Positions 1-64,000 of a stretch of 64,000 nt of DNA are shown here, piece by piece; positions within the stretch are counted from its first letter, which is position 1, and each line of letters opens with the position of its first letter. The stretch is from positions 55,292 through 119,291 of the forward strand of contig MFHE01000010.1 of NCBI GenBank assembly GCA_001778495.1, given 5' to 3'. The notes beneath the pieces are model-generated. The model searched no databases and was not told where the DNA came from. It saw nothing but the letters and a program-made list of their open reading frames with translations. Source of the DNA: Candidatus Giovannonibacteria bacterium RIFCSPHIGHO2_01_FULL_45_24. Its GTDB lineage: Bacteria > Patescibacteriota > Minisyncoccia > UBA11713 > 2-01-FULL-45-33. The position numbers were made by a program, and so were the translations under genes.

Positions 1-275
1 CATGCTCTCCTTCTTTTGGATTGGCGGCCAAAAAACTGCCTGGCCGAACAATAACGCCCTTGCCAATACTGATTTTGGAAGGGCAAATAAAATAAGAGCC
101 GGGGCGCAATTCCGCGGTCGCGTCAAAATGCCTGAACTTCTTCTTACAAAGCGCGCGCATTGTGGAATTAAAATGCAGTTTCCAATGAGTCCATGGAATA
201 TCAGGCCCGATCCTGTCGGCCGTCCGCCAGAATTTTATCCGATTAAAACATTCTTGAATCTTCATGGCATGTCAT
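1..275 (-). CDS. Partial (runs off window edge) hexapeptide-repeat (LbH) sugar O-acetyltransferase, WcaF-like
   Basis: Minus-strand translation starting at rc(273-275)=ATG reads MKIQECFNRIKFWRTADRIGPDIPW...FDATAELRPGSYFICPSKISIGKGVIVRPGSFLAAN. It shows [LIV]-G-x4 hexapeptide periodicity. It is not in the ORF track because it is open at the window edge. An AT-rich divergent spacer separates it from the + gene at 322. Confidence 0.35.
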
Positions 276-321
276 ATATAATAACCACATTTAAAGCCCG
301 GTTGTTACATTAATTATAATC

Positions 322-1833
322 ATGAAAATTTGCTTTCTGGCCCAGCGGCGCTTTGCTTATATCGCGCATTGTTTGGCAATTACGCTTAAAGAAAAATACG
401 GCATAACCGAATTTTGCGGGTATACTTCGCTTAGGACGAGCCATGATTTTTTGACGAACCAAAAAGAGATTAAATACAGCGCATTAATCTTTGACGAGGA
501 AATCCATGAGCGGTACAAAACAGAGCTGTTGGATTTGGCGTATTTAAATTGGCTGGAGCGCGCCTACGGGATTCCAAATCTCTGGCCGTACATAGCCATT
601 GATAGGGTCGTAATGTTTAACCAGCTGGTGCGCGAGTATCCATACGCCGCTCCACCCTATACTCACGAAGAAATGATGCGCATCCTTCAAGTGAGGGCCA
701 AAGCGATTATTGAATTTTTGGACAAAGAAAAGCCCGATGCTTTGGTGTTTTCGGTGCTCGGCGGCATGGGAGGATATCTTTTGCACGAGATAGCCGCGAA
801 AAAAGGAATCCAGCCGATAGCGATTTTGCCCGGATACACAAAAAATAAAACCATAATCAGCAAAAGATACGACCGCTTTACGGAGGTGGAGGAGATAGCA
901 AAACAAATTATAGCGGCCGGAGATGTGGCAAGGCGATGCCAAAAAGCATCTGATTTTCTGCGCAATTTCAGGAACGCGCCGCATCCCTACTATGACGGAG
1001 TGGACATTAAAAAGCTGGCCGTGAAGAGAGCAAGTCACTTTAATTTTTTAAAACCAAAAAATTTTGTAAGATTCATCAAGGTTTACTCAAAAGAGCTTTA
1101 TGACTACACCGCTAAAATGGATAGAAACGACTATACCTATATTAATCCCTTGTATTCTCTTTATGACCGGCTAAAGCGCAAAATAAGAAATCTCATCGGC
1201 GTGGAAGACCTATACGACGCTTTTAATCCGGACGTGGATTTCGCCTATTACACCCTGCAGATGGAGCCGGAAATTTCCACGCTCCTCCACGCGCCTTTCC
1301 ACGCCAACCAGCTGGTATTGGTCCGGCAAATCGCGCGCTCTTTGCCAGTGCATTTCACGCTTTACGTAAAAGAGCACCCGCAAATGGTGCCTTTCCGGCC
1401 GCGTTCCTATTATAAAGAGCTTAAAAAAATTCCGAATGTTAAATTGCTTGCTCCGTCAATCACAAGTTTTGAGATATTACCGAAAGCAAAGCTGGTGCTA
1501 ACCATCACGAGCACTGCCGGCTGGGAAGCGCTTTTTCTGGGAAAACCGGTCATCACCTTCGGCGACCAATTTTACAACGCCATATCAATGGTAAAAAAAT
1601 GCGAGCAGATAGACCTGTTGCCGTATATCGTAGAAGACCAGCTCCGGCGGTTTAACTTTGATGAAAAAGAGCTTTTGGCGTACATCCAAGGAATGTTGGA
1701 AGACGCCGCTCCGCTGGATCTGTCATATATCTGGGAACATGAAGCGGATTTGGAGAAAAAGCGGGCCGTACTGGAGCCGCTGGCCGATCTCTTGGCAAAA
1801 AAAATCAAGCTGTATGCTGAAAAAAATATATAG
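322..1833 (+). CDS. Capsule polysaccharide biosynthesis protein family (KpsS/LpsZ-like, Capsule_synth)
   Basis: 503-aa ORF with motifs YYTLQMEPEISTLLHAPFHANQLVLVRQIA and LYVKEHPQM, typical of the KpsS/KpsC capsule-synthesis family. Confidence 0.5.
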   Translation: MKICFLAQRRFAYIAHCLAITLKEKYGITEFCGYTSLRTSHDFLTNQKEIKYSALIFDEEIHERYKTELLDLAYLNWLERAYGIPNLWPYIAIDRVVMFNQLVREYPYAAPPYTHEEMMRILQVRAKAIIEFLDKEKPDALVFSVLGGMGGYLLHEIAAKKGIQPIAILPGYTKNKTIISKRYDRFTEVEEIAKQIIAAGDVARRCQKASDFLRNFRNAPHPYYDGVDIKKLAVKRASHFNFLKPKNFVRFIKVYSKELYDYTAKMDRNDYTYINPLYSLYDRLKRKIRNLIGVEDLYDAFNPDVDFAYYTLQMEPEISTLLHAPFHANQLVLVRQIARSLPVHFTLYVKEHPQMVPFRPRSYYKELKKIPNVKLLAPSITSFEILPKAKLVLTITSTAGWEALFLGKPVITFGDQFYNAISMVKKCEQIDLLPYIVEDQLRRFNFDEKELLAYIQGMLEDAAPLDLSYIWEHEADLEKKRAVLEPLADLLAKKIKLYAEKNI

Positions 1834-2650
1834 AGCGCTGTTTTTGCATAAGTTGTTTGACGCTCTGGTTAATGTTTACACTTTTTTTGCCGGATACCAT
1901 TTCCCGAAAAATTATATCAGGCGCTGGAAGTTGGATATGCTCTGCGACCTCTATGAGCAGGAAACAATTTCTCTTTTTAAAAAAATCGTAAAGCCCGGCA
2001 TAGCGGTGGCTGATATCGGAGCTCACATCGGCTATTACACCAGGGTTGCTTCAGGATTGGTTGGAAGCGGCGGAGCGGTTTACGCTTTTGAGCCAGACCC
2101 GGAAAATTTTAAGCTGCTCCAAAAAAATATCGGGCGTATGAAAAACGTAAAACCATACCAGCTTGCCGTATCCGACAAAACCGGCCGGATTGATTTTTAC
2201 CATTACGACGCGCGGAGCGGGGTTCACAGCACACTGCCCAACGTCCCGCTGGATTTTCAAAAAAAGAAAATAAGCGTTGAGGCCACCGACCTTGATTCGT
2301 TTTTTGCTAAATTAGGCGTTTCAAAAATTGACATCATAAAGATGGACATAGAGGGCGGGGAATACGCGGCCCTTCAGGGAATGAAAAAAATACTTTCAGA
2401 AAACAGGAATCTGGTGTTAATCGTTGAATTCGCTCCCGCTTGGGTTCTAGCAGCCGGAAATACTCCGTTAAAATTTTTAAATTTCATAGAATCTTTCGGG
2501 TTTGAAATTTTCGCCATCACAAAACAGGGCTTGTCAAAATTAAGCCCGGCGGCGAACGACGCCGATTACGCGAAATTCATACCCAAATCCGCCAGCGGCA
2601 CCAATTTCGGCGAATTCGTGAATTTATACTGCGTCAAATCAGAGATTTGA
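1814..2650 (+). CDS. FkbM-family SAM-dependent methyltransferase
   Basis: VADIGAHIGYYT...YAFEPDPENF...IDIIKMDIEGGEYAALQG matches the Methyltransf_21 (FkbM) pattern. The start is moved to the ATG at 1814, just inside the end of the upstream ORF. Confidence 0.7.
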   Translation: MLKKIYRALFLHKLFDALVNVYTFFAGYHFPKNYIRRWKLDMLCDLYEQETISLFKKIVKPGIAVADIGAHIGYYTRVASGLVGSGGAVYAFEPDPENFKLLQKNIGRMKNVKPYQLAVSDKTGRIDFYHYDARSGVHSTLPNVPLDFQKKKISVEATDLDSFFAKLGVSKIDIIKMDIEGGEYAALQGMKKILSENRNLVLIVEFAPAWVLAAGNTPLKFLNFIESFGFEIFAITKQGLSKLSPAANDADYAKFIPKSASGTNFGEFVNLYCVKSEI

Positions 2651-3818
2651 GCTTTTCATTCCAAATCGGGATTTGTTTTTGGTAATTCATTGAATCTTCG
2701 CGGATGCGCTTGTAGCAATTTCTGGAAAGCTCGGCGCGGAGGTCGTAGTCGCCAGCCAGTTTTTCTATGGCGCGCGCCAAATCATCGTGAGCGCCGTTTT
2801 TGACGTAGATAGCTGTATCTTTCGCCTGCCACTCAAGCCCTCCGCCGCCGGGCAAAATGGACGGCACTCCGAAAGCCATCGCATAGAGCTGGGAGATAGA
2901 AGTACCTTCCGGCTTCCAGCCCACTTGTATGTAAATATCCGCCTCCTTGTTGTATTGAAGCAGGCGCGGCCACGAAACCCATCCCGGAAACTCCACGTAT
3001 TTTTCTATCCTCAAATCTTTCGCAATTTTTTTGAGCGTCTCCGCTTCCGGCCCGGTGCCGGTCAAAACCATTTTAAAATTTTCTTTGTTTCTGACTCTGG
3101 CGAACCCGTGAAGCAGCAAATCAAACCCCTTTCCGCGGATCATCCGGCTTGAGTAAAAAAGAAGAAAGGGCCCAGCGCGCTTGTTGCGGTTAAGATAAGT
3201 ATCTTCCGAAATTCCGTTTTCCAGCATTATTTTTCCGAAATCAATCAAATCTCCTATCACAAAAGTGTTCGGGTCCTTTCGCAACCCAAAATCCTCGTAT
3301 ACCGTTTTGAGATTCGGGCTCACGAAAGCAAAAACATCAATGCGGTTGGCGAGCGGCATGCCGATGTATTTTTCAATCAGCCAGCGTATTTTCTTTTTTG
3401 CGCGGACAAAAATGTTTTCTTTCGGCTGCAGGGCCATGCTTATCGCTGTGTCGTCCCAGCACATCAGGTAATAATTAAAATACGCCGCCACCGGAATTCT
3501 CCCGCCCAGAAGCTTATAAAGCCCGGCGCCGTATAAAAAAATATGGCCGTCAATGTGGAAAATGTCGGCCATTTTTTCGTACTTCTTTAAAATTTTATAA
3601 AGCTGCCAGGCAATGCCAAAAAGGCGCTTTGAAGTGATTTGCTCCTCTATGACTTCGTACGGGCGTTTTTCCAAAATGACATTACTGGCGGAAAAAGCGG
3701 TTATTGTTTTGACGTCGTTGCCCAGATTCTGCAGGGTCTGCATAAGCAAATCCAGCTCCTCAATTGAGCCGCCGGCGGTTTTGAAATTCAGCTTGGAAGT
3801 TATAAATAAAATTCGCAT
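2634..3818 (-). CDS. GT4 (GT-B fold, family 1) glycosyltransferase
   Basis: C-terminal Rossmann region GFDLLLHGF...VLTGTGPE...PGWVSW...YIQVGW...SISQLYAMAFGVPSILP has the GT4 E-x7-E region layout. Confidence 0.75.
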   Translation of the reverse strand: MRILFITSKLNFKTAGGSIEELDLLMQTLQNLGNDVKTITAFSASNVILEKRPYEVIEEQITSKRLFGIAWQLYKILKKYEKMADIFHIDGHIFLYGAGLYKLLGGRIPVAAYFNYYLMCWDDTAISMALQPKENIFVRAKKKIRWLIEKYIGMPLANRIDVFAFVSPNLKTVYEDFGLRKDPNTFVIGDLIDFGKIMLENGISEDTYLNRNKRAGPFLLFYSSRMIRGKGFDLLLHGFARVRNKENFKMVLTGTGPEAETLKKIAKDLRIEKYVEFPGWVSWPRLLQYNKEADIYIQVGWKPEGTSISQLYAMAFGVPSILPGGGGLEWQAKDTAIYVKNGAHDDLARAIEKLAGDYDLRAELSRNCYKRIREDSMNYQKQIPIWNEKLKSLI

Positions 3819-3842
3819 GTTGCACGTTTCGTGTTTTATGCT

Positions 3843-4433
3843 TCATGCTTTGCGACCATTTGGATACCCGAGCTTGGCGGCGTATTCCAGCATTGTTTCT
3901 TTGGGCCTTTTTTTAACCGGCCTAGCGGGGCTCCCGGCGTAAATCGTCCATGGCTCCGTATCCTTGGTGACAACCGCGCCAGCGCCGACAACCGAACCCT
4001 CGCGCAATGTCACTCCCGGCAAAATAATCGCCCCAGCGCCGACATTGGCGAAATTTTCAAAAACAACGGGCGCGATTTTAAATCTCCGGAATTCTTCGGG
4101 AATCCCCTGCGCCCCGATTAGCCCGTCGCCTAAAAAAGTGTCGGATACGCAAATAATTCTTCCGCCAACCGCGATATTGGTAAAATTGCCCATTTTCAAA
4201 AGTCCCGGTTTGCCGCCGATTACCGCGACATAAGGGCCGATATGTATATAATCTCCCAACTCGGCTTGGGTGGTAAGGTAAAATCCAGAATCAATGTCAA
4301 CATTGCTGCCCAAAGACACCAGCTGCGGCCTTCTGATTTCCACACTCGCGCTTATAAAAACATTCTTGCCAACCGATTTGAGCAAGGATTTATCGTATTG
4401 CGGAGAATTTAATTGATTGGAATTTTTATTCAT
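3843..4433 (-). CDS. Left-handed beta-helix (hexapeptide) acyl/acetyltransferase, sugar N/O-acetyltransferase-like
   Basis: Runs of [LIV]GxxxxI hexapeptides (IAVGGRIICVSDTFLGDGLIGAQGI, VGAGAIILPGVTLREGSVVGAGAVV). Confidence 0.7.
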   Translation of the reverse strand: MNKNSNQLNSPQYDKSLLKSVGKNVFISASVEIRRPQLVSLGSNVDIDSGFYLTTQAELGDYIHIGPYVAVIGGKPGLLKMGNFTNIAVGGRIICVSDTFLGDGLIGAQGIPEEFRRFKIAPVVFENFANVGAGAIILPGVTLREGSVVGAGAVVTKDTEPWTIYAGSPARPVKKRPKETMLEYAAKLGYPNGRKA

Positions 4434-4440
4434 ACGCTTA

Positions 4441-5253
4441 TTATATCAATTTTAATAAATAATGATTGGTCTCGTGAAGTTTAAAGCCAACCTTTTGATA
4501 AAGAGCGTTTGCTGCAATCCTTTTGGGATTGGTTGTTAACTCAACCACCTCTACTCCGTTAGATTTTGCCCACCTTAAAAGATCAAGCAAAATTTTTTCG
4601 CCTAATCCTTTGCCGCGATACCTGTCGTCAACAATCATATCTTCAATTACAGCTTGACGCCGCAACATGGTTTGCCGAGGAAAAATCCAGCCCATGCCGA
4701 TAAATTCGCCGCCTTCTTCAACCGTGCTCACATAGCCATCAAGTATCGCCTTATAGAGCGACTGCTCATTCAATACGGCGGTTGAATCAAGCTGGGAAAC
4801 AAGCTCTCGCGCCTTGTTTAAATCATAAGTAAATTTATTTTTTATAAATTCCAGTATTTTTTGGTTTGAATCAAAAGCAATGTCTATTTCGTCTGGACGA
4901 AGCCAAGCGTATTCCGAATTTTCCTCGTTGAGTTTTATTTCTCCTTTCAATTCAACAAAATAGGCGAAGCACAAAGTCGGATATTCGTACTTTTTATAAA
5001 AACCAACCCCAGTGAAAACCCCGATGTAAAAAAGGGATTCAGCATCAATATTTAATTCTTCTTTAATCTCGCGCCTTAAAGCTTCTTCGGGAGTTTCGTT
5101 CTTCTCAATGTACCCACCCATAAAATCCCACTTATTTTGAAAGGGAGGAATATTTCGCTTCAGCACCAAAAGCCGGCCATTTTTTATGAAAATAGCGGTA
5201 GCGGTGGGTTTTGGGTTCTCAAAAGCGCAAAGCTCGCAGCCAGTGTTTTTCAT
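4441..5253 (-). CDS. NUDIX hydrolase - GNAT acetyltransferase fusion protein
   Basis: N-terminal half carries a canonical Nudix box GYIEKNETPEEALRREIKEELNI (G-x5-E-x7-REUxEE). C-terminal half carries the GNAT motif RYRGKGLGEKILLDLLRWAKSNGVEVVELTTNP...LYQKVGF. Confidence 0.65.
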   Translation of the reverse strand: MKNTGCELCAFENPKPTATAIFIKNGRLLVLKRNIPPFQNKWDFMGGYIEKNETPEEALRREIKEELNIDAESLFYIGVFTGVGFYKKYEYPTLCFAYFVELKGEIKLNEENSEYAWLRPDEIDIAFDSNQKILEFIKNKFTYDLNKARELVSQLDSTAVLNEQSLYKAILDGYVSTVEEGGEFIGMGWIFPRQTMLRRQAVIEDMIVDDRYRGKGLGEKILLDLLRWAKSNGVEVVELTTNPKRIAANALYQKVGFKLHETNHYLLKLI

Positions 5254-5257
5254 ATAT

Positions 5258-5283
5258 TAAAAACCCGCCAGCAGGGCTGGCGG
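5258..5283 (-). terminator. Rho-independent terminator retained downstream of the IMPase gene remnant
   Basis: Minus-strand CCGCCAG-cccug-CUGGCGG followed by GUUUUUAAUAU. Confidence 0.45.
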
Positions 5284-5298
5284 TTGCGTCCATGTATA

Positions 5299-5490
5299 TT
5301 ATCGCAGATGGCGGATGACTTGCCATGCCAAATCAATATTCGCCGCGCTGATGACCGGGAGCGCTTCTTTCTGTCCCCACTCCAGAAATTTTTTTGTTCC
5401 GATGTCGTTTCCGTCAATATCCACCATTACGCCACCGGCCTCTTTGATAATGCCGTAGGCCACGCCGATTTCTAGATTTCCTTCTGTAAA
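5299..5490 (-). pseudogene. 3' remnant of an inositol-monophosphatase-family (SuhB/IMPase/FBPase) gene; no start codon
   Basis: The minus-strand frame reads FTEGNLEIGVAYGIIKEAGGVMVDIDGNDIGTKKFLEWGQKEALPVISAANIDLAWQVIRHLR*. This resembles the IMPase C-terminal WDxAAG...EAGG...D.dG region. An in-frame stop lies immediately upstream, there is no Met, and an intact terminator follows. Confidence 0.35.
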
Positions 5491-5525
5491 ACTACATTCT
5501 AACGTGATAGGTTATACTAATACTC

Positions 5526-6746
5526 ATGAAATGTCAAATCTGCGGGAATAAAAATCTGGAGTCGGTTCTGGATTTGGGGCATCAGCCGATTGTGCAGGCG
5601 TATCTTACAAAAAAGCAGCTCCACGAGCCGGAGGTGACTTATCCGCTGCATTTATGCCGCTGCGCGAAATGCGGCCTTTTGCAACTGGATTCAATAATTG
5701 CTCCGGAGCTTGTTTTCCCGAAAAACTACCCTTACCGCACCGGACTTACTAACATGCTTATCAGAAATTTCCGCGAGCTCGCTGGCTCTTTAGAAACAAA
5801 ATATAATCTTTCCAAAAATGACTTAATCATAGATATCGGTTCAAACGACGGAACGCTCCTTCAGAGTTTTAAAGAAAAGGGCATGCGCGTTTTGGGAGTT
5901 GAACCAACGGACGCCGCGAAAGCCGCGAACAAAAACGGCATTTCCACAATACAAGAATATTTCACAAAAAGCACAGCGAAGAAAATATTAAAAAAATACG
6001 GCAAGGCAAAAATCGTAACTGCAACCAACACTTTTGCGCATATCCCCAACCCAGTAGAACTTACGAAAAACATCAAAAGCGCGCTCGCGCCGGACGGAGT
6101 GTTTGTTTCCGAATCTCAATATCTCATGGACATAGTAGAAAAGTTTGAGTTTGACACAATTTACCACGAGCACCTGCGTTTTTATTCTCTCAAGCCCTTA
6201 ATCAAGCTTTTTGCCCTTGCCGGGATGAGCTTGATTGACGCGGAGCGCATATCGTCCTCTGGCGGCTCAATCAGAATTTTTGCAAAACCCGGTCGGCATA
6301 AAATGAGCGCGGGCGCAAGAAATCTCATGGCCGCTGAGGAGAGGGCGGGGCTTTACAACAAAGCAAAACTCCACAAATTTGCGCAAAAAGCAATAATCGC
6401 GAAAAATAATCTGCTGAAACTTTTGATTGAATTAAAACAAAAAGGCGCGAAAATAGCGGGGATAACAAGCTCCGCGCGCTCCAATACTCTTCTGGGCTTT
6501 ACAAAAATAGACAGCCAGATTCTTGACTACTCCGTGGAAAAAGCCGGGTCGCCGAAAATCGGGCTTTTCACCCCCGGAACGCATATCCCCGTGCTTGAGG
6601 AGGATAAATTATTCAAGGACCAGCCGGACTACGCCTTAGTGCTTTCCTGGCATATCGGAGAAGAGCTTATGAAAATACTTCGCAAAAACGGATATAAGGG
6701 CAAATTTATAATGCCGCTTCCAAAAGCAAGAATTTATGGAAAATAA
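5526..6746 (+). CDS. NDP-hexose C-methyltransferase-like SAM methyltransferase (TylCIII/NovU-type: Zn-ribbon Methyltransf_13 plus C-methyltransferase Methyltransf_14)
   Basis: N-terminal CQICGNKNLESVLDLGHQPIVQAYL...CRCAKCGLLQL double CxxC zinc ribbon, then class-I MTase IIDIGSNDGTLL...VLGVEPT and a C-terminal domain. Confidence 0.7.
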   Translation: MKCQICGNKNLESVLDLGHQPIVQAYLTKKQLHEPEVTYPLHLCRCAKCGLLQLDSIIAPELVFPKNYPYRTGLTNMLIRNFRELAGSLETKYNLSKNDLIIDIGSNDGTLLQSFKEKGMRVLGVEPTDAAKAANKNGISTIQEYFTKSTAKKILKKYGKAKIVTATNTFAHIPNPVELTKNIKSALAPDGVFVSESQYLMDIVEKFEFDTIYHEHLRFYSLKPLIKLFALAGMSLIDAERISSSGGSIRIFAKPGRHKMSAGARNLMAAEERAGLYNKAKLHKFAQKAIIAKNNLLKLLIELKQKGAKIAGITSSARSNTLLGFTKIDSQILDYSVEKAGSPKIGLFTPGTHIPVLEEDKLFKDQPDYALVLSWHIGEELMKILRKNGYKGKFIMPLPKARIYGK

Positions 6747-7827
6747 AAAAATCCCCTGGTGGCAGCCGCAGGTTGAGAAAGAAGATTATGAATTTATCAA
6801 GCGAGCGCTTGACGCCAATTTTGTAAACGAAGGCCCGCTTACGGAAGAATTTGAAAAAAAAATCGCTTATTTTGTCGGGGCAAAACATGCCGTAGCGACT
6901 ACTAGCTGCACGGCCGCGATTTTTTTGTCTTTAAAAGCCGTAGGAGTCGGGCAGGGAGATGAAGTCATCGTGCCGGACGCGACTTTTATAGCGACAGTCA
7001 ATGCAGTTGAGCTTGCAGGCGCGAAACCCGTATTAGTAGATATTGACCCTGAAACACTGGCAATAAGCGTTGAGGCAATAAAAAAAGCAATAACGCCAAA
7101 AACCAAAGCGATAATCCCGGTGCATGTCACCGGAAGAGGTGCCAATATGGAGGCGATTTTAGACATTGCCAAAAAAAATAATATTTTCGTGATAGAAGAC
7201 GCCGCCGAAGCGCTTGGCTCAAAGCACAAAGGAAAATTTCTGGGAACTTTGGGGAGTGCGGGTTGTTTTTCTTTCGCCGCGAATAAAACCCTGGCAACCG
7301 GGCAGGGCGGGATGATTGTGACCGATAGCGACGAGGTTTTTAAAAAATTGCGCCCGTTAAAAGACCATGGCAGGCCAGTCCACGGAACGGGAGGAGACGA
7401 TACGCACGATACTATCGGCTACAATTTCCGCATGACCGATTTGCAGGCCGCCGTAGGGCTTGGGCAATTCGCGCATTTAAAAGAGCGACTCCAGAGAATG
7501 AAAAAAAATTACCAGCTTTACGCCGAAAATTTAAAAGACATTAAAGAGATAAAAATTTTCCACTCCCGAAGCGAGGAGATGCCCCAATGGACGGACGTCG
7601 CAACGGACAAACGGGACGAGCTTGAAAAATATCTTCGCGGAAAAAATATTGATTGCCGAAAATACTGGCATCCTATCCACCGCCAGCTCCCCTACAAGCT
7701 CCCTGATGAAAACTTTCCGGTGAGCTCCGCGCTCCTGCCGAAATCCCTCTGGCTTCCATCCGCTTTCACGCTGACGGATGAAGATGTTTTGCGAGTTTGC
7801 GACGAGATAAAAAAGTTTTTTTGGTAA
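6736..7827 (+). CDS. DegT/DnrJ/EryC1/StrS-family PLP-dependent sugar aminotransferase
   Basis: HAVATTSCTAAIFLSLKAVGVGQGDEVIVPDATFIATVNA...IIPVH..G...FVIEDAAEALGS...GCFSF..NKTL has the PLP-lysine region of DegT-family enzymes. Confidence 0.8.
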   Translation: MENKKIPWWQPQVEKEDYEFIKRALDANFVNEGPLTEEFEKKIAYFVGAKHAVATTSCTAAIFLSLKAVGVGQGDEVIVPDATFIATVNAVELAGAKPVLVDIDPETLAISVEAIKKAITPKTKAIIPVHVTGRGANMEAILDIAKKNNIFVIEDAAEALGSKHKGKFLGTLGSAGCFSFAANKTLATGQGGMIVTDSDEVFKKLRPLKDHGRPVHGTGGDDTHDTIGYNFRMTDLQAAVGLGQFAHLKERLQRMKKNYQLYAENLKDIKEIKIFHSRSEEMPQWTDVATDKRDELEKYLRGKNIDCRKYWHPIHRQLPYKLPDENFPVSSALLPKSLWLPSAFTLTDEDVLRVCDEIKKFFW

Positions 7828-7930
7828 GTAAAACATTGGTCAACCTGCCAGGTTGACCCATTAGAACTCGCCAGCAAAATCATTTTGGATTTTCACGACG
7901 AGTTATTTGCGCCGTAAATTCAAAAATGAG

Positions 7931-7960
7931 AAATAAAAACGGGGAGCGTTGCTCCCTTTT
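7931..7960. terminator. Bidirectional rho-independent terminator between convergent genes
   Basis: GGGAGC-guu-GCUCCC is flanked by AAAUAAAAAC on one side and UUUUCGG on the other. Confidence 0.5.
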
Positions 7961-7976
7961 CGGCGTATCTCGCCTT

Positions 7977-8393
7977 CTACTTGAAAAATATGTTCATCGA
8001 TTCGACGACGAGATCTTTCGGGTCAAATTCCGGAATCGTCGAGGCGATTTGCAGAATTGTATCAGTCTTAAAACGCAGTTCGTGTCTCACGCCTGGCGGG
8101 ATAAGCACCCAAACGCCTTTCTCAAATTCAAAGACGTCTGATTGCGGCCCATTATCTTCCCCCCACCTGCCAGGCTCGTAAAGCGCCATCGTTCCATTGC
8201 CCGAGAGCCCGAAGTAAAGCTCCCATTGCCGGGGATGATAGTGCCCCCCGATTCCGTGTCCGGCATTCCCCCAAAAAGCTGTCACTTTTGGAAATGAGAG
8301 CCCTTGCGGCAAACTTCCCTTAATCCAATCGTTGAGCTCCCTTCTATGATCTTTGTGATTCGGCGGCAGAACCTTTCTCTCCCATCTAGGCAT
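7977..8393 (-). CDS. Cupin-fold sugar epimerase/ketoisomerase-like protein (RmlC/WxcM-like)
   Basis: GHGIGGHYHPRQWELYFGLSGNG...VLIPPGVRHELRF matches the cupin pattern. It is paralogous to 18521..18940 through the shared GGHYHP motif. Confidence 0.5.
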   Translation of the reverse strand: MPRWERKVLPPNHKDHRRELNDWIKGSLPQGLSFPKVTAFWGNAGHGIGGHYHPRQWELYFGLSGNGTMALYEPGRWGEDNGPQSDVFEFEKGVWVLIPPGVRHELRFKTDTILQIASTIPEFDPKDLVVESMNIFFK

Positions 8394-8468
8394 TATTTTG
8401 TCCCCTTTCTTCTTTTTTCTATTCTAAAAAGAATGCTAGCACGAGGAGATTAAATTTGTCAACGCGCC

Positions 8469-9470
8469 CTATTTCTTTTCCGGATTCACCAAATACCAGT
8501 CGTAGGTGCGCTTGAGACCCTCGTCCAAAGGTACTTCGGGTTTCCAGCCTGTCAGAAGTTGAAGTTTTGACACGTCCGCCAAGCGGCGTTTTACGCTTCC
8601 GGGAGGGGCTGTTTTGATGTCCAGCGTTTTCGGCTTCCAGCCGGTAATTTCAAACAGCTTCTCGGCAAGCCCGCGCATCGTGATTTCATGAAAATCGCCG
8701 ATATGCACAGTTTCAATCGGCTGGCCGTCGGTTTTCGGCGAATCCATCAACATCCGCATCGCACGCACAGCATCGGAGATGTAGCAGAAAGTCCTCGTCT
8801 CGTCCGCGCCGTAAATCGGAAACGGATCCACTTTGGCCGCGATTCTTTCTGAAAAATCTGGTATGACATGGCCGTGATACCCCGCGCGCGGGCCGTAAAA
8901 ATTATGCGGCCTCACGATAAGCGCCCGGAAGTTGTATGCTTTGGCGTAATGGATAACGAAGAGTTCCCCGACAAGCTTGGTGGAAGCGTACGACCAGCGC
9001 GCGTTGTAGGGGTCATCAATCACCAAAGGGACTTTCTCCGGCGTGGGAATCGGCAATTTACCGAAAGCGGAGAGAGCGCTGGCATAGGCCTCGTTGGACG
9101 AAGTAAAGCAAAATTTGCCCTTGGCACTATGCTTGCGGAACCACTCCAGCATGTAGATAAGCGAGAGCGCGTTGATGCGCAAAACCTCCTGCGGCATTTC
9201 GTAAAAAAGCTTCGTCCCGTTGATCGCGGCCAGATGATAAACGTGGTCGTAATCCGCGCCAATCCTGGCGTAAGAAGCAGGGTCAGTAAGGTCAAGGTTC
9301 AAAAATATTATCCGTTTATCTTCCAAAAGCTTTTTAAAATCATCGTCCATCCTGCCGCGCTGGAGATTGTCAACCAAAACAAGCTCAACATCGCCGTAAG
9401 TATCCAAAAGATGCCTAGACAAATGGCATCCAATAAACCCCGCTCCGCCTGTAATGAGAATTTTTTTCAT
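8469..9470 (-). CDS. Extended-SDR NAD-dependent nucleotide-sugar epimerase/dehydratase
   Basis: [17 protein letters not shown] Rossmann start, YxxxK region (YASTKLVGE), about 330 aa. Confidence 0.8.
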   Translation of the reverse strand: MKKILITGGAGFIGCHLSRHLLDTYGDVELVLVDNLQRGRMDDDFKKLLEDKRIIFLNLDLTDPASYARIGADYDHVYHLAAINGTKLFYEMPQEVLRINALSLIYMLEWFRKHSAKGKFCFTSSNEAYASALSAFGKLPIPTPEKVPLVIDDPYNARWSYASTKLVGELFVIHYAKAYNFRALIVRPHNFYGPRAGYHGHVIPDFSERIAAKVDPFPIYGADETRTFCYISDAVRAMRMLMDSPKTDGQPIETVHIGDFHEITMRGLAEKLFEITGWKPKTLDIKTAPPGSVKRRLADVSKLQLLTGWKPEVPLDEGLKRTYDWYLVNPEKK

Positions 9471-9506
9471 ATTTTTTCCTCCATTAGCAATATAACACTG
9501 GTTTTT

Positions 9507-11123
9507 TTATTTTGCAAGCCATATCCATAAACTTTTAGAATCTTCTATTTCGTGCTTAATAAATTTAAAACCGGCGGTCTCTGCAATCTGTTTTGCTTCG
9601 GCGGGCGTTACCGAGACGCCATACGCCCAATGCCATTTGTAAGGGCCTCGGCCCGTCCGCAAATGCAATTTAGCAATTCCGCCGGGCTTTAATGTTCTAT
9701 AAATTTCTTTGAATTTAGCCGCCAAAATTCCGCGCGCGGGAATATGCTGAAGCGTCTGGTACGAAAAAACGAAATTAAAATGATTGTCTGGAAAAGCAAT
9801 AATTTTGCCGTCAGATATTTTAAAATCTATATTTTTCGTGTCCGCCAACCTTTTTTTGGCGCTTTCCACCATAACGTCGGAAATATCAATAGCGCAGGTT
9901 TTGGCAAAATGCCGCGGGAAAAACTCAGTCATCCGCCCCAGCCCGCAGCCGATTTCCAAAGTGCTTGAGGGATTAGATTTCGCCAAAACCCGCGCAAGCA
10001 GCGCGTCCCCCGCGACATATTTTTCATAATCCGCCAAACCGGTTTCCCGCAGTTCAAATTCGTTTACGTCCCGTCCGCTCGGCGTTTTTGTATTAGCGTA
10101 ATATCTCGCGTTCTTCTTCGCCAGACCGTTCCAAATTTCCCTAACCTCGCCAAAAGACCTCTCCGGAACAGCGCGCGAGGCGGCGTTCACCAAAAACCTC
10201 AATTTTCTGCGCGCTGATTGGACAGGCGGCGCTGAATTAAATTTATTCCACAAAAAATCCCACGCTCGCATATCGCCAAGTGTCCGCCGCTCCTCCTCCC
10301 AAGATGAAAACCACTCCGGCAGAGAATCGTGCACTGCCTCGTTTTTTTTATGGCGCTCGTTGCTTAAATATGCCGCGCGCATAAGCTCTATGTTATTTTT
10401 ATCCGCCGCATGCGCGCTCCAAAACGCGAAAAGGTCCTTGGGCAAGCAATGCCCGCCAAACGCCTGCCCATATCTTAAGTAATTTTTTTTCTCAAAGACA
10501 AAATCAATAACTGCTTCGTCGCGCGCCAAGTCTCCAAATTCGTTTATAAAAGCGACTCTGGCCGCGTTCCAAAGATTGGAGAGATATTTAACATAGGATG
10601 CCTGTTCCGGCGTACCTTTAAAAACTTTTCTGGCGCGAAGCTGCCACGCCGAAAGGAAACTCGGCTCCGAAAGCCGCCCTTGCCCCTTGCCCAAAACAAA
10701 ATAATGCGGGTTTAAACATTCTTCAACGGCGTGGCGTTCATGCAGAAACTCCGGAACGTAAAAATCAAAATCCAGCGCCTTTAAATTTTGCGGCAAAACG
10801 GTTGAGCGCAAAACAACTCTTCCGCGGGCAGGTTTCAGCGAATCCAGCGATTTTTTTATAAGCGTCACGTCTTGCGAGCCGTCTTCCCTCACCGTGTCGC
10901 CCACGGCGACAATATACCAGGTATTTTGGCCGTCCTTCTCCAAAACTTTTTGGAGGGGGGCTATTTCCGCGTAAAGATTCTGATATTTATCGCCATAGCG
11001 CAAAACCGGCGGCGCGATGTCATAATAAAAAACCGGATATCCCATCCGAGTCAGCGCCAAAGCGTTTGCCTGCCCCACCCAGCCATAGCCAATGATTACG
11101 ATGATTTCTCTGCTACTCTGCAT
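9507..11123 (-). CDS. Fusion: nucleotide-sugar dehydrogenase-like N-terminal domains plus C-terminal class-I SAM methyltransferase
   Basis: N-terminal IIVIIGYGWVGQANALAL NAD-binding start and FGGHCLPKD, the UDP-glucose/GDP-mannose dehydrogenase catalytic-Cys signature GG.C.PKD. C-terminal LEIGCGLGRMTEFF...IDISDVMVE...FNFVFSYQTLQHIP (Methyltransf_11/23). Confidence 0.6.
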   Translation of the reverse strand: MQSSREIIVIIGYGWVGQANALALTRMGYPVFYYDIAPPVLRYGDKYQNLYAEIAPLQKVLEKDGQNTWYIVAVGDTVREDGSQDVTLIKKSLDSLKPARGRVVLRSTVLPQNLKALDFDFYVPEFLHERHAVEECLNPHYFVLGKGQGRLSEPSFLSAWQLRARKVFKGTPEQASYVKYLSNLWNAARVAFINEFGDLARDEAVIDFVFEKKNYLRYGQAFGGHCLPKDLFAFWSAHAADKNNIELMRAAYLSNERHKKNEAVHDSLPEWFSSWEEERRTLGDMRAWDFLWNKFNSAPPVQSARRKLRFLVNAASRAVPERSFGEVREIWNGLAKKNARYYANTKTPSGRDVNEFELRETGLADYEKYVAGDALLARVLAKSNPSSTLEIGCGLGRMTEFFPRHFAKTCAIDISDVMVESAKKRLADTKNIDFKISDGKIIAFPDNHFNFVFSYQTLQHIPARGILAAKFKEIYRTLKPGGIAKLHLRTGRGPYKWHWAYGVSVTPAEAKQIAETAGFKFIKHEIEDSKSLWIWLAK

Positions 11124-11124
11124 A

Positions 11125-12861
11125 TCAATATATAACCCTGTAAAGGTCTATATTGTTGTGCGCAATGAGAAGCTCGAGATTAAGAAAAGACAAATCCCAT
11201 TCGGGATTTTTGTTTTTGTCCCACACAATATACTTGACGCCGTATTTATTCAACAGACCGGCTACCCCGCCATTGGCCGTCAATTGAGAATATTTTTGGC
11301 TAAGCTCTGAAATCAGCCGCTCCCTATGCGGACCTATAACGTTTTTATCGGCTTTCGCCTTATAAATATAATCGTAATAATCCATACCGGAGGAAAACCC
11401 CTCTATAAATCCGTAAAGGCCTTTGTAAAAAGAGTAGTCGGCTCCATCGCTCATCACGCCGCGCAAGTAGCCGGCAAAGTTACCGCGCGCCTCTTTATTT
11501 AAATATGCGTAAACATAAAGCATATCTGAAAAACGTGAAAAAGGTATTATGGTTTGCGAAGCCGCTCCCGCCCAAAACAAATCATGATTAGTATAAATCG
11601 TAGTAAGATAAGCCAAATGATCGTCCGCAGCTAATACAACTCCGGGATTAGCATCTTTTTTTAATTCCGCGATTATCGGCTGATATGATTGCTCGTATTC
11701 CTTCCCCGGCAAAGTTGTCCAAAAAGACCGATATTGCCCGAAGGCGCCGTGCAAAAATACGACAACCAGCATAGACGCAAACAGCTGCCTCCGCAACGCA
11801 AAACCATCCAGCAGTTCCCATAACATGTACAAACCCGTGAGAATGGAAAGCGGGACAATAAAATACCAGTAGTAATGCCCGATCTCAACCGCCTTGCCGG
11901 TGATTATTTGCTGGTTTAAAGAAATCCATCCGGCCAGAACCAGCGCGAAAATCAGAATAATATTCGCATTATCCCTCTTTCGATGCCAAAACAACGCGAA
12001 GAGTAAAAGCATGGCGGCGCCGATTTTACTGAAAATCGGCAGATGCGTGCGGCTTGACCAATGAAAATATGCAATCTGCGCGCCGATGTCGGATTGAAAA
12101 AGCGCCCACATCTGAAAAAGATTATAAAACCCGATCAGCATGCCGACCGCGGAAATAAAGACCAGCGATTTTGCGGGCGCCCATTCACGTTTTAGAAAAT
12201 ACAGCAAAAACAGCGCTCCGTTGAAAGCCAAAGCGAAAGTCCAGGCAAAAAAGTATATGTAAAAAAGCGAACCAAGCGCAACGGCGGAGAAAAATCCGGA
12301 AATAAATTTTTTCGTCCTAAGCCATAAGATTAAAAGGTTTAAATACGCGAAAAAAGCCAGAGAGCTCACGTAAGGAAACATCGGCCGACCGTAAATGTTA
12401 AAGTCGTTGTAAAGAAATTGTCTGTAGACGACATGATATCCGCCAATCGCGGACACGGCCGCGACGGCGGATAAAAGCCTGCTTCCCGAAAGTTGCCAAA
12501 CGAAAAAATAAGCCAGCAGAACCAAAGCAAAAATCCCGATAAAATTATAGATGTTATACAGAGTTATAACATTGATTCTATCGACAAACCCCAGAAACCT
12601 TATCGGCGCAGTAAATACGCGCTCGTTATACATAAACATAATGTCTTGCCGCTCCTTGCCATCGCGCAGCCACGGATTGCCCATGCCGCGCCCTTCCAGC
12701 GCTTCTTTTGCTCGGCTTAAATAAAAATGCGAATCGGTGCCGAAATGTGGGATATTGATGCCTTGATAATTTTTTGAGACAAAAGGAAACACCAAAATCG
12801 GCGCCTCAATCAAAAGAGTCAGTAGCAACCCTAAAATGATAATCAAGCGGTGTTCACGCAT
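11125..12861 (-). CDS. Polytopic membrane protein, GT-C-like glycosyltransferase candidate (paralog family A, member 1)
   Basis: More than 10 predicted TM helices. Acidic first-loop motif (HFGTDSHFY...EGRGMGN). C-terminal soluble domain ending YIVWDKNKNPEWDLS, shared with 25346..27166 and 27171..28907. Confidence 0.45.
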   Translation of the reverse strand: MREHRLIIILGLLLTLLIEAPILVFPFVSKNYQGINIPHFGTDSHFYLSRAKEALEGRGMGNPWLRDGKERQDIMFMYNERVFTAPIRFLGFVDRINVITLYNIYNFIGIFALVLLAYFFVWQLSGSRLLSAVAAVSAIGGYHVVYRQFLYNDFNIYGRPMFPYVSSLAFFAYLNLLILWLRTKKFISGFFSAVALGSLFYIYFFAWTFALAFNGALFLLYFLKREWAPAKSLVFISAVGMLIGFYNLFQMWALFQSDIGAQIAYFHWSSRTHLPIFSKIGAAMLLLFALFWHRKRDNANIILIFALVLAGWISLNQQIITGKAVEIGHYYWYFIVPLSILTGLYMLWELLDGFALRRQLFASMLVVVFLHGAFGQYRSFWTTLPGKEYEQSYQPIIAELKKDANPGVVLAADDHLAYLTTIYTNHDLFWAGAASQTIIPFSRFSDMLYVYAYLNKEARGNFAGYLRGVMSDGADYSFYKGLYGFIEGFSSGMDYYDYIYKAKADKNVIGPHRERLISELSQKYSQLTANGGVAGLLNKYGVKYIVWDKNKNPEWDLSFLNLELLIAHNNIDLYRVIY

Positions 12862-13927
12862 TTAAGATTTTGGCTATCCGCGCCACCTCTCTTGTTTTCA
12901 AAAACGGGTGCATTGGCAAAGAGAAAATTTCTTTGGAATGTTTTTCGGCGTTGGGGAATTTGCCTTTATAATTAAAAACCGGCTGGCGGTGCAAAAGAAG
13001 CGGATAATGAATCATTGTTTGAATGCCATTTTTTTTCAAGTCCGCCATTAAAGCATCACGGTTTTGGACGCGCGCGACAAAGAGATGATAAACGTGTTCG
13101 TTTTCGTTATTTATTGCAGGTAGAATAATATTCTTGTTACTGACCAGTTTTTCATATAATTTAGCGATATCTCTTCTTTTTTGATTCCACTTATCCAAAT
13201 ATTTCAATTTAACGCTTAAAATCGCCGCTTGTTTTTCATCCAAACGGCTGTTGATGCCGAACATCGCGCTTGTTACCCGGTCGTGCGCCCCATAAAAACG
13301 CAATGCCAGCAGTTTTTTATAATAATCCTCGCTATTTGTGGTAATGGCGCCGCCATCCCCGTAAGCGCCAAGATTTTTCGTCGGATAAAAACTAAAACAG
13401 CCAAAATCTCCCCAGCCGCCGACTTTTCTGCCGTTCCATTCCGCTCCGCTGGCTTGGGCGCAATCTTCTATTAAAAATATCTTATGCGCTTTCGCGAGAG
13501 CTTTTAGCTTTTCCATATCGCAGGCGCACCCGTAAAGATGCACAGGCATTATCGCTTTTGTCCTTTTATTTATAAGCGCAGGAATTTTATTTGCGTCTAT
13601 CAAAAAATTCTCATCAGAGTCGCAAAAAACCGGGTTCGCTCCGCTCATCTTAACCGCCATGGCGGTGGCCAAGGCAGTGTTTACGGGCACAATTACTTCA
13701 TCTCCTCGACCGATGCCCAAAGCAAGCAAGCTTAAATAGAGCGCGTCTGTTCCGGATGCGACTCCGACGGCATATCGGACGCCGCAATATTTCGCGAATT
13801 TTTTTTCAAAATTTTCCACTTCCGGTCCCAAAATAAAAAACCCGCGCCGCAACACCCTGCTGATTGCGGCGTCAATTTCTTTTTTGATCAATCGATATTC
13901 GCGATTGAAGTTAACGAAATGTATCAT
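12854..13927 (-). CDS. DegT/DnrJ/EryC1/StrS-family sugar aminotransferase
   Basis: YAVGVASGTDALYLSLLALGIGRGDEVIVP...IMPVHLYG...FLIEDCAQASG...FSFYPTKNLGAYGDGGAI. Confidence 0.8.
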   Translation of the reverse strand: MIHFVNFNREYRLIKKEIDAAISRVLRRGFFILGPEVENFEKKFAKYCGVRYAVGVASGTDALYLSLLALGIGRGDEVIVPVNTALATAMAVKMSGANPVFCDSDENFLIDANKIPALINKRTKAIMPVHLYGCACDMEKLKALAKAHKIFLIEDCAQASGAEWNGRKVGGWGDFGCFSFYPTKNLGAYGDGGAITTNSEDYYKKLLALRFYGAHDRVTSAMFGINSRLDEKQAAILSVKLKYLDKWNQKRRDIAKLYEKLVSNKNIILPAINNENEHVYHLFVARVQNRDALMADLKKNGIQTMIHYPLLLHRQPVFNYKGKFPNAEKHSKEIFSLPMHPFLKTREVARIAKILNA

Positions 13928-13949
13928 AAAATATTTTCATACGCCCACT

Positions 13950-14711
13950 TTATAATTTTTTAGCCAAGCACACAATTGATAAGCCAAAAGGCAAATTTAT
14001 ATAAGGTAACAATCCTGCTTCCGCCGCCAATACATAATATAACCACCGATCCAACCAATATGGCACGTTGAACAAGCTTTTTGTATGATCGTTGCAAGAA
14101 GGAAAAGGCCGTTCCAATAATCTAATCACTAACGCAACAGGAAAAAGAAAAAAATTAACATAACTGGCTTTCATGACTATAAATCCATTATCTTCTAATT
14201 TCTTAATCAATTCTTTTCTAGTATATCGGTGTTTGGTCCAAACCATTCTGTCGTGATGGCTTTGCAGCCAATCAAACGCCGGTTCGCGCAACAATAGCAA
14301 GCCGCCGCGGCGTAATACCCTGGCAAATTCCCGCAAAACCGCTTTGTCGTCGCTAATCGAACTGTGGTATAACACATCGTTGCAGTTCACTAAATCGTAA
14401 GACGCACTCTTGCAAGGCAATTTCTCCAAATTCCCTTCCAGTATCGTGGCTTTCTTCCTAAGATTGGCATATAAAACTGCTTTCGGATTAATATCTACGC
14501 CCGTAACGGTGCCGTAGCGCCCAAGAAGGTCTAGCATACCTCCTGTACCGCACCCTGCATCTAAAATATTATTATCTACACCTCTCACGTATTTATCCAA
14601 AATAATCTTGCTGATTTTTCTCATTCCGCGATACCACCAAAAAGCATCCTCGTGAGCATAAATATCATCGTATACCCTGCTTTCCATAAACAAGTTTACT
14701 TCTTCCTGCAA
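13950..14711 (-). CDS. Class-I SAM-dependent methyltransferase
   Basis: ILDAGCGTGGMLDLL...GVDINPKA...YDLVNCNDVLYH...RVLRRGGLLLL. The N-terminal WWYRG motif is shared with 29650..30447. Confidence 0.7.
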   Translation of the reverse strand: MQEEVNLFMESRVYDDIYAHEDAFWWYRGMRKISKIILDKYVRGVDNNILDAGCGTGGMLDLLGRYGTVTGVDINPKAVLYANLRKKATILEGNLEKLPCKSASYDLVNCNDVLYHSSISDDKAVLREFARVLRRGGLLLLREPAFDWLQSHHDRMVWTKHRYTRKELIKKLEDNGFIVMKASYVNFFLFPVALVIRLLERPFPSCNDHTKSLFNVPYWLDRWLYYVLAAEAGLLPYINLPFGLSIVCLAKKL

Positions 14712-15529
14712 ATAATTGTTTGCATCATGCCGCCGCCGAAAACCGCAGTAAGCGTAAAAACAGCGGCTACTCCGGCGCGATAAACGGCTTCTAAAACCGC
14801 ATTGCTTTTTGGCACATCTAAAGCGGCTAGCGGGAAATTATGATTTCTTTGCAAAAGAATTTCAAATCCGCAGTTTTCCAAAAGTTTTTTCAAAGACGCG
14901 TTTGTATAATGCTGCAGATGCGCGTGGTCATAAAGCCTGTCATACGGACCCATAATGCCAAGCGCTTTCAATAAGTCGGCTAAACGATAAATTAGGCCAT
15001 TGCTGTTAATCGTCGCAACAACAGCTATGCCCTCGCGCCCCAAAGCGCTGAAAATATTTTTAGTAAATAAAACAGGATTTTCCATATGCTCAATAGCCAT
15101 AAGACTGGTAACAACATCAAAATTTTGCTTGAGCTCCATTGTATTAAAATCGCCGTGCATAAAAGAAATGTTTGCGTCTTCAAAAAGCCGGGCGATGTCA
15201 ACTCCATACAGCGCAGTTTTTTTTCGGTAATTGGCAAAAAACTTTAAAAAATCTCCATTTCCGCAGCCAACATCCAAAAGCGCAATATTTTTATGGCCGA
15301 AATGCGCATTGACTTGATCCGCTATAAACCGAAAAAGTTTCGTGTTCGGATTTTTAAACCAATTCTCGTGTTCTTTGGAAAAATAATCATGATTATATTT
15401 TTTTTGCCGGGCCGCAGGTATAACAGTAAACACATGGCTACATAAAGAGCATTCGTAAATGGAGAGCTCGGCATCTTTAGTCAGATTATTGGCGGCGTTG
15501 CTACATATTGTGCATCTGGCTTGATTCAT
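14696..15529 (-). CDS. Class-I SAM-dependent methyltransferase with N-terminal Cys4 zinc ribbon
   Basis: CTICSN...CSLCSH, then LLDVGCGNGDFLKFF...GVDIA...FDVVTSLMAIEHMENP. Confidence 0.65.
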   Translation of the reverse strand: MNQARCTICSNAANNLTKDAELSIYECSLCSHVFTVIPAARQKKYNHDYFSKEHENWFKNPNTKLFRFIADQVNAHFGHKNIALLDVGCGNGDFLKFFANYRKKTALYGVDIARLFEDANISFMHGDFNTMELKQNFDVVTSLMAIEHMENPVLFTKNIFSALGREGIAVVATINSNGLIYRLADLLKALGIMGPYDRLYDHAHLQHYTNASLKKLLENCGFEILLQRNHNFPLAALDVPKSNAVLEAVYRAGVAAVFTLTAVFGGGMMQTIICRKK

Positions 15530-15930
15530 ATTTTTACAAACTTCAAAAACTCGTCGTAATCCCTGATATAATCGCTTGCGTCTTCAAAATCGTCAGCCAC
15601 GACAAGTATAACGCAATCCTTTGAAAAATCCGTCATTGAATGCCACACCCTTTTTTTAAGCCGCATGCCGCGCGCCGGGTCATTCATAGCAACGCTCCAT
15701 TTTTTGTTTCCGTCATCCATATGGAGCGTGAATGAGCCCAGCAGGCAAAAAATTACCTGCTCCCGCTTTTTATGCGCGTGCATCCCGCGCGCGATTTTGC
15801 CGTCCGGGACGTTCCGTATAAAATAAAACTCTTTTATGGCAAACGGTATTTGCTCATAAATCTTGCCGGCGTATAATTCGCCGACTGGACCTTTAATGGA
15901 TTTTAAAATAATTTCGTCTGGATTTGCCAT
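15526..15930 (-). CDS. FdtA/WxcM-type cupin, dTDP-sugar 3,4-ketoisomerase-like
   Basis: FYFIRNVPDGKIARGMHAHKKREQVIFCLLGSFTLHMDDG...WHSMTDFSKDCVILVVADDFEDASDYIRDYDEF closely follows the FdtA family pattern. Confidence 0.7.
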   Translation of the reverse strand: MANPDEIILKSIKGPVGELYAGKIYEQIPFAIKEFYFIRNVPDGKIARGMHAHKKREQVIFCLLGSFTLHMDDGNKKWSVAMNDPARGMRLKKRVWHSMTDFSKDCVILVVADDFEDASDYIRDYDEFLKFVKI

Positions 15931-15942
15931 ATGTTAGCGGCA

Positions 15943-16683
15943 TTATTTTTTTGGATAAGTTTTTAGCAATTTTCTCATTTTGAAAAACAGCTTTACGTCG
16001 CCAATCAGCTTCTCTTTAAGAAGCGTAAAAGCGGTATAACTTGATTTGCCATATTCCCGTTCATAATGATTTACATAAACTTCCGCGAATCTGGCGCCGG
16101 CCAGCTCCAATTTTTTAATCATTTCCGGCAAAATTGAGGCGTTTCCGGACTCCAGAACAATTTTGTCCATAACGCTTTTCCTAATTAAACGAAAATCGCA
16201 ATCAACATCTCTTATTGGCAGTTGAAAGAAGAAGCGTGCCAACACAGCATAACTCTTGCTTAAAAAATCCCGCAAAAAACCATATCTCCTATCTTTTTTA
16301 TAACCGTTAACAACATCTGCGCCTGTTTCTTTGTATTTATTCACCAATTTTGGGAAATCGTCTTCCAAACGATACTGCGCGTCGCCGTCGGTATAAAAAA
16401 CAAATTCTTTGGAGCAAGCCGCAAAACCATATTTAATGACAGCGTATCCTTCCGTGTTGTCCCTTTTATCAACAATTTTGAGCTGTGGAAATTTTTCCTT
16501 CATCTCTAAAATCTTTTTAAATGTCCCGTCTTTTGATGGACCGCCGTGAAGGGCAATAACCTCCAAATCATTTGTGAATTTTAAACCAACCTCGTAAGCG
16601 CTAGCAATCATTTTTTCAACATTGCCTTCTTCGTTATAAAAAGGAAAAAAAATTGAAAGGGAGGATAGTTTACTTTCCGCCAT
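15943..16683 (-). CDS. GT2 glycosyltransferase (paralog of the GT2 domain of the upstream fusion)
   Basis: SIFFPFYNEEGNVEKM...FVFYTDGDAQY.. has the GT2 DxD architecture. The start is moved to the internal MAESK Met. Confidence 0.65.
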   Translation of the reverse strand: MAESKLSSLSIFFPFYNEEGNVEKMIASAYEVGLKFTNDLEVIALHGGPSKDGTFKKILEMKEKFPQLKIVDKRDNTEGYAVIKYGFAACSKEFVFYTDGDAQYRLEDDFPKLVNKYKETGADVVNGYKKDRRYGFLRDFLSKSYAVLARFFFQLPIRDVDCDFRLIRKSVMDKIVLESGNASILPEMIKKLELAGARFAEVYVNHYEREYGKSSYTAFTLLKEKLIGDVKLFFKMRKLLKTYPKK

Positions 16684-18436
16684 GTCGTTTGAGTCCGTCT
16701 TTAAATAAAACCGTCTCCGTCCACAGGCGCATAAGGCGCCAAGCAACCAAAAAAAGGCGCGGAAAATTTAGCGCTTCAGATTTGCCGTAAGTCCTGAAAT
16801 AATGGCTGACTCCGGCTTCGGCATAGCGGAAACCGGCGTTATGCGCTTTTTTAAGCATCTCTATAGAAAGCACGCCGGAGTTATGCGTCAGCTCCAAAGA
16901 ATCAAGGACTTTTTTCCTAAACAGCCGAAACTCGCAATCGGGATCGCTAATCGGCATCCGGAAAAACCATCTTATAAACCTTCTGTAGGCCTCGCTGATA
17001 ATAATTCTGTGCATTGGCTCCATTTGTTTTGAATGATAACCAACCACAATATCCACGTCATCATTTAAACTTTTCACCAAGGCCGGCAAATCTCCAACAT
17101 CATACTGGCCGTCGCCGTCGGTGTAAAAAATAAAATCCTTCGTCGCCGTACTAAAGGCGCTCTTGAGAGCTGCGCCGTAGCCCATTTTCTTTTCATGGAA
17201 AACCAGTTTTAATTCCGGAATGCTTTTTTGAAGTTCTAAAAGAAACTCACGACTTCCGTCAGAAGAATAATCGTCCGCGACGATAATTTCAAAATCATCA
17301 GTAAATGTCTGTGCAACCCTTCTTCCTTCCAAAATCATGGTTGAAATTGTCCCTTTCATATTAATACAGGGAAAAATCATAGATAAAGACGCAACAGACA
17401 AGCCCGCAAAAGCCCTTTTTCTGATGTCCGCGGACGAGCGTCTCATTTGCTCGCTTGTGCTTTCATATTTTCTTAAAGCGCCATTAAGCCATGCATGATT
17501 TTCTTTATACCAATCAATGGTCACCGGGATATGGCTGTCCAGCGAATGCCGCGGGCGCCATCCTAAAGCGAGCAACTTTGACGGATTAACCGCATACCTC
17601 CTGTCATTTGCCGGACGGTCTTCAACGAAAGTAATCAGATTTTCCCGCTTGTTTAAAATTTTTAATATTTTTCCGGCAATATCCATGTTTGAGCATTCTT
17701 CATCTGCGGAAACTCCGTATGTCTCCCCATAAGGGGCTTTTTCCAAAAGAGCGAGAACAGCGCGGGTGTGGTCGTCTACGTGAATCCACGACCGCACATT
17801 CAAACCGCTGCCGTGAATCGGCAAGGGCTTGTTGTCCATTGCCAGCATGGCGAAAAACGGAATTACTTTTTCCGGATGCTGCCTCGGCCCAAAATTATTG
17901 ACCGAACGCGAAATAATCACCGGCAGGCCGTAGGTCTTTTGATAAGCGCGCACCAGCATCTCTCCTGCGGCCTTGGAAGCGGCGTACGGGGAATTCGGCT
18001 TAAGCGGCGACTCTTCGGTGAACTTCTCATGCGACTTAAAATGCAAGTCGCCCCAGACCTCGTCCGTTGAGATATGAACCATTTTTTTAACGTTGGGCGA
18101 GCCCCTCAACGCCTTTAAAAGCGAGTGGACGCCGACGACGTTGGTATGCACAAAATCGTCGGCGTCGGAATGGATTGACCTGTCCACATGGCTCTCGGCA
18201 GCAAAGTTTACTACAAAGTCGGATTCCAGCATCAGCTTTTTTACGAGCTCCGTGTCGCAAATGTCCCCTTTCACAAACCGGTATCTGGACGGCGGCACGC
18301 CGCGAAGATTTTCTTCGTTCCCGACGTAAGTCAAAAGGTCAAGATTTATGACGAAACTTTCGGGGAAATTATCCAAAATATAATGGATAAAATTAGACCC
18401 CATAAACCCGCACCCTCCCGTAACAAGAAAAGTCAT
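16670..18436 (-). CDS. Fusion: dTDP-glucose 4,6-dehydratase (RmlB-like) N-terminal domain plus GT2 glycosyltransferase C-terminal domain
   Basis: MTFLVTGGCGFMGSNFIHYIL...ISTDEVWGDL...YAASKAAGEMLV is the RmlB/extended-SDR signature. The last ~250 aa are IIVADDYSSDGSREFL...FIFYTDGDGQYDVGDL (GT2). Confidence 0.75.
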   Translation of the reverse strand: MTFLVTGGCGFMGSNFIHYILDNFPESFVINLDLLTYVGNEENLRGVPPSRYRFVKGDICDTELVKKLMLESDFVVNFAAESHVDRSIHSDADDFVHTNVVGVHSLLKALRGSPNVKKMVHISTDEVWGDLHFKSHEKFTEESPLKPNSPYAASKAAGEMLVRAYQKTYGLPVIISRSVNNFGPRQHPEKVIPFFAMLAMDNKPLPIHGSGLNVRSWIHVDDHTRAVLALLEKAPYGETYGVSADEECSNMDIAGKILKILNKRENLITFVEDRPANDRRYAVNPSKLLALGWRPRHSLDSHIPVTIDWYKENHAWLNGALRKYESTSEQMRRSSADIRKRAFAGLSVASLSMIFPCINMKGTISTMILEGRRVAQTFTDDFEIIVADDYSSDGSREFLLELQKSIPELKLVFHEKKMGYGAALKSAFSTATKDFIFYTDGDGQYDVGDLPALVKSLNDDVDIVVGYHSKQMEPMHRIIISEAYRRFIRWFFRMPISDPDCEFRLFRKKVLDSLELTHNSGVLSIEMLKKAHNAGFRYAEAGVSHYFRTYGKSEALNFPRLFLVAWRLMRLWTETVLFKDGLKRHGGK

Positions 18437-18470
18437 ATCCCTTATAACTTAGCAGACGAACTCAAGGTTT

Positions 18471-18501
18471 AGCAAATAAAATAGCGCGCAGGGCGCGCTA
18501 T
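18471..18501 (-). terminator. Rho-independent terminator downstream of the cupin gene
   Basis: Minus strand: AUAGCGCGC-ccu-GCGCGCUAU followed by UUUAUUUGCU. Confidence 0.5.
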
Positions 18502-18520
18502 CTATGAGGTATTCCGGACG

Positions 18521-18940
18521 CTATAGCTTTTTACAGGCACAAGACGGAAGACTTGAAATCGATTCCGCGGGATTGTAATTTGTTGAAGCAATGCAGATTA
18601 AAACAGTGCCTGGATCGAGCCGGGCATCATGCCAAACATCGCCCGGTATAAAAAGAGCCCGATCGCGGCTATCCAAAACCACCTCTTGGCATTCTTTCGC
18701 ACTATGAAGGTTTGTCGTGACTCTTCCCACGGGGACGAGCCAGATCTCTTGTTTCCCTCCATGAGGATGGTAGTGCCCGCCACGTTTAATAGCATCTCCA
18801 GTGTTGTTGACGATGTAATAAACCCTGCGAGCGGCCTCGAAAGCGCCATTTGTATCTCTAATAACTTCGGACGCCACCAATACCCCGCCGCGCTTTTGAT
18901 CAACGAATTCCAAAAATTTGACAACGGCCCATTTAGTCAT
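18521..18940 (-). CDS. Cupin-fold sugar epimerase/ketoisomerase-like protein (WxcM/RmlC-like)
   Basis: RGGHYHPHGGKQEIWLVPVGRV...ALFIPGDVWHDARL. Paralogous to 7977..8393. Confidence 0.5.
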   Translation of the reverse strand: MTKWAVVKFLEFVDQKRGGVLVASEVIRDTNGAFEAARRVYYIVNNTGDAIKRGGHYHPHGGKQEIWLVPVGRVTTNLHSAKECQEVVLDSRDRALFIPGDVWHDARLDPGTVLICIASTNYNPAESISSLPSCACKKL

Positions 18941-18975
18941 TGTTTGCGCCTCTCCTTTCTGGTTACAAAGCTATA

Positions 18976-19662
18976 TTACTTTATTGGCTTAGTCAAGAGC
19001 AGGTGGAATGTATTAAAATATAACGGACGAAGTAATGTAAAATATAAAACAAAAAACGGCAAGCGCGTAGCGCCGAAGAATTTTCTGATTTTTTCTTTTC
19101 GAATGTCTTCTGCGGAAAAACCGGCGGCGCGGACAAGCTTCGCGGCGCGGCTATAAGTGTAATAATGCATCGTAGTCAGTTTCTGGCGGCCGGCGGAGCC
19201 GTCCTCTTTTTGTTTTCCTAAAAATTTTAAAATCGGCCCGGTCCACGCTCTTGGCATCCAATTAATAAAATGCAAATGATAATGGTAATCGTAGACGCCC
19301 CAGCGGTTGTGGAAACTTATGTAGCATCTGCAGCCGGGCTTCAATACGCGGAAAATTTCCTGAAGCATGCGCGCCGGATTATCTACGTGCTCGCTGACCT
19401 CGGCGCAATTGACAAAATCAAAATGATTATCTGGAAACGGCAAATTTTCCGCGCTTGCTCGGACAACTTTTCCGCCTATGGCGGAAAAAACGCGCTCTGG
19501 GCTTGACTCCACTCCGTACGCATCAAATCCCAAGCCGGCCATCTCGCGCAAAAAATTTCCTTTGCCGGAGCCCACGTCCAAAACCTTGCCGCCAATCGGA
19601 ACAAATTGTCCGCAATATTCAGCGTGGCTCATTTTTATTAAAAACAAAAAACTTATAGCCAA
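18976..19662 (-). CDS. Class-I SAM-dependent methyltransferase
   Basis: VLDVGSGKGNFL...GVESSPE...FDFVNCAEVSEHVDNP...RVLKPGCRCYISF. Confidence 0.65.
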   Translation of the reverse strand: MAISFLFLIKMSHAEYCGQFVPIGGKVLDVGSGKGNFLREMAGLGFDAYGVESSPERVFSAIGGKVVRASAENLPFPDNHFDFVNCAEVSEHVDNPARMLQEIFRVLKPGCRCYISFHNRWGVYDYHYHLHFINWMPRAWTGPILKFLGKQKEDGSAGRQKLTTMHYYTYSRAAKLVRAAGFSAEDIRKEKIRKFFGATRLPFFVLYFTLLRPLYFNTFHLLLTKPIK

Positions 19663-20224
19663 GGAAGTTACCCATGGCGGATGCCGGTATCAGAACCAAA
19701 AGCGCGAGATTCGCCCAAACTTTCAAATCAAAACCGGAGGGAGCGCCGATGGTGTTTATCATCAAGTGCATAAATAAGAGCCCCAAAAGGGATGTGGCAA
19801 TCGTTATGCTGAAAAATTTTGCGTACTGGGCGTGCGCGCTGTCCAAATCGTTCGCCTTAAAAATCCAGAATTTATTCCACAAAAAACTTTGCGTTATCGT
19901 TATCGCAAAAGCCATGATTATAAAAACGTCCACCAGCCAGCCGCTGGCAACGCCCGTAATCAAAATGAAAAAGTTGAAAATGCCCGCGTCCAGAAAAAAA
20001 TTGAAGCATCCGACGAGGCCGTATTTTCCCAGCTCCAGCAAGACAGGCCGCCTCGCCGACATCAAATAAATCAAATAAAAACCGGCGGACACTGCTGCGG
20101 GCATGAAAATCAGCCAGACGACGACAAATGCCGGCTCAAAAAAATTTATATTTTTTAACGTCGGCAAAGTCAAAAGCGCGATAGCTTCCCCAACGATTGC
20201 TACCCTCAAAAGTTCAAGCCGCAT
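19619..20224 (-). CDS. GtrA-family membrane protein (polyprenyl-phosphate-sugar translocase/flippase-like)
   Basis: GKYGLVGCFNFFLDAGIFNFF...FLWNKFWIFK...NFLGYKFFVF has the GtrA four-TM pattern. The true start may be an internal Met near 20104. Confidence 0.6.
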   Translation of the reverse strand: MRLELLRVAIVGEAIALLTLPTLKNINFFEPAFVVVWLIFMPAAVSAGFYLIYLMSARRPVLLELGKYGLVGCFNFFLDAGIFNFFILITGVASGWLVDVFIIMAFAITITQSFLWNKFWIFKANDLDSAHAQYAKFFSITIATSLLGLLFMHLMINTIGAPSGFDLKVWANLALLVLIPASAMGNFLGYKFFVFNKNEPR

Positions 20225-20227
20225 AAC

Positions 20228-21271
20228 TCAAAAAAAATGCTTAGCGATTTTTAAAATCCCCTGTTTCCACGGGACGCGGTGGGATACTCCGGTCTGTCCC
20301 TTGAATTTATCCACGTTAGCCAAATACCATTCATAGTTGCGGACGAGCGCTTCTTTGTTGGAATATTTTGGGCGGAACCCCAAAATTCGTTCAGCTTTCT
20401 CCACTGACACAAAAGAGTCCTTGCCTGCGGTTTCATAAACCCATCTGTAAAGCGGCGAAAGCTTTAAAAGCTCCAAAAATCTCAAAGTCCAAATCATGAG
20501 AGAGGCCGGAAAACCGATGATTTTTTTCCCGTATCCGGCGCGGTCTAAAACCGCCTGGTAATCTTCGCGCATGGTAGCAAATTCTTTCGCGCCGATATTA
20601 AAGACGCCATTTGTTTTTTCTTTCGGCAAAGTCGCCGAAAGCCAAATCGCCTCGCATAGGTCTTCCACATCCAAAAGCTGGTAGCGGTTTTTGCCGTTGC
20701 CGATCATCGGGAAGCCGTGCCCCGTGCTCACCCAATCGTAAAAAAGCGCAAATACTCCCAGGCGCTCGGGCCCCACAAAAGATTTCGGCCGCAAAATGGT
20801 TACGCGTAGTCCGCGCTTCCGCGCCTCTTCGCAAATACGCTCTGCCAAAATTTTCGCCTCGCCGTATGGTCCCACCCCTTGCAATTTATCATTTTCGTAA
20901 ATCGGGTGATGGTCTGGAATTCCATAAACCGCCGTGCTGGAAATATGTATGAATCTGTCAACGTTGCGCCGCCTGGCGCTTTCTAAAACATTTTTCGTCC
21001 CGTCCACTTCCGTGGAGTATATATCTTTTTTAGAATACAGCGGCAATGCGGCCGCCGTATGGACAACGATGTCAATTCCATCCATCGCTTTATCAACGTC
21101 CGATTTATCTCTTGTGTCCCCGACCAGCGCCTCAACATTGTTTTTTTCAGGGTAGTCAAACGAGGCTAAATCCAGAATTCTTACTTTCTGCCCTTTTTTG
21201 AGCAAAAAACGCGCGAGGTTAATTCCCAAAAACCCGGCGCCTCCGGTGATTAAATATTTTTTTGCTTCCAT
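20228..21271 (-). CDS. Extended-SDR NAD-dependent epimerase/dehydratase
   Basis: [19 protein letters not shown]...VVHTAAA...ISSTAVYG...YGEAKILAE. Confidence 0.75.
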
Positions 21272-21663
21272 AATATAGATGAAATAAAATCGTCAATTAA
21301 ATATGTGACTTTAACAAAAAAATTCTCCCGGCCGGAAATTTTTCTTCGGACTTTAATGAATTCGGCTCCGATATTCTTCGCGAACAGCCCGTCTGTCAAA
21401 AATTTATCGCCTATCACCACAACTTTTTTGCCGGCTATGTCAACACCCTCGGCAGCTTCGCGGCTCGGCTTTTTTGCGCCGTTGCTTTTATTGCTGATTA
21501 AATGAACTTCGTTTTTGGCCTTAAGCTCCGCCAGCTTTTTTAGAACCTCCGGACTCATTTCCCGGTCTCCGTCCGGCCGCAAAGTGCCGTCAATGTCCAG
21601 AAAAATCGTAGCGCTTGACCACGGCGTATCCAGCTCCTCAAAAAACCTTTCACTATCCAGCAT
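21250..21663 (-). CDS. HAD-superfamily phosphatase (HAD-IIIA-like)
   Basis: [11 protein letters not shown] (DxDxT motif I)...HLISNKSNG...[12 protein letters not shown] (motif IV). Confidence 0.6.
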
Positions 21664-22519
21664 AAAGAATTATTGCGGCAGACACTGCCAGCCAGATAAA
21701 AACGGTGAGCGTCAAATTTTTGTCTGAAAGCAAATCGTCCGTCGGGCCGTCGTCGCTCCGCGTTTTTATATTTATCAAAAATAAATACCGAAAAAGCCCG
21801 TAAAGCACGATGGGGATTGTAATCATAAGAAGCTTGCTGTGCTCGGAGCTGAATGTATAAAAAGCGTAGGTGATAATCGTGGAGGGCAAAACAATCGCGT
21901 TCATCTGGTCAAGCAATGCAAGAGAATACCTGCCAAGCCCCTCGCGCGCTTCGGCCTCCTCCGCATGCATAAGCTCATTTTTTCTCTTGGAAATCGCCAA
22001 AAAAAGCGTCAGGAAAAAAGTCGCAAGAATCAACCATTCCGAGAACCGGACATTTATGGCAACGGCGCCGGCGATGACGCGAATCACAAACCCCAAAGCG
22101 ATTGTTATCACGTCAATTATCACGAAACGCTTGAGATAAAACGAATATAAAACATTAAGCGCCAGAAATCCGACGACGGTGAGCGCGAAAAAATTATTTA
22201 TGTAAAAACTCCAGAAAATGGATAATGCCCCAAAAACCACGGCGGCAAAAACGGCTGCGGATTCCGGAAGCTCTCCCGAAGCAATCGGCCTTAAGCGTTT
22301 TTGCGGATGCCTGCGGTCATACGGCGCATCCACCACGTCGTTGAGCAGATAAATAGCGCTTCCGGCGAGGCAGAAAATTATGAAGGCCTCAAAGACGGTT
22401 GCCAGCTTCTCAATATCAAAAAACTGCTTTACGAAAATTATGGCGGCAAAAAGAAACAGGTTTTTAACCCATTGCTTCGGCCGCATTGAGATTATCAAAT
22501 TTTTAGCTAAATCAATCAT
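21653..22519 (-). CDS. UbiA-family prenyltransferase, decaprenyl-phosphate phosphoribosyltransferase (DPPR synthase)-like
   Basis: YLLNDVVDAPYDRRHPQKRLRPIASGEL is the NDxxDxxxD...DR.HP.KR.RPIA.G signature shared with Rv3806c-type enzymes. Eight or more TM helices. Confidence 0.7.
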   Translation of the reverse strand: MIDLAKNLIISMRPKQWVKNLFLFAAIIFVKQFFDIEKLATVFEAFIIFCLAGSAIYLLNDVVDAPYDRRHPQKRLRPIASGELPESAAVFAAVVFGALSIFWSFYINNFFALTVVGFLALNVLYSFYLKRFVIIDVITIALGFVIRVIAGAVAINVRFSEWLILATFFLTLFLAISKRKNELMHAEEAEAREGLGRYSLALLDQMNAIVLPSTIITYAFYTFSSEHSKLLMITIPIVLYGLFRYLFLINIKTRSDDGPTDDLLSDKNLTLTVFIWLAVSAAIILYAG

Positions 22520-22522
22520 AAC

Positions 22523-24382
22523 TTATTTTAACCACTTTTCGCGCCAAAGCTGAAGCGCGATTAAATTCCATAATTCAATTCTGCGATCAACTTTTCCTTT
22601 TTGGTGCTCATTCCACAGTTTATCAATTTCCCTGCCGTTAAACCACATGCTTGTTTTAAGAGCGGAAATTTTTTCGGCTCCAAAACTATACAATTCATTT
22701 TTAAGCCACAAACCAAGCGGCATAGCGAAACCCTGTTTTTTTCTTTGGGCTATGCGTGGAGGGAAATATTTTGAAGCAACGCAGCGCAAAAGATATTTAG
22801 TTGTAAGGCCTCTGAGATGAAAATCTGTGGGCAACTTCAGAGCGTATTCTACCAAATTATGATTCAAAAGCGGAGAGCGCACCTCTAAAGAATTGGCCAT
22901 GCTGGCGCGGTCAATTTTGGCCAAAACCTGATCACCCAAATAAAACTTTCTGTAAAAAGCGATTATGCGCGCCCAGTCATTCAAGTACCCGCTGCGCGGC
23001 AGAGATTCATCAATCAGCTCCGTTACAGGATTCCCGGATAAGGCCGTGTGATGGATATCAGGAGAAAGAATCGCCGCAAGAGTGTCGGTGTGGTTATTAG
23101 CAAGCCATTGCTGATGCCTTAAAACCGCGTCCGATTCAGCAACTAAAAAAAACCTGCGAAGTTTAAAATCCAGCGGCATATACTTGTCCGATGCCGGTAT
23201 AAAGTCGGCTGCCGCCGCATACGCCATCCGCAATACCGGCATAAAAAACTTAAACTTCTGCCACAGCCTTTCAGCGATAAATGTCTGGTAACCCATGAAT
23301 ATTTCATCTCCGCCGTCCCCGCCGACCGCGACTTTTATTTTCGACCCGGCAAAGCAGGATAAAATAAAGGTTGGTATTATTGATGTGTCCGCCAAAGGCT
23401 CGTCAGAAATATCGGCAACTCGCGGGAGAAAGCCCAATACCTCTTCGGAGCCGATAACTTTTTCATTGTGGCGAGTCGCAAGAATGCCAGCGACTTCGCG
23501 CGCGTAAGAAGACTCGTCGAACGATTTTTCTTTGAATCCAATAGAAAAAGTTTCCAGTTCGGGATTTATTTGTTTCGCAAAACAGGCAACTAAACTGGAA
23601 TCTAGCCCGCCGGAAAGGAAAACGCCTAGCGGGACGTCGGCAACCATTGTTTTTTTAACACTGGCGGCAATTCTGCTTTCCAGTTCCTCTCCGGCCTTTT
23701 CCAAACTCAACTCAGAAAATTTTTTATTAAAATCCGGCTGCCAATATGTTTTTGCCGCGATTCTGCCGTCGTTCAACATCAATAACGTTCCGGCTTCCAG
23801 CTTTAGAATGTTTTTCAAAATAGATTTCGGCGCCGGCACTTGCCCGAAGGACAAATAAAGATATAAAGACTCTGGGTCAATTTCACGCCGGATTACTGGA
23901 ACCTCTAAGAGGCCTTTTAGTTCCGAAGCGAAAGCAAATAAATTTTTATCATGAAAATAGTATAAAGGTTTTTCTCCCATTCGGTCGCGCGCCAAAATCA
24001 ACGTTTTTGTTCTCCCGTCCCAAATTCCGATAGCGAACATTCCTTCCAGTTTGCCGAACACATCCAGCCCCCATTTTAAATAACCGCTTAAAATAACCTC
24101 GGTATCGCTTTTGGTTCCGAACCCGTATCCAAGTTCAAGCGTCTTTTTTAATTCCTGAAAATTATAAATCTCGCCGTTAAAAACCACGGCCACTTTGCCG
24201 TCCGGAGAAACCATGGGTTGGCGCCCGCCTTCAATATCAATAATTGAAAGGCGGCGATGCCCAAGCCAAATATTGTTATCTTGAAAAAAATTTTCGTCAT
24301 CGGGCCCGCGATGACGAAGCGCGGCAGTCATTGTTCTGATAGTTCTTTCGTCACCCCCGATTAAACCGGCAATACCGCACAT
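22523..24382 (-). CDS. asnB: Asparagine synthetase (glutamine-hydrolysing) family amidotransferase
   Basis: MCGIAG N-terminal Cys nucleophile...HRGPDD...SGGLDSS PP-loop...618 aa. Confidence 0.8.
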   Translation of the reverse strand: MCGIAGLIGGDERTIRTMTAALRHRGPDDENFFQDNNIWLGHRRLSIIDIEGGRQPMVSPDGKVAVVFNGEIYNFQELKKTLELGYGFGTKSDTEVILSGYLKWGLDVFGKLEGMFAIGIWDGRTKTLILARDRMGEKPLYYFHDKNLFAFASELKGLLEVPVIRREIDPESLYLYLSFGQVPAPKSILKNILKLEAGTLLMLNDGRIAAKTYWQPDFNKKFSELSLEKAGEELESRIAASVKKTMVADVPLGVFLSGGLDSSLVACFAKQINPELETFSIGFKEKSFDESSYAREVAGILATRHNEKVIGSEEVLGFLPRVADISDEPLADTSIIPTFILSCFAGSKIKVAVGGDGGDEIFMGYQTFIAERLWQKFKFFMPVLRMAYAAAADFIPASDKYMPLDFKLRRFFLVAESDAVLRHQQWLANNHTDTLAAILSPDIHHTALSGNPVTELIDESLPRSGYLNDWARIIAFYRKFYLGDQVLAKIDRASMANSLEVRSPLLNHNLVEYALKLPTDFHLRGLTTKYLLRCVASKYFPPRIAQRKKQGFAMPLGLWLKNELYSFGAEKISALKTSMWFNGREIDKLWNEHQKGKVDRRIELWNLIALQLWREKWLK

Positions 24383-24386
24383 ATAA

Positions 24387-25331
24387 TTATTGATTCACTA
24401 TTTTTTCCTTAATTAAAAAGTCCGTGTTTTTCTGCTCATCGCTTCTTTGACGCACAAAAATTTCGGCGAGCAATCCCATCAGTATAAATTGAACTCCAAT
24501 AATAGAGAAAATGGCTACAATTATCGGCAATGGAGTTGAAATAAAACTTTTATCGCCAAAATATTTGAAGTACACCATTCCCAAAAAAGAAATAAACGCC
24601 AGAAAAAAGCTGGCGAAGCCAATTCCTCCGAAAAAGTGAATTGGCCTTTCAGAATAACGATGGAAAAAGTTTAAAGCCAAAACATCAAGCAGAACTTTGA
24701 ATATTCGCATCATGCCGTATTTCGATTCGCCGAATTTCCGCGGCGAGTGTCGGACTTCCATCTCGGCCAATCGCGCCCCTAAAATATGAGCGTAAGCGGC
24801 AACAAGTCGGTGCTCTTCTCCTTTCAGTTTTATATGATCTAGCACTCCGCGTCGATACACCCTAAGAGTGCAGCCAAAATCATTCAATTTTGCCCCGGAC
24901 ACATAGGCAATCAATCTGTTAGCCAAGAGTGACGGAATTTTTCGCAAAAGCATCTGATTATTCCAACGGCTCTTGCGCCAGCCAGAAACGACGTCATGCC
25001 CATCCATTAACTTGGAAATCATATCCGGTATGTCTTCTGGGTAGTTTTCTAAATCGGCGTCAATTGTTACTATGACGTCTCCTTTGGCACTTTTTATCCC
25101 AGCGGCCAAAGCGGCGCTCTGCCCTGAATTTTTTCTTAACCTTAGCACCGTAACCGGCTGAAGATGTTTCATTTTCTCAAAAGTGCCGTCTGTTGAGTCG
25201 TCGTCAACAAAAATTATTTCATATTCCGATCCAATATTTTTTAAAACCATAACCAAACGATCATGGAGTTCATTGACAGTGTCTTGTTCGTTAAAAAGCG
25301 GCACGACAACAGATATAAGTTTGGGCTTCAT
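24387..25331 (-). CDS. GT2 polyprenyl-phosphate glycosyltransferase (ArnC/GtrB/Dpm1-like) with two C-terminal TM helices
   Basis: ISVVVPLFNEQDTV...IIFVDDDSTDGT...VTIDADLENYPEDIP, plus C-terminal hydrophobic helices, as in ArnC/GtrB. Confidence 0.75.
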   Translation of the reverse strand: MKPKLISVVVPLFNEQDTVNELHDRLVMVLKNIGSEYEIIFVDDDSTDGTFEKMKHLQPVTVLRLRKNSGQSAALAAGIKSAKGDVIVTIDADLENYPEDIPDMISKLMDGHDVVSGWRKSRWNNQMLLRKIPSLLANRLIAYVSGAKLNDFGCTLRVYRRGVLDHIKLKGEEHRLVAAYAHILGARLAEMEVRHSPRKFGESKYGMMRIFKVLLDVLALNFFHRYSERPIHFFGGIGFASFFLAFISFLGMVYFKYFGDKSFISTPLPIIVAIFSIIGVQFILMGLLAEIFVRQRSDEQKNTDFLIKEKIVNQ

Positions 25332-25345
25332 ATTAAAAAAGTACA

Positions 25346-27166
25346 CTATTTACTAAACGCATACAAATAAATATTGTTTGACGCGGCAACCTCTCTTAAA
25401 TTTTCAGAAAGGGGCGATAAATCCCATTCCGGATTTTTGTTTTTGTCCCAAACGATGTAATTGACCTCGCCCTTCTTCAAAATGCCCGCAATGCCTTCCG
25501 GACTGGCTACTTTTTGATATTCTCGGAAAAGCAAAGCAGACATTTCGGCCCTGCTTTTAATCACCGCCGGGTCGCCCTTAGCCAAACGAAAACCATATTC
25601 TTCGTAATCAAAACCGGAGTTAAAACCAGCCACAAAAAAGTAAATAAGCGGGTAAAAACTAGTCCCCCATTCGCCCCCGACTCCGTATCCGGCATCCACA
25701 TCGCGAAGCCGGCCCAAAAAATTGTCTCTCGCGTCCTTATCCAAATACATATACACGTATAGCGAGTCGGTAATTCTCTCCATTGGCGTGTTATAAACTA
25801 AAGCCGTAGCATGGCCCCAAAATAAATCATGATGCGTGTACACCGGAAATAACATTGCGTAGGGTAGGGATGACGCGAGAACAACTCCCGGTTCGGCGTC
25901 CGATTTCAATGCGTCAATAATCGGGCGGTAGTTCTGCCTGTATTCTTTGGCCTCCCGCGTAATCAGCGTCACCTGATACTGCCGCGAAGCCGCATTAAAA
26001 TAAGCGGCAATAATCAGCGCCGCCAAAAAAATGGTTCCGTATTTTCGCAACATTAATTTCCCGCGCTCCGCGCCACATACAAGCGCCCATCCGAGGTAAG
26101 CCCCGACGACGATAGAAGTTGGTATTGTAAAATACCAAAAATAGTGCATTAGTTGCGGGACTCGTCCGGTAATTACCTGCTGGTTCAATGCTATCCAATT
26201 TGCGAGAACAACAGACAAAAGCAGCGGAGCGTTCTTGCCCCATTTATTCCGGTACGCAAAAATAATGGACAAAATCAAAACCAAAAATAAAATTTTGCTG
26301 AACGGCGCCGGGGCATGATTCAAAGTAGTCCCATAATACAAAATCTGCTTGCCGATTTCGGAATACTGAAATGAAAATGTTTTAAAAAGAGTGTAAGCGC
26401 CAACGGCAAGCCCGATGGCTGAAACCCAAAAAACTTTTTTCGCTGATTCCCAATCGCGCAGACAAAGATAAATCAAAAACAAGCTCCCTGTCAGCGCCGA
26501 GGCGAAAGTCCATGTGTAGGGGTAAACGTAAAACAGCGCTCCGAATGCAATGCCGGACCAAAGAACATGTTTTCTCTCCGATGATTTCAAACTTCTTGCA
26601 AGCAAATTAATGTAAATAAAAAGCGCAAGAAGCCCGTAAACTGGCATTATTGGCCGGGAAAATATGTTGGGGTCCGGATTGGTTGCAGTAATCGGCACAT
26701 GATAAAGCTTCACTAAACTGTAGCCGCCTATGGTAAATAGCGCTATCGCCGCGGACAGCAACTTATGCGCGGAGAGGCGCAGTATGAAAAAGTAAATAGA
26801 GAAAATCAAAAGAACAACGCCCAAAAAAGCGTAAAGAGTGTATACAGGAACAATATAATCTACCGCTGCGCGAGAAAGCCCCAGCAGTTTAACCGGCGCG
26901 AGAAGAAGATATTCTATATAAACCTGGTGCGGGTCGGACGAATCGTTTTTGCCGATTTTAAGAAAAATATTGCCCAAAGAGTGGCCTTCCAGAATTTCCC
27001 TGCCTTTGGCGATATAGTGGAAGTCGTCCGACCACTCGCCAATATTTATGCCCTTATACGCATCGCCGGCCATAAACGGGAAAAGCAGGGCCGGCGATAT
27101 CACCAAAAGCGCCAAACCGACGGCGGAGCTCAATATAAATTTATGTTCGGTAAAAAAATTAGACAT
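25346..27166 (-). CDS. Polytopic membrane protein, GT-C-like glycosyltransferase candidate (family A, member 2)
   Basis: About 60% identical to the adjacent 27171..28907. GEWSDDFHYIAKGREILEGHSLGN first-loop acidic motif. C-terminal ...YIVWDKNKNPEWDLSPL. Confidence 0.45.
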   Translation of the reverse strand: MSNFFTEHKFILSSAVGLALLVISPALLFPFMAGDAYKGINIGEWSDDFHYIAKGREILEGHSLGNIFLKIGKNDSSDPHQVYIEYLLLAPVKLLGLSRAAVDYIVPVYTLYAFLGVVLLIFSIYFFILRLSAHKLLSAAIALFTIGGYSLVKLYHVPITATNPDPNIFSRPIMPVYGLLALFIYINLLARSLKSSERKHVLWSGIAFGALFYVYPYTWTFASALTGSLFLIYLCLRDWESAKKVFWVSAIGLAVGAYTLFKTFSFQYSEIGKQILYYGTTLNHAPAPFSKILFLVLILSIIFAYRNKWGKNAPLLLSVVLANWIALNQQVITGRVPQLMHYFWYFTIPTSIVVGAYLGWALVCGAERGKLMLRKYGTIFLAALIIAAYFNAASRQYQVTLITREAKEYRQNYRPIIDALKSDAEPGVVLASSLPYAMLFPVYTHHDLFWGHATALVYNTPMERITDSLYVYMYLDKDARDNFLGRLRDVDAGYGVGGEWGTSFYPLIYFFVAGFNSGFDYEEYGFRLAKGDPAVIKSRAEMSALLFREYQKVASPEGIAGILKKGEVNYIVWDKNKNPEWDLSPLSENLREVAASNNIYLYAFSK

Positions 27167-27170
27167 GTAT

Positions 27171-28907
27171 TTATTTCAACGCATACAAATAAATATTGTT
27201 TGACGCGGCAATTTCTTGAAGTTTGTCGGCAAGCGGGGAGAGGTCCCACTCCGGATTGGTATTCTTGTCCCAGACAATGTAATTAACGTCAGCTTTCTTT
27301 AAAATATTAATGATTCCTTCGGGGTCGTCAACTATCTTTTTGTATTCGCCGGAAAGCAAATCTATGGTTTTCTCTCTGCTTAAAGCGGCATAGATTGATG
27401 AGTAGTGGCGCCCATATGCTTTTTTAATCCCGCCGGCGTCTATCTTATAAAGCGCGCCGGCAAAGTCGCCTCTGGCCTCCTTATCCAAATACGCGTACAC
27501 ATAAAGCGCGTCTTTCATTCTTTCTGCAGGGGTAGCGAAATTGAACGCGTGCATGGCCCAAAATAAATCATGGTCGGTATAGACTGAAAAAAATCTTCCA
27601 TAAAAAAGATCGGAACTTAAAATGACCCCGGGCGCGGTATCGCGGTTTAATGCGTCAATAATCGGGCGGTAGTTTTGCGCGTATTCTTTGGCATCCCAAA
27701 TCACAAGCATTCTAGCGTATTGCCGGCTGGCAGTATTTAAAAAAGCGATGACGATTACAATGCCGAGCAAAGCGCTTCCGTATTTTCGCAATATTAATTT
27801 CCCGCGCTCCGCGCCCCACACAAGCGCCCACGAAACATAAGACCCCACCACAATGGAAGTAGGAATGGTAAAGTACCAAAAGTAATGGTCAACGCCTTGC
27901 GGATCGCGCCCGGTAATTACCTGCTGATTCAGAGCTATCCAGCTGGCTAGAATAATCGCCAAAAGAATCGGGTAATCTTTTTTGCCGCGGTTTCTGAAAG
28001 CGTAAATAATTGCCATAATCAAAATCAAAAAAGAGAGCTTGCTGAAGGGCGCGGGGGCGTGAGAAATAAACGTTGTAAAGCCGGCGATTTGTTTGCCGAT
28101 TTCCGAAGACATAAGCAACGCTAATAAAACAAGGGCGTAAGACCCGATGGCAAGCCCGATGGCTGAAACCCAAAAAACTTTTTTCGCTGATTCCCAATCG
28201 CGCAGACAAATATAAATCAAAAACAAGCTCCCTGTCAGCGCGGCGGCAAACGTCCATGTAAAAGGATAGACGTAAAACAACGCGCCGAAAGAAATTCCCG
28301 CCCAAAAGACGCGCCTCCATCCCGATTCACGCAAACTTTTTGCCAGTAAATTTATATAAATAAAAAGCGCAAGAAGCCCGTAAACGGGCATTATTGGTCG
28401 GGAAAATATGTTGAAATTATAGGCGACGGCGGTAACTGGAAGGTGGTAAAGCTTTACTAACTCATAGCCGCCCACTGTAAATAAAGCGGCGGCGGCTGAC
28501 AGCAATTTATTGTCGGACAAATGCAGAATAAAAAAATAAATAAATAAAACCAACAAAGCAACTCCCAAAAAAGTATAAAAGCCGTAAAGCACCACGATAT
28601 GATTTTTCGCGACGCCGGAAAGCCCCAATAGTTTTACCGGCGCCAGCAATAGGTAGTCTATATAAGTCTGGTGCGGGTCGGACGAATCGTTTTTGCCGAT
28701 TTTCAAAAAAGTATTTCCCAAAGAATGGCCTTCCAGAATTTCCCTTCCTCTGGCGATGTATGCCGCGTCGTCGTCCCATTCGCCAAGATTGATGCCATTA
28801 TACGCATCGCCGGCCATAAACGGGAACATCCACGAAGGCAAGAGGATTAAAAACGCAAGCAAAATCGCGCAAACAAAAATAAATTTATGCTCTGTAAAAA
28901 ATTTCAT
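27171..28907 (-). CDS. Polytopic membrane protein, GT-C-like glycosyltransferase candidate (family A, member 3; tandem paralog)
   Basis: GEWDDDAAYIARGREILEGHSLGN. C-terminal NYIVWDKNTNPEWDLSPL. A 93-nt near-identical tract is shared with member 2. Confidence 0.45.
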   Translation of the reverse strand: MKFFTEHKFIFVCAILLAFLILLPSWMFPFMAGDAYNGINLGEWDDDAAYIARGREILEGHSLGNTFLKIGKNDSSDPHQTYIDYLLLAPVKLLGLSGVAKNHIVVLYGFYTFLGVALLVLFIYFFILHLSDNKLLSAAAALFTVGGYELVKLYHLPVTAVAYNFNIFSRPIMPVYGLLALFIYINLLAKSLRESGWRRVFWAGISFGALFYVYPFTWTFAAALTGSLFLIYICLRDWESAKKVFWVSAIGLAIGSYALVLLALLMSSEIGKQIAGFTTFISHAPAPFSKLSFLILIMAIIYAFRNRGKKDYPILLAIILASWIALNQQVITGRDPQGVDHYFWYFTIPTSIVVGSYVSWALVWGAERGKLILRKYGSALLGIVIVIAFLNTASRQYARMLVIWDAKEYAQNYRPIIDALNRDTAPGVILSSDLFYGRFFSVYTDHDLFWAMHAFNFATPAERMKDALYVYAYLDKEARGDFAGALYKIDAGGIKKAYGRHYSSIYAALSREKTIDLLSGEYKKIVDDPEGIINILKKADVNYIVWDKNTNPEWDLSPLADKLQEIAASNNIYLYALK

Positions 28908-29635
28908 TTGTAAAACCCTCTTAATTGGTTAATTTTTATTTGCATAAGTTCTTTCAAAGAAATAACAATGTCACGGGCGGCTCTTACTTTTGAATCATCA
29001 TCATGCGACCATTCTACCGGCATCTGGCGGATAGGTATGCGTTTTAATTTTGCGACATATAGAAGCTCCGTGTCAAACGCCCATCTGTTTATCCGCGCAA
29101 TAGGGAAAATCTCCGCGGCCGCCTCGCGGGAAAAACATTTAAACCCGCAGGTAAAATCGGCTACCTCGCGAACGAAAACGCGGGACAGCGCGCTGAATCC
29201 GGCGCCGAGAAATTCGCGCAGCCAATGCTCGCGCTTGTTTATGCGCGAATCCGTCATCCGGCGGCTGCCGATAACTATTTGATCGCCGTCCGAAACGAAA
29301 GATTTAAAATGCTGGAACTCGCTTAAGGGAACCGCCAAATCAATGTCAAAAAAAATTATCCAGCGCCCGCTGGCCCCGAGGGTGCCTTGTCTTACCGCAT
29401 AACCCTTCCCGCGATTTTTGCCGTATTTTATGATTTTAAAATCATGCTTTCCCTGATAACTTTCCAGAACTTTTTCCGTGTCATCAGTGGACCCGTCGTT
29501 AACAAAAATCACCTCCACCGCATCTCCGCAGCTATTAAAAAAATTGAAAATTTGGTCTATACTTCTCGGTATGCGCTTCGCTTCATTATACACCGGCACT
29601 ATGATGGAAAAATCGGTTTTTGGCATAACAATCAA
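28904..29635 (-). CDS. GT2 Dpm1-like polyprenyl-phosphate sugar synthase
   Basis: FSIIVPVYNEAKRI...VIFVNDGSTDDT...IIFFDIDLAVP...VIGSR. Confidence 0.7.
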   Translation of the reverse strand: MIVMPKTDFSIIVPVYNEAKRIPRSIDQIFNFFNSCGDAVEVIFVNDGSTDDTEKVLESYQGKHDFKIIKYGKNRGKGYAVRQGTLGASGRWIIFFDIDLAVPLSEFQHFKSFVSDGDQIVIGSRRMTDSRINKREHWLREFLGAGFSALSRVFVREVADFTCGFKCFSREAAAEIFPIARINRWAFDTELLYVAKLKRIPIRQMPVEWSHDDDSKVRAARDIVISLKELMQIKINQLRGFYK

Positions 29636-29649
29636 AATAAAATTATAGC

Positions 29650-30447
29650 ATGGAAAGAGCCCAATATATAGAGCTTTATAACACTGAAAAAGACCATTGG
29701 TGGTTCCGCGGCCGCCGCAGGATTATCTCCGAATGCTTGCGATTATTCTGCCCTCAAAAAGTTGAAAGAGCCCTGGACATCGGCTGCGGCACGGGTTTTA
29801 ACGCCGTCCTCCTTGGCAATTTCTCAAAAAACGTTTTTGGGCTTGATTTTTCTGACGTTGCCGCTGATCTCGCAAAAAAGCTAAACCCGGACTTTACGTT
29901 AATTAAAGGCGAGTTTCCCGAAATCAAACTGGATGAACAATATAACGTCATCACTCTGCTGGACGTTTTGGAGCACATTGAAGACGACGTCGCGGCGCTC
30001 AAACGGATAGAAGAACTGCTCGCGCCCGGCGGATTGGCGCTTATAACCGTGCCCGCATTTGATTTTTTATGGACCGAGCACGATAAACTGCTTCATCATA
30101 AACGCCGATACGCAAAACCGGGCCTGATGAGCTTAATACGCTCCAGAACAAATCTGACCATAAAAAAAATAAGTTATTTTAACGCGTTTATGTTCCTGCC
30201 GATACTTGTTTTCAGATATTTAAGAAGGGCGTTTAATTTGGGCGAGGGTGAGTCTGACTTCTTTATGCTGCCTAAACCGCTGAATTACGCTCTTGAGAAA
30301 ATTTTTTCTCTGGAGGCGAAGATTCTTCGCCTGGCGAACTTCCCTTTCGGCGTTTCAATAATCTGCGTGCTCCAAAAACCGGCGCGAAGCTCACCAATAA
30401 GTGTAAAACAGAATCTGCAAAGTAATAATCTGAAAAAACAACAATGA
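29650..30447 (+). CDS. Class-I SAM-dependent methyltransferase
   Basis: HWWFRGRR...ALDIGCGTGFNAVLL...GLDFSD...YNVITLLDVLEHIEDD...LAPGGLALITVP. Confidence 0.65.
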   Translation: MERAQYIELYNTEKDHWWFRGRRRIISECLRLFCPQKVERALDIGCGTGFNAVLLGNFSKNVFGLDFSDVAADLAKKLNPDFTLIKGEFPEIKLDEQYNVITLLDVLEHIEDDVAALKRIEELLAPGGLALITVPAFDFLWTEHDKLLHHKRRYAKPGLMSLIRSRTNLTIKKISYFNAFMFLPILVFRYLRRAFNLGEGESDFFMLPKPLNYALEKIFSLEAKILRLANFPFGVSIICVLQKPARSSPISVKQNLQSNNLKKQQ

Positions 30448-31830
30448 CAAAAGCGCGTTAAACCGCAAGGGCTCCCAATCTTTTACTATTTTCATCAGCG
30501 GCAAAATGAAAAGCGGGGTCAAAAAGAGCCATATTCTCTCAACCTCGCCCTGGAAAATACCCATGAGCAAAAAAAGCCCTACCATGATAAATCCGAGCGA
30601 TGCGGCCAAATTCTCGCGCCGCCAAAATTCCTTAATCCGCCCGACCAGCAAAAAAACGTTCGGGAGACCTAGATAGACGGCAAATGCAGATAAATTCATA
30701 AAAAAGTAAACAAAATATATCAAGAGCGATTCAAAGTTGCTTTTGATTTCCGCATTTTGCGCGGCGCGCGAAACCCAAAAATTTTCCCAAATTGAATAAT
30801 CGTAAACCAAATAAAGGGCCGCAAAAAAAAGCGCGAGGCCGGCAACAGCCGCGGCGGTTCTGAAAATCAAGCGCTTGGCCTCACCGCTTTTTCCGTAAAC
30901 CATAAAAAGCAGAATCAAAAAGAGCGGGGCAGCGAGCAAAAACAAATAATTTAAAAATAGCGCGGCGGCGGCGGCCACCCCGCCCAAAAAAGATAAAACC
31001 GCGCTTCTCATCCAGCCGGCATAGATTAAAAATATGGCGATCCAAACAAAAAACAAAAAAACCGCGTCCATTGAAGTCGCGCTCATCATCGCAAAACTTG
31101 GGAAAAAGACAAAAAGCTCAAGTCCCCTTCTTGTTTCCCTCTCGGTGGCAAAATTCTTTAAAAAATAGTAAAGTGGGAAAACGGCAAGCCCGCCGAGCAT
31201 AACCGTAAGCGCCGCCATACCGCCGAAACCCGCGTGCAAGTATTTCTGGAAAAAATAAAGAATAAGTGTATACCCCGGCGGATGTATGCGGGTGTGTATT
31301 GACAAGGACTGGCTTAAATCAATGAAGTTCTTCAGAAAATCAGATGTGTTTCTTATCAAATAAAGATTCCCGGTGTACTCAAAATGAGTGCGGGTAAACG
31401 GCTCATAAACGCTAAAAAAACCTTCGCGCACGGCCGCCACGCCGATGCTGAAAAATACAAAAAAAACGTAGAGCGCGAAGAGGAATTTAAAAACAGCAAC
31501 TCGCTCCATCCTCTCCCGAAAACGCAAAAATAGCATGAAAAGGAGCGTAGTGCCGGCCAGCCACAGCCACCCAAGCGCCTTGGGCGAAGGGATGGCGTAA
31601 AAAACCAGCCGATCGGCGATGTAATTATAAGGATACATATAAAAAATTACGAGCTTTAGGAACGCAAGCGCAAAAAGCGAGATCGCGGAAATGTAAAAAA
31701 GTTTTTTAGAAAATTGGTCGTTCCTAAAATAGCCGAAGTAAAAAAGAGCAAAAATAACAGCAAATAAAAAAGCAACAATGCCCCCCCAAAAAGCAACCGC
31801 AAGCTTAGCGCCGGAGATTTCTATCATCAT
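30391..31830 (-). CDS. GT-C-type membrane glycosyltransferase (ArnT/PMT_2-like)
   Basis: Polytopic. IHPPGYTLILYFFQKYLHAGFGGMAALTVMLGGLAVFPLYYFL matches the GT-C HPPL...fG pattern. Confidence 0.5.
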   Translation of the reverse strand: MMIEISGAKLAVAFWGGIVAFLFAVIFALFYFGYFRNDQFSKKLFYISAISLFALAFLKLVIFYMYPYNYIADRLVFYAIPSPKALGWLWLAGTTLLFMLFLRFRERMERVAVFKFLFALYVFFVFFSIGVAAVREGFFSVYEPFTRTHFEYTGNLYLIRNTSDFLKNFIDLSQSLSIHTRIHPPGYTLILYFFQKYLHAGFGGMAALTVMLGGLAVFPLYYFLKNFATERETRRGLELFVFFPSFAMMSATSMDAVFLFFVWIAIFLIYAGWMRSAVLSFLGGVAAAAALFLNYLFLLAAPLFLILLFMVYGKSGEAKRLIFRTAAAVAGLALFFAALYLVYDYSIWENFWVSRAAQNAEIKSNFESLLIYFVYFFMNLSAFAVYLGLPNVFLLVGRIKEFWRRENLAASLGFIMVGLFLLMGIFQGEVERIWLFLTPLFILPLMKIVKDWEPLRFNALLSLLFFQIITLQILFYTYW

Positions 31831-32521
31831 TCCAGTTTATAACGATGCCGCCCACATCGGCAAGAGCGTGGAGGCGCTGATGAATTTTATCCAGAGCGAA
31901 AATTTAAACGCTGAAGTTTTGATAATAAATGACGGAGGCAAAGACGCCACGGCAAAAATAGTTGAAGAGAAATTAAAAAAATATCCGGCGATCCGTTTTA
32001 TAAATAGGGCAAAAAATATAGGCAAAGGCGCGAGTGTGCGCGAAGGCATCGCCACCTCCTCCGGTAACGTCATTATTTTTACCGACGCAGATTTGCCGTA
32101 CGGCACAAAGCATTTTAAAGAAATGATTGAGTTTCTGCGTTCATGGAAAGCTGATTTGGTTATCGCAAACCGCCACCTGTGGTCAACCTGGCAGGTTGAC
32201 CAATTTGGCATTAGCACTGTAAGACGTCTTACTCATTGGAGCTTCGGGTTTTTAGTCCGAAATCTTTTGCATTTGAGATTTTCAGACACCCAAGCGGGAC
32301 TTAAAGGAATGAGTCATAAAGCGGCGGGGGTGATTCTCCCGAAATTAAATATCAACGGCTTTGCTTTTGATTTGGAGCTTTTGGTTGAAGCCCAAAAAGC
32401 CGGCCTAAAAATCCAGGAGGTTCCGGTGGTTTTGGAAAACGCCGGCCAGTCAAATATCAAAATAGCCAGAGATTCTCTCCGGATGCTTATAGATATAATT
32501 AAAATCTGGCTTAGCTACTGA
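31778..32521 (+). CDS. GT2 Dpm1-like polyprenyl-phosphate sugar synthase
   Basis: ISIIIPVYNDAAHI...VLIINDGGKDAT...IIFTDADLPYG...VIANRH. Confidence 0.7.
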   Translation: MPPQKATASLAPEISIIIPVYNDAAHIGKSVEALMNFIQSENLNAEVLIINDGGKDATAKIVEEKLKKYPAIRFINRAKNIGKGASVREGIATSSGNVIIFTDADLPYGTKHFKEMIEFLRSWKADLVIANRHLWSTWQVDQFGISTVRRLTHWSFGFLVRNLLHLRFSDTQAGLKGMSHKAAGVILPKLNINGFAFDLELLVEAQKAGLKIQEVPVVLENAGQSNIKIARDSLRMLIDIIKIWLSY

Positions 32522-33909
32522 CTAAGTTTTCTATATAAAGAGTAGTGGCCGATTTGTTTTTGTATTTCGTAATCAGACTCTAGAGTATTGACGAATATAT
32601 CAACTGGCGCGCTTTGAACAGCAACATAATTATAATTTTCTATATCGGTTTTTCCAAAAGACAAAACAGGGTTTATTCGCAGATACTGATAAACTTGCCG
32701 GCTTTCAATCAAAAAAGCTGCGCTTGAGGCGTTGATAATAAAAATTTTATCATCTAGTGTGGTTGTTTCCATGACATATTTGGAAAAAATTTCAGTTTCA
32801 TCGGAATAATATAAACTGGAGTTCCGCTGGCTTATGGTGTAGGAGGTCTGGAAAATAAAAAGCAGGGCGATCAGAGAGACGGCGGCTTTTCTGCCAATCA
32901 AGCGGAGTGCGGCGGCCGGAAAGACCAGAAACAAAACCATATGCGCGGGGAAAAAGTAGCGGTACCAGCCCGGGGTTTTGAGGTAAAAAGCCAGGACCAG
33001 CAAAATAAAAGCAGCTAAAATAATTTCAACTTTTTTTACATCTTCGCCTTTTTTGTTTTTCCAAAAAATGAACGCGGCGGACGCCAAAAAAAGCAATAAG
33101 AAATGAATTGGCGTGGACTCCGTGAAAAATCTCAAAAAATTCGCGGAAATCAGGTCGCCGAAATTAACAGAAGCGTAGGAATTTGAATAATAGTTAAACG
33201 CTGGAAAAAGTCCGGCTAAAGAAAAACTCGGCAAAATCGTGTATAGCCAAAAAATCAGCGGAAACAGGGCTCCGGAGGCAATGAGCAAGAACCGTTTCAG
33301 CAAAATTTTAAAATCGTTTTTATAGTAGACGATTTCGCCAACCAAAACCGCCGCAGGAACAATCAAAAAAACCGGCTTGGCGGCGGCGGAGAGGCCGGTG
33401 AAAAGTCCGGCTAAAAACAATTTGTTAAAATTAAATTCCGGCGCGAGCAGCAGCAATGCGCATAAAAAGTAAAACAACCCCGGAATTTCCCCCAAAACGG
33501 CTTTACCATTGCCGTAAAAAGGCGTAAAAGATACAATCAGTGCGACGCTCATAAGAGCCGCAGTTTTTCCGTAAAGCATTTTTACTAAAAAATAGGCGGC
33601 GAGCGAGAATAAAAACAAAAACAAAACCATAGGCGCTCTGGCGGCAACCAAATTAAAGCCGAATAATTTCATTGATAAAGCCGCCGGCAGCAAAACAGGA
33701 TAATTGCTGGTAATCAAAAATTGGCGCGTCTCAACAAATTCGCCGGGCGCAATCTCCAAACTAAAAACTCCGTGATTTATTAATCCTTTGGCAATGCCTA
33801 AATTAATCCCCTCGTCAAACCAAGTGGCAGGGCTGTAAGGCAAGCGCCATACGCCAAACAAAATCAAAATGACAAATAGAAAAGTTAAAATCAGGTTATC
33901 TCGCGGCAT
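32515..33909 (-). CDS. GT-C-type membrane glycosyltransferase
   Basis: WFDEGINLGIAKGLINHGVF (first-loop DE motif)...ARAPMVLFLFLFSLAAYFLVKMLYG. More than 10 TM helices. Confidence 0.5.
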   Translation of the reverse strand: MPRDNLILTFLFVILILFGVWRLPYSPATWFDEGINLGIAKGLINHGVFSLEIAPGEFVETRQFLITSNYPVLLPAALSMKLFGFNLVAARAPMVLFLFLFSLAAYFLVKMLYGKTAALMSVALIVSFTPFYGNGKAVLGEIPGLFYFLCALLLLAPEFNFNKLFLAGLFTGLSAAAKPVFLIVPAAVLVGEIVYYKNDFKILLKRFLLIASGALFPLIFWLYTILPSFSLAGLFPAFNYYSNSYASVNFGDLISANFLRFFTESTPIHFLLLFLASAAFIFWKNKKGEDVKKVEIILAAFILLVLAFYLKTPGWYRYFFPAHMVLFLVFPAAALRLIGRKAAVSLIALLFIFQTSYTISQRNSSLYYSDETEIFSKYVMETTTLDDKIFIINASSAAFLIESRQVYQYLRINPVLSFGKTDIENYNYVAVQSAPVDIFVNTLESDYEIQKQIGHYSLYRKLSQ

Positions 33910-35134
33910 ATTTTTTATAAATAAAATTAAATCCGGCGCCGGCGAATAAAAGAATAAAAGGCGTCAAAGGCAGCATATACCTGCTCATGTCCGCGCCCAA
34001 CCCTAAAGCTCCTACCGAAGCGGCATTTACCAAAAAAAAGAGAAAGATCAAATAAAACCAAATCCTCGCTTTTTTTTCAAAAAAAAGCAAGAGCGCAAAC
34101 GCGTAAAGCAGCGCCCAGAATGCCCAAACCGCCGCGGCGGCGGCAAAAATCCACTTTCCAAAATTCTCGTCAAAAAGCTGCGGCAATTTCGGTTTTAAAA
34201 CATAATTAGTGAGATAAAAGTACGGATTTTTAGAAAGCGACTCCAGAACCACAGAGGCGTAAAATTTGGCGTAGGCCCATGGCCTTTCTTTAAAAATTTC
34301 AAAAAAATGCCTCTGGTAAAATGGGATATTTGCCGGATCGTAAGGCGGAAGTTGCGGGCGCGGCAGTATAAACCCTTCTCTATCCGCGAATATCGACGTA
34401 ACAACGCCGTAAAGGTTATACCACGAAGCGGAAGATAATTGCCACGTATCAAAAACAATTTTATTGCGAAGCATCCATGGGAAAAGCACGGCCAAAAACA
34501 GCGTGGTGGACACAATAATTTTTTTCAAGCCGATCTGTCTCCAAAACATCATAATTAGAAATAGCGGGAAAAAGTATATGCCAACGGAGCGCGTAAGCGT
34601 TGCCAAACCAAAAAATAGAGTAAACTGGTAATAACGCCTTAAAACAAAATAATAAAAGGCCAGAATAAACAAAAAGGCAAACAAATAATCTGACATCAAA
34701 AGATTATTCCAATAAACAGACATTGGCTCAACACTCATAAAAACTGCCGCAAAAAAGCCCACATTCCGCGAATTAAAAATTAAAATGCCGATGCGGTAAA
34801 CTAAAACCGCCATGAACCCGGCCAAGACATTTTGCGCGAAAACAATTGCAAAAATCGGCAACTTAAACCACAAAAACGATGCCAAAAAAAGCGGATAGAG
34901 AGGCGTGCGATAGGCGTCGGGCACGTACGGCGGGGCCGCACTCATGCTGAAAATATGATTTTCGACTAGATTCTTCGCCAGAGGAAGATAAAAAGAAAAA
35001 GCGTCCGAGTAAGCCAGAAATCCCTGCGATCCAAATTTAACCTGCACAGAAACCGCGTACAAGAACCTGACCCCGAACGCCAGAAAAAAAATCCAAATCT
35101 CGGTTTTATGATTTTTGAGCCAGCTCAAAATCAA
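33896..35134 (-). CDS. GT-C-type membrane glycosyltransferase
   Basis: YVPDAYRTPLYPLFLASFLW...NVLAGFMAVLVYRIGILIF. Polytopic. Confidence 0.5.
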   Translation of the reverse strand: MILSWLKNHKTEIWIFFLAFGVRFLYAVSVQVKFGSQGFLAYSDAFSFYLPLAKNLVENHIFSMSAAPPYVPDAYRTPLYPLFLASFLWFKLPIFAIVFAQNVLAGFMAVLVYRIGILIFNSRNVGFFAAVFMSVEPMSVYWNNLLMSDYLFAFLFILAFYYFVLRRYYQFTLFFGLATLTRSVGIYFFPLFLIMMFWRQIGLKKIIVSTTLFLAVLFPWMLRNKIVFDTWQLSSASWYNLYGVVTSIFADREGFILPRPQLPPYDPANIPFYQRHFFEIFKERPWAYAKFYASVVLESLSKNPYFYLTNYVLKPKLPQLFDENFGKWIFAAAAAVWAFWALLYAFALLLFFEKKARIWFYLIFLFFLVNAASVGALGLGADMSRYMLPLTPFILLFAGAGFNFIYKKYAAR

Positions 35135-35835
35135 TCAAATAAATTAAATCTGATAATAGCCGAGATGGCGTAAAGGCCGTCACGCCAGCCGATTTTTTTC
35201 CCTTCGGCGTAAGTCCGGCCGCTGTAGGAAATACCAACCTCGTAAACGCGGAGTTCGGCCTTGGCGACTCTGGCGACGATTTCCGGTTCAATGCCGAACC
35301 TGCTGCTTTTGAGTTTCGGCAGGATTTTCAAGAGCGCCGTGCGCCTGAAAGCTTTATACCCCGTCTCCATATCGGTTAAATTGAGGTCCGTAAAAATATT
35401 GGAAAGCGTAGTCAGAATTTTATTGCCGACATAGTGCCAGAAAAATAAAACCCGGTGCGCCGAGGCACCCATAAAACGCGAGCCGAAAACCACGTCAGCC
35501 CGACCGTCCAAAAGCGGAGCCAGCAAAATTTTATATTCGTTGGGATCATATTCCAAATCTGCGTCTTGAACAATAATAAAGTCGCCGAGAGCTTCCTGAA
35601 ACCCGCGCCGGAGAGCCGCGCCCTTGCCTTTATTTTTATCCTGGTAAAGTATTCTGTATTTGCCTGTTTTTTCTAAATGTTTTAAAACTTCGCGCGTGCC
35701 ATCGCTTGAGCCGTCATCAACAACCACAATTTCTTTTTGCGATTCGCCGACATCAGCGCCCTCCGCGCGTTTCAAAATCTCCGCAATAGTATTTTTCTCG
35801 TTGTACGCTGGGACAATAATGGAAAGTTTAAACAT
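35131..35835 (-). CDS. GT2 Dpm1-like polyprenyl-phosphate sugar synthase
   Basis: LSIIVPAYNEKNTI...VVVDDGSSDGT...IIVQDADLEYDP...VFGSRF. Confidence 0.75.
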   Translation of the reverse strand: MFKLSIIVPAYNEKNTIAEILKRAEGADVGESQKEIVVVDDGSSDGTREVLKHLEKTGKYRILYQDKNKGKGAALRRGFQEALGDFIIVQDADLEYDPNEYKILLAPLLDGRADVVFGSRFMGASAHRVLFFWHYVGNKILTTLSNIFTDLNLTDMETGYKAFRRTALLKILPKLKSSRFGIEPEIVARVAKAELRVYEVGISYSGRTYAEGKKIGWRDGLYAISAIIRFNLFD

Positions 35836-35879
35836 GCTATGGATTATAACCTAAATTTTCTATATAGTTAAATGTAATT

Positions 35880-37499
35880 ATGAACTTGAGAACATGGCTT
35901 ATTTCTATTTTGGCTTTGGCGTTTCTGATAAGAATCGCTGGTGTAAGCTATGGGCTTCCTCTTTGGCTAGTTGATGATGAACCTCCTTTCGTATTGGCAG
36001 CGCTTAAAATGCTTGAACTAAAAACTCTGTTGCCGGCGCTCCATTTTGCTGATTTTAAGACCGTTCTTTACTATCCGCCGTATCTCGCCTATTTATATTT
36101 GCCGTTTTTTGCGGCACTTGCCGCGGTAAAATTTTTATTCTATAAAGGCGCGGCGAATCTTTTCGCGGCGTATTTATTGAGCGACCTCTCTGGATTTTTT
36201 ATAATCGCGCGAGTAATAAATATTCTCTTGGGCGTCGCATCGGTTTATTTAATTTATAAAATAGCAAAAAATATTTTCACAGACGAAACTCCAGCTCTGT
36301 TTACCGCCTTTTTTGTTTCAACCAGTTTAATCCATACCGCGCTATCCATGACTAGCAGGCACTGGCTTTCCGTTTTTTTCTTCTCCGCACTCACTCTTTT
36401 TTGGCTTTCTCATCAAAAAGTCTCCGACAAAAAGAGATATCTGCTAGCAGCTCTTAGCGCGGGCGTCGGCGTGGGTTTTGCGATAACAAATATCCTTTCG
36501 GCCCTACTTATTGTCTTTTGGTACCTACTTTACGAAAAAAAATCTATTTTAGGGTTGTTAAAAGAAAAATTTTTCTACGGTTTATGCGCCCTTTTTGCGG
36601 TGCTGGCCATGCTCCCCTACTTGCTTTACCCAGGAAGCCTGGGTTTCAGAGCGGATACAACAGAGAGTGCCGCAAAAACTGTCCGGGGGCTCATTTCAAG
36701 CCCATTTTACTTCGCAAAAACCATTGCCGCCTCGGAGTTTGTGTTAATCGCGTTCGCTACGGCGGGCCTGGCTTTCGCGTTTAAAAAATCGCGCGGCGTT
36801 TTCTGGGCTTTCGCCGCGTTCATCTGCGCCTACAGCGTGATTTTTTATCTAATTTTCCGTTTTGAGCCGCGATTTTTCATGGGAATACTGCCAATCTTCA
36901 TAATTCTCGCTGGGTATGGGTTTTATGAAACACAAAAAAAAATGTCTTCCGCCGCCTTATCAAAATCGCTTATGATCCTGCTACTGCTCCCTCTTATTTT
37001 CTCGTTGCGGCTCGGCTGGTTGGCCTTAAAAAATGACTCGCGCACCATGGCGCGCTCTTGGGCTGAAGCAAACCTACCCGCCGGGGCAAAAATAATAACG
37101 CTGGCTCGGCTCACACGTTTTTCCACAAACAAAAGCGCCGTTGATGAGCAGAGGAAAATAGATTCATCTTCTTTAAGAAAAGTTGACTTAGCGGACGCGG
37201 AGCTGGGGAGGCCGAATTTTCACGCCCTGAACTTATTTGACGCCAACAATCAAAATTTCTACGAAAACTTGGAAAACTATGTTAAAGAAAACAACTACGA
37301 ATACGTGATTATTCAGCCGAACTATCGCAATGGCCAATATTTTAAAAAGGCGATGGGGAACGGAAAGCTTATAAAAACTTTCGGCTCCGGCGAATCGGAT
37401 ATGTCCGTGGCTGAAAGTCAATTTTTAAAGAATCCCTTGGCCTTGTTTCAAATAAAAGAATTTGGGCCAAAAATAGAAATATATAAATTAAACCGGTGA
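35880..37499 (+). CDS. GT-C-type membrane glycosyltransferase (ArnT/PMT-like)
   Basis: LPLWLVDDEPPFVLAA...RVINILLGVASVYLIYKIAKNIF. Large C-terminal soluble domain. Confidence 0.6.
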   Translation: MNLRTWLISILALAFLIRIAGVSYGLPLWLVDDEPPFVLAALKMLELKTLLPALHFADFKTVLYYPPYLAYLYLPFFAALAAVKFLFYKGAANLFAAYLLSDLSGFFIIARVINILLGVASVYLIYKIAKNIFTDETPALFTAFFVSTSLIHTALSMTSRHWLSVFFFSALTLFWLSHQKVSDKKRYLLAALSAGVGVGFAITNILSALLIVFWYLLYEKKSILGLLKEKFFYGLCALFAVLAMLPYLLYPGSLGFRADTTESAAKTVRGLISSPFYFAKTIAASEFVLIAFATAGLAFAFKKSRGVFWAFAAFICAYSVIFYLIFRFEPRFFMGILPIFIILAGYGFYETQKKMSSAALSKSLMILLLLPLIFSLRLGWLALKNDSRTMARSWAEANLPAGAKIITLARLTRFSTNKSAVDEQRKIDSSSLRKVDLADAELGRPNFHALNLFDANNQNFYENLENYVKENNYEYVIIQPNYRNGQYFKKAMGNGKLIKTFGSGESDMSVAESQFLKNPLALFQIKEFGPKIEIYKLNR

Positions 37500-38233
37500 A
37501 AATAATAACGATTATACCAACTTATAACGAAAGCGAATTAATAGGCCAGCTTTTGGACGCGCTTTTTGAGAAAACATTTAAAGATATCCAGAACCACCAA
37601 ATGGGAGTGTTAGTCGTGGATGGGAATTCCCCCGACGGAACCGCGGAAATCGTAAAAACAAAATCGGCGAAATATCCGAATCTCAATTTAATAGTTGAAA
37701 AAGAAAAGCGCGGCATCGGCGCCGCGTATATCGCGGGCATAAAATACGCTATAGAAAAATTAAGAGCTGACGCGGTGATAGAGTTTGACGGCGACTGGCA
37801 GCACAATCCGGAGGATATAAAAAGATTGGTTGCCGAATTTGATAAAGGATACGATTACGTAATCGGCTCGCGCTATGTCGCGGGCGGCTCCATTCCGAAA
37901 GAATGGGCGCTTTGGAGAAAATCTTTAAGCCGACTTGGCGGTTTAACCGCCAAATTTGTTTTAGGGCTTCCGGTAAACGACGCGACCTCCGGCTTCAAGC
38001 TTTCCCGCGTAAAAAATTTCGCGGAACGCCTGCCGCTTGATGAAAGCAGGATTTTATCAAAATATTACGCCTATAAAATCCAGTTTCTCTACGAAATGCT
38101 GCGCCTGGGCGCAAAAACCAAAGAAATCTCGATTAAATTTCTGGAGCGCCGAGGCGGCTCCTCAAAAAGCACCCTCCGCGATATTTTTGACTCGCTTTAC
38201 GTGGTGCTCGCGCTCCGCTTTAGGAAAAAATAA
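37496..38233 (+). CDS. GT2 Dpm1-like polyprenyl-phosphate sugar synthase
   Basis: ITIIPTYNESELI...VLVVDGNSPDGT...VIEFDGDWQHNPEDI...VIGSRY. Overlaps the upstream GT-C gene by 4 nt. Confidence 0.75.
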   Translation: MKIITIIPTYNESELIGQLLDALFEKTFKDIQNHQMGVLVVDGNSPDGTAEIVKTKSAKYPNLNLIVEKEKRGIGAAYIAGIKYAIEKLRADAVIEFDGDWQHNPEDIKRLVAEFDKGYDYVIGSRYVAGGSIPKEWALWRKSLSRLGGLTAKFVLGLPVNDATSGFKLSRVKNFAERLPLDESRILSKYYAYKIQFLYEMLRLGAKTKEISIKFLERRGGSSKSTLRDIFDSLYVVLALRFRKK

Positions 38234-38268
38234 AAATAGCCGGGAGTGAGTTGTTCACTCAACCGGCT
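38225..38268. terminator. Hairpin terminator between convergent GT2 (+) and GT4 (-) genes; stem overlaps both stop regions
   Basis: AGCCGG-GAGUG-aguuguu-CACUC-aa-CCGGCU nested hairpin. On the minus strand it is followed by AUUUUUAUUUU. Confidence 0.45.
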
Positions 38269-39413
38269 AAATTGACTATAAAGTCAAGTGCCCGTCTTGC
38301 TCGCTTTGCCCAAGTGTAATTTTGGGCTTTTCGGAGGGCGTTGCGGGAAAGTTCTTCGGCAAATGAGACGTTTTCTAAAACCTTTTTTATCGCGCGTGTT
38401 AAGTCCATAGAATCGTTAGGTCTAAAAAACTCCGCTTCTTTTTCGGTTAAAATCTCGCGGAGAGACGGCAAATTGGAAGCGACAATCGGCCTGCCGGAGA
38501 CCATATATTCAAAAAGTTTCAATGGCGAAGTATGCTGCTCCGACATTTTGTGCCCTGCTTTATTCGGCAATACCAAAACATCGGCGGATTTCAGATAATA
38601 CGGAATTTCAGTGTAGGGTTTATGCTCCGTCAGCAGAACATTGCTTAAATTATTATATTTAGATTTTATTTGCTCAATTTCTTCGCCACTTCCGCCGACA
38701 AAAAGAAACAAAAAATCTTCGCCGAAATTTTTAGCCGATTCCAACAAAATATCTACTCCCTTCCAATCATAAAGATAAAAACTCCCGGTGTAGAGAATTA
38801 TTTTTTTATCTTGCGGCAAGCCAAGTTTTCTCCTTGCCTCTTCTTTAGAGATTTTTATGTCAAATTTTGCTAAATCCACCGCGTCAGGGAGAACAAGAAC
38901 CTTATTTTCCGGCACTCCGAATTTAACAAGTTCGTTTTTAATAAAACTCGTCAAAACCAAAAGCGCCCTAGCTCTTCGCCACGCTTTTTTATGAAAAAAA
39001 TTTGGCTTCGCCGGCAAAGAGTGAATCTCCAGCACTATGTTTCTGAAAAATAGCCCAGCCAGCCATTCGCGAGTGTACAAAATATCGTATTTTCCGAAAA
39101 GCAGACAAATCGTTGATGAAATTAAAAACAATATCGTTTCAATGAAAAACCCCAAGCTCCCGAATCCAAAGGTAATTAAATCCAGTGTTGGCAATCTTGT
39201 AATCTTAAAATTTCGGCGAACACCATAATAGTCAAACGGGTCTTGTTTGATGGGATTTAGGCGCCGAGGCACTAATAATTCAATTTCCCCGCCTTCGCCA
39301 AGGCTTCGGCGGGCAAGCAACTCTCCAAAACTTTCGCACATTTTCATAATCTGGATACCGTGCGCTTTTTCGGTGGGAATGCGAGCATTGGCTATGTAAA
39401 TTAATTTTTTCAT
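38259..39413 (-). CDS. GT4 glycosyltransferase
   Basis: KKIILYTGSFYLYDWKGVDILLES...LFVGGSGEE...LVLPNKAGHKMSEQHTSPLKLFEYMVSGRPIVAS. Confidence 0.7.
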   Translation of the reverse strand: MKKLIYIANARIPTEKAHGIQIMKMCESFGELLARRSLGEGGEIELLVPRRLNPIKQDPFDYYGVRRNFKITRLPTLDLITFGFGSLGFFIETILFLISSTICLLFGKYDILYTREWLAGLFFRNIVLEIHSLPAKPNFFHKKAWRRARALLVLTSFIKNELVKFGVPENKVLVLPDAVDLAKFDIKISKEEARRKLGLPQDKKIILYTGSFYLYDWKGVDILLESAKNFGEDFLFLFVGGSGEEIEQIKSKYNNLSNVLLTEHKPYTEIPYYLKSADVLVLPNKAGHKMSEQHTSPLKLFEYMVSGRPIVASNLPSLREILTEKEAEFFRPNDSMDLTRAIKKVLENVSFAEELSRNALRKAQNYTWAKRARRALDFIVNLAG

Positions 39414-41194
39414 AATTTAATTTTATAAAGTTTCGCCCAAACCTGGAAATTTATCAGCGCCCATAAAATCGTGAGATTGTATCTTTTGCCTTCAACGTGG
39501 CCCTTTAAAATTTCCTCAATATTTTTCCAATTAAATACCGGCGCGGTCTCTGTGTAATAATTTTGGGAGAGAATGTTTTGAACGGCGGCGTGAATTTTGG
39601 GGGCTCTTAACCATTTTGCCGCAGGAGAGAACCATCCGCGCTTGGGCTGGTGCAACAAAAAATCAGGAATCCGGCCGCGAAACGCTTCTTTTAAGATAAT
39701 TTTTGTGTTAAACGCGCCTAGCTTATATTTTCTAGGGATTTTCGCCGCGAATTCAACAAGATTTTTGTCCAAAAGCGGCACTCTCGCCTCAACCGCAGAA
39801 AACATGGACATCTTGTCCGTGCGCAAAAGCGACTCGTCTACAAGCCATGACTGCCTGTCCACGGACATGAAAAGCTCCTCAAAAGTTTTGGACTGGTTGT
39901 TGCGAAAATAATTTTTTGAAAAAAAAGATTTTGTAATGTTTCTTTCAAAAAATTCTTTCTGCAAGACCTCGCTTAAAATCGGATTTTTTTGAAACATGAA
40001 TCGCGCGAATCTGTCCGTTTCTTTCGGCAGAAAAAACTTCGGCAAAAAACTCAAAATTCTGCTCAAGCGGTATCTTTCGTACCCGCCGAAGAGCTCGTCT
40101 CCGCCGTCTCCACCCAAGACCACATCCACCCCCCCGCTTTTGGTAAATTCAGCCAGCTTCATCATCGGAATAGCGGTTGGGTTGGCAATCGGCTCGTCCA
40201 ACTGGTAAAAAACTTTTTCCAAAAAATCAGGAATTGCTTCCTCTTTGAGCAAAACTTCGTGGTGGCGCGCGCCGTAGCGCGCAGCGGTGCGCTTTGCCAG
40301 ATAAAAATCCTGGTTGAATTTTTCTTCGTCATTTTTATTGGGCAGAGTGAACCCGATGGAAAAAGTGTCTATGTTCCCGCGGGCCGCGCTCATCGCGTCC
40401 AGTACGGCGCTGGAATCAATCCCGCCGGAAAGGTAAAGCCCTACGGGGCGGTCGGAAACCAGTTGTCGCTCTACGCTTTTCAAGATTTCTCCGCGCAAAT
40501 CTTCCGCCAAATCTTGAAGCGGCTTATCAAAATATCTTATTTCCGGAATCCTCCAATATTTAGTAAGTTTAAGCTTGCCGTCCCCGAAAACGCCGTAATG
40601 CGCCGGCGGAAATTTATAAATCCATTCAAACATAGTAAGCGGCTCCGGCGCGTATAAAGCCCTAAAATAAACACTAAATGCCGCGCGGTTTAATTTTCCG
40701 GGGACATCGTGTTTCAGAATGGCCTTTATTTCGGAAGAGAAAATAAATTTGGAACCGTCCGAATAATAATACAATGGCTTTATGCCAATATGGTCCCGTG
40801 CTAAAAACAATTCTTGTTTTAATTTATCCCAAATCGCGAAGGCAAAAATCCCGTTAAATTTCTTCACCGTGCCATATCCCCATTTTTGATAAGCCGCCAA
40901 AATCACCTCGGTATCGCTTGAGGTTTTAAAATTATAAGAGCCGGCAAGCTCATGTTTTAATTCTTTAAAATTATAAATCTCGCCGTTAAAAATAATCACT
41001 AAATTTCCATCCGCGCTTGTCATGGGCTGCGCGGCCGCATCGCTTAGGTCAATGATGCTTAGACGGTTATGCCCCAAAGAAATTTTGTCGTCCAAAAAAA
41101 TTCCGGTGCCGTCGGGCCCCCTGTGGCGCGTTGCCTGATTCATCTTTAAAATCAGCCTTTCGTCTTTGAAATTAAAGCCGTTTACTGCGCACAT
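39410..41194 (-). CDS. asnB: Asparagine synthetase family amidotransferase (second copy)
   Basis: MCAVNG...HRGPDG...LSGGIDSS...594 aa. Confidence 0.8.
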   Translation of the reverse strand: MCAVNGFNFKDERLILKMNQATRHRGPDGTGIFLDDKISLGHNRLSIIDLSDAAAQPMTSADGNLVIIFNGEIYNFKELKHELAGSYNFKTSSDTEVILAAYQKWGYGTVKKFNGIFAFAIWDKLKQELFLARDHIGIKPLYYYSDGSKFIFSSEIKAILKHDVPGKLNRAAFSVYFRALYAPEPLTMFEWIYKFPPAHYGVFGDGKLKLTKYWRIPEIRYFDKPLQDLAEDLRGEILKSVERQLVSDRPVGLYLSGGIDSSAVLDAMSAARGNIDTFSIGFTLPNKNDEEKFNQDFYLAKRTAARYGARHHEVLLKEEAIPDFLEKVFYQLDEPIANPTAIPMMKLAEFTKSGGVDVVLGGDGGDELFGGYERYRLSRILSFLPKFFLPKETDRFARFMFQKNPILSEVLQKEFFERNITKSFFSKNYFRNNQSKTFEELFMSVDRQSWLVDESLLRTDKMSMFSAVEARVPLLDKNLVEFAAKIPRKYKLGAFNTKIILKEAFRGRIPDFLLHQPKRGWFSPAAKWLRAPKIHAAVQNILSQNYYTETAPVFNWKNIEEILKGHVEGKRYNLTILWALINFQVWAKLYKIKL

Positions 41195-42002
41195 GAGCGA
41201 CTCTCGTTTTTATGAATAAATATAAAAGATAAAAATGGTACCACAAAGTCAGAAACTGAATCCGCGCCGGCATGGAATCTTCAAATCCGTAAAGCAGATA
41301 CATTTTGGGAATTCGATACAGATATCCGGCGATTATGCGAAGCCGGCGCCAGACGCACCAGTAGAGAAACGGCCCTAGCGGACCATATTCTAAAAGCTCC
41401 GTTTCCCAGCTTGCGTACATTTTCAAGTATTGCCAGTAATTTTCGGCGCGTTCCCGCGACCAGTGAAAATCGTAATAGCTTTGAAGTTCGCCCACTTTAT
41501 ATCTTGCGCGGTCAAACTTCAGACGCTCGTGCACCTTCCCCTTAAAATACGGATTGATTTTTCGGTTTATCAATCTTATTTGATACGAAGGGTAGCTCGC
41601 TTCGTGTTTTATTTCTTTGCTGTCTATAAAAATCCTTGTGGGCATGCGGTAAACAAAAAATTCCGGACGTGGATTCGCGGCTATCTTTTTAATTTCTTCA
41701 ACAACTTCCGCGGATAAAGCATCGTCTGAATCCATAAAAAAATACCAATCGTAAGAAGCCGCGTCCATATTTTTTTGCCGGACATTCGCCTTGTCTTTGA
41801 CGCAACGCAAATTGGGCTCGTCCGAATCGTATTGCTTTACTATTTTGGCTCCGTATTCGCGGGCAATTTCCAAAGTACTATCGGTGCTGTTGCCGTCACA
41901 AATTACAATCTCCGCGAAGGCCTTGAGCGAATCCAAGCAGCGGCGCAATGTGGCGCCGGAGTTCAGAGTCAGTATTCCAACGGAGCATGGTATTTTATTC
42001 AT
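41172..42002 (-). CDS. GT2 glycosyltransferase
   Basis: SVGILTLNSGATL...VICDGNSTDST...FFMDSDDALS. Confidence 0.6.
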   Translation of the reverse strand: MNKIPCSVGILTLNSGATLRRCLDSLKAFAEIVICDGNSTDSTLEIAREYGAKIVKQYDSDEPNLRCVKDKANVRQKNMDAASYDWYFFMDSDDALSAEVVEEIKKIAANPRPEFFVYRMPTRIFIDSKEIKHEASYPSYQIRLINRKINPYFKGKVHERLKFDRARYKVGELQSYYDFHWSRERAENYWQYLKMYASWETELLEYGPLGPFLYWCVWRRLRIIAGYLYRIPKMYLLYGFEDSMPARIQFLTLWYHFYLLYLFIKTRVAHVRSKRL

Positions 42003-42997
42003 CTCATATTGGCGATAATTGTTTCAATCAGGTTTTCAAGATTGTGATTTTTTATAACCAACTCGCGCAAAGCCAAATTTTTTCCGGCGCCGGCCGTTTG
42101 AACAATTTTTCCCGCAATCACTGCGGCGTCCTTCGGCAAAACTGCAAGCAGACTTTTAAACGCTTCGCTGGTGGTTATTATCGGAAGCCCGCAGGACATT
42201 GCTTCCAGCACCACCTTGTCCATGCTGCCGGTTTCGCTCGCATGAAGCAAAATATCGTGGCTGTTGTAGATATCCTGCATTTCGTCTTGATTCTTTGCGC
42301 CCAAAAATATAACTCTGCCGCGCAAATTTTTCTCCAAAACCAGCATTTCCAGCTTCCTTTTATATGTAACGTCCGCCTTTGTAATTGGTTCCCCAACTAT
42401 ATCTAAAACCGCATTCCCGCTTGCTAAACTAACAACTTCAAGAATAAACTCGTAATCTTTGGATGGAGTAATCCTCCCCACGCTAAGAAGTTTAAGCGCC
42501 CCGGTTTTCAGCATATTTTTCGGCTTAAAACGCTCGGTATCAATGCCGTGTCCAGTGACCATAATTTTTTTAGAGCGGAGCCGGCAGCTTTCCGGCGAAG
42601 CCGTGAAAATTTTTGCAACTAGTTTTTCGGCGAGCCGCAAAGAAGATGTCACTGATTTGTGAGTATACCATAAATATATTTTTTTTTTGAAAATCGCCGC
42701 CGCAGGCCAAGCGAGAATAACCCAGATTTGGATCATATGCACAAACACGGCGTCGGCTTTTGGCAGTGCAGAAAACAGATATTTATAAAAATTTATATAG
42801 CGCATGATTCTGCCAATTTTCTTTTCTTTTCCCAAAGAAAAAACTTGAACGTTAGCCGGCAAGCTGTATTTGCCAATAAAATTCGCCACGACAAAAACTT
42901 TGTCGGCTCTTTCTGCAAGCTCCTCCAGCCAGCGATGGAAAAATCCTAAATTGTCGTCCTCCTTATCAACTTTTTGAGTGAAAATTAAAAGATTCAT
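41999..42997 (-). CDS. GT4 glycosyltransferase
   Basis: C-terminal ...FLGAKNQDEMQDIYNSHDILLHASETGSMDKVVLEAMSCGLPIITT. Confidence 0.65.
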   Translation of the reverse strand: MNLLIFTQKVDKEDDNLGFFHRWLEELAERADKVFVVANFIGKYSLPANVQVFSLGKEKKIGRIMRYINFYKYLFSALPKADAVFVHMIQIWVILAWPAAAIFKKKIYLWYTHKSVTSSLRLAEKLVAKIFTASPESCRLRSKKIMVTGHGIDTERFKPKNMLKTGALKLLSVGRITPSKDYEFILEVVSLASGNAVLDIVGEPITKADVTYKRKLEMLVLEKNLRGRVIFLGAKNQDEMQDIYNSHDILLHASETGSMDKVVLEAMSCGLPIITTSEAFKSLLAVLPKDAAVIAGKIVQTAGAGKNLALRELVIKNHNLENLIETIIANMR

Positions 42998-44019
42998 TTT
43001 TTATGCGCGCATACTTCAAAACTGCTTTTATATAACCTTAAATAATCTTCTTTTGTTTGAGAAACAAGCGGCTTGGGGGGAGGCAATTTCAGGTTTAAAG
43101 CCGAGCTCAATTTTTCGGCCAAATCGCTTTTGTCGCCGACTTTGAAAACACATTCCGACTCCAAAATTTCCGACGCGATACCGACATCGCTTGATACAAT
43201 TTTTGCACCCGCAGCAGCGGCCTCAACCAGCGTGCGCCCATACCCTTCGTAATTGGAAGTTAGCAAAAATAAATCACAAGTTTTGTAGTAAGAAACAAGG
43301 TCGGGGGCGTGAGGTTCAAATTTAACATTTCTTTCCAACTTTTCACTTTGAACTTTTAACTTTAAACTTTCTAGCTCCGGCCCGTTTCCGACAATAAGAA
43401 GTAGGGAGCTTAAGGGGTGGGTTATTAGCCCCCCCACCGCCTCAATCGCCAATCCGATATTTTTTTCTTTTGTTATCCGCGAAGCCATTAAAATTATGAA
43501 CCGCCCGGGATATTTTTTATAGAGGTCTGTTTTGATAAGCGCGTTTCTTATTTTTTCAATATCAACAAAAATTGGTAAAGCGGTGATGTTAGAAATTAGA
43601 AATTGGAAATTAGAAATTAGCGAAAGTTTAATTCTTTCTGAAACAACTCTTATGCAGTCCGCCCTCGGAATCAAAAACTTCGCCAACGCCACCCTCAATT
43701 TGTTCAAAACCGAGCTTTCAACAAATTGATGGCTAAAAATATCGGCGTGTATTTGCATTTGAAATGGAACCTTAAAAAATTTTGAAAACGCCCACGCCAG
43801 AAGCGCGTGTTCAACATCCTGCGCCGTAATCACATCGTATTTTTTATGCCAAAGTTTCTTAAAACCGGAAAAAACTGCGCCAATAAATCTAAAAATGTTT
43901 CCGTAAGCGAGCAAAACATCCAGCCCGCCGAGCGTTTTGCGATATTCTTCCATTCTTTTGCACGCTTCTGACCGCGGATTTACAATACTCGGGTCTCCAC
44001 TTATCATTAGGACTTTCAT
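42994..44019 (-). CDS. GT4 glycosyltransferase containing two internal heptanucleotide tandem arrays
   Basis: IVGNGPELESLKLKVQSEKLERNVKFEP...LLTSNYEGYGRTLVEAAAAGAKIVSSDVG (GT4 EX7E region). Confidence 0.6.
   Translation of the reverse strand: MKVLMISGDPSIVNPRSEACKRMEEYRKTLGGLDVLLAYGNIFRFIGAVFSGFKKLWHKKYDVITAQDVEHALLAWAFSKFFKVPFQMQIHADIFSHQFVESSVLNKLRVALAKFLIPRADCIRVVSERIKLSLISNFQFLISNITALPIFVDIEKIRNALIKTDLYKKYPGRFIILMASRITKEKNIGLAIEAVGGLITHPLSSLLLIVGNGPELESLKLKVQSEKLERNVKFEPHAPDLVSYYKTCDLFLLTSNYEGYGRTLVEAAAAGAKIVSSDVGIASEILESECVFKVGDKSDLAEKLSSALNLKLPPPKPLVSQTKEDYLRLYKSSFEVCAHKK
43336..43370. repeat. Imperfect heptanucleotide tandem array (NNACTTT x5) inside a GT4 coding sequence
   Basis: caacttt tcacttt gaacttt taacttt aaacttt. 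The 7-nt period is incompatible with codon periodicity. Confidence 0.55.
43590..43617. repeat. Heptanucleotide tandem array TAGAAAT x4 (one unit TGGAAAT) inside a GT4 coding sequence
   Basis: tagaaat tagaaat tggaaat tagaaat. Encodes LISNFQFLISN on the minus strand. Confidence 0.6.
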
Positions 44020-46241
44020 AATAATATTTTAATAGTTTTATTAATCATCCTCTCTTTTGAAAATTCGCTGGATTTTTGGGAGGCAGCTTCGCTAAGTTTT
44101 TTGGCAAATTCAGGATTTTTCAAAATATCCAGAATTTTTGTTTTTAGTGCCTCCTTATCATTGAATTTTACCAAAAAACCTTCTTTGTTGTTTTCAATAA
44201 GCTCCGGATTGCCGCCGGCGTCAGTAGTCACAATGGGAACGCCGAGTGCCATCGCTTCTAAAATCTGGTGTGAAAATCCTTCGTAGGCGGTGTTGAGCGT
44301 AAAAATATCGGCGGTGCAGAGATATTCCAAAACTTTTTCGCGAGGAAGATTGCCAGCAAGAATAACGGTTTTTTGTAATTTGTAATTTGTAATTTGTAAT
44401 TTGAGCTTCTCATGCTCCGGCCCATCACCAACTATTACCAATTTTGCATCCGGCGCTTCTTTTAAAATCTCCGGCATAATCTCAAGTAAAGCGTCAAACC
44501 CTTTCCATGGAACAAGACGGCCGGCTGAAACAATCAACTTAGACGTCGGACGTCTAAGTTGATGTCCGGCGCCTTCAAAATCAAACGCATTATAAATAAC
44601 ATGAATCTTTTTTGGATTTACGCCCCACGCCGTAACAACCTTTTTTAAATACTCGCTCGGCACAATGACTTTCTCTGCACGATTTGCAACAAATTTTTGG
44701 ATTTTACGCAAAAGCTCAACTTCCCACCGATACTTATTTTTCGAAAAATCATCTAAAACTTCCTTCACTCCAAATCGCTGAACCCCCTGCTCCCAAGCGT
44801 AATCGCCGACGATTTTGAGCAAAAACTTCTTGCGCAAGATTTTAGCGGCGAGCGCGGCCGGTAATCCAACGCTCGCCGGGTCCTGTGCGAAAATAATATC
44901 TGCATTTCTGCCGCAAGCCATAAGCTTCAAGCCGTAGATAAAATGGCGAATTATTTTCGGCCAGCGCCGAACTGACCTGAAATTTAAAATCCTCGCTCCA
45001 AAGTTTTTTTTTGGCAGCTCATCCAATAAAGTTTTGCTGTAAGTTGCAGGTCCTCCAACTTCCGGCGGGAAAATGCCGGTCGCAATCAAAACTCGTTTTT
45101 TAATATTAAACTCATGATTAAAAATGTCCGCGTAATTTTTTGCGATTTTACCCCAAGAAAATCTTTCCTCAATCATTTTTCTGCCGTTTGCGATAATTTT
45201 TTGTACCAGCGCTCTATCCTCCAGCAAAATTTTTATTTTACCCGCCAAATCTTTCGGGTCATCAACTTTGGCAAATAATCCAGTTTCGCCATCTTTTATA
45301 ATATCCGAAATCCCTCCGACAGGCGTGCCGATAATCGGCAACCCTGCGGCCAGCGCCTCCACAAATGCGTTGCCCATCCCTTCCGAGCGCGACGGGCGCG
45401 CGAAAACATCGGCTTGGGCGAGGCATTTCGGTAAATCATCATAAGGAACTTCGTCGAAAAACTCTACATCTGCCTTAAGCTTTAAGCCATACGTCATATG
45501 CTCAAGCCGTTTACGCTCCGGGCCGTCGCCAATTATATGCAGCTTAACAGCCAGAGTGTCTTTTTTGAGTTCGGCAACCGCCTTAATTAAAATGTCCACG
45601 CCGTTTTTCGGAACAAGCCGGCCGACGGTGATTATCGTTTTAAAATTTGCTTGAAATTTGGAATTTAAATTTTGGAATTTTCGTATATCTACTCCGTTAT
45701 GTATTACCGCCCCATCGCCGATATAACCGTATTGCTTGCACAAATTAAGCAAATAATTTGATATTGCAGTGACATAGTCCGCTTGCATTAAAATAAGCCG
45801 AAACGCCAAATTCATAAGCCCGAGTCTGCCCTTAGTCACTCTTTCCTCTCCGTAGCCGTACTGAATTGTAAAAACTAAGGGGATTTTTGAATAAAAAACT
45901 TTCAGAAGTCCGGCTGTAGCGGCTCCGAAGGAAAAATCCACAACCCAAAAAATTATTCTGCCGCGGTGTTTTTTCGCCTCTCGTAAGACCCTAAACCACC
46001 CAAAAAACAAAAGCCAAAATTTATCAAAGCGATTTCCAAATCCAACTCTAACCACCAATCCCTCATCTCTCACTTCCCTTTTCGGCAAATCACGGCGCAT
46101 GCTGGAAGTAAAAATTATAAAATCAAACCTGTCTTTGAGTCTTTTCGCAACTTGTTCAATCGCAACCTCCGCTCCGCCGATGAACGGCAAATAGGCAGTA
46201 GAAAAAACAAAAATCACGGGCTTTTTGAGCTCATCTTTCAT
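44016..46241 (-). CDS. Double GT4 glycosyltransferase (two tandem GT-B/GT4 modules in one 741-aa protein)
   Basis: Two complete GT4 units, each with ...GRLVP.KG...GDGPE...EGF...EA.A.G.PI. patterns. Confidence 0.7.
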   Translation of the reverse strand: MKDELKKPVIFVFSTAYLPFIGGAEVAIEQVAKRLKDRFDFIIFTSSMRRDLPKREVRDEGLVVRVGFGNRFDKFWLLFFGWFRVLREAKKHRGRIIFWVVDFSFGAATAGLLKVFYSKIPLVFTIQYGYGEERVTKGRLGLMNLAFRLILMQADYVTAISNYLLNLCKQYGYIGDGAVIHNGVDIRKFQNLNSKFQANFKTIITVGRLVPKNGVDILIKAVAELKKDTLAVKLHIIGDGPERKRLEHMTYGLKLKADVEFFDEVPYDDLPKCLAQADVFARPSRSEGMGNAFVEALAAGLPIIGTPVGGISDIIKDGETGLFAKVDDPKDLAGKIKILLEDRALVQKIIANGRKMIEERFSWGKIAKNYADIFNHEFNIKKRVLIATGIFPPEVGGPATYSKTLLDELPKKNFGARILNFRSVRRWPKIIRHFIYGLKLMACGRNADIIFAQDPASVGLPAALAAKILRKKFLLKIVGDYAWEQGVQRFGVKEVLDDFSKNKYRWEVELLRKIQKFVANRAEKVIVPSEYLKKVVTAWGVNPKKIHVIYNAFDFEGAGHQLRRPTSKLIVSAGRLVPWKGFDALLEIMPEILKEAPDAKLVIVGDGPEHEKLKLQITNYKLQKTVILAGNLPREKVLEYLCTADIFTLNTAYEGFSHQILEAMALGVPIVTTDAGGNPELIENNKEGFLVKFNDKEALKTKILDILKNPEFAKKLSEAASQKSSEFSKERMINKTIKILL
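44373..44400. repeat. Perfect heptanucleotide tandem array TTGTAAT x4 inside the double-GT4 coding sequence
   Basis: ttgtaat x4, preceded by tttt. Encodes KLQITNYKLQ on the minus strand, in the GT4 C-domain upstream of the EX7E motif. Confidence 0.65.
44532..44562. repeat. 31-nt perfect palindrome ATCAACTTAGACGTC-G-GACGTCTAAGTTGAT inside the double-GT4 CDS (copy 1 of 2)
   Basis: Arms of 15 nt around one central base. The 24-nt core is identical to 58597..58620. Confidence 0.6.
45651..45678. repeat. Imperfect heptanucleotide array (TTGAAAT/TTGGAAT-like x4) inside the double-GT4 CDS
   Basis: ttgaaat ttggaat ttaaatt ttggaat. Confidence 0.4.
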
Positions 46242-46261
46242 CTAGTTAATTATATAACGCT

Positions 46262-47773
46262 CTAAGCCCAATATCGTTTGCCCAAAAAGAAAATGAGAGC
46301 CGCCACTACGCCGACGCCGAGTCCAGCGAAAAGCCAGAAGTAATCTCTGCCCCAAAAAGCTCGCGTGCCTCCTGGGTTCTCAATATTTATTACGGAAGCT
46401 GTTTGGGAAAGCGGACTTTTGAGCGCGTCCGCCGGCTTTGCTGCCGAAGCAATGGGCGCTGTTTTTTTGGCGATTTCATTCTTTGCCCCAGGAGTTGCGC
46501 GAGCCACAATCCAAGCGTTGTTTTCAAAATTTAAGCTTTCCTCCTTAGCAAGCGCCAAAACCGGGTAATTTAAAGAAGACATAATGGAACCGTTTGGATA
46601 AATAAATTTTACTTCTCCCCCGTAAGCAGGTAGCAAGAAGCCGAGAGTGGTGGTGCCCAAAACCAGCGCCGCGTAAGGGGCAACAAATGTATTTTCTGAA
46701 AATGTAAATACTTTATCTCCGCATGAGAGGCCAAATCTTGATATTTCAATTTTCCGCGAGGAATTATTTTTGATTTCAATCCAGCCATCCGGCCCAGTTT
46801 TAATTTCTGAAATCGTGAGCGGGCTCGCCATGACAGCAATATTGACCGTATCCATTGCAGAATACTCGCCCGACGAAACATTCAAAGAAACTGTGTATAC
46901 GCCCGGATAAAGAAAAACGTGTCCAATTTTTTCGCCGTCTAAAATAGGCGAGCCATCACCGAAATTCCACGAAAATCTTGCGCCGTCCAAAGGCTCGCCG
47001 GCAAGGCCCTCCGCAAACCCGTCAAAAAATATTGTTGCCCCGGCTATCGCCGAGCGGTCCTCTCCCGCATAGGCCTTGATTTGCGCAACCGGCCTGGGCG
47101 CAACCGAACCACTGGTTTGAGTTTCAGAAACGGACGCGTCCGTAGCGTCGCTTTCTTCCGCTGGCGGCGTTGAGTCCGGAGCCGGATCGGATATAGTCCA
47201 GCCGATTATGCTTGCGCGCTGATTGAAATCGTTTAACTTTAAAACTTTTCCTTCGTATCCCCCGGAAATATCAATGAAAGCCCCGGCAGTCCAGATACCA
47301 GCGCTTGCGGCAGTTGTCTCCCAAGTTTTTTTTTCGGAACTCCCGGGATTATGGTATCTTACATAAGAAACAATTGTGTCCTTGGAATGAGTCGTGCTTG
47401 AAAAAAGCGCAAGCGAGCCGGAGGAATTTCCCATATTGCCGGAAGCGGCCGGAAAATATAAATTTGCGTCGTCGTCCGCGCCGCTTGCGCGGAGGTGGAT
47501 TTCAACTGACGCCCCGGCGTTCAAAACAAAGTCCGGAAAGGCAAAATAGCCAATGCCGTCCGGATATAAATGCCAGCCGGATAGATTTATCTGCGAAGCG
47601 CCAAAATTTTTTACGACAACGTATTCCAAACTCGTATCATTTACTCCAGCCGGGTCAGATAAGATTTCATATATCGCCACATCGCCAGCGGCCCCAAAAG
47701 CAAAATCTGCTCCGCCAAGCAACGCCATAACCAACAAAAACCGCCACCGTTTCATTACCGATGAGTTTAACAT
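46262..47773 (-). CDS. Secreted, membrane-anchored surface protein: signal peptide, lamin-tail domain (LTD), Ser/Thr/Pro-rich linker, PKD domain, second LTD, C-terminal TM anchor
   Basis: N-terminal signal peptide MKRWRFLLVMALLGGADFAFGAAG. VAIYEILSDP...EYVVVKNFGASQINLSGWHL and LTISEIKTGPDGWIEIKNNSSRKIEISRFGL are LTD-like. FSWNFGDGSPILDGEKIGHVFLYPGVYTVSLNV is PKD-like. The linker is DPAPDSTPPAEESDATDASVSETQTSGSVAPRP. C-terminal WLFAGLGVGVVAALIFFLGKRYWA. Confidence 0.6.
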   Translation of the reverse strand: MLNSSVMKRWRFLLVMALLGGADFAFGAAGDVAIYEILSDPAGVNDTSLEYVVVKNFGASQINLSGWHLYPDGIGYFAFPDFVLNAGASVEIHLRASGADDDANLYFPAASGNMGNSSGSLALFSSTTHSKDTIVSYVRYHNPGSSEKKTWETTAASAGIWTAGAFIDISGGYEGKVLKLNDFNQRASIIGWTISDPAPDSTPPAEESDATDASVSETQTSGSVAPRPVAQIKAYAGEDRSAIAGATIFFDGFAEGLAGEPLDGARFSWNFGDGSPILDGEKIGHVFLYPGVYTVSLNVSSGEYSAMDTVNIAVMASPLTISEIKTGPDGWIEIKNNSSRKIEISRFGLSCGDKVFTFSENTFVAPYAALVLGTTTLGFLLPAYGGEVKFIYPNGSIMSSLNYPVLALAKEESLNFENNAWIVARATPGAKNEIAKKTAPIASAAKPADALKSPLSQTASVINIENPGGTRAFWGRDYFWLFAGLGVGVVAALIFFLGKRYWA

Positions 47774-47790
47774 AGCAAAATTTTACAATC

Positions 47791-47825
47791 AATAAAAAAA
47801 CGCTCGGGGGTTACTCCCTCAAGCG
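47791..47825 (-). terminator. Rho-independent terminator downstream of secD
   Basis: Minus strand: CGCUUGAGGG-aguaa-CCCCCGAGCG (9/10 bp) followed by UUUUUUUAUUG. Confidence 0.5.
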
Positions 47826-47888
47826 CATGAGATCAAAAAACTACATGCTAGCAAAAATCAATGTTGGCGTCAAGCTCTCCAGCCAAAA

Positions 47889-49160
47889 CTATTTTGAAAG
47901 TCCAGCGCTGAAGAGGAAGCGGGTCAGGCGGCCGGTGCCGGTATGCGGCAAAGAGCGCAAAAAATAGCGGGAGGCGGTAATTGCTGAAAACATACTTACC
48001 AAAATTCCCAGCCCCAGAGTTAATGCGAACCCGCGCACCAAGCTTGTGCCGAAATAATAAAGAATCGCGGCGGTAATCAAACTGGAAACATTTGAGTCGC
48101 GTATGGACGTCCATGCCCGGCGGAAGCCCTCGGCCATCGCCGTATCCAGCGACCGCCCGGAACGGAGCTCCTCTTTCATGCGCTCAAATATCAAAATATT
48201 GGCGTCCACCGCCATACCCACCGACAAAATAAATCCGGCAATGCCCGCGGACGAAAGCGTCACCGGAATCAATTTAAACAAAAGCAAAGTAATCGCGCCG
48301 TAAACGCCGAGCGCCAAAACCGAGATGACGCCGGGAAGCCGGTACCATAAAATCATAAAGAGCATGACGGCGAGCGTCCCGTAAATCGCGGCGCGCAGGC
48401 TTTTTATAAGCGCGTCCTTGCCCAAAGAAGCGCCGACGCTTTCCTGCGAAAGCAAGGTGATTGGAACCGGCAGCGCTCCGGCGTTAAACCGTCTAACCAG
48501 CTGTTTCGCTTCCTCCAGAGTGAATCGCCCGGTTATCTGCGCCTGGCCGCCGCTAATGCGCTCCTGCACCACCGGCGCGCTGATTGGAGCGCCGTCCAAA
48601 AAAATAGCCACTGGGCTGCCGACATTTTTCTCGGTAATCCTTTCAAATATTTCCGCGCCCTCGTCGTTAAACTCCAAAAAAATCTGCGGCTCGCCCAAAT
48701 TTTGCTCAAAACTCAAAGAGGCGCGCTTTAAATACCTGCCGGTCAGATTCGTGGCCACGAAACCTTCCCCTTTTAATTCCCTAAATTCCAAATAGGGCGT
48801 TTCGCCAATCGCTTTTATGGCCTCTTTTATGTCAAAAACGCCCGCAAGCTCCACAATGAGCCGCCGCTCTCCTCCGACGTTTTCCGTCTGCACAACCGGT
48901 TCGGAGACGCCGAAAAGATTTACGCGCCTTTCAATAACATCCCGCACTCCGGCCATAGCCTCGCTGGCTTCGGCGGAAGAAACCAAAGATATGTCCGCGC
49001 GGTAAACCAAGTGCGCTCCGCCCTGCAAATCCAGCCCCAGCCGGAACGGCCACCGCAAAAAATCCGGCAAAAACCGTGCCTGCCTGCCGGCAGGTAGGTC
49101 GTAAAGCCCCGCCAAAACGCCGAGAAGTAAAATGATTAATGCCAAAACACGAATTTTCAT
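47889..49160 (-). CDS. secD: Protein translocase subunit SecD
   Basis: GLDLQGGAHLVY signature, periplasmic domain, six C-terminal TM helices (...LSVGMAVDANILIFERMKEE...). Confidence 0.8.
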   Translation of the reverse strand: MKIRVLALIILLLGVLAGLYDLPAGRQARFLPDFLRWPFRLGLDLQGGAHLVYRADISLVSSAEASEAMAGVRDVIERRVNLFGVSEPVVQTENVGGERRLIVELAGVFDIKEAIKAIGETPYLEFRELKGEGFVATNLTGRYLKRASLSFEQNLGEPQIFLEFNDEGAEIFERITEKNVGSPVAIFLDGAPISAPVVQERISGGQAQITGRFTLEEAKQLVRRFNAGALPVPITLLSQESVGASLGKDALIKSLRAAIYGTLAVMLFMILWYRLPGVISVLALGVYGAITLLLFKLIPVTLSSAGIAGFILSVGMAVDANILIFERMKEELRSGRSLDTAMAEGFRRAWTSIRDSNVSSLITAAILYYFGTSLVRGFALTLGLGILVSMFSAITASRYFLRSLPHTGTGRLTRFLFSAGLSK

Positions 49161-49234
49161 ATATCTTGATAATTTACAGCAAGTTTGCTAATTTGCCAAT
49201 AGAAGAAAATTTACAAAGAGAGGAGAAACAAGTA

Positions 49235-49762
49235 ATGGATATGGGTATAAAAATTTCCATAATCGTTGCGATGGCAAAAAATAGCAAGGTGATCGGGCAA
49301 TCCGGAGAAGTCCCTTGGCGTCTGTCTGCCGACCTTAAGCGCTTTAAAGAGTTGACCTTGGGGCACGCGGTGATAGTCGGGAGAAAAACACATGAATCGA
49401 TACTGAAGCGGCTTGGTAAACCCCTGCCTAACCGAAAAACCATTGTGCTGACCAGGCAACAGGGCCGGCACGCCGGCGGATGCCTAGTTGCGCATTCATG
49501 GAAAGAGGCGCTGAAGCTGGCCGAGGGCGAAGAAGAAATATTCGTCATCGGCGGAGCGGAAATATATAAGCTGGCGCTTCCCTACACCGACACTATTCAC
49601 TTAACACTGGTGCATGCCGACGTAGCCGGCGACGTTTTTTTCCAGAACTTTAACGCGCTGGAGTGGGAGTGGACCGACTACGAACCGCGGCCAAAAAACG
49701 AAAAGAACGAATACAATTTCACTTGGTGGCGTCTCAAAAGAAAATATAGGAAAGGAGAATAA
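49235..49762 (+). CDS. folA: Dihydrofolate reductase
   Basis: ISIIVAMAKNSKVIGQSGEVPWRLSADLKRFKELTLGHAVIVGRKTHESI is the classic DHFR N-terminus. AGGAGA Shine-Dalgarno 8 nt upstream of the ATG at 49235. The track ORF starts at 49139, but the internal Met with an RBS is preferred. Confidence 0.8.
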   Translation: MDMGIKISIIVAMAKNSKVIGQSGEVPWRLSADLKRFKELTLGHAVIVGRKTHESILKRLGKPLPNRKTIVLTRQQGRHAGGCLVAHSWKEALKLAEGEEEIFVIGGAEIYKLALPYTDTIHLTLVHADVAGDVFFQNFNALEWEWTDYEPRPKNEKNEYNFTWWRLKRKYRKGE

Positions 49763-49764
49763 AG

Positions 49765-50364
49765 ATGCGCAAGATTAAGAAACCTAACTTCCAGAACAAT
49801 TCCTTGTCAGACCTGGTTCTCACCCTTCAGAAAAAGGTCGTTCGCGATTACCGAACCCTCACAAAAATCGTGGACGGGCTCCGCGCGGCCGGCTATAAAA
49901 TAGTGCTCACGATCGGTTCCTGGGATATGCTCCATATCGGGCATGTCCGCTATCTCATCGCCGGAAAAAATAGAGGAAATATCCTGGTGGTGGGGACCGA
50001 CAGCGACCGCATAGTTAAAAAAACCAAGGGCGCGCACCGCCCCATCATTCCTGAAGAGGAACGGATGGAAATGTTGAGTTATCAGCTCCCCGTTGACTTT
50101 GTAACGCTGCTTGATGACATGGATGAGCAAGGGAGATGGAAATGCGACCTTTTGAAGTGCATCCGGCCAGATGTGTTCATAGCGGTTAAGGGAAACAGCT
50201 ATTCAGCGAAGCAGAAGCGGGAGATAAAGAAATACTGCCGCAAGCTGATAGTGCTCCCGAGGCAAGCGGAAAACACCTCCAGCACTACCATCATCCAAAA
50301 CGCTTTTAAAAAAAATCTCTCCGGCTTGATGGAAATTTTAGACACGAGAGGGGGCAAGCCATGA
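49765..50364 (+). CDS. Cytidylyltransferase-like nucleotidyltransferase (TagD/RfaE-domain-II-like HxGH fold)
   Basis: KIVLTIGSWDMLHIGHVRYL...ILVVGTDSD matches G.FD..H.GH....vgv.sD. Confidence 0.55.
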   Translation: MRKIKKPNFQNNSLSDLVLTLQKKVVRDYRTLTKIVDGLRAAGYKIVLTIGSWDMLHIGHVRYLIAGKNRGNILVVGTDSDRIVKKTKGAHRPIIPEEERMEMLSYQLPVDFVTLLDDMDEQGRWKCDLLKCIRPDVFIAVKGNSYSAKQKREIKKYCRKLIVLPRQAENTSSTTIIQNAFKKNLSGLMEILDTRGGKP

Positions 50365-51173
50365 AAACCCTCCTTGTGCTTTACATTCCGGTCATCCACC
50401 AGGGCTATATCAAGCTCTTTGAGAAATACTCCAGACAAGTTGACGGGCTCATGGTTCTTGGAGAAACCCTGGTAGAAGAATGTAAATTTCTGGAACGGGA
50501 AATCCGCGCACTTGACCCTTTGACGATGAGGAGAATCATCGCGAGCATGGGGTTTTTTAAAAAAGTGGAAATTCTGGAGGATTACGCGGTAAAACTGCTG
50601 GAAGGCTCCGAAGTCATCACAAGCAGGGAATGCATCACCAGGCGCTTCGCCGAAAAATACCTGACCGCAAGCCGAGTTCGCTATGATTCCTCATTCCTGC
50701 GCTGGGATGAAAGCCACATTGTCTCTCGAACAGACATAAAATACGACAGAAAGTCCGCGGATCCTTTTGACCGAGAGATTGTGCGCCAAGCGACAGAGGA
50801 AGGCGAGAAAAGCCCGGATTGGTGGCGCCAAGTGGGAGCAGTGGCAGTAAAAAATGGGGTGGTGATTGGAAAAGCCCATAACAAAGACCCTATAAGCGAA
50901 TACAGACCTTATGCTTTCGGAAACATAAGGGACTTCGTTGAAGCCGGCCAGCATAGCGAAATCACTCCGACAATCCACGCGGAACAAGTTTTGGCGGCGA
51001 AGGGCGGAATAAAAGAAGCTGATATTTACGTGTCTGTGTTCCCGTGCATCACCTGTTCCGGCATACTTGCCGAAGCCGGCATCAAACGATGCTTCTTCGC
51101 CTCCGGAAACGCCTATCTGGATGTTGAGAACATCCTTAAAGCCAGAGGCATTGAACTGATTTTTGTGAAATAA
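50361..51173 (+). CDS. dCMP/cytidine deaminase-family zinc enzyme with an ~130-aa N-terminal extension of unknown function
   Basis: C-terminal VGAVAVKNGVVIGKAHN...HAEQVLAAKGG...FPCITCSGILAEAGIK has the H-A-E / P-C-x-x-C zinc motifs. 4-nt ATGA overlap with the upstream gene. Confidence 0.6.
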   Translation: MKTLLVLYIPVIHQGYIKLFEKYSRQVDGLMVLGETLVEECKFLEREIRALDPLTMRRIIASMGFFKKVEILEDYAVKLLEGSEVITSRECITRRFAEKYLTASRVRYDSSFLRWDESHIVSRTDIKYDRKSADPFDREIVRQATEEGEKSPDWWRQVGAVAVKNGVVIGKAHNKDPISEYRPYAFGNIRDFVEAGQHSEITPTIHAEQVLAAKGGIKEADIYVSVFPCITCSGILAEAGIKRCFFASGNAYLDVENILKARGIELIFVK

Positions 51174-51220
51174 AAAAAGCCCGGCCAGCTGCAGCGCAGC
51201 CGCCGGGTCGTTTTATTTTT
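51172..51220. terminator. Bidirectional rho-independent terminator between convergent genes
   Basis: AAAAAAA-GCCCGGC-cagcugcagcgcagc-GCCGGGU-cgUUUUAUUUUU. Confidence 0.5.
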
Positions 51221-51223
51221 GCT

Positions 51224-51661
51224 TCAACCAATCGGGAAATTCACCACAAGCGCCTTGCCTCTTCTACCCAATTTAGGAACTATAAGATGAAAGTGGAGAT
51301 GGCGTACAGTCGCCCCCGTGTGAGCCGTGTCCCCGAAGCGCAGACTTAGCGCGCCGCCAGCTATGCCAAATCTCTTAATGGCCCAACGGAGGAGGAAAAG
51401 TATGTCGTGAAAATCCACGGCCGTTAATCTCTGCACCTTATCCGTGTGCTTTCCTCCAATAATGAGAAAGTGGAATTTGGCATTTTTATAAGGCCAGGCT
51501 GCTTCCGTGATTAACCATCTGCCGTAACGCCGCAGAAGCGGCTTTCTGTGCCACCTAAAATTCTTCGGGCAAAATGGGCATTTGCCTCCGGCAGCAATTT
51601 CTTTAAGGACGGCGCGGTAGTCCTCACTTCTGGCGTTTTTCGGGTCAACAACATCTCCCAT
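51224..51661 (-). CDS. HIT-family nucleotide hydrolase/transferase
   Basis: GATVRHLHFHLIVP is a histidine-triad HxHxHxx motif. N-terminal CPFCP. Confidence 0.6.
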   Translation of the reverse strand: MGDVVDPKNARSEDYRAVLKEIAAGGKCPFCPKNFRWHRKPLLRRYGRWLITEAAWPYKNAKFHFLIIGGKHTDKVQRLTAVDFHDILFLLRWAIKRFGIAGGALSLRFGDTAHTGATVRHLHFHLIVPKLGRRGKALVVNFPIG

Positions 51662-51701
51662 TAATGCATTTTATCACATCGATTGCCATCTTACATATGA
51701 A

Positions 51702-52535
51702 TCACACCCCCACTGGAATCCCTTTGATGGGCGGGTGCGGGTCATAGCCATCCAGCGTGAAATCCTCAAACCTAAATGAAAACAGATCCTTTGTTTCCTG
51801 GTTCAACTTTACCCGCGGAAGCGGCCGGGGATCACGCGAGAACTGAAGTTTGGCAAACTCAACCTGGTCAAAGTAAATATGGACGTCGGAGAGATGATGC
51901 ACAAACTCTATCGGCTTCAAACCCACGACCTGCGCTACCATCCGAAGCAAAAGCGCGTACTCGGCAATGTTAAAAGGTACGCCAACGAGAAGATCGGCGC
52001 TCCGTTGCCAGAGATTCAGGTAAAGCCCGCCCTCCGCCACGGTAAATTTGAATATCACATGGCATGGAGCAATAAACACTTTATCAATATCTTCTGGGTT
52101 CCAGGCCGTGACCGTCATGCGCTTTGAATCCGGAAAATTTGTGATCTCGTGGAGTACATTACTGATTTGGTCAATCTCGCCGCCATCCCGCGTTCTCCAA
52201 TGACGCCATTGAGGCCCATAAATCGGGCCGAGTTTCCTCGGCCCAAGACCATAACGAGCGCATATCTCCGGAGCTGCCCAAGAATCCCAAAGGTGAACCC
52301 CGTTTTTATGCAGCTCGGAGACGTCATCAGAGCCAGACAAAAACCATAAAAGTTCGTGTACCATCGCTTTCCAAGAACCCTTCAAGCTTCTTGTGGTAAT
52401 AAGCGGAAAACCATCCTCCATCCGAAAACGCATCTCATACCCCGGGTATACGATAGTGCCTGGCCCTTGGACGCTCGACATTCTTTTCTTCCCTTTGGTC
52501 AGAACCGTGTCAATCAAATTCAGAAACTGCTCCAT
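51702..52535 (-). CDS. thyA: Thymidylate synthase (ThyA-type)
   Basis: LGPIYGPQWRHWR, FIAPCHVIFKF (catalytic Cys) and SADLLVGVPFNIAEYALL are canonical ThyA motifs. Confidence 0.85.
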   Translation of the reverse strand: MEQFLNLIDTVLTKGKKRMSSVQGPGTIVYPGYEMRFRMEDGFPLITTRSLKGSWKAMVHELLWFLSGSDDVSELHKNGVHLWDSWAAPEICARYGLGPRKLGPIYGPQWRHWRTRDGGEIDQISNVLHEITNFPDSKRMTVTAWNPEDIDKVFIAPCHVIFKFTVAEGGLYLNLWQRSADLLVGVPFNIAEYALLLRMVAQVVGLKPIEFVHHLSDVHIYFDQVEFAKLQFSRDPRPLPRVKLNQETKDLFSFRFEDFTLDGYDPHPPIKGIPVGV

Positions 52536-52578
52536 GATTTATTCCTCCTATATTTCAGCAGCGTTGGCATTCGGTTAG

Positions 52579-52609
52579 AAATCTAAAAATCTTTTCAAAT
52601 CCTAGCAAA
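52579..52609 (-). promoter_or_regulatory. Conserved upstream motif (minus strand TTTGCTAGGATTTGAAAAGATTTTTAGATTT) 5' of thyA; copy 1 of 4
   Basis: Similar blocks recur 5' of the Nudix-like gene, the Tmk-like gene and gyrB. Confidence 0.3.
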
Positions 52610-52613
52610 TTTT

Positions 52614-52652
52614 AAATAAAAAAACAAGCCCCGCTACAACAGCACGGGCTTG
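52614..52652 (-). terminator. Rho-independent terminator whose stem includes the last codons (IKPVLL*) of the Nudix-like gene
   Basis: Minus strand: CAAGCCC-gugcuguuguagcg-GGGCUUG followed by UUUUUUUAUUUAA. Confidence 0.5.
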
Positions 52653-53266
52653 ATGGATTGGAGATGCAGAAGTAAAATCTGCGACCAAGATTCAAGAGAT
52701 TTTTTCTTTTTCAAAACCTCCGGAAGCGCAACGAACCGCCCGCCCCTCTCGGCCAACTCTTCGCCGACTCCCTCAAACCCATCGATCTCTATTTTATAAA
52801 CCAACCCAAGATGCACCCTGTCCACCGGCGGGTCGCTGCTGCAGATGAATCCTGCGAAGCTTCGGGAAATCAGATTTTGGAAGTGAAGCTCCTCGCAAAG
52901 TTCCCGATCTGCGCCGGCGACAAGCCCCTCGTATGAAGGATCGCCGTTGTTGAATTCAAAAAAATCTTTTCGCTCAATATGTCCGCCGACTCCTACGGAA
53001 AAAAGCCCTGAAAGCCGCTTCTCTCCAATATTTTCTCCGCGCTGATAGATGAAAATCCTTCCCCGCTGGTCAAATACGAGCTGGTAAGAGATAAAATGCC
53101 TCCAGCTTTCGTCTGCCTCAAGCGCGTCGTTGCGCACGCGGAAGCTGGCTACTTTCAAAAGTTTCTTCAGCGTCGCTTCAGTTCCTTCAGAGAATGGGCT
53201 GGAAATCAAATACGCTTTTAGTATTTGAACATCAACTCCAATAATAGGTTGCCCTTTGCTAGACAT
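52634..53266 (-). CDS. NUDIX-like hydrolase with an atypical Nudix box
   Basis: GDPSYEGLVAGADRELCEELHF reads G-x4-E-x7-RE-L-x-EE-L-H-F, one residue short in the first spacer and with H for the conserved G. AAAGGAG RBS. Confidence 0.4.
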   Translation of the reverse strand: MSSKGQPIIGVDVQILKAYLISSPFSEGTEATLKKLLKVASFRVRNDALEADESWRHFISYQLVFDQRGRIFIYQRGENIGEKRLSGLFSVGVGGHIERKDFFEFNNGDPSYEGLVAGADRELCEELHFQNLISRSFAGFICSSDPPVDRVHLGLVYKIEIDGFEGVGEELAERGGRFVALPEVLKKKKSLESWSQILLLHLQSIKPVLL

Positions 53267-53294
53267 AATTTGCTCCTTTCACTCAAAATAACGC

Positions 53295-53319
53295 AAATCT
53301 TATTCAAACTTAGCAAACC
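53295..53319 (-). promoter_or_regulatory. Conserved upstream motif (TTTGCTAAGTTTGAATAAGATTT) 5' of the Nudix-like gene; copy 2
   Basis: See 52579..52609. Confidence 0.3.
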
Positions 53320-53369
53320 TATTCCGCAATATCAATGCCCATTGAGCAGGCTGTGCCTTCGATAATTTT
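53319..53369 (-). pseudogene. Duplicated, degenerate 3'-end fragment of rplK (last ~16 codons)
   Basis: Minus frame KIIEGTACSMGIDIAE* versus the true rplK end [16 protein letters not shown]. About 73% nt identity over 51 nt, followed by the same downstream motif. Confidence 0.4.
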
Positions 53370-53370
53370 T

Positions 53371-53407
53371 TAAATAAAAAAACAAGCCCTGTTAGAGCAA
53401 GGGCTTG
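53371..53407 (-). terminator. Rho-independent terminator whose stem includes the last codons (IKPLL*) of the Tmk-like gene
   Basis: CAAGCCC-uugcucuaaca-GGGCUUG followed by UUUUUUUAUUUAA. Confidence 0.5.
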
Positions 53408-53943
53408 ATGGCGGCGATGGCCGAGGAAAGCACTTCTTCCCAGGACACACCATCGAAGTTGATCACATGAATATTGCCAAAACATTTTGCCTCGGCAAGC
53501 CGGATATAATTAGAATCCTCCGGCGCGTCTAAAATTATAGAAAGATGCGGGAAAATCATTTCTTCGCCGATAATCTCCCGATGCAATTGCAGGCATTGTT
53601 CCAAAGAGCCGTCCAACATCCCGTGAGCGAGCGTGGAAAGCCAATATCCGACAGAGAGCACGCAGTTCCCCAGCAGAATATGGGGCCGGATGCAGGTTTT
53701 GATGTGTTCAAGCCGGTCTTCAACGCACAGCCGCCGAAACTCATAATTTGTCTTGGGCGCGGGCAGTTTTCCGTCAATAATTTTCCGAATACGATGTCCA
53801 ATAATCCCGTCGCTCGGCTCTTTTACCGCCACGGCGGCCAAACCCAGCTCAACGGCAAAGTAAACCTCCAGCTCATCTGAAAGTGCTTTTTGGGCAACGT
53901 TACTAACTCCTTCAATAGCGACAAACAGCGGAGTTTTTTTCAT
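53392..53943 (-). CDS. Thymidylate kinase (Tmk) homolog with degenerate P-loop and DRY motifs
   Basis: FVAIEGVSNVAQKA, where Tmk has IEGxDGxGKST. EFRRLCVEDRLEHIKTCIRPHILLGNCVLSVGYWLSTLAHG aligns with the Tmk LMFAADR..H....I.PAL..G..VI.DRH..ST.AYQ block, but DR(H/Y) is replaced by GYW. The start is moved to the ATG at 53941-53943, preceded by GGAGGA (the track uses an upstream TTG). Confidence 0.55.
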   Translation of the reverse strand: MKKTPLFVAIEGVSNVAQKALSDELEVYFAVELGLAAVAVKEPSDGIIGHRIRKIIDGKLPAPKTNYEFRRLCVEDRLEHIKTCIRPHILLGNCVLSVGYWLSTLAHGMLDGSLEQCLQLHREIIGEEMIFPHLSIILDAPEDSNYIRLAEAKCFGNIHVINFDGVSWEEVLSSAIAAIKPLL

Positions 53944-53958
53944 ATATCCTCCGATTAG

Positions 53959-53983
53959 GAATCTCTGAATAAATTCTAGCAAA
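53959..53983 (-). promoter_or_regulatory. Conserved upstream motif (TTTGCTAGAATTTATTCAGAGATTC) 5' of the Tmk-like gene; copy 3
   Basis: See 52579..52609. Confidence 0.3.
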
Positions 53984-53984
53984 T

Positions 53985-54410
53985 CTACTCCGTAACCTCA
54001 ATCCCCATGTTGCGGGCGGTGCCTTCTATGATTTTCATGGCCGCCTCAACGTCATTGGCGTTTAGGTCTTCCATTTTCCGTTCCGCAATCTCGCGGATTT
54101 TAGCGCGCGAAACTTTGCCGACTTTGCCCGCAAGAGAATTTGCCGCGCCTTTTTCAACCCCTGCGGCTTTGCGCAAAAGGTCGGAGGCCGGCGGCGTCTT
54201 TAATTTAAAATCAAAAGTCCGGTCTTGGTAGATTGTAATTTCCGCGGGGATGATGTCACCTCCCATTTGGGCGGTGGCTGCGTTGAATTTGCTGACGAAC
54301 TCTCCAATGTTCACTCCGTGCTGGCCCAGCGCCGGGCCCAAAGGAGGAGCAGGGGTGGCTTTGCCCGCCGGCAGCTGAATTTTTATTATTGTTTTTATTG
54401 CTTTTGCCAT
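53985..54410 (-). CDS. rplK: 50S ribosomal protein L11
   Basis: [43 protein letters not shown]... is unmistakable L11. Confidence 0.9.
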
Positions 54411-54465
54411 AATATAATACTAATCTACAAATTTATGCGAATGATACAAATATTAAGAATAAAAA

Positions 54466-54918
54466 TCAAGCTTCCAAAAATGGGTCTTCCTGCGTCAGCG
54501 CGCTATTTATGTTTTTCCAAAAAACACTTTGTAATCTTTTAGGAAAAACTTTAATGCCCCGAATTTCTTCTTTATCAAACCAGCGCACATCTCCTACTCG
54601 GCCGTCATCGTTGTCTTGGGCACCAACCCCATTGAAATTGGCGTTGGCTTGAGGCCACCCTAACCAAAATATCTCAAATGAGATAGAATCTGGCTTGTCA
54701 TGAAATTCCTGAACATAAAGCAACCGCCCAATGTTAACATTTAAACTGGTTTCCTCTTTAACCTCTCGCTTTGCGCCTTGAATAATACGTTCTGTCTCAT
54801 ATTCCCATCCTCCGCCTGGCGGATACCAAAAATTTTGACCCCTATTGCGTACGAGTAAAACTTTATTACTATTGTTGTCATAAACCACAACACGATTTGC
54901 TATCCTCAATTTTTTCAT
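54466..54918 (-). CDS. NUDIX hydrolase
   Basis: GGGWEYETERIIQGAKREVKEETSL is a canonical Nudix box. Confidence 0.75.
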   Translation of the reverse strand: MKKLRIANRVVVYDNNSNKVLLVRNRGQNFWYPPGGGWEYETERIIQGAKREVKEETSLNVNIGRLLYVQEFHDKPDSISFEIFWLGWPQANANFNGVGAQDNDDGRVGDVRWFDKEEIRGIKVFPKRLQSVFWKNINSALTQEDPFLEA

Positions 54919-54925
54919 AAATTTC

Positions 54926-55312
54926 TTAATTCAGAATCCGCTTTGGGCTTAAGTATTTTTGCCTAAAATTAACTATAAGTCCTAGTTTCTTTCCGCTAGC
55001 TGTTAAATATCTTTTCATTTGAAAATAATCTTCTTTTGAAACTATTCTTTTGGCTTTTAAATCAACTACAACCCTGTCTTCTATCATAAAATCTGGAATA
55101 TTTCTTCTCTCATTTTCTCCCTCAAACGATGCGCCTAACGATTTCTCTCGCTGATAAGACATTCCGGCTGTTTTTAACGCCTCTTCCAAAGCATCCGTAT
55201 ATGATTTCTCACTTCTAAATTGGCCTAAATCGTTATGTATTTTAAAGCACAAACCGCAAATTTTGTACGATAGTTCCGGATATATTACTTTATCCATTCG
55301 TTGCATTCGCAT
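54926..55312 (-). CDS. GxxExxY-family protein (PD-(D/E)xK-like fold)
   Basis: About 125 aa. Pattern ...DFMIEDRVVVDLKAKRIVSKEDYFQMKRYLTASGKKLGLIVNF typical of the GxxExxY family. Confidence 0.45.
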   Translation of the reverse strand: MRMQRMDKVIYPELSYKICGLCFKIHNDLGQFRSEKSYTDALEEALKTAGMSYQREKSLGASFEGENERRNIPDFMIEDRVVVDLKAKRIVSKEDYFQMKRYLTASGKKLGLIVNFRQKYLSPKRILN

Positions 55313-55353
55313 ATTTGCAGCATTCGAATATTATTCGCAGATTTGTATTATAT

Positions 55354-55899
55354 TTATAACTTCTTCACTTGCAGGAAATCCAGCTCCACGGGGGTCTCGC
55401 GCCCGAAAACGGAAACGAACACCTTGACTTTGCCGCGCGCCTCGTCAATCTCCCCGACTTTGCCCTCAAAATCCTTGAACGGCCCGTCTATGATTCTAAC
55501 CGGCTCGCCCACGCCGACGTCAATTTTATGCGTCGGCTCTTCTTTGCCCATTCTAGCGAAAAGCGAATCAATTTCCTCTTTCTCCAGAGGCACCGGGGTC
55601 GTTCCCGAGCCCACAAAACCGGTGACCCGCGGCGTGTTGCGGACAATATACCACGAAGCGTCGGTTACAATCATCTCAACCAGAACATATCCCGGATAGA
55701 TTTCCTCTTCAACCACCCGGCGCTTGCCGCTTTTGATTTTTATCTTTTTTTCTTTGGGCACCACAACCTGAAAAATCTGGTCCTCCATCCCCAAAGATTC
55801 AATGCGCTGGCGCAAATTGCGGGCGACCGCGTCTTCGTAGCCGGAGTAGGTGTGCACCGCATACCAATTTTTTCCGAATTCGGATGTTTGCTTCGGCAT
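55354..55899 (-). CDS. nusG: Transcription termination/antitermination factor NusG
   Basis: WYAVHTYSGYE...NGN and KOW domains (GEPVRIIDGPFKDFEGKVGEID). Confidence 0.9.
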   Translation of the reverse strand: MPKQTSEFGKNWYAVHTYSGYEDAVARNLRQRIESLGMEDQIFQVVVPKEKKIKIKSGKRRVVEEEIYPGYVLVEMIVTDASWYIVRNTPRVTGFVGSGTTPVPLEKEEIDSLFARMGKEEPTHKIDVGVGEPVRIIDGPFKDFEGKVGEIDEARGKVKVFVSVFGRETPVELDFLQVKKL

Positions 55900-55911
55900 A
55901 AATTTAAAAAA

Positions 55912-56094
55912 TTAAATAAATATCCTGATTACGCGCGAAAATATAAAATCAAACGCGCCCAAAACCGCGGCCACGGCCAAAGAAACCGCGATTACAGTAA
56001 TGGTATATCGCAATGTTTCCTGCCTCGTCGGCCAGTTCACCTTTTTCATCTCCAGCCGGGTTTCTTTAAAATAATTTGTTAACTTCGTAAACAT
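55912..56094 (-). CDS. secE: Preprotein translocase subunit SecE
   Basis: 60 aa. ...ETRLEMKKVNWPTRQETLRYTITVIAVSLAVAAVLGAFDFIF single TM. Immediately upstream of nusG. Confidence 0.75.
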   Translation of the reverse strand: MFTKLTNYFKETRLEMKKVNWPTRQETLRYTITVIAVSLAVAAVLGAFDFIFSRVIRIFI

Positions 56095-56131
56095 AATACT
56101 AATTTACAAACGTGAATTTGTGTTATTTACC

Positions 56132-56156
56132 ATTTTTAAAAGCCCCGCGGGGCTCT
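56132..56156 (-). terminator. Rho-independent terminator downstream of gyrB
   Basis: Minus strand: AGCCCCG-CGGGGCU palindrome followed by UUUAAAAAUGG. Confidence 0.45.
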
Positions 56157-56189
56157 TACATTTCAATAATACTCCGCGCGCGAAATATG

Positions 56190-58169
56190 TCAAATGTCCA
56201 GATTCTTCACCGCTTTGGCGTGGGTTTGAATAAAAAGTTTCCTCGGCTCCACTTCATCACCCATCAAAACGTCAAAAATATGGTCGGCCGCTTTGGCGTC
56301 TTCAATAGTCACCTGCTTAAGCACCCTTCGCGCCGGGTCCATGGTCGTCTCCCAAAGCTGCTCGGCGTTCATCTCGCCCAAACCCTTGTAGCGCTGGATG
56401 TTTTGCCCGTCAACTCCTTTCGTCATTTTGTTTTTTTCTTCTTCGGCGTAAGCGTATTTTACATCCTTGCCTTTTTGGATTTTATAAAGCGGCGGCTGGG
56501 CAATATAAACATATCCTTGCTGAACCAGCGGCAGGTAGTATCTGTAAAAAAGCGTTAAAAGTAGCGTCCGTATGTGCGCGCCGTCCACGTCCGCGTCCGT
56601 CATAATCACAACGCGGTGGTAGCGGAGCTTGGATATGTCAAAGCTCTCCGCGATTGCCGCGCCCAAGGCAATCACCAGCGCTTTGATCTCCTGCGAGGTC
56701 AGCATCTTGTCCAGACGCGCTTTCTCAACGTTTAAGATTTTGCCACGCAGAGGCAAAATCGCCTGGAATCTTCTGTCTCTGGCCTGCTTGGCCGTGCCCC
56801 CGGCGGAATCTCCCTCAACTATGAAAATTTCCGACTCGGCGGCGTTCTTGGACTGGCAATCCGCCAGTTTTCCGGGGAGCGCCAGGCCCTCCAAAGCGCC
56901 TTTCCGCAAAATAGTGTCTTTGGCCGCCTTGGCCGCCTTGCGCGCCTTGAGAGCCAAGATGACTTTTTCCAAAATCGCCCGCGCGTCCTGCGGCTGCTCT
57001 TCCAAAAACGCGTCAAATGCTTTCCCGAATACGTCTTCCACCGCCGTGCGCGCCTCGGGGTTGCCGAGTTTCGCTTTAGTTTGCCCTTCAAACTGCGGAT
57101 TTTTAAGTTTTACGGAAATTACGGAAGTCAGCCCCTCGCGGACGTCCTCCCCAGTCAGATTTTCTTCGGATTCCTTAAGATACCCGTTTTTGCGGGCGTA
57201 TGAATTCAAAGAGCGCGTCAGCGCCGTCCGAAAACCGGTTGCGTGCTGGCCGCCTTCCTGGTTTAAAATATTATTTGCGAAAGCGAGCTCCCTCGTTTGA
57301 AGGTCGTCAACATACTGCAAAGCAATTTCAACCATAATTCCTTCGGATTCTTTTTGGGTATAAAAAATTGTGTCGTGCTTGGGCTGGAAATCCTCGTTAA
57401 GGTACGTCACGTAAGAAGCCACGCCGCCTTCAAAGTAAAAGGCATAGGATTTATGCTCCGTTTTGTCTTTGGCGCGCTCGTCATGCACGGAAATTTTTAT
57501 GCCCTTGGTAAGATAGGCCTGCTGGCGCATGCGCTCCAAAATCCTTTTCCAGTCAAATTCCGGAATCTTGCCTCCGCCGGCTGGCGGATTTACCGGCATA
57601 AAAATTTCCGTGTCCGGCTCAAAAGTAACGGCTGTGCCGATACGCGAGCATCTGCCTACTTTCTGAACTTTGGTTTTTGGTTTGCCTCTTTGGTATTCCT
57701 GCGCCCACTGCTCGCCCTCGCGGCAAACCTCCACGCGCATCCAGGAAGACAAAGCGTTGACCACGGAAACTCCGACTCCGTGTAGCCCCCCTGAAACTTT
57801 ATACCCCGCTCCGCCGAATTTTCCTCCGGCGTGGAGCATCGTCATTACGGTTTCCAGCGCAGATTTTTTGGTATGCTTATGGATTTCAATGGGTATTCCC
57901 CGGCCGTCGTCAATAACGCGGACGTGGTGAGCCGGCAGCAAAGTTACGGCGATATTTTTGGCGTACCCGGCCATCGCCTCGTCAATGGAGTTGTCCACCA
58001 CCTCCCAAATCAAGTGATGAAGCCCGTCCGGGCCGGTTGAGCCGATATACATCCCCGGGCGCTTCCTGACGGGCTCCAAACCCTCCAATACAAAAATGTC
58101 TTTGGCGGTATAACTCCCTCCCTTTCCCTCCGTATTTTGGGGCTTTGTTTTTGGCACTTTTTTAGGCAT
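56190..58169 (-). CDS. gyrB: DNA gyrase subunit B
   Basis: GHKL ATPase ...LHGVGVSVVNALS..., Toprim ...IVEGDSAGG..., C-terminal ...GLGEMN... Confidence 0.9.
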   Translation of the reverse strand: MPKKVPKTKPQNTEGKGGSYTAKDIFVLEGLEPVRKRPGMYIGSTGPDGLHHLIWEVVDNSIDEAMAGYAKNIAVTLLPAHHVRVIDDGRGIPIEIHKHTKKSALETVMTMLHAGGKFGGAGYKVSGGLHGVGVSVVNALSSWMRVEVCREGEQWAQEYQRGKPKTKVQKVGRCSRIGTAVTFEPDTEIFMPVNPPAGGGKIPEFDWKRILERMRQQAYLTKGIKISVHDERAKDKTEHKSYAFYFEGGVASYVTYLNEDFQPKHDTIFYTQKESEGIMVEIALQYVDDLQTRELAFANNILNQEGGQHATGFRTALTRSLNSYARKNGYLKESEENLTGEDVREGLTSVISVKLKNPQFEGQTKAKLGNPEARTAVEDVFGKAFDAFLEEQPQDARAILEKVILALKARKAAKAAKDTILRKGALEGLALPGKLADCQSKNAAESEIFIVEGDSAGGTAKQARDRRFQAILPLRGKILNVEKARLDKMLTSQEIKALVIALGAAIAESFDISKLRYHRVVIMTDADVDGAHIRTLLLTLFYRYYLPLVQQGYVYIAQPPLYKIQKGKDVKYAYAEEEKNKMTKGVDGQNIQRYKGLGEMNAEQLWETTMDPARRVLKQVTIEDAKAADHIFDVLMGDEVEPRKLFIQTHAKAVKNLDI

Positions 58170-58203
58170 AAATCTTATCCAAATTTGTACTTAAATCTTA
58201 GCA
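58170..58203 (-). promoter_or_regulatory. Upstream motif (minus strand GTGCTAAGATTTAAGTACAAATTTGGATAAGATTT) abutting the gyrB start; copy 4
   Basis: Shares GCTAAG...TTTG.ATAAGATTT with the three motifs near thyA. Confidence 0.25.
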
Positions 58204-58209
58204 CAATTA

Positions 58210-58731
58210 TCACCCGATTACCACTACCTTTCCTTTCCAGATTTTTAGAAATTCCGACAGATTTAAAAACTTAAATTCGCCGTCTTTGCGGGTATAGGCG
58301 TTTGGGTCGTGAATATAAAATCCCTCCGGAACATCACCGCCCTCTTCCAGCCCGACAATCAAAACAAGGTGCCCCCCGCCAGTGTTTTTCATGGAAGCCA
58401 AAACCGGAATTTCTTTTTTTAAAAATTCAGCCAGATATTTTACGGCTTCATTCTTTTTGTCCTCCGCCCATTCTTTCCTAAACGAATTTTCAAATCCGTG
58501 TTTTTTGGCAAGCTCCACCAACCCCTGATGAATCCAGCCGACACCGTTTAAATACGCGCCGGATGCAAGCCCTTCTTTTATTAAATCATCCAAATTCCCT
58601 AACTTAGACGTCGGACGTCTAAGTGAATCCATAGCCATCGCAAGCGCGCAAATCCCGCAGCTGCGCCATTTCCATTCGGGGTCTAAGATGTCCAAACGTT
58701 GGGAATAATATGGCGCGCCGAGTTTCATCAC
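58210..58731 (-). CDS. Peptidase C39-like (papain-fold) domain protein
   Basis: PYYSQRLDILDPEWKWRSCGICALAMAM matches the Peptidase_C39_2 pattern (YYQ...CGpaslaM). Confidence 0.55.
   Translation of the reverse strand: MMKLGAPYYSQRLDILDPEWKWRSCGICALAMAMDSLRRPTSKLGNLDDLIKEGLASGAYLNGVGWIHQGLVELAKKHGFENSFRKEWAEDKKNEAVKYLAEFLKKEIPVLASMKNTGGGHLVLIVGLEEGGDVPEGFYIHDPNAYTRKDGEFKFLNLSEFLKIWKGKVVVIG
58597..58620. repeat. 24-nt palindromic core AACTTAGACGTC-G-GACGTCTAAGT inside the C39-like peptidase CDS (copy 2 of 2)
   Basis: Identical to the core of 44532..44562. Both copies encode LRRPTSKL in frame. Confidence 0.6.
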
Positions 58732-59855
58732 CTCACTTCGGCGTTAAATTGCTTTTGTGTTTCGGAGTAGATTTTGGGCATTATCTCATCAACCTCGCCA
58801 GAGGTTAAAGTTCTGTCGTTGCTTCGGAAAACTATCCGGTAAGCATAGCTGGTTTTTGCTTCCCCGAACTTTTCGGGGTTTTCATATTTATCAATCAGCT
58901 TAACTTCCTCAACCAAATCGCCGCCCAAGTCGCGTATCAGGTCAAAATAATTATTTGGGATAAAATCTTTTGAAACCACAAAAGATATGTCGCGGGTAAT
59001 CGGCGGGTATTTGCTCACCGGAATATATTTATTGCCGAGTTTGAGCTGCTTTTTGATGCGCGGGTCTTCCGACCATAAAAGCCGGATGTCGGGCAGACTC
59101 ATAGAAGCCATAGCCAGCCTCTCTAAACCAAAACCAAAAGCCCAACCGTGGTATCCGGTGAGCCCAAAATTTGCCAGTACGCTCTTTCTGGCCATGCCGG
59201 AGCCGAGCATTTCTATCCACTCACCGCCAATTTCTGCCTCCATCTCAAAACTTGGATCCGTGTAAGGAAAATTATGATCGTAAAATCTAAAGTTAATGTT
59301 TCCAAAAATACTTCTGGCAACTTCTGAAAGAGCATTTTTTAAGTCCTCCGGCGTTATGTTTTTTTTGTCGTCAGGCCCAATATAAAGCCCCCCAAACTGG
59401 TGGAATACGTTCATGTGGCTCCGGTCAATTTCGTCTTTTCGATATACTTTTCCATAACAAATTACGCCCAAGGTTTCCTTGTTTTCGATTCTTTTTTTAA
59501 TTTCCGGGTGATTTAAATAATAGTACCAAAATACCGTATCGTGGGTTCTCAACACATAACCGTCGCCGATATAATAAGTATCTGATTTGCTGCGGGCAGG
59601 ATGCCCCGGCGGCATATTAAATAGATCAAACAAAATATTGGTGGGTATAATTTCCGGAATTTGGATTATATCGAATTCCTCAAGGCTTTTGACCTTTGAG
59701 GCTCTCTCAACTATTTCTTTGAGCGGACTCCCTTCGGTGCGCGACAAATCCGGCATATTCAAAAAGTGCAAAATCCGCCTTGCTTCGGCGTCTTCCCGCG
59801 CCTCAAGCGCTTTTTTCAATTTCGCCTCCTCCGGCGATTTGATTTCAATATTCAT
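58728..59855 (-). CDS. pheS: Phenylalanine--tRNA ligase alpha subunit
   Basis: ...PPGHPARSKSDTYY...FRKDEIDRSHMNVFHQFGG...AFGFGLERLAMA are class-II motifs 1 to 3. Confidence 0.8.
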   Translation of the reverse strand: MNIEIKSPEEAKLKKALEAREDAEARRILHFLNMPDLSRTEGSPLKEIVERASKVKSLEEFDIIQIPEIIPTNILFDLFNMPPGHPARSKSDTYYIGDGYVLRTHDTVFWYYYLNHPEIKKRIENKETLGVICYGKVYRKDEIDRSHMNVFHQFGGLYIGPDDKKNITPEDLKNALSEVARSIFGNINFRFYDHNFPYTDPSFEMEAEIGGEWIEMLGSGMARKSVLANFGLTGYHGWAFGFGLERLAMASMSLPDIRLLWSEDPRIKKQLKLGNKYIPVSKYPPITRDISFVVSKDFIPNNYFDLIRDLGGDLVEEVKLIDKYENPEKFGEAKTSYAYRIVFRSNDRTLTSGEVDEIMPKIYSETQKQFNAEVR

Positions 59856-60304
59856 TTGATTATCCGCTTAACCACGATAAGAGGTCCGTATTTTTTTATG
59901 ACATAATTCAAATCTTTTTCTTCAACCTCGCCGCGCTCCGCGACTTCCGGATTTTCTTGGATTCTTTCGGAAGCTGCGTGGATGGCTTTGCCGTCCCCCG
60001 CGTATAAAACCACGTGCCCAACGCCAGCCGGAAATTTTTTGTTGTAAAAACCGCGCTCGCCGTGGAGAAATATTAAATCCCCCGGCTGGATGTTTTCCAA
60101 ATCAACCTCCGCCCCTTCGTCTGCCTGCAGTATCGTGCTTCGCGGGATGTCCACGTCAACCTGCTTAAAAACGTATTGAGTAAAAAGCGAGCAGTCAAAA
60201 AAGTCCGGGGCTTCATCCGTATTCGCCCCATATTTGTATGGTTTCCCAACCAAACTTTTAGCAATTTTAACAAGCCGGGAAATTTTATTTTCTTTTTCCG
60301 CCAT
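59852..60304 (-). CDS. NlpC/P60 (C40) family peptidoglycan endopeptidase
   Basis: YKYGANTDEAPDFFDCSLFTQYVF...GHVVLYAGDGKAIHAA is the Cys-His catalytic layout. Confidence 0.7.
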   Translation of the reverse strand: MAEKENKISRLVKIAKSLVGKPYKYGANTDEAPDFFDCSLFTQYVFKQVDVDIPRSTILQADEGAEVDLENIQPGDLIFLHGERGFYNKKFPAGVGHVVLYAGDGKAIHAASERIQENPEVAERGEVEEKDLNYVIKKYGPLIVVKRIIK

Positions 60305-60360
60305 TTCTTAAAATAATAATACAAAAAAAATCCCGAATCAAGCGCAGAAAAATTCACACA

Positions 60361-61038
60361 TTATGTTCCATTGCGGCGTTCGCGCTTTTTGTATTCGTTT
60401 ACGATGTTTTCAAACTCTTCTTTGGTAAATTCCGGCCAGAAAGTTTTCGGGAAAAAAAGCTCGCTGTAAGCCGCCTGCCACAAAAGAAAATTGGAGAGGC
60501 GCTGCTCGCCGCCAGTGCGGATGATAATATCGGGGTCCGGCATTCCTGCAGTCCACAAATTGCGCGCTAAAGATTCTTCGCTTACGGCTTCACCTTTTTT
60601 GGCGAGAGCGCCCGCCGCTTGGGCAATATCCGCCCGCCCGCCGTAGGAAAGCAATATCCAGATTGTGATTTTTGGGTCAGCGGGGCTTTTTTCTTCCGTC
60701 TCGCGCATCAATTTTTGGAGATTTTCGGAAAAGCGCCGAAGCTGGCCCACAAAGCGGACTCTGGCTCCTTCTTTTGCAAGCCGGCTGGCTTTGTCTTTGG
60801 CCATTGTCTCAAAAAGCGACATGAGCATGGAAACTTCTTCCTCGGGCCTCTCCCAGTTTTCGGTGGAGAAAGCGTAGAGAGCCAAATGCTTTATCCCCAT
60901 GTCGCGCGCGGCAAGCGCTATCGGCTCAACGTTGTTAAGCCCTTGCCGGTGGCCTTCAAAAAATGGGAGCCCGCGCTCCTTTGCCCAACGGCGGTTTCCG
61001 TCCAAAATAATGCCCACGCATAACGGCGTATCCTGCAT
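60361..61038 (-). CDS. uppS: Isoprenyl transferase (undecaprenyl-diphosphate synthase)
   Basis: GIILDGNRRWAKERGL...HLALYAFSTENWERP...IIIRTGGEQRLSNFLLWQAAYSELFF. Confidence 0.85.
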   Translation of the reverse strand: MQDTPLCVGIILDGNRRWAKERGLPFFEGHRQGLNNVEPIALAARDMGIKHLALYAFSTENWERPEEEVSMLMSLFETMAKDKASRLAKEGARVRFVGQLRRFSENLQKLMRETEEKSPADPKITIWILLSYGGRADIAQAAGALAKKGEAVSEESLARNLWTAGMPDPDIIIRTGGEQRLSNFLLWQAAYSELFFPKTFWPEFTKEEFENIVNEYKKRERRNGT

Positions 61039-61115
61039 ATATAGGTATAATCTTAATACAGAATTATAAAGTCACTATATTTCCTTTGTTTCAATACGCC
61101 ACCCGTCTGGCGCAT

Positions 61116-61523
61116 TCACAACATTCCAATATTCTCAAGAATGTTGGAATGTTGTTTTGGGCGATAAGTAACGGCGTGGCCGGCTTCCCCGACTTGTTCT
61201 ATTTTGCCTTCTTTCTCTAGCTCGTCCAGATAGCGCACGGCGGTGCGCGAGGATACGCCGAGCGCCTTGCGGATTTCGGCGTTGGAGAGCTTCTTTGTCT
61301 CGCCGGAGCCCTGCGCGGAGGCGGACGGCTTTTCAAAAAGCTCAATAATCTTTTGTTTGCGGGCTTCTTTTTGCGAAGCCGTTTCAAGCGCTGACTTGCA
61401 AATGCCGACAAATTCCTCGCCAACAGCCGTGCCATGCTTCCCCGCCTCCCTACGCGACACCACCAACACAAAACCGACAATGATAATAACCAGCGCGATT
61501 ATGAATAATAGTATTTGCCCCAT
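61116..61523 (-). CDS. Membrane-anchored winged-helix (HTH) protein
   Basis: N-terminal TM ILLFIIALVIIIVGFVLVV. C-terminal LSNAEIRKALGVSSRTAVRYLDELEKEGKIEQV is a winged-helix motif. Confidence 0.4.
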   Translation of the reverse strand: MGQILLFIIALVIIIVGFVLVVSRREAGKHGTAVGEEFVGICKSALETASQKEARKQKIIELFEKPSASAQGSGETKKLSNAEIRKALGVSSRTAVRYLDELEKEGKIEQVGEAGHAVTYRPKQHSNILENIGML

Positions 61524-61583
61524 AAATTTATTTTACCGCTTTTCGTTTTTTAAGCCAAAATCCCGCAAAAATCACGCAAAGAA

Positions 61584-61751
61584 CTACGCCTTTTTATTCT
61601 CCTCGGCGTGAGCGGTGATCTCAATATTGCAACTCTTATGCTCCCGGCACCACGCTTCGCATTTCTCTGCCCATTCTTTTTCGACATAATGAAAACCGCA
61701 CTCCTCGCATTGGTATAACTCTTGATTTTCTTTTTGAATAACTTTGACCAT
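61584..61751 (-). CDS. Small Cys-rich (putative zinc-ribbon) protein, 55 aa; not in ORF track
   Basis: MVKVIQKENQELYQCEECGFHYVEKEWAEKCEAWCREHKSCNIEITAHAEENKKA has CxxC...CxxxC...C spacing. Confidence 0.3.
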   Translation of the reverse strand: MVKVIQKENQELYQCEECGFHYVEKEWAEKCEAWCREHKSCNIEITAHAEENKKA

Positions 61752-61757
61752 ATTTGA

Positions 61758-61871
61758 TTAAAGAAAATCGGCGAGTTCTTCGCGCTCGTCTTCGTCAAAT
61801 TCGTCAGGATCAAGCCCCTCGCTTTCCAATTTTGCTCTTATTTCTTTTTGCCGGTCTTTTTCTTCGTCCAT
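61758..61871 (-). CDS. Small acidic ORF, 37 aa; not in ORF track
   Basis: MDEEKDRQKEIRAKLESEGLDPDEFDEDEREELADFL. Its stop lies 6 nt upstream of the zinc-ribbon ORF's start (minus strand). Confidence 0.2.
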   Translation of the reverse strand: MDEEKDRQKEIRAKLESEGLDPDEFDEDEREELADFL

Positions 61872-61954
61872 AATTTTATTTGCTTGCCCCGCCCTCCCCG
61901 TGCGCGCATTATGTATTTTTGCCGATTTAATAGATCGGCAAACTCCCTTTCTTC

Positions 61955-62653
61955 TTACAACTTACTGGCGACAGTCCAAATGCTGTCAAAATAACCTTTA
62001 AGTATCCTTCCAACGCCCTTGTCCACCTTAAAAATATATGACGACTTCTTACCGCCCAAAGAATGGAGTGATGTTCCGGCCGCAAAGTAGTCGCCATCTA
62101 TCATAAAAAAGCGGTCGTGAACAATATTGGATTTTCGCGCCTCAAATCCCGGAAACTCTTTTTTGAATCTGGGTAACCCCCTCATAAACTTCCCATAGGT
62201 GTTGTTTGTTAGCAGTTTAATTTTGGCTTTGGGGAAAACCGAGGATAAAATATCCAAAGTTCCTTCTTCTACATAGCCATCAAAAATTAGCATCTCCTTC
62301 TTGGTTTTAGAGAATAAACCCGTTAATACTTGATAGGCAGTAAAGGGTTTACTTGGGTCAAAAATAAAAGTGCTATTGCCTGTTAGCTTTGAATTACTCA
62401 ATGCTTTTCTAACGACCCAAAGATTTTTGAGCCATCGTTTCTTTACAAGCCGTTGATTGCTGACAGATTTAGATAAATACCTAAGAGCCGTAACTGCCTT
62501 TGGATGTCCAGATAAGGTGTTGGCTAATTCTTGGTGGTATTCATCAATCCAACTCTCGGCCGTATCCCGAACACTCTTTTCAGAGATTGTGGCTGAACTT
62601 TTAGAAATCACCTTTATCAATTCATCGGTCGCTTTAATAATTTCTTGGTGATT
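61955..62653 (-). CDS. Hypothetical protein with a PLD-like HxK-type motif variant (HDRx4Dx6GTS)
   Basis: ...NIVHDRFFMIDGDYFAAGTSLHSLGG... resembles the phospholipase-D/nuclease HxKx4Dx6GS signature with R for K. The start is moved to an internal Met to avoid overlapping the upstream gene; the track ORF extends to 62761. Confidence 0.35.
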   Translation of the reverse strand, partial: NHQEIIKATDELIKVISKSSATISEKSVRDTAESWIDEYHQELANTLSGHPKAVTALRYLSKSVSNQRLVKKRWLKNLWVVRKALSNSKLTGNSTFIFDPSKPFTAYQVLTGLFSKTKKEMLIFDGYVEEGTLDILSSVFPKAKIKLLTNNTYGKFMRGLPRFKKEFPGFEARKSNIVHDRFFMIDGDYFAAGTSLHSLGGKKSSYIFKVDKGVGRILKGYFDSIWTVASKL

Positions 62654-62663
62654 CATAAGGGTA

Positions 62664-63032
62664 TTAGTTTTTCTGTTTATATCGCCAAGGATGTTTTTTT
62701 GTCCCCTCGCCATCGCGTTGAAGGAGACCGTGGGCGGGACTGGCGAATCTCCTAAGAACATTAGATATGGAGGCGCGCTTGGCGGTTAATACTTGCTGTT
62801 TCAATTTCTTGACGACATCGTTGTCGGTTTTCCAATCACGAAAGAAACCGCTCTCAATCAATTTTTTTACTGGTGTCCCAAGGTCGGTTTTCACTCTCTT
62901 GGATTTCTTTCGTTTCTTTCCGGTAGCGGCCTCTGCTATCGTCGCGTCAGAATCGCCCCGCTCAAGTTTGGCAATTCTTGTCTCAATACCATCTAACCTT
63001 TTTAAGATTTTTTTGGCGATGTCGTTATTCAT
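62664..63032 (-). CDS. Small modular protein: N-terminal coiled coil, Lys-rich linker, C-terminal GFF domain
   Basis: MNNDIAKKILKRLDGIETRIAKLER...GKKRKKSKRVK...KKLIESGFFRDWKTDNDVVKKLKQQ...NVLRRF...HPWRYKQKN. Confidence 0.35.
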   Translation of the reverse strand: MNNDIAKKILKRLDGIETRIAKLERGDSDATIAEAATGKKRKKSKRVKTDLGTPVKKLIESGFFRDWKTDNDVVKKLKQQVLTAKRASISNVLRRFASPAHGLLQRDGEGTKKHPWRYKQKN

Positions 63033-63432
63033 ATACTTCCTTCCAAGCGTTTGTTAAGCAATAAGTCCCGTGTGCTTTAGAATCCGCCCAACCTTGGGTT
63101 TTTGCCTCATTGGGATAGAAGCGGTTAAACTTACCCAGTAAGTTTTTAGCACTCATTTTACTCCACTCGTTTCTAACTTTCTCTAACTCTACATCAACGC
63201 CGACCTCGCTTTTGGTTAAGAAAGCAAGAAGCAAAACAAATCTCTTTGGTCCGCTTTTTCCTGCGGCGTATCTTTTGACGAAGGCCCTGATGTTTAAGGA
63301 GAAATCGGGTTCTTGATGAGAACTCCCTTTTATTTTTGGCTTTGGACGGTTATTACCAAAGACGGCTTTTTTTAAGTCGGCTATATCTTTCTCTGCTTTT
63401 TCTACGCGGGTAATGAGTTGGTTGTCGTTCAT
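63025..63432 (-). CDS. Small modular protein: similar N-terminal coiled coil, different C-terminal domain
   Basis: MNDNQLITRVEKAEKDIADLKKAVFG... N-terminus parallels 62664..63032. 8-nt overlap with the downstream gene. Confidence 0.35.
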   Translation of the reverse strand: MNDNQLITRVEKAEKDIADLKKAVFGNNRPKPKIKGSSHQEPDFSLNIRAFVKRYAAGKSGPKRFVLLLAFLTKSEVGVDVELEKVRNEWSKMSAKNLLGKFNRFYPNEAKTQGWADSKAHGTYCLTNAWKEVYE

Positions 63433-63441
63433 AGTGATAAA

Positions 63442-63789
63442 TTATTTTCTTATTACATACTCCCAGTTTTTGGTTTCTTTATTTTTGAATCGGTTAAGGA
63501 TGCGGCGTTTGGTTAAGTTTAATAGATTCATAGCGACTGCCGGAGGGGTATGGTAATGCCCAACCTGCTTTAGCTTATCCATAATCGTAGATATCTCTTT
63601 GGGCGCATCAAAGAATCCTTCCTCAATAAGCATTGAGACCGCGCCAAATGCTCCTTTGGGAACTGAACGGGCGGCGACGCCTCGTGATGGCTTTAAGGAA
63701 GCTCGTGATGGTTGAACGCCGAGGGACGCTTCAAGTTCTGCTACAAGCTCTTTAATTCCGGCCATTATTACTTTCGGGCTTCTATTCAT
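63442..63789 (-). CDS. Small modular protein: different N-terminus, C-terminal GFF domain paralogous to 62664..63032
   Basis: ...SMLIEEGFFDAPKEISTIMDKLKQV...RILNRFKNKETKNWEYVIRK aligns with LIESGFFRDW...KLKQQ...NVLRRF...KHPWRYKQKN. Confidence 0.35.
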   Translation of the reverse strand: MNRSPKVIMAGIKELVAELEASLGVQPSRASLKPSRGVAARSVPKGAFGAVSMLIEEGFFDAPKEISTIMDKLKQVGHYHTPPAVAMNLLNLTKRRILNRFKNKETKNWEYVIRK

Positions 63790-64000
63790 AGTTTTAGTGG
63801 TTTAATGGTTAATCTTATTGAACAAGGTCATCTTATATCTTTTAGAAAACGGTGTCAAGCCCATAAGTAGGCACTTTTTCTGCTATAACCGGCCACCGCT
63901 ATAAATCAGCTTATTAAATGTCGGTTTATATGTCAATAGCTGACCCCCCAAAACGCCATAAAATAAAGGAAAAACGGCCATTTCTGCCGTTTAGTTTAAC

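Follow-up and report, generated by a model that had tools for sequence, protein, structure and literature searches.

Why should the 3' end of a ribosomal protein gene recur, in degenerate form, among the nucleotide-metabolism genes that follow it, and is this copy connected with the apparent break in the secE-nusG-rplK-rplA order at the same place? Both questions are raised by a 64-kb stretch of a Candidatus Giovannonibacteria genome, referred to here as the window. The genes of the locus, all on the minus strand, are transcribed in the order gyrB, secE, nusG, a PD-(D/E)XK gene, a NUDIX gene, rplK, K, N, thyA and HIT. rplK (54410-53985) encodes ribosomal protein L11 of 141 aa (Pfam Ribosomal_L11_N and Ribosomal_L11, E about 1e-27), whose amino acid sequence is 96% identical to that of CP066687.1, the closest complete genome (locus L093). 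K is our name for the Tmk-like gene after rplK (53943-53392, 183 aa), N that for a 210-aa Nudix-like gene (53266-52634), and thyA (52535-51702) encodes thymidylate synthase (Pfam Thymidylat_synt, E 5e-93). A first-pass annotation had read the locus as a conserved order broken by a nucleotide-metabolism insertion, built by repeated duplication of a cassette of rplK tail, promoter-like motif, gene and terminator.

The duplicated tail itself is real. Between K and N, at 53319..53369 on the minus strand, lies a non-coding, degenerate, in-frame copy of the end of rplK (T2, the relic), 51 bases long, of which 39 are identical to the last 16 codons plus stop of rplK (T1, 53985-54035, minus strand), the source type of the duplicated tail. 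The 51-nt length has been kept with no insertions or deletions, and the translation, KIIEGTACSMGIDIAE*, aligns with the 16 final residues of rplK with the stop codon in register. Together with the adjacent motif, the relic forms the biggest direct repeat of the region (53298-53369 versus 53964-54035; 72 nt, 74% identical, ungapped, spacing 666). Matches numbered 53 of 72, versus 36 of 72 for the runner-up in the real window and a maximum that averaged 36.1 (sd 1.1, largest 39) in 100 random Markov-1 windows of 64 kb, which rules out chance similarity. Misassembly, which had been raised as a possible source of the similarity, is excluded because seven contigs (L001-L007, from ENA and JGI samples), among 18 independent contigs bearing this rplK, span the region and match the window throughout it with 100% identity. 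The relic is confined to one species among about 98 rplK loci, the others showing 32 or fewer of 51 matches. Neither the tail nor the terminator had further sites in the window or in about 900 kb of related loci; this restricted occurrence rules out a genome-wide repeat or miniature mobile element.

Homologues of rplA, rplJ and rplL were undetectable anywhere in the 64-kb window. Of the CPR loci compared, many miss rplA after rplK, among them L011, L012, L031, L038, L091, L093 and L096; it is present after rplK in rplA-bearing CPR loci such as L013, L015, L016, L019 and L022, as in nearly all non-CPR loci. The Parcubacteria subgroup OD1-L1 lacks L1 altogether (Brown et al. 2015, as cited in PMC5220378 and bioRxiv 10.1101/2022.01.07.475337), and our locus, with rplK and no rplA after it, displays the same, already known lineage trait; genome-wide absence of L1 rests on this literature, the sequence read here having covered 64 kb in this genome and 12 kb in CP066687.1. 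In L016, L019 and L022, all three Moraniibacteriota-type by rplK order and two of them titled so, the order is rplK-rplA-thyA-folA. The nucleotide genes were therefore already neighbours in L1-bearing relatives, and it is the loss of rplA that would have made the adjacency. Gene order thus argues that rplA loss, not insertion, explains why nucleotide genes adjoin rplK, and the idea that an insertion of such genes broke the order is abandoned.

K and thyA are native to this locus. K orthologues directly follow rplK in L093, L096, L097 and L011, and its position after rplK is native in the clade. CP066687.1 shares the whole gene order from a prenyltransferase gene to secD and reads rplK, K, thyA; there the thyA promoter comes directly after the K terminator, and the relic is absent. 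L096 likewise has rplK, a Tmk-like gene, thyA and the same flanking genes, and in L097 rplK is followed by a Tmk-like gene with no rplK relic. As thyA holds the same position in L093 and L096, it is a native neighbour that lies outside the insertion described below. Relatives with the same order and no duplicated rplK sequence, named at the outset as evidence against the cassette reading, were thereby found for the Tmk-like gene and thyA. K itself departs from the enzyme that its name recalls. Its match to Pfam Thymidylate_kin is weak (E 1.3e-6), it scores 44.9 bits against TIGR00041, whose cutoff is 83.25, and its P-loop, GxxGxGK, is lost (EGVSNVAQKAL). A segment aligning with what we take to be the LID region of dTMP kinase is deleted in the clade of the window, L093 and L097. 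By P-loop GxxGxGK[ST], LID region and family cutoff, K falls outside dTMP kinase as defined by TIGR00041/PF02223 and, its P-loop lysine being lost, would be expected to lack that activity.

Comparison with these relatives delimits a single insertion. A block of about 758 bp, absent from CP066687.1 and L096, occupies 52610..53367 on the minus strand (alternative phase 52657-53411) and comprises the relic, the motif M2, N and a terminator copy, S2. When the window was aligned to L093 with blastn, rplK through the terminator fell on L093 5534-6585 and S2 through thyA on L093 6542-7000; the two segments overlap by 44 nt at S1, the signature of a flanking duplication. S1 (53368..53411, minus strand) consists of the last codons of K (…IKPLL*), an intrinsic terminator (hairpin -11.9 kcal/mol, then U7) and TTTATTTAAAA, and is nearly identical to the matching element in CP066687.1. 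S2 (52610..52656, minus strand) is a second K tail with terminator (hairpin -16.1 kcal/mol, then U7) and TTTATTTAAAA, fused in frame to N. They form the left and right copies, respectively, of a 44-47-nt direct repeat flanking the insertion. GGGCTTGTTTTTTTATTTAAAA occurs exactly twice in the window, at 52610 and 53368, and the TTTATTTAAAA tail, common to both S copies, is otherwise found only in the window and L093 lineages. The loops of the two terminators differ in length, and the stop codons of both K and N lie within their hairpins. The near-identical terminators encoding final residues were thus correctly noticed, as was the relic as the mark of an insertion: the last codons of K are duplicated and fused onto N.

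Of the two joints of the block, one lies in extended homology, the 44-47-nt terminator copy leading into the thyA promoter, and the other, TTTATTTAAAA|AATTATCG, in a short microhomology, an A-run shared with the …ATGAAAATCATAG of rplK. This upstream joint, at TTTATTTAAAA|AATTATCGAAGG, sits in the A-run common to both partners. The window sequence that runs from the N tail to thyA aligns with its counterpart in L011 and L093, which starts at the K tail and reaches the following gene. The hairpins at the block are plain terminators followed by a U-run, unlike the att or attC sites of islands and integrons. No recombinase-like Pfam family is listed among the gene calls of the surrounding ~20 kb, Pfam scans of ten genes around the block found none either, and the block holds only N. 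CP066687.1 could have lost the block secondarily through recombination between two terminator copies, so that its absence there is no proof of recent insertion.

N is unrelated to K. Neither Pfam (including NUDIX) nor NCBIfam yielded a match for N, but its family profile matched PDB 3E57 (TM1382) with E 2.4e-50, and a Nudix-box-like GGHI…RELxEE motif is present in which G94, G95, H96, R121, E122, E125 and E126 are invariant. By profile and motif, N is a member of the Nudix superfamily and a predicted TM1382-like phosphoesterase. Homology of K and N through divergence after duplication is excluded, K being Tmk-like and N of the TM1382 Nudix family. Only two close homologues of N exist (81 and 74% identical; the next identity is 38% or less), and lineages with close homologues in the databases number only three. 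N ends in SIKPVLL* followed by the K terminator, its C-terminus diverging after HLQ from both close homologues, which end differently (EIYKLEQGGE and NSRKEEPVW…). The last ~7 codons of N therefore appear to have come from the 3' end of a K gene. The homologues also have different neighbours, the order being rplK-X126-N-tmk in L091 and dcd-N-HD in L092. The former order prompted a model of tandem duplication and reciprocal loss turning N-K into K-N, which was dropped: the L091 tmk encodes a canonical, GKS-bearing Tmk that shares about 21% identity with K, and it is therefore not the orthologue of K. Upstream of N, L091 shares a 17-mer, TTTTTATTTAAAAAATT, with the window junction, and the same string precedes the L091 ribonucleotide reductase gene. 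The L091 sequence upstream of N is ambiguous: its resemblance to a decayed terminator-promoter module is no weaker than that to a decayed relic.

Each of the genes after rplK had been credited with its own copy of an upstream motif, taken as a mark of the cassette. Three copies are indeed present: the pattern, which was built from these same copies, occurs three times in 64 kb (52587-52609, 53295-53317 and 53961-53983) versus 0.01 expected. M1 (53973..54001, minus strand) is the predicted promoter of K, a consensus match in the promoter scan (TTGAGG-17-TAGAAT with TG extension). Its -35 box TTGAGG (54001-53996) falls within the rplK codons I-E-V, a 17-nt spacer away from the extended -10 TGcTAGAAT (53981-53973), and this layout is also present in L093, L096 and L097. 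M2 (53295..53317, minus strand), upstream of N, contains an extended -10-like box, TGcTAAGTT (53315-53307), and runs into the leader of N itself, which L091 and L092 conserve, from TGCTAAG to ATG, ahead of their own homologues despite the other contexts. M3 (52587..52609, minus strand), upstream of thyA, has the extended -10-like box TGcTAGGAT; the same S-M3 arrangement directly follows the K terminator in L093, L096 and L011, and M3 is the native junction of K terminator and thyA. As a cassette mark the motif does not hold, since its core, TGCTAnnnT, also precedes gyrB, folA and one other window gene, and the motif stands at the same junctions in relatives without the insertion. It looks like the ordinary extended -10 promoter of this genome, with a predicted -35 box inside the last codons of rplK. 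Transcripts would be predicted to start about 7 nt beyond 53973, 53307 and 52599 on the minus strand and to end in the U-runs near 53375 and 52617. The -35/-10 geometry is preserved in the relic, whose -35-like box TTGATA (53335-53330) lies at 17-nt spacing for the N promoter, and the relic may persist partly by supplying this box to that putative promoter.

The surroundings of the block are themselves variable. Relative to L093, synonymous divergence (dS) is 0.37-0.43 for gyrB through K, 1.66 for thyA and 1.16 for dCMP deaminase, and it is saturated for HIT, which is 87% identical to L096 and 60% to L093. Flanked by highly conserved anchors, the rplK-secD interval behaves as a mosaic island of fast-changing nucleotide-metabolism genes. 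The divergent tract starts inside thyA, not at the relic, and seems to have been replaced in the L093 lineage. It therefore does not date the insertion, and the dS jump at thyA and HIT was discarded as a means of dating or delimiting the event.

These data are best explained, we think probably, by a single recombination in which two alternative forms of the slot after rplK were combined, with the relic left as a non-coding scar. The background would be a clade locus devoid of rplA in which the slot normally reads rplK, K, terminator, thyA, with a predicted promoter straddling the rplK end (-35 in the I-E-V codons, TGCTAnnnT just past the stop codon). In some lineage, N and its leader would have replaced the body of K, such that the last ~7 codons and terminator of K became fused onto N. 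The K-version and the N-version of the locus would then have been joined in one chromosome, on one side by a homologous crossover in the terminator/thyA side or in rplK, and on the other by an illegitimate joint at an AAAA(A)T microhomology, its two partners being the A-run that trails the terminator and the AAAAT with which the 16 terminal codons of rplK begin. The outcome would be the arrangement seen here: rplK, K, terminator, old rplK tail, N promoter, N, second terminator copy, thyA. We infer from sequence both an N-only intermediate and the direction of transfer. In the N-version a full rplK would lead into the k-mer GCGGAATAGGTTTGCTAAGTTTGAATAAG. No case of rplK running straight into N turned up in 80 genome loci or among N homologues, and scanning metagenomes with N yielded nothing but L099, a chimeric contig of the same species that joins N to high-G+C foreign DNA.

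Whose tail the relic was bears directly on this explanation. It has TCA (Ser), as does rplK of L011, where rplK of the window and L093 has AAC (Asn), a change that would take three adjacent substitutions, and GCG (Ala) where the window and L093 tails have ACG/ACT; both relic codons occur in other lineages. Half of its 12 differences from the resident tail (6/12) match a state in some other lineage. Similarly, S2 ends TAG with CGGGG, like L011, whereas S1 and L093 end TAA, an affinity to an L011-type K tail that would be suggestive but concerns very few bases. These states argue against a possible, if rather unlikely, alternative in which a 666-bp unit of rplK tail, promoter, K and terminator was tandemly duplicated in place via AAAA microhomology, after which N with its leader replaced the second K body. 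Such a history requires two events and a two-K intermediate, which was seen in no relative. It would account for a start-to-start spacing of the tail copies of exactly one unit, for a junction in an A-run, typical of microhomology-mediated duplication, and for the TTTATTTAAAA shared by both S copies and so narrowly distributed. The 12/51 divergence of the relic is also compatible with neutral decay of an in-place copy made soon after the L093 split (dS about 0.4), and over only 51 nt its distances to five of six rplK tails compared are about equal (37-39/51; L091 tail, 34/51).

The remaining readings are far less probable than a merger of two slot versions. That a mobile or repeatedly duplicating cassette built the whole array and broke the rplK-rplA linkage was suggested by three motif and two terminator copies within 1.4 kb; in addition, L091 has a comparable module, TTTTTATTTAAAAAATT…TGCTAGAAT, ahead of its ribonucleotide reductase gene. 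This model is largely refuted and we consider it extremely improbable: only one block was inserted, K and thyA hold the same positions in L093 and L096 with no relic, thyA lacks an rplK tail, and the motif precedes unrelated genes such as gyrB and folA. Moreover, many of the CPR loci compared miss rplA after rplK, thyA and folA already follow rplA in L1-bearing relatives, and neither the block, with N as its sole gene, nor the gene calls of the ~20 kb around it offered a recombinase-like family. No more credible is selection for the relic as a functional element (regulatory RNA, protein-binding site or small ORF), not a passive scar. Conserved length over 51 nt and a -35-like box at the correct spacing would fit such a role, but a TAA, read directly from the sequence, closes the relic frame immediately upstream. 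A translated small ORF or read-through product was rejected on account of this TAA, the absence of a start codon and a frame out of register with K. Folding was no better than that of shuffled sequence (z = -0.37), with nothing notable in RNA structure, and a known RNA family was discarded as Rfam gave no match in 51000-56500 at E up to 1. The relic is also restricted to a single species, within which its sequence is invariant. A broader conjecture, which we hold to be very doubtful, is that the intergenic modules of this island, which combine terminator hairpin, T-rich-then-A-rich sequence and TGCTAnnnT and of which the first has its promoter built into the rplK end, could serve as shared homology "sockets" for recombinase-free swaps of single nucleotide-metabolism genes among streamlined CPR genomes; the relic would then be the first footprint of an integrase-free exchange hotspot on a ribosomal protein gene.

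The significance of these results is mainly corrective: what appeared to be a break in secE-nusG-rplK-rplA is a known trait of L1-less Parcubacteria plus one small recombination scar. The locus also provides a base-resolved case of a single gene added to a very small CPR genome with both junctions preserved. A promoter apparently built into the last codons of rplK would explain why the tail travelled with the downstream gene. The understanding of no system is altered, and the work is one of genome archaeology, not the description of a new system.

Resemblances to known processes are nonetheless instructive. Islands mobilized by integrases duplicate the 3' end of their target gene, giving attL and attR at the 3' ends of tRNA, tmRNA and protein genes. 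At rplK, too, a partial 3'-end copy of a conserved gene shows where the inserted DNA has its far boundary. Unlike them, the unit here is only about 0.7 kb, its flanking direct repeat is the terminator and not the rplK tail, and the neighbouring gene calls contain no recombinase-like Pfam family. Homology-facilitated illegitimate recombination is closer. In experiments, G+C-rich microhomologies have been reported at its illegitimate joints; the present event differs in that the microhomology is an A-run and the process is read from its product only. Known from naturally transformable bacteria (de Vries & Wackernagel 2002, Prudhomme et al. 2002 and Meier & Wackernagel 2003, as cited in PMC5361080; also PMC3240628), it shares with our locus homology on one side, short microhomology at the other joint and a gain of a few hundred foreign bases. 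The same process has been invoked for C-terminal displacement and orphaned 3' ends at rhs, CDI and type VI secretion effector loci (Kirchberger et al. 2017, PMC5361080, which cites Jackson et al. 2009). There, as would be the case here, the conserved 5' part of a gene acts as anchor while a new 3' end and downstream gene are installed, and the old 3' fragment, with its own downstream gene, is shifted downstream and kept as a relic. The differences are that the anchor here is a ribosomal protein gene rather than a polymorphic toxin, that one tail would have been displaced rather than an array, and that this tail encodes nearly the same protein, with no anchor diversification and no toxin-immunity logic.

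In transcription order on the minus strand, the locus reads gyrB (58169-56190), secE (56094-55912), nusG (55899-55354), a PD-(D/E)XK 'GxxExxY' gene (55312-54926), a NUDIX gene of 150 aa (54918-54466), rplK (54410-53985), the Tmk-like gene K (53943-53392; 183 aa), the Nudix-like gene N (53266-52634; 210 aa, no Pfam match), thyA (52535-51702), a HIT gene (51661-51224), folA, cytidylyltransferase and dCMP deaminase (opposite strand) genes (within 49139-51173), and secD (49160-47889). The largest direct repeat of the region, a gap-free match of 72 nt at 74% identity, pairs 53298-53369 with 53964-54035 at a spacing of 666 nt. Its identity of 53/72 compares with 36/72 for the second-best match within the window and with best matches of at most 39/72 among 100 random windows. 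It includes T2 (53319-53369), an orphaned copy of the last 16 codons of rplK that translates as KIIEGTACSMGIDIAE*, its stop in register with the rplK tail over the 16 residues compared. This rplK is present in 18 contigs, of which 7 extend across the region (L001-L007); these match the window at 100% identity for 3.8 kb, which excludes misassembly. Among ~98 loci, the relic is confined to the window species (39/51 matches versus a background of at most 32/51). Analysis thus confirmed the duplicated, degenerate rplK tail reported in the first-pass annotation. The three motif copies and repeated terminator described with it are equally real: the motif pattern, built from those same three copies, occurs three times in the window versus 0.01 expected, the 22-mer closing the terminator occurs exactly twice, and each terminator folds as a good hairpin ahead of a U7 run.

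The closest genome, the apparently complete 651-kb Giovannonibacteria contig CP066687.1 (L093), has the gene order of the window from a prenyltransferase gene to secD, with amino-acid identities of 99% for nusG, 96% for rplK, 95% for gyrB and 92% for secD. In this genome, as in L096, rplK is followed by K, thyA, HIT and onward; in L097, K follows rplK. No rplK-tail relic was found in these three loci. Relatives of this kind were named in the first-pass annotation as evidence against its own model, and K and thyA, regarded there as inserted cassettes, are accordingly native. Blastn of the window against L093 gave two segments, one from rplK through the K terminator (L093 5534-6585) and one from the N tail through thyA (L093 6542-7000). 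The segments overlap by 44 nt on L093, and the overlap consists of the K tail and terminator, present twice in the window as S1 (53368-53411) and S2 (52610-52656). Between S1 and S2 lie T2, the promoter-like motif M2 and N. The L093 terminator end …TTTATTTAAAA directly joins the thyA promoter motif TTGCTAGG…; in the window, the first terminator copy joins AATTATCGAAGG…, which is the relic, and the second joins TTTGCTAGG….

Only two close homologues of N were found (81% and 74% identity; all others at most 38%), in the contexts rplK-X126-N-tmk-thyX (L091) and dcd-N-HD (L092). Distant homologues, named 'predicted NUDIX family phosphoesterase', are scattered among other candidate phyla radiation (CPR) bacteria, Thermotogota and Planctomycetota, and the family profile matches the solved structure 3E57 (TM1382; E 2e-50). 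The N leader, from TGCTAAG to ATG, is common to the window and both close homologues, whereas their C-termini (…HLEEIYKLEQGGE and …YIQNSRKEEPVW…) differ from that of the window N, …HLQSIKPVLL*, which falls within the K-type terminator. From the N tail to thyA, the window sequence aligns with the interval between the K tail and the following gene in L011 and L093. Together, these features indicate that N is probably foreign cargo with a K tail, occupying the former site of the K body immediately after an rplK 3' end. In a public metagenome contig (L099, Ga0209343_10032756, locus position ~520 onward), the first 151 codons of N, at 100% identity, are fused to high-G+C DNA of an unrelated organism; the contig is evidently an assembly chimera.

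Six rplK tails were compared with the relic: five are about equally distant from it (37-39/51 matches), and that of L091 is farther (34/51). The relic shares a TCA serine codon with L011 where window rplK and L093 have AAC (Asn), and GCG (Ala) with L096 and L097 where window rplK and L093 have ACG/ACT; of the 12 positions at which it departs from the resident tail, 6 carry a state found in another lineage. With only 51 nt to judge by, these states tentatively favour a different rplK allele as source rather than a copy of the resident tail. A dS of ~0.4 versus L093 would permit ~10 neutral changes in place.

The motif core, TGCTAnnnT, is an extended -10 box. Proposed earlier as a cassette mark of inserted genes, it also occurs before gyrB (34 nt upstream), before the gene that starts at 18436 (18 nt upstream) and before folA (TTGATA-17-TAATTT), and is therefore probably this organism's ordinary type of predicted promoter. 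Scanning upstream of K revealed a consensus match, TTGAGG-17-TAGAAT with TG extension, whose -35 box coincides with the I-E-V codons of rplK. L093, L096 and L097 have the same -35/-10 geometry, and the relic retains TTGATA-17-TGcTAAGTT. A working promoter for the slot, the gene position directly after rplK, necessarily takes in ~30 nt of rplK; this predicted promoter content may explain why the rplK tail travelled with N and stays before it. In the related genome L091, TTTTTATTTAAAAAATT followed by TGCTAG(A/G) precedes both a ribonucleotide reductase gene and N (2560-2602 and 7170-7225), possibly as a promoter module that nucleotide-metabolism genes have in common. Only 9 nt separate the TGCTAGAAT box of the reductase gene from the ATG, a spacing suggestive of a leaderless transcript.

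Homologues of L1, L10 and L7/L12 were not detectable within the 64-kb window. Among 80 loci fetched via rplK for gene-order comparison, rplA follows rplK in nearly all non-CPR loci, usually with rplJ and rplL next where the contig reaches. Many CPR loci have no rplA after rplK (for example, L011, L012, L017, L018, L020, L021, L025, L026, L029, L031, L038, L073, L074, L078, L082 and L087), and all three CPR loci having both rplA and thyA (L016, L019 and L022, two of them titled Moraniibacteriota) read rplK-rplA-thyA-folA. OD1-L1, a Parcubacteria subgroup, lacks L1 altogether (PMC5220378; bioRxiv 10.1101/2022.01.07.475337). The position of rplK beside nucleotide-metabolism genes, originally ascribed to their insertion, is therefore most readily accounted for by rplA having been lost beside pre-existing neighbours, not by insertion of these genes. 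Lack of rplA in this lineage is already known.

Farther downstream, a divergent tract (window 49139-52535 versus L093 6651-10009) displays dS values of 1.66 for thyA and 1.16 for dCMP deaminase, with HIT saturated, versus ~0.4 for flanking genes (gyrB through K, secD). The window HIT is 87% identical to that of L096 and 60% to that of L093, and thyA encodes 312 aa in L093 versus 277 aa in the window. The dS jump and the closer match of HIT to L096 show that the rplK-secD island is a mosaic subject to frequent recombination, probably including allelic replacement of nucleotide-metabolism genes in the L093 lineage. Because the tract boundary falls inside thyA, this probable replacement has no direct bearing on the relic. 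In some Giovannonibacteria relatives, this island holds a long thymidylate synthase gene of the ThyX type (Thy1) instead of thyA-folA (L011 2831-4234; L091 8683-10386); thus, the island alternates between two thymidylate synthase systems. In the clade, loss in K (53392-53943; L093 6001-6561; L097 746-1303) affects the Gly-Lys of the P-loop (EGVSNVAQKAL) as well as the segment that we aligned to the dTMP-kinase LID region; more distant homologues keep GxGK and the LID-aligned segment. With a dN/dS of 0.19-0.35, K looks like a maintained protein, probably without kinase activity. A second insertion relative to CP066687.1 (54411-55353, minus strand, 942 bp) places the GxxExxY/PD-(D/E)XK and 150-aa NUDIX genes between nusG and rplK, which are only 7 nt apart in L093. 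It is bounded by ~22-nt inverted repeats (54411-54432 and 55333-55354; 86% complementary). In L097, too, a PD-(D/E)XK gene immediately precedes rplK, with the same 40 nt before the rplK start codon. The 21 nt abutting the rplK start codon on its upstream side (54411-54431, TTTGTAGATTAGTATTATATT) are 90% identical to TTTGTAAATTAGTATTATGTT (56090-56110), which ends at and overlaps the secE start codon; the pair may be a second instance in which a start or promoter region was duplicated in connection with an insertion.

The arrangement after rplK most likely reflects a merger of two versions of the slot, one with K and one with N. One crossover would have occurred within homology, and the other joint would be illegitimate, at an A-run common to the terminator tail and the AAAAT opening the last 16 codons of rplK. 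Either block, that of K or that of N, may be the newcomer, dS versus L093 being flat (0.37-0.43) from gyrB through K. Possibly, a 666-bp unit was instead duplicated in tandem and the second K body then replaced by N, a route with the same number of events as the merger. Repeated cassette duplication that broke the ribosomal gene order, as first envisaged, is mostly unsupported given native K and thyA in L093 and L096 and an adjacency explained by rplA loss. The merger of K and N versions has the pattern of homology-facilitated illegitimate recombination, in which a homologous crossover is paired with an illegitimate joint. It likewise fits the proposed 'C-terminal displacement' of rhs and type VI effector loci, in which old 3' ends are shifted downstream together with the genes that follow them (PMC5361080). 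By this comparison, the feature is a well-preserved scar left by an already known type of recombination.
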